Shown here piece after piece: positions 1 through 13,525 of a stretch of 13,525 nucleotides of DNA. Source of the stretch: Methanobacteriota archaeon (GTDB lineage Archaea > Halobacteriota > Bog-38 > Methanoflorentales > Methanoflorentaceae). The notes under the pieces are model-generated. The model ran no database searches, was not told where the DNA came from, and saw only the letters and a program-made list of their open reading frames with translations. A program made the translations under genes and the position numbers. The stretch is taken from the NCBI GenBank assembly GCA_963719035.1, contig CAVRAO010000009.1, forward strand, positions 1-13,525, given 5' to 3'. The stretch's first letter is position 1, and each line of letters opens with the position of its first letter.

Positions 1-679
1 GCAAAATATTTCGAGTCTTTTCTCTGCCTAAGTATATCGGTACAGTCCGAGCCCCTGCTTTTTGATCACCTTCTATATCCCGAACGTCGAGCAGGATGGT
101 GTTAATCAAAATCTTCAAAAAAATGAAATAAGCGACGAGTGCGATGATGAGGGGATTACCGACGTGGATGACGAGCGGCAATAGAATCGCTCCTGTAGTA
201 ATCGCGCCAGCGATCATGAGGTTCTTCATAAATAGTATGTTTTTCGTCCTCATTTTACGCACTCCGACGCTGTAAAAGGCGCCGGCGTAAAAAGGAAGGA
301 GAATTATGATGATCGCGTACGGATTGCTGAAGAAAGCTAAAACTATCGCGATATTAATTGATTCGATACTTACAAAAAGAAGAATATTGCCGTACTTTTT
401 TGACAATCGACTCCTGTCGGGCAGATTTATTGCATCTTCTTTAGCGTCTGTTACTTTGTTAAGACTATACACCGACACGCCTAGAAAAAACGTAGCAGCT
501 AGGAGCAGATAACTACTTGGCGTCCCTTGAAGCAGAAAAGAGACGTAAAGCACCGCTACTAACGCTACTGCCGTAAATACTGAACTGACCGTGATGAATG
601 AGGAAATGCGTTCGAACCGCGAGCGTGGTTGCGGCAAACGAAAAAGGAAAGCGAAGTCCTTTTCCGACGCTCCGTTCAA
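1..679 (-). CDS. UbiA-family prenyltransferase (3' end runs off the window)
   Basis: Not in the ORF track; translated by hand. TTG at 679 follows a GGGGGA SD-like run. Protein reads MNGASEKDFAFLF...GVSVYSLNKVTDAKEDAINLPDR...INTILLDVRDIEGDQKAGARTVPIYLG, with both UbiA aspartate-rich motifs and several hydrophobic helices. Frame is open to position 1. Confidence 0.88.
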   Translation of the reverse strand, partial: MNGASEKDFAFLFRLPQPRSRFERISSFITVSSVFTAVALVAVLYVSFLLQGTPSSYLLLAATFFLGVSVYSLNKVTDAKEDAINLPDRSRLSKKYGNILLFVSIESINIAIVLAFFSNPYAIIIILLPFYAGAFYSVGVRKMRTKNILFMKNLMIAGAITTGAILLPLVIHVGNPLIIALVAYFIFLKILINTILLDVRDIEGDQKAGARTVPIYLGREKTRNIL

Positions 680-756
680 TTCTTTATCCCCCTGCCATTA
701 CGTGCAGCTATTGATAAATTAAGTCAAATCTGGTAAGTTACATCAACGATGCAGCA

Positions 757-772
757 ACATATAAAGTTTGCT
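757..772 (-). promoter_or_regulatory. Candidate TATA box for the UbiA gene
   Basis: TTTATAT on the - strand at 765-759, about 80 nt upstream of the TTG, in an AT-rich intergenic region. Confidence 0.35.
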
Positions 773-897
773 ATGTTATTTTCGGATGTTATTGACATAC
801 TGAAATTGACTAGATATATAATTATTGACAGATTAACTCAATCTTTTTAACAATAACGAACAAAAGCCAAGTATGGGCAACTCCGATATCGCTTCAT

Positions 898-904
898 AAA
901 AAAA
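898..904 (-). terminator. Oligo-T (T7) archaeal-type terminator of the regulator gene
   Basis: A7 run on + (T7 on -) 22 nt past the stop codon at 927. Confidence 0.45.
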
Positions 905-926
905 GGGTCTCTAAACTTTCAAAATG

Positions 927-1748
927 TTAGAGATCAAAGATTTCTGCCTGTTCAACGTAATACTTGAACAGCTCTCTCCCCCAGTTAAGTGAATCTTCGC
1001 TGTAACTTATAAGCTCATTTGACCAGTCGTACGTCTTGTCTGGCCTGAAGAAACCAAGCTCTAAAAAGTAGTCAGTGACCGTAAATGCAACGGATGGCTG
1101 AGTTTCAATTGTATAGATCTTCAGATTTCCTTTAAGGGCTTCTTTAAGTTCAGTGCGCTCCGTGGTATTGAGGATCGCTTCTAAAACTTCAGGCGTGACG
1201 ACAAGTTTAATGTCAATGCCTTTGGCCACCAACTTAATGAAATTAGTCGGAAGATCTGGGATGAAAATAGGGGATACGCCGCGTACTTCTTTAGCGTTTT
1301 CGAGCAGCATAAAGAAGGTTGAGACGATCTTAAAAAGATCAGTGGGGGTACTGGATATAGTTATTGATTGCTCAAGGCTTCCGACCTTGTCGAGCAGGCC
1401 GACTGGAAGACCACTTAAATCATGCTCAAGCCAAAACTGCTTGTTTTTTGAAAGCGCGTTGATTGTGACGTTAGTCTCTTCCAACTTGCGCATGACGATC
1501 TCGCCAATGTTTGTAAGCAAGTAATTGCGTTTCTCGTCTTGATAAATCAAATCCTCTTTTGCCAGCTCTCTCAACGCGTGCACCGCCGCAGGCGAGCTGG
1601 CACCTACTTGTTCGCTCAGATGAGAGAGAGTTAGACTCTTACCCCCACGAAGTGCCTCAGCAAGGCTTTTCCGTAAATCAGAACAGGCTAACAGGTGGAG
1701 GATCCTATGAACGGCTTGATCTAGTTCGTTCGTTTCGGTATCGTTCAT
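927..1748 (-). CDS. Winged-helix transcriptional regulator, COG4742/FilR1-like (ArsR-like HTH + DUF1724-type domain)
   Basis: N-terminal wHTH (SDLRKSL...LTLSHLSEQVGASSPAAVHALREL...YLLTNIG), then FWLEHDLSGLP, RGVSPIF, FTVTDYFLELGFF and ISYSEDSLNWGRELFKYY, typical of the methanogen/haloarchaeal family; 273 aa. Confidence 0.88.
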   Translation of the reverse strand: MNDTETNELDQAVHRILHLLACSDLRKSLAEALRGGKSLTLSHLSEQVGASSPAAVHALRELAKEDLIYQDEKRNYLLTNIGEIVMRKLEETNVTINALSKNKQFWLEHDLSGLPVGLLDKVGSLEQSITISSTPTDLFKIVSTFFMLLENAKEVRGVSPIFIPDLPTNFIKLVAKGIDIKLVVTPEVLEAILNTTERTELKEALKGNLKIYTIETQPSVAFTVTDYFLELGFFRPDKTYDWSNELISYSEDSLNWGRELFKYYVEQAEIFDL

Positions 1749-1829
1749 CTTTACTCTCTCGTATGCTCGTCAATCTGAATAACCAACGCGCAAGAGGCTT
1801 TTTGAGCTTGATTATTATTTACTGTTCTG

Positions 1830-1965
1830 CTTAATTTAGTTTTTGTTATTTTTATTAATTTCATTTAAATTTAATCTTTAACAATTATTTTATATATTAT
1901 GATAAAATCTAATTGTTAATAAAATTTAATAACTTTTAAATACTTTGACAATAATTAGATTCTAC
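1830..1965. promoter_or_regulatory. AT-rich divergent promoter region with a TATA box inside an imperfect palindrome
   Basis: Nearly pure A/T stretch between divergent genes; TTTATATA at ~1889-1896; TTAACAATTA (1878-1887) and TAATTGTTAA (1910-1919) are a perfect 10-bp inverted pair. Confidence 0.6.
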
Positions 1966-2136
1966 GCAACTCGAGAGAGGGGCTACGCAAACAGAAAAAA
2001 CTTAGCAACAAAAAATCCGAGCAACCCAAAGTGCAAGCTTCGTAATGCAGTAAAAAAACTGACCCTTCTCTCGTGAAGCGCAATTAAACAGGCACTTCGT
2101 AGCGAAATCCGTATTATAGACATCGAAGAGGTTTAA

Positions 2137-2949
2137 ATGGCGACACCCGGCCCTTCAAAAGTTATCGGCGTTACGTATCAAGACCCTAAAGGCAAAGATG
2201 CCGTTCTGCTTAATGCGCCGGATATCAAAGTCAAGCTTTTAGCTAATGCAGAACTCACCGGCTTCTTATTCAAAGACAAGAAAAACGGCGAAGAGACCTG
2301 TTTAAGTGGATTAAACATCACTGGAATCATCTACGAAGATGAAGACTCATCCGTAGAGAGTATTTTAACCGCCCGCAAGGTGCTCGGTATTATTTATCAA
2401 GAGGGTGCGTCTGTCAACCACACTATCTTAAACCGGTCTAAACTTCTGGGTGTTACATACCAAGACGCGGGCAGCTCTGATGTGAAACTGCTAGGCGGAC
2501 CGCAGCTAAACGCACGGATCCTCAACGGCTCGAGAATTACTGGCGTTCTCTATCAAGAGGCGGGAGGAGTAACCGCAACCTCCTTGCGCGAATCGGTGTT
2601 GACAGGCGTGATTTATAGAGAGCAAAACGCTGTTGACGAAGATATACTGACTAGTCTGAAGATCATTGGCATTATCTACCGAGATGTTAAACCCCCGATT
2701 CGCGCAACGCGTCGCGCACAAAAGGTTGAAGCGTCTAACGGAAACGGCTTTCTCAGGGTCGAACGTTTATTGTTATACCTCTTACCGATCATTGGCGTTC
2801 TTGGTCTCGTAGTGCCGTACGTATTGGAGCAGTTTCAGACCACCATTCTGATCTCATTTCTCGCTGTGCCGTTAATTGTCGTACCAGTGGCCTACTTGCT
2901 CTATCGTAAGTATTACGGCCGAGAGAGGTCGACCGTACACAGTTCTTAA
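2137..2949 (+). CDS. Uncharacterised 8-unit repeat protein with two C-terminal TM helices
   Basis: GAGGT SD upstream of the ATG. Eight units with core (K/R)-h-x-G-h-h-Y-x-(D/E) over aa 7-183, then two hydrophobic segments (LLLYLLPIIGVLGLVVPYVL; TILISFLAVPLIVVPVAYLLY) and a basic tail. Confidence 0.85.
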   Translation: MATPGPSKVIGVTYQDPKGKDAVLLNAPDIKVKLLANAELTGFLFKDKKNGEETCLSGLNITGIIYEDEDSSVESILTARKVLGIIYQEGASVNHTILNRSKLLGVTYQDAGSSDVKLLGGPQLNARILNGSRITGVLYQEAGGVTATSLRESVLTGVIYREQNAVDEDILTSLKIIGIIYRDVKPPIRATRRAQKVEASNGNGFLRVERLLLYLLPIIGVLGLVVPYVLEQFQTTILISFLAVPLIVVPVAYLLYRKYYGRERSTVHSS

Positions 2950-2959
2950 AGGTGTTATC

Positions 2960-3511
2960 ATGAAGAACTTAAGTGGAGCAAAGATTACGGGCATCATCTA
3001 CTTAGACGAAGCGACTGACGAAAAGAAGCTGTCTAGCAGGATGAGCATTAAAGTCAAACTCTTGACCAACTCGAAAGTGGTCGGCGTCCTGTATCGTAAA
3101 GAGAGTGCCGATGAGAGTATCTTAAGTGACTTACAGCTCGACGGGCTCACTTATTGGACGACGGGTGAGGATGATGACCGAATCCTCGAAGCGTCAAAAA
3201 TCACGGCCATACTGTACGGGGAGCCCACCGCTCTCGACAACCAAGCGCTTTGTGACCTGCGGATTAAGGGTCTTATTTATCAAGACGAGGGATCCGACAA
3301 GGCAAAGCTCTTGGCAGACTTCAGTCACACCGTGCACATCGTGCCGTGGCCACAGGTGACCGGTGTCCTCTGTCGACAAAACGGTTCTCTTAACAAGAAA
3401 ATCTTTGAAAGCGCACGCCTGAGCGGCTTTCTTTACCAGGACGAGGGTCATAAAGACGTAAATGTCGTAAGCGGGGTGAGGATATGCGGCGTTCTGTGCG
3501 AACAGACTTGA
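2960..3511 (+). CDS. Uncharacterised soluble 8-unit repeat protein, paralog of 2137..2949
   Basis: Start reassigned from 2876 to ATG 2960 (AAGGTG SD, 10 nt after the previous stop). 183 aa consisting only of eight units with the same core. Confidence 0.85.
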   Translation: MKNLSGAKITGIIYLDEATDEKKLSSRMSIKVKLLTNSKVVGVLYRKESADESILSDLQLDGLTYWTTGEDDDRILEASKITAILYGEPTALDNQALCDLRIKGLIYQDEGSDKAKLLADFSHTVHIVPWPQVTGVLCRQNGSLNKKIFESARLSGFLYQDEGHKDVNVVSGVRICGVLCEQT

Positions 3512-3629
3512 TTGTTATGATTCGTAAACTTAGTTTCATCAATTGCGTGGACGTGAGACGTGACGCGCTCAATGGCAATCTCGCGCACTGTAGAACAGAG
3601 AATCCCGTAAGAAGAGGGGGGCTACCTGT

Positions 3630-4880
3630 ATGACCGAGGCAGAAATGTTAATATGTACCTGCTGTGGCAAGCCGGTACGAATGAACCCGCTCAATGGCTA
3701 TACTTTATGTCCCTTTTGCATCGCAAAAAACGAACACACATGGGTGCCCACGAAACAACTGTGGAGGAGAGGTAGTAATATGAAAATTGCTGTTTTTGTC
3801 AATTCCCAAGCTGAAGCACATTTCTACAAGAACATTATAGCCGCGCTTGAGCGTGATGGCAATCAGGTCTTCGTGCTCGCGCGTGATTGTGATGGAACCA
3901 CGGAGCTGCTCAATGAACTCAACATTCCCTTTTTCCAGTTCTCAAGTCCGCTTGGCCCCGAATCTAGGAAAGTTACCTCACTTCCGCACGATGTCGTGAA
4001 TGCCTTTCGATATCTGAAGGAGAAAAACATCGACTTGACCACGGGCTGTGGCACCTATAGCACCTTCACCGCCTGCTTGCTCAAGGTTCCTGACATCGCC
4101 TTCAATGACTGCGAGAGCACCATTAGTCCTGAACGTTACGCTCTGTTCAAACTCACGTATCAGTTCACCGATGTTTTCGTGACGCCGTCATCATTCAAAC
4201 GAGAGTTGGGTTCAAAGCACTTCAAAGTTGAGAGTTACAAAGAGCTCGCGTACCTCCATCCCCATTACTACACACCTGACCCATCCGTTTTTGATCTGCT
4301 AGATGTTCCTAGGAGCCACGACTATAGTGTGCTAAGGTTCAACGCTTTTGAACGTCCACATGACCCCAGCGTCGGGGTACTGACTTATGCTGACAAAATC
4401 GCGCTTGTGAAAGAGCTTAGCGACTACGGAGAGGTCTTCGTTTCGTCCGAGTGCGATGTTCCAAGGGCGCTTCAAGAGCACGTGCTCGATGTGCCAAAGC
4501 ACAGAATTCACGACGTCTTAAGCTATGCATCGTTGTTTGTCACCGACACGCAGACTATGGCGGCAGAATCCGCGCTTCTCGGCACTCCGACAATTCGGAG
4601 TAGCCCAATAATGAGCGACTGTGACCCCGTCTTTATCGAACTTGAACGTGAATTTCAGTTACTGTTCAACTTAAAGACCCCCTCAGAAGTCGCCGCAAAG
4701 GCAGTCCAACTAATTGAGGATCCCCACGTAACGGAAGACTGGCTAAAGAAACGCGACCGATTATTAGAAAGAAAGCTCGATCTGACGGCGCTGATGGTTT
4801 CGCTTATCGAAGAGTTTCCCGCAAGCTTTGATTATATGAATGCTAACCGTGCTTTGCGGGGCATCCCGATATTTGAATAA
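3630..4880 (+). CDS. DUF354 family (predicted GT-B glycosyltransferase-like) protein; core start probably ATG 3780, preceded in frame by a 50-aa Zn ribbon
   Basis: From 3780: MKIAVFVNSQAEAHFYKNII, SYKELAYLHPHYYTPDPSV, SVLRF, HDVLSYASLFVTDTQTMAAESALLGTPTIR. SD-like runs precede both 3630 (GAGGGGG) and 3780 (GGAGGAGAGGT). Confidence 0.85.
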   Translation: MTEAEMLICTCCGKPVRMNPLNGYTLCPFCIAKNEHTWVPTKQLWRRGSNMKIAVFVNSQAEAHFYKNIIAALERDGNQVFVLARDCDGTTELLNELNIPFFQFSSPLGPESRKVTSLPHDVVNAFRYLKEKNIDLTTGCGTYSTFTACLLKVPDIAFNDCESTISPERYALFKLTYQFTDVFVTPSSFKRELGSKHFKVESYKELAYLHPHYYTPDPSVFDLLDVPRSHDYSVLRFNAFERPHDPSVGVLTYADKIALVKELSDYGEVFVSSECDVPRALQEHVLDVPKHRIHDVLSYASLFVTDTQTMAAESALLGTPTIRSSPIMSDCDPVFIELEREFQLLFNLKTPSEVAAKAVQLIEDPHVTEDWLKKRDRLLERKLDLTALMVSLIEEFPASFDYMNANRALRGIPIFE

Positions 4881-4934
4881 CGTTAATGAGTTGACAATGA
4901 CAAGGAAGAAGCGCTGCGCCAAAAGGGGGGAGCA

Positions 4935-5669
4935 ATGGAGACCGTAGCGATCGTGATCCCGACGTTAAACGAGGCGCGTGCAATCAGCAAGGTTATTAAC
5001 CAAGTTCCGGTCGATGAACTTCAGGGTGCCGGGCTAGAACCTACCGTTTACGTAGTCGACGGGCATTCGACCGACAACACGATCGACATCGCGCGCAAAA
5101 TGGGTGCGCGAATCATCTTTGAAGAGGGCAGAGGCAAGGGCGCCGCCATTCGAACCGCTTTTCGACAGATCGAAGCCGACTACATCATCATGGTTGACGG
5201 CGACGATACGTACCCCATTGATGCGGCCCTGCGCATGGTTCGGCTCCTACAGACGCACGACGTCGTCGTCGGATCACGACTCAAAGGCAGGATTGAACAA
5301 GGGGCGATGACGCGGGTGAACATCGTGGGAAATACACTCCTCACGGTGCTCGCTCGGCTCCTCTTTCACGTAAAGATTAGCGACGTCTGCACTGGGTTAT
5401 GGGGCTTCCGACGCGACGCGATCCAGCGCCTGGAGCTCACCGCGCTAGGCTTCGAACTTGAGGCCGACCTGTTTGCCGAGAGTGTGCTCAATGGGTGCAG
5501 CATCGCAGAGATCCCGATCACCTATCGAACACGGCACGATCGCCCCAAGCTGGTTTCGCTGTCGGACGGGTTGAAGATAGGCGCATTTTTGATTAAGAAA
5601 TACCTGCACCAAACAAAAGGCCAGGCTGCAACATCTTGGGCGAAAAACGCCGAGGGGTTGCACAAATGA
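4935..5669 (+). CDS. Glycosyltransferase family 2, DPM1-like polyprenol-phosphate glycosyltransferase
   Basis: IVIPTLNEA, VVDGHSTDNT, GKGAAI, MVDGDDTY (DxD), DVVVGSR, SDVCTGLWGFRR, GFELEADL, EIPITYRTR. Confidence 0.92.
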   Translation: METVAIVIPTLNEARAISKVINQVPVDELQGAGLEPTVYVVDGHSTDNTIDIARKMGARIIFEEGRGKGAAIRTAFRQIEADYIIMVDGDDTYPIDAALRMVRLLQTHDVVVGSRLKGRIEQGAMTRVNIVGNTLLTVLARLLFHVKISDVCTGLWGFRRDAIQRLELTALGFELEADLFAESVLNGCSIAEIPITYRTRHDRPKLVSLSDGLKIGAFLIKKYLHQTKGQAATSWAKNAEGLHK

Positions 5670-5762
5670 CATTAGGGACCCCCGCACATCGGCGCGGCGC
5701 GACAGTGGCGTTGCTGTTTGAAGAACTGGCTGATGCAATAAACGAGCTAGGGGGCGATTAAC

Positions 5763-5945
5763 GTGAACGCACAGATACTGCAGGGAATACAGTCGGATAC
5801 CACAGCGGAATACCTTATACTTGGGGTGATTCTGCTTTGCACAGTTCTGCTCATTTATGTGTGGATGAAAGGCAGAGAGGATAACAAGGAGAAGAGTGAA
5901 CACCGGGAAAGTACCAAAGGGGGGCTTAATTCTGACGGTATGTGA
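5763..5945 (+). CDS. Small single-pass membrane protein (60 aa)
   Basis: GTG start after AGGGGG; one hydrophobic helix YLILGVILLCTVLLIYVWM followed by KGR and a charged tail; same strand as the operon. Confidence 0.55.
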   Translation: MNAQILQGIQSDTTAEYLILGVILLCTVLLIYVWMKGREDNKEKSEHRESTKGGLNSDGM

Positions 5946-6168
5946 AGCGAACTGCCTCGCAGGAACCCGCTTGGCCAGCAGATCTGCCCTATCGATCGCA
6001 TCGACGGCTGAATCGAGGTTACGTAGATGTTATGGGTGACCGCCACCAATCGGCGCGGCGCGCTCACGGCACCCCTGAAATGGGATCCTGACGCATCACG
6101 AGAACCTAAAGCACCGTGCGAGATCACGCATAGCTGTTTTCAGGCGTACGGGCAGGAGGAACGATGAC

Positions 6169-7104
6169 ATGGAGGCACACAAGATATTGGTAACAGGCGG
6201 TGCCGGGTTCATCGGAACGAACCTAGTCACCGAACTGCGGAAGCGCGGTCACGAGGTGCTCGTGACCGATCAGTACAACACTGACCGAGAAGCCTACCTC
6301 AGAGCTGACGTGCGGAACTACCGACAAGTGCAGAAGCTCTGGGATGGCCAGGACTACGATTACGTATACCACCTCGCGGCCGAGTACGGACGATGGAACG
6401 GGGAAGATTACTATGAGAATCTGTGGGCCACGAACGTCATCGGGACGAAACACGTCCTGCGGATGCAAGAGAAAAAAGGCTTTCGGTTGATCTTCTTCTC
6501 GTCGGCAGAAGTGTACGGCGACTACGCTGGGGTGATGAGCGAAGACGTCATGAAAACACATCCCATCCAAGAGACGTACCAGATGAATGACTACGCTATA
6601 ACGAAGTGGGCTGGAGAACTGATGTGCATGAACTCATCGGCGATGTTCGGCACAGAAACCGTCCGCGTCAGGCCGGTCAATTGCTACGGGCCTCACGAGC
6701 ACTATACGCCGTACAGAGGATTCATTCCGAAGTTCATCTATCACGCACTGTTCGATAAACCGTATGAGGTGTACACGGGACACCGGAGAATCATCGACTA
6801 CGTTGAGGACTCGTGCAGGACGTTTGCCAATGTGTGCGACTTCTTCAAACCAGGTGAGGCCTATAACGTAGGCGGGCGGCCCGGCTGGGAAAAGGAAATC
6901 AAAGAGTACTCCGACCTGGTGCTCAACGCGGTCGGCAAAGATGACTCATTGGTTACCTACAAGGAGGCGGAACCGTTCACGACGAAGGTCAAGCGCATGG
7001 ATTTTTCGAAGGCGGTATCCGACTTGAACCATGACCCTAAAGTGTCACCCGAAGAAGGCATTAAACGGACCGTCAGCTGGATGCGCTCCTATTATCGGAG
7101 GTGA
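6169..7104 (+). CDS. NAD-dependent nucleotide-sugar epimerase/dehydratase (extended SDR)
   Basis: ILVTGGAGFIG, VYHLAA, FFSSAEVYG, YAITK (YxxxK), RPVNCYGP. Confidence 0.93.
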   Translation: MEAHKILVTGGAGFIGTNLVTELRKRGHEVLVTDQYNTDREAYLRADVRNYRQVQKLWDGQDYDYVYHLAAEYGRWNGEDYYENLWATNVIGTKHVLRMQEKKGFRLIFFSSAEVYGDYAGVMSEDVMKTHPIQETYQMNDYAITKWAGELMCMNSSAMFGTETVRVRPVNCYGPHEHYTPYRGFIPKFIYHALFDKPYEVYTGHRRIIDYVEDSCRTFANVCDFFKPGEAYNVGGRPGWEKEIKEYSDLVLNAVGKDDSLVTYKEAEPFTTKVKRMDFSKAVSDLNHDPKVSPEEGIKRTVSWMRSYYRR

Positions 7105-7108
7105 TTGA

Positions 7109-8108
7109 ATGGACGATGTATATGGTGACTACGAGGGAAAAACCGTGCTAGTGACGGGCGGAGCGGGAGCGATCGGTGGCAACCTCGTCCGCAGACTGGA
7201 CGAACTCAACACAAAGAAGATTGCCATCCTCGACAACCTCTCCTCATCGTACCGACTGGAACGTTCCTGTCGGCCCGAAGATACAGTTCGTTCGTGGTGA
7301 TATCCTCGACGACGAGAAGCTGAAGTTTGTGTTTAAGGATAAACCCGACATCATATTCCACTTAGCCGCGCACTTTGCCAATCAAAACTCGATCGATAAT
7401 CCCGAAACAGACCTCATGGTGAACGGCATGGGAATCCTCAAGGTGCTCGGATATGCCCACCTTACCGGCGTTTCCCGATTCGTGTATGCCTCGTCAGGGT
7501 GTGGGGTCTATGGATTAGATTCGACCATACCGTATACCGAACCTGACGTGTCGATAAGCCTTCACAGCCCATATCAAGTCACAAAGCTCCTTGGGGAACT
7601 ATATACGAACTACTATCATAATCTGTACGGGCTTCCCATCGTTAACACGCGGTTTTTTAACAGTTACGGTCCAGGCGAAGTGCCCGGTAAATATCGCAAC
7701 GTCATACCTAACTTCTTTTACTGGGCGATGATGAGTAAAGCTTTGCCGATTACCGGAGACGGCACCGAAACGAGAGACTGGACGTACGTCGGCGATCTTA
7801 TAAATGGCCTTTTGGCGGCCGGAGTGAAAGATGAAGCGATCGGTGAGGCAATCAACCTCGGCTCGGGCACAGAAACGCACGTCATCGACATGGCGCACGA
7901 GGTCAATCGGCTTGCGGGCAACAAGCTCGGGGTGATGTACATTCAGAGACGGGATTGGGACGCAAAAACGCGACTCATCTCATCGATTGACAAGGCAGAA
8001 AAACTGCTCGGCTATCGACCACGAACGACATTCAACAAAGGACTGAAGCACGTTCACGAGTGGTTTGTTGACAACTGGGAGAACATTCAGAGGAGCGCCG
8101 AATTCTAA
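7109..8108 (+). CDS. NAD-dependent epimerase/dehydratase (extended SDR), split by one apparent +1 frameshift at ~7253
   Basis: 7109 frame has VLVTGGAGAIG...ILDNLSSSY; the next frame has DWNVP...FHLAA, YASSGCGVYG, YQVTK, RFFNSYGPG, GDGTETRDWTYV. Removing one C from gtaCCgac joins them into one ~332-aa protein. Confidence 0.88.
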
Positions 8109-8287
8109 CGATAAGAAACGCATTGCGTCGCCGGAACCCGCTGCAACGTGTGCCTTCTCGATTGCATCGAGGCTGAGCAGCAGTTGCCAGAGTATGAGAC
8201 TTCGTGGGCAGCGGCTCGAATAGACGTTAGGTCTTGGAACAATGAGACGCACGTAAAAGACGATTAATTAAGATCACGAGGTTTTCT

Positions 8288-8596
8288 ATGGAAGATAAGA
8301 ACGAACGAGCGGAGCCTATCTTAAAAGAGACGCTGGCTTACATCGAGACATTAGACGAGGGCATAAAGCCGTTTGCACATAGCAGCATTTGGTGGTCAAT
8401 ACTGTTATCATCTGGCAATATTGTAGCGTCCGTGCAATATTGCCCTAAGGTTTTTATATTGGGGCGTGGTAGTAAAAACGTTGAACCAACTGCCCGCGAG
8501 ATGCCACAATTCAGGGGCTTTTTTGAGCATCTCACGTTTGACATCGGGAGGTCGCAGCTCGACAGGAGCGAACGCTACAATCGCGGTGTGACATGA
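8288..8596 (+). CDS. Hypothetical protein (102 aa)
   Basis: GAGGT upstream of the ATG and an ATGA overlap with the next gene; no recognisable motif. Confidence 0.4.
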   Translation: MEDKNERAEPILKETLAYIETLDEGIKPFAHSSIWWSILLSSGNIVASVQYCPKVFILGRGSKNVEPTAREMPQFRGFFEHLTFDIGRSQLDRSERYNRGVT

Positions 8597-9942
8597 AAAT
8601 CTTAATGGTTCACGACAACGGGTGGACTAACAAGGGCCCGCACCAACACCACCACTTATTGGAGAAACTATCTCTCAAAGGCCATCAAGTGGTTGTCGTT
8701 GAATACGACCACCTGTGGCGCATGAAAAACGGATCAACGAGAGCTCCACGCATAGCTAGAGAAAGCGTGCGAACAGGTGTTCAACGATTCTACGACAGCG
8801 CTGACGTCACTTGTATAAGCCCTCCATTCATACGATTGCCTCTTTTGGATTACCTCTCGCTGGCTGCGACGTTTCGGCGGCAAATAAAGCAGGAAATACA
8901 ACGTTTTCGGCCCGATGTGATAGTTGGGTTTACAGGCGTCATTAGCCCCTTCTGGGGGGCCGTTTTAGCAGAAGAGATGCACATACCCTATGTAGACTAT
9001 TGGCTTGACGCAACAGATCAGCTCGTGCCTGAGGCGTTTTTGAGACCACTAGCGAGAATGATTCAACGCACGACGCTTAGCAAAGCGACTTTGGTATTGA
9101 CCATTAACAACACCCTCAGAGAGTACGTCATCGAGCTCGGAGCTAATCCTTCAAAAACACAGGTTTTGCCTGGAGGGGTAGACCTCAGAAAGTTCGACCC
9201 AGCGTCAACAGACTCTCAACGGATGCGTGATAAGTACAGGTCTGGGGAAAGATGATCTTGTGCTGTTGTTTATGGGTTGGATCTATGACTTCTCGGGATT
9301 ACAGGAAGCCGTGCTCGAACTGGCCCGCTATCGAGAATTGCGTCCCGACCTTAAGCTGCTGATAGTGGGTGAAGGAGATTTCTATCCAACGCTGAAGGAA
9401 ATCGTGCGGGAGAACCACGTGCAAGAGAGCGTAATTTTCACTGGAAAGGTTCCCTATACGGAGATACCCGAGTTGTTAGCAGCAGCCGACATCGCTCTGC
9501 TTCCCGCTCACGACAATGAAATTATGCGAAATGCCGTTCCGATAAAGATCTACGAGTACTCGCTATGCACAAGCCTACGATATGCACCAAGCTTTCCGGA
9601 ATCATGCGGGAATTTGGCAGTGATTGCGGTATTCTGTACATCGAAAAACCAGAAGAAGCTGTAGAAGTGGCGGCGAACTTACGTGACGAAGACGTGCAAC
9701 GCCTTAAAATGCAAGCCAAGCAGTTCATTGAGAATTATGATTGGGACAAACTCGCCGCTCGATTCGAAGCAACGCTGACCTCCTTAGTTGAAAACAGCCA
9801 CCAAGCAGCAACGTACTCCACAAGGCATTCAAAAAGACTTTTTCGGCCGAATAGGGAACTCCACGAGAGGAACGTGAGGTTTCTTACGGCACTTAACGCG
9901 CGACCCAGCAGCTACATCCGCCGGCCTATATGTCCTCCCTGA
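8593..9942 (+). CDS. Glycosyltransferase family 4 (GT-B), split by two apparent frameshifts (~9238, +1; ~9559, -1)
   Basis: Three consecutive ORFs join up: MKILMV...GGVDLRKFDP...RDKY | GLGKDDLVLLFMGWIYDFSG...LLIVGEG...FTGKVPYTEIPELLAAADI...PIKIYEY | LAMHKPTICTKL...YDWDKLAARFE. Confidence 0.88.
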
Positions 9943-10164
9943 TCTGCGTCTAAGCGGCGAGGCCACGCGTGAACGAATAGATGACATGAGTTCAAGACGA
10001 GTTCCCGTCGCTTATCGTAAAGGATTTGGAGACCTGCTGACGTGAGCGATTGTGCAAATTGACCGCTGCGGCCGATTGAAGGGAGCGAACGGAACGACGT
10101 GGACGCGAATATCGTGATGTTTCCGCCCTATTTCTGACAGTATGACGCGAGACCACTCACAGAC

Positions 10165-10285
10165 TCTGCACGAAACTCATATGTAGAAATACCCGCCTAT
10201 AACACCTGAGAACTAAAATGACGAAAACGGTCCATAACGTGCTTTTTATAGCATCTAGGTTTCCGCCGTTAGCCGGACCGGGAGC
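10165..10285 (+). repeat. Direct repeat copy A (121 bp): leader plus 5' end of a GT4 gene
   Basis: Matches 12933-13054 with 4 substitutions and 1 indel by manual alignment. Confidence 0.95.
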
Positions 10286-10298
10286 GCGACAACGTTGA
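10218..10298 (+). pseudogene. 26-codon stub duplicating the N-terminus of the GT4 at 12987
   Basis: MTKTVHNVLFIASRFPPLAGPGARQR* versus MTKTVHNVLFIASRFPPQAGPGARHN... Confidence 0.85.
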
Positions 10299-10663
10299 AC
10301 ACCTCGGGGAGCACGAAACAGCCAAAGAAGATAGTTTTCTTTGGGCACTTCGGGGTGGTCAACTTCGGCAACGAGAGCAGCCTGAAAGCAGTGCTTTGTC
10401 ATCTTCGCCGTATGGTGCCGAATGCCGAATTCAACTGCATCTGCACCGATCCGAGCACCGTCGCGATGACCTATGACATCGCCGCAGTGTCCAGCAGGAC
10501 TCCCGTGGGTGAATACCGGACGCTGCACAGCCCGTTGGCTCGACTGGCGCTAAGACTCGTGGACGATCTCTACGAGCCTTGGCGGTGGGTCAGCCACAGT
10601 TCATTGAGCCTTTACACGACGAAGGTCGAGCGTTCGAATCGCCTCGAGCCCATAGTTTTTTGA
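10295..10663 (+). pseudogene. Polysaccharide pyruvyl transferase (WcaK/CsaB-like), N-terminal fragment only
   Basis: KKIVFFGHFGVVNFGNESSLKAVL...FNCICTDP resembles the GxxGxxNxG(D/N)E start of the family. Similarity appears to end near 10592, after which the frame reads through the tRNA-derived repeat to a stop. Confidence 0.7.
10606..10653 (+). repeat. tRNA-Val(TAC) 3'-half fragment, copy 1 (att-like site; not a full tRNA)
   Basis: TTTACAC anticodon loop, GACGA stem strand, AGGTC variable loop, GAGCG-TTCGAAT-CGCCT T arm, CGAGCCC-A acceptor strand, then a T-run. No D arm or 5' acceptor strand upstream. Confidence 0.85.
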
Positions 10664-10700
10664 CCACGCAACTCGGGAGCGCGCTTCGATTACTTCAAAT

Positions 10701-10736
10701 AAGTTGTCTACTTTAGCGTCAAATAGTAGATAACTT
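10701..10736. repeat. Imperfect inverted repeat (12-bp arms, 12-nt spacer)
   Basis: AAGTTGTCTACT (10701-10712) and AGTAGATAACTT (10725-10736), 1 mismatch. Confidence 0.7.
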
Positions 10737-10831
10737 TTAACAGTTAGTTAACGTATAAACTTATTATTGCGTGATTTAGCCGTTTCACACGAAAAGTATA
10801 TACAGATGCATAGAGCACATCTATAATTCCT

Positions 10832-10912
10832 ATGCATGCAAAGAAATTAAGCCAGCTGATGCGTGCAAAGGAATTAAGCCAGCTGATGCGTAAAAAAACA
10901 TTAAGCACGCTG
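10832..10912 (+). repeat. 3 x 27-bp tandem repeat upstream of the HTH gene
   Basis: ATGCATGCAAAGAAATTAAGCCAGCTG / ATGCGTGCAAAGGAATTAAGCCAGCTG / ATGCGTAAAAAAACATTAAGCACGCTG, contiguous with no spacers. Confidence 0.92.
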
Positions 10913-10944
10913 CCTTTATGCAATTGTATATATTAAAATGTATT

Positions 10945-11484
10945 ATGACTGCAAAAGGCCCGCACCTGACGAGCGAAAAACTAACGATTAAAGAAGCCGC
11001 AGCGGCGCTAGGCGTGCATCCTGCCACCATCCGACGCAAGATTAAGGATAATACTATTAAGTGGGAGAAAGACGACGGCACGCGTGGGCAATACTACATA
11101 CCCGCAAGCGAGATTGATACCTACTGGGCAACTAGGTCAGTCGTTAAGCGTGCGCGTGAGATAGACGTTACGGAGATAACGAACGAAATTAGTGAGCAGC
11201 GCAATGCGGTCATAAAATTGTTTGAGCGTGTAAGCGAGATGCGTATGATCGAGATAGCGACCGCCGAAAACGTTCGAGATATGCGGGCATCTCTCGAAAA
11301 GTTAACCGCGAAAATAGACGAACTAGATTTAAAATTAACGCCACTAGACGAAGGCGCTACGAGTGAGGGGACTCCATTTTCCGAATCGGAAGCGAGATAT
11401 ACAAACCTAAAAGAATGGATCGCGTCTGCTAAAGCAAAATCTCGGGAATACTGGTGGCAGTTCTGGCGTTATGAAAAGTCTTAA
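10945..11484 (+). CDS. HTH_17/MerR-like (excisionase-type) DNA-binding protein with coiled coil and aromatic-basic C-terminal tail
   Basis: LTIKEAAAALGVHPATIRRKIKDNTI...GQYYIPASEI; heptad-like VRDMRASLEKLTAKIDELDLKL; ends YWWQFWRYEKS. Start at 10945 preferred over 10918 but uncertain. Confidence 0.85.
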   Translation: MTAKGPHLTSEKLTIKEAAAALGVHPATIRRKIKDNTIKWEKDDGTRGQYYIPASEIDTYWATRSVVKRAREIDVTEITNEISEQRNAVIKLFERVSEMRMIEIATAENVRDMRASLEKLTAKIDELDLKLTPLDEGATSEGTPFSESEARYTNLKEWIASAKAKSREYWWQFWRYEKS

Positions 11485-11779
11485 AGTAAAGGCGAACGCT
11501 ACCCTTTGCGCCACCTCGTAATAGCACAGCGGTTATGCTTAGGAGTAGCGTCCTATAGTATATGCGACCGATCTTCACGCACACGATTGGCGTTCAAAAC
11601 GCGAAGCAGTCGCACGCGTATCCGATTATCCGGCTGCCGCGGGAATTCCATTGACTCGCCAGTACCGCTGCTACGATTTATGAGACAACGCATAATGAGG
11701 CGCTCGCGTTCCTAGTCGTGCCCCATCGCAAGCGTAAAAATGGTCGAACAGGGGATTTAGATACTGACATCGAAAAAAC

Positions 11780-11826
11780 GAGCCTTACACGACGAAGGTC
11801 GGGCGTTCGAATCGCCTCGAGCCCAT
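11780..11826 (+). repeat. tRNA-Val(TAC) 3'-half fragment, copy 2 (att-like site)
   Basis: Direct repeat of 10606-10653 with one T missing and one A>G change (better-paired T stem GGGCG/CGCCT), followed by T-runs. Confidence 0.85.
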
Positions 11827-11927
11827 CTATTTTTGGATTTTTTTGGTCGATCAGAGCGTAGCATGACTCTTGATCTTTCTCAGTTATTTCTTCTATAAAT
11901 TTGTCTAAATTGTCTAATTTAGGCACA

Positions 11928-11959
11928 ACAAAAAAGGCTAACGATCCATCCTTTTTTGT
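11928..11959. terminator. Perfect 10-bp inverted repeat with A6/T6 tracts, possible bidirectional terminator
   Basis: ACAAAAAAGG-N12-CCTTTTTTGT, about 120 nt past the stop of the - strand CheR-like gene. Confidence 0.45.
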
Positions 11960-12076
11960 CTTGTATATAGATACTGTTTCGCCTGCAATTCAACGATCGG
12001 GATCTCAGGACGTGCATTCGAAAGTTTGTGGCACAAACACATAGGCCTAGCAGTATGGCTGCTTGCAAATCATTCA

Positions 12077-12717
12077 TCAACCTTCTGCGCCTATCTGGAA
12101 AACTGAGGCGTAGCGGATTTTCCAGTCGTGTCTTGTCTTGTTCAAAGGCTCAAGACCCCAATATTTCCAGGGCCAATCGTTCCTCAAAAAGTGGTCGCCT
12201 TCGTGAATCTTTTCCAACAAATCTGAAAGCGCAATCCAGCCTAAATCCTCTGCAACCTTTGTTCGAACATCCAGATCAATCCCTGATACAACCAGATAAC
12301 CTCCGGGTTTGACAAGTCGTGCAATATTGCGCAAACAGTTTTCTGCTTTCGGCGGGTAATGTCGCGCAGAAAGTTGTTTGCCACCACCATATCCTGATAT
12401 CCCAGAACGTTACCTATATCCGGATCTTCAGCATCCCCAAGGTGCCAGGTAATCCCTTTTCTGATCCATAATTTAACCCGAACCTTGTCTCCTTCCCAAT
12501 CAAATAGATCCTGCATTTCGTCCTCGGTCATATTCCCAAAAACAGGTTTCCTATGCATTCGGGGGTGTCAAGGGAGTAAACCCCCCTTTCGGCAAATCAA
12601 CCTCCTTCGAAATATCCACGGCATTCATCACGACTTTAAGATCGGGACGATCCGTCGGATTGTCCAGAGGATGGAATAGACTTCAGCCCCCTTACTGCTT
12701 CCTAATACAGCAATCCG
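12077..12717 (-). pseudogene. CheR-like class I SAM-dependent methyltransferase, 5'-truncated with about 4 frameshifts
   Basis: Across frames: RIAVLGSSKGAEVYSILWTIR | RPDLKVVMNAVDISKE | FAERGVYSLDTPE | PVFGNMTEDEM...ITWHLGDAED...QDMVVANNFL | PPKAENCLRNIARLVKPGGYLVVSG...WPWKYWGLEP. Shifts near 12650, 12593, 12550 and 12358. Confidence 0.8.
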
Positions 12718-12865
12718 ATTATGAAATTCTTGACACATCTCGACGACCAATGACGCGATTAAAAGTGCAATTGGAAAAACTCCTGCGTATTTTCGCCCTC
12801 CGTATGGCACCACTAATCGCCATGTTAACAATTGAGCAGAAACATTCGGCCTCGCGCCTGTCTTA
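12714..12865 (+). pseudogene. Polysaccharide deacetylase (NodB/CE4) internal fragment
   Basis: Not in the ORF track. Frame from 12743 reads TTNDAIKSAIGKTPAYFRPPYGTTNRHVNN*AETFGLAPVL, containing CE4 motif 3 (FRPPYG, 12791-12808), with an internal TGA at 12833 and SDYEILD just upstream in another frame. Confidence 0.75.
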
Positions 12866-12932
12866 AGAGAGGCTGGTCTGATTTCAAGCCAACCTTGCAT
12901 TACAATAACGGCTTATCGAACAGTGAGGCCGT

Positions 12933-13054
12933 TCTGCACGAAACTCATATGTAGAAATACCCGCCTATAACACCCGAGTACTTAAAATGACGAAAACGGT
13001 CCATAACGTGCTTTTTATAGCATCTAGGTTTCCGCCGCAAGCCGGACCGGGAGC
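12933..13054 (+). repeat. Direct repeat copy B (122 bp)
   Basis: Partner of 10165-10285; contains the start of the intact GT4 gene. Confidence 0.95.
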
Positions 13055-13525
13055 ACGGCATAACTTAGGTACGGTCCGCGGGTTGCTGGAGCGCGGGTTG
13101 CCGCTAACGGTAGTGACCGGACCCGAAGTGGTAGCTACCGGACGCGAGCGTCATTCTCTCAATCTAAGCGCAAACCAATGGCCTCAAGATGAATACTTAA
13201 GATCCCGGATACCAGAACGTGTAACCGTCGTCCGGTGTCCGTGGCCTTTGAGTATCGGAACTTCCTACATGATATTTCATACCGCCTTAGGTTTACCCCA
13301 ATGCCGTAACTTTATCACCGGACGAAATCGTATGTGGAAAGTTGCGCAACAAGCGCTGCAAGCGGGAGATTATGCGCTCATCTACTCAGTCAATGGCATA
13401 GGCATTGAACACTCGGTAGCGCTAGACCTCAAACGGAGCGCGGGATTGCCATGGGTAACAGAAGTTCGAGATCCGTGGATCCATAATCTGATTGAATGGC
13501 GATTTATGAAAGATACCTCGTGGCC
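12987..13525 (+). CDS. Glycosyltransferase family 4, N-terminal domain (runs off the window)
   Basis: Not in the ORF track; translated by hand and open to the end. NVLFIASRFPPQAGPGAR...LTVVT...LKRSAGLPWVTEVRDPW matches the GT4 FPP...G and PWVxxxRDPW pattern. Confidence 0.85.
   Translation, partial: MTKTVHNVLFIASRFPPQAGPGARHNLGTVRGLLERGLPLTVVTGPEVVATGRERHSLNLSANQWPQDEYLRSRIPERVTVVRCPWPLSIGTSYMIFHTALGLPQCRNFITGRNRMWKVAQQALQAGDYALIYSVNGIGIEHSVALDLKRSAGLPWVTEVRDPWIHNLIEWRFMKDTSW

Follow-up and report, generated by a model that had tools for sequence, protein, structure and literature searches.

Two adjacent genes on a contig of a methane-producing archaeon, A and B, encode related proteins of eight beta-repeat units, the first with a membrane anchor and the second soluble, for which no known family, solved structure or published account was found in the databases and literature searched. 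The novelty lies in the family and its predicted fold, mechanism not included: the family occupies one genus, the fold is predicted, and the role proposed below is one that it may have. We tentatively propose, as a reading that falls somewhat short of probable, that A and B are non-enzymatic subunits of a beta-rich assembly, tethered to the membrane on its cytoplasmic side, that works in the synthesis of surface glycans.

Repeat units, paralogues and distribution

The window (the whole stretch of 13,525 nucleotides analysed) is an entire contig, C9, of a 2.19 Mb genome (G000) in which mcrA is present. Close relatives of both A and B are labelled 'Halobacteriota archaeon', and the genus that carries the family is presumably the Bog-38/Ca. 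Methanoflorens group. The features are listed in Table 1.

Table 1. Features of the window around genes A and B.
Feature	Position	Strand	Remarks
UbiA-family prenyltransferase	2..679	-	PF01040 E 1.2e-17; cut by contig end
FilR1-middle/winged-helix regulator gene	927..1748	-	divergent; PF08350 E 2.7e-29
AT-rich promoter-like block	1867..1957	+	contains TTTAAATA at 1935-1942
GAGGT	2128-2132		before gene A start
Gene A	2137..2949	+	270 aa: eight-unit beta-repeat domain (predicted), basic low-confidence linker, C-terminal TM hairpin
A repeat domain, residues 7-183	2155..2685	+	two four-unit halves
A TM hairpin, residues 208-260	2758..2916	+	homologous to TM1-TM2 of ~630-aa family
Gene B	2960..3511	+	183 aa, soluble, eight-unit beta-repeat protein (predicted)
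DUF354-like glycosyltransferase-fold gene	3780..4880	+	directly 3' of B; Pfam DUF354 E 5.7e-4, Glyco_transf_4 E 0.0056
GT2 glycosyltransferase	4935..5669	+	PF00535 E 1.6e-23
Two NAD-dependent epimerase/dehydratase genes	6169..8108	+	second in two frames: 7109-7300, 7176-8108
GT4 glycosyltransferase	8593..9942	+	pieces over more than one frame

A and B are 29% identical over 174 residues, and the 10-base gap between the A stop (2949) and the B start (2960) contains AGGTG. The initial annotation had listed sixteen ten-residue cores in eight units from residue 7 of both proteins; all sixteen are present exactly, and their start positions were mapped (residues 7, 38, 59, 80, 101, 132, 153 and 174 in A, with spacings of 31, 21, 21, 21, 31, 21 and 21; residues 7, 38, 58, 79, 100, 131, 152 and 173 in B, the same rhythm with one spacing of 20). 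Since the core spacing repeats, each protein consists of two copies of a four-unit half. The strict core pattern occurs seven times in A and seven in B and at most twice in 100,000 shuffles of each; among 4,559 stop-to-stop frames of at least 100 aa genome-wide, six contain seven or eight cores, all of them members of the family, and the next best contains three. The consensus of 352 distinct units is [L/I]-[L/V]-[S/N]-G-S-[K/R]-[I/V/L]-T-G-h-h-Y-x-[E/D]. Invariant columns of the repeat alignments are mainly G, Y and aliphatic, and no invariant polar cluster hinting at catalysis was found in them. The dN/dS values of the A repeats (0.11-0.22) and of B (0.17-0.28), each in five of five pairwise comparisons, are similar to that of the DUF354-like gene (0.15).

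The earlier view that TM helices occur in A alone, two of them C-terminal, and that a signal peptide is absent from both proteins agrees with a 19-residue Kyte-Doolittle maximum of 2.65 in A against 0.6 in B, with AlphaFold helices at residues 208-232 and 236-260 of A, and with the lack of a hydrophobic N-terminus in either protein. Likewise, the all-beta nature suggested for the repeat domain is borne out as a prediction, the model having strands of 5 and 8-14 residues that follow the 31/21/21/21 rhythm; only two of the five AlphaFold models of B reached a pLDDT of ~80, which counts against the proposed assembly. The family had not been recognised from the sequence, and no full-length match to any known family was obtained. 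Similarities to GerQ/CgeA spore-coat proteins, Hcp and phage tail-tube proteins did not rise over background, the matches being of partial coverage with an rmsd of up to 7.5 and 4-12% identity.

A second A-B copy is present in the host genome on contig C2 (86% identical for A, 96% for B), and ~7 kb from it lie a soluble paralogue, C (206 aa), and then D (293 aa), which comprises four units, a linker, four units and a TM hairpin and is alignable with A over the whole length (hhalign 99.9%). Of 61 metagenome loci, many of them near-copies of one another, 51 have D after C, eight end at a contig edge and two harbor a different six-unit form. The soluble-plus-anchored pairing is therefore seen twice, with opposite gene order. 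A ~155-aa six-unit form of C that is missing one near-identical 51-aa block (L044:5176-5637, L115, L116, L117, L122, L123, L125, L131) may be true variation or assembly collapse.

In a profile search of 401 genomes of the phylum, members turned up in the host genome and in 11 of the 17 other genomes of the genus (G010 with a fragment only), in none of 6 sister-genus genomes and in none of the remaining 377. No match at all came from five further genomes of the genus, of which one is 90% complete; the family thus appears dispensable, a point against the proposal. Outside the family, 1.84 billion searched representatives yielded only matches to the hairpin. Of the outcomes that the initial annotation had named as refuting its reading, the first two did not come about: a full-length match to a known family was not obtained, and intact homologues are not seen as single genes.

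Anchor origin and glycan-locus context

Residues 204-265 of A match the first two helices of an archaeal multipass family of ~630 aa (hhalign probability 97.3, E 2.3e-11). Because the five proteins in that profile had been picked by their likeness to A, a genome-wide control was run, in which the full profile found (13,224 frames, E<=1e-3) only the two A copies, which meet its N-terminus, and two longer relatives, which match from approximately position 90 on. The ~630-aa family carries no Pfam or curated name, and nothing was found for it in PDB and NCBIfam; it is probably of the GT-C type, judging from one sub-threshold Pfam match (PMT_2 in one member, E 0.0022) and a motif that we take to support this type. 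A itself is no GT-C glycosyltransferase of 8-13 TM helices with a catalytic external loop, as it has two TM helices. The D hairpin matches TM1-TM2 of the ~630-aa family more weakly than that of A (hhalign 31%, E 5e-4). Unlike the ~630-aa proteins, A and D keep the hairpin alone, without the catalytic body, and the ~630-aa members found carry no repeats. Just behind the D stop, a decayed continuation of the ~630-aa protein lies in a broken frame; it is present in 3 of the 11 D-bearing genomes and in 7 of 61 metagenome loci, and corresponds to profile positions 96-136, i.e., the next helices (E 5e-8 to 6e-3). In the simplest reading, fusion of the repeats with the 5' end of a ~630-aa-type gene would have been followed by a cut after the hairpin. 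In one genome (G041; L021, - strand) the ~630-aa hairpin is encoded apart from the body, by a 114-aa ORF (1447-1791) that ends 3 bases before the body ORF (1-1443), suggesting that the hairpin can act as its own chain. Relatives of the ~630-aa family in which no N-terminal hairpin matches (G000:C2:756924-758381 and C4:2668-3654), whose neighbours are presumably DUF1616-like, MoxR-like and flippase-like genes (as we name them from sequence), are candidate partners for A or D.

A second attachment was found in G003, where a C-like repeat domain is fused in frame behind four N-terminal DUF1616 helices (P0051; PF07760, E 1.2e-28) on a contig that also holds a DUF354-like gene, UDP-GlcNAc 2-epimerase, UDP-glucose dehydrogenase, DegT and a 630-aa gene. 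On the other hand, the fusion is in frame in this one genome and a stop separates the two parts in both of two metagenome loci, and A and B differ from it in having no DUF1616 part. A Haloferax DUF1616 protein is reported to be a glycosylated membrane protein (PMC8241124); no function of DUF1616 was found in the literature searched. Basic residues stand at both ends of the A hairpin, and in both A and the DUF1616 fusion basic residues adjoin the repeats on the side expected to be cytoplasmic. The location suggested earlier, cytoplasmic and tethered to the membrane by way of A, is supported as probable. The captured GT-C-like anchor and the DUF1616 fusion tie the family to glycan machinery more strongly than the initial annotation could have known.

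A is directly 5' of B in all 12 loci from 11 genomes (A being interrupted in G001), and the next long same-strand gene is DUF354-like in nine loci and GT2 in three, a glycosyltransferase-like gene thus following in every case. The divergent UbiA and FilR1-type (COG4742-like) genes are usually retained, lying upstream of A-B in most loci. The pair forms one operon-like unit with glycosyltransferase-like genes, as had been proposed; for the downstream genes the GT2, epimerase and GT4 assignments held, whereas the DUF354 match (19.5 bits) stays under the Pfam cut-off of 22. Because all relatives belong to one genus, this synteny is one inheritance and provides no independent evidence. Among the 24 genomes of the taxonomic family, several incomplete and all kin, intact repeats accompany a DUF354-like gene in nine, repeats occur without it in two (G007, 60% complete; G009, 78%), the DUF354-like gene occurs without repeats in one (G005, 78%) and 12 possess neither; this imperfect agreement counts against the proposal. 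In favor of the assembly proposed above, G010 (one contig, 90% complete) retains an 87-aa A fragment alone, with no match to the B, C, D or DUF354-like queries. C-D adjoins the A-B-DUF354 cassette in several genomes and precedes GT4 genes in G003 and G007; against the proposal, it usually lies between ThiF or unknown genes and purA or FprA.

The AT-rich block upstream of A is 79% identical over 92 bases (E 5e-11) to C2:745310-745400, upstream of an epimerase pair, and is kept upstream of A in 4 of 6 aligned A loci; from the archaeal TATA consensus we infer a putative promoter, and its presence at both A and the C2 epimerase operon suggests shared control. Between B and the DUF354-like gene, for which an alternative upstream ATG at 3630 is possible, there is a short CxxC...CxxC zinc-ribbon-like stretch (window 3630-3780; match at C12:147821-147960), which a small ORF upstream of A in G009 resembles (L005:8880-9167). 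One sub-lineage harbors an acidic protein of ~240-280 aa inserted between A and the FilR1-type gene (L038:13265-14095 and relatives), with no Pfam match at E<=0.001.

Possible roles of the repeat proteins

In the proposed assembly the repeat domain would face the cytoplasm and the A hairpin would tether it to the membrane, perhaps docking on glycan-handling membrane proteins by a surface inherited from the parent protein. Small beta-barrel proteins join through exposed edge strands, and soluble B, as well as C with D, could join in this manner. The assembly, an accessory rather than an enzyme, would then bring the soluble DUF354-like, GT2 and GT4 enzymes to the lipid carrier. Coding evidence, pairing, context, anchor origin and the predicted all-beta domain form the base of this model; topology, oligomerisation and partners are its conditional part. 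A fuller version, rather unlikely when taken whole, has a young genus-specific fold in which an Sm-type beta-hairpin was amplified eightfold and joined on two occasions to parts of membrane proteins from glycan loci (the GT-C-like N-terminal hairpin and the DUF1616 helices), giving four paralogues that build a heteromeric ring or filament, tethered to the membrane, by which the synthesis of archaeal surface glycans is organised on the cytoplasmic side. Were the assembly real, it would add a cytoplasmic organiser to archaeal glycosylation, of which none was found in the literature searched. The history of A to D is itself unusually readable (a repeat unit, four-unit halves doubled, four paralogues and an anchor parent decayed behind one of them) and offers a concrete case to test new folds by repeat amplification and function gain by capture.

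The proteins might instead assemble by themselves into a structural polymer that lines the membrane as a ring, tube or filament and has an envelope or shape role of its own, a possibility that we consider unlikely but ahead of the other alternatives; A-B would then lie among the surface-glycan genes as part of the envelope genes that this region collects. Bactofilins, pertactin-type beta-helices, MORN and choline-binding hairpin repeats are beta repeats of ~20 aa with a conserved Gly, often membrane- or envelope-associated. A and B resemble them in their short repeats and conserved Gly and differ in the strand lengths and rhythm given above for the model and in having no Pfam match to them: none of the bactofilin-type (polymer-forming cytoskeletal) or pertactin families matched at E<=1 in 48 members, no MORN or choline-binding profile matched, and neither these folds nor a right-handed beta-solenoid appeared among the listed matches of the fold searches. 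In an improbable third role, the proteins would bind nucleotide sugars or lipid-linked oligosaccharide multivalently and pass substrate to transferases or limit chain length; besides the gene context, which is the same as for the proposed assembly, the conserved Tyr of the units (75%) with Asp/Glu two residues later (63%) speaks for it, since such pairs are frequent in sugar-binding sites. The fold searches scored no lectin fold, however, and the position of the Tyr in predicted strands, next to buried aliphatics, together with its replacement by Phe or Cys in several units, fits a core residue.

More doubtful still is a membrane-tethered regulator, either an Sm/Hfq-derived RNA binder or a sensor signalling to the divergent FilR1-type proteins. 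For it speak the FilR1-type genes themselves, with ~195 bases from the TATA-like box to the A start, and the likeness to Sm proteins: phrog_6750 ranks first among PHROG families for 12 of 13 C members (best E 4.3e-7, repeats summed) and 18 of 48 A/B members (best E 0.0076), its translated archaeal matches are Sm proteins in 20 of 21 cases, and Sm/Hfq/WYL-like barrels occupy ~20 of the best 50 structural rows for B. However, no stretch taken singly reaches the PHROG threshold, and the repeat proteins gave no PF01423 (LSM) match in the Pfam search and no signal with the archaeal Sm profile (hhalign P 0.27-0.63 in six of six alignments; unit scores within the shuffle range). The Sm1 D-x-H-x-N and Sm2 RG motifs are seen in the Sm alignment and are absent from the repeat-unit columns and alignments, and B is slightly acidic (22 K+R, 26 D+E). 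In contrast to the single 65-aa barrel of Sm/LSm/Hfq proteins, the family has eight tandem hairpin units in 180 aa, a TM anchor and a glycan-locus context. Least credible of all, and largely refuted, is a non-functional repeat expansion or assembly artefact: the assembly does contain duplicate contigs and frameshifted genes, and C near-exact internal duplications, but dN/dS stays at 0.11-0.29 throughout the 18 comparisons made for the A repeats, B, C and D, which means that these are real proteins, the genes are intact in 11 genomes, and units that diverge widely within a protein are conserved between orthologues.

Assembly variants and other features of the window

Contig C9 shares 85% identity with C2 over 4 kb and is a mosaic relative, at 80-85%, of two regions of C2. 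Since contig C4 is 98% identical to part of C2 and C5 is 99% identical to part of C12, C9 may derive from a co-binned relative instead of a true second locus, and the assembly probably holds strain variants. The second epimerase (7109-8108) and the GT4 gene are split over frames, possibly by sequencing error or decay, and the C2 epimerase homologue (743186-744184) is whole. A 122-base inverted duplication (10165-10285 and 12933-13054, 96% identical) covers the start of an unassigned ORF at 12987, and a truncated gene start is what one of its copies appears to be. The 3' half of tRNA-Val(TAC), whose full gene is at C11:66674-66747, is present in two direct copies, at 10606-10653 and 11780-11826, on either side of an HTH_17 excisionase-like gene (10918-11484), and further copies are at C2:710476-710523 and C11:72553-72609. 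The copies resemble scars left by integrative elements at attachment sites, here at the margin of the glycan locus.
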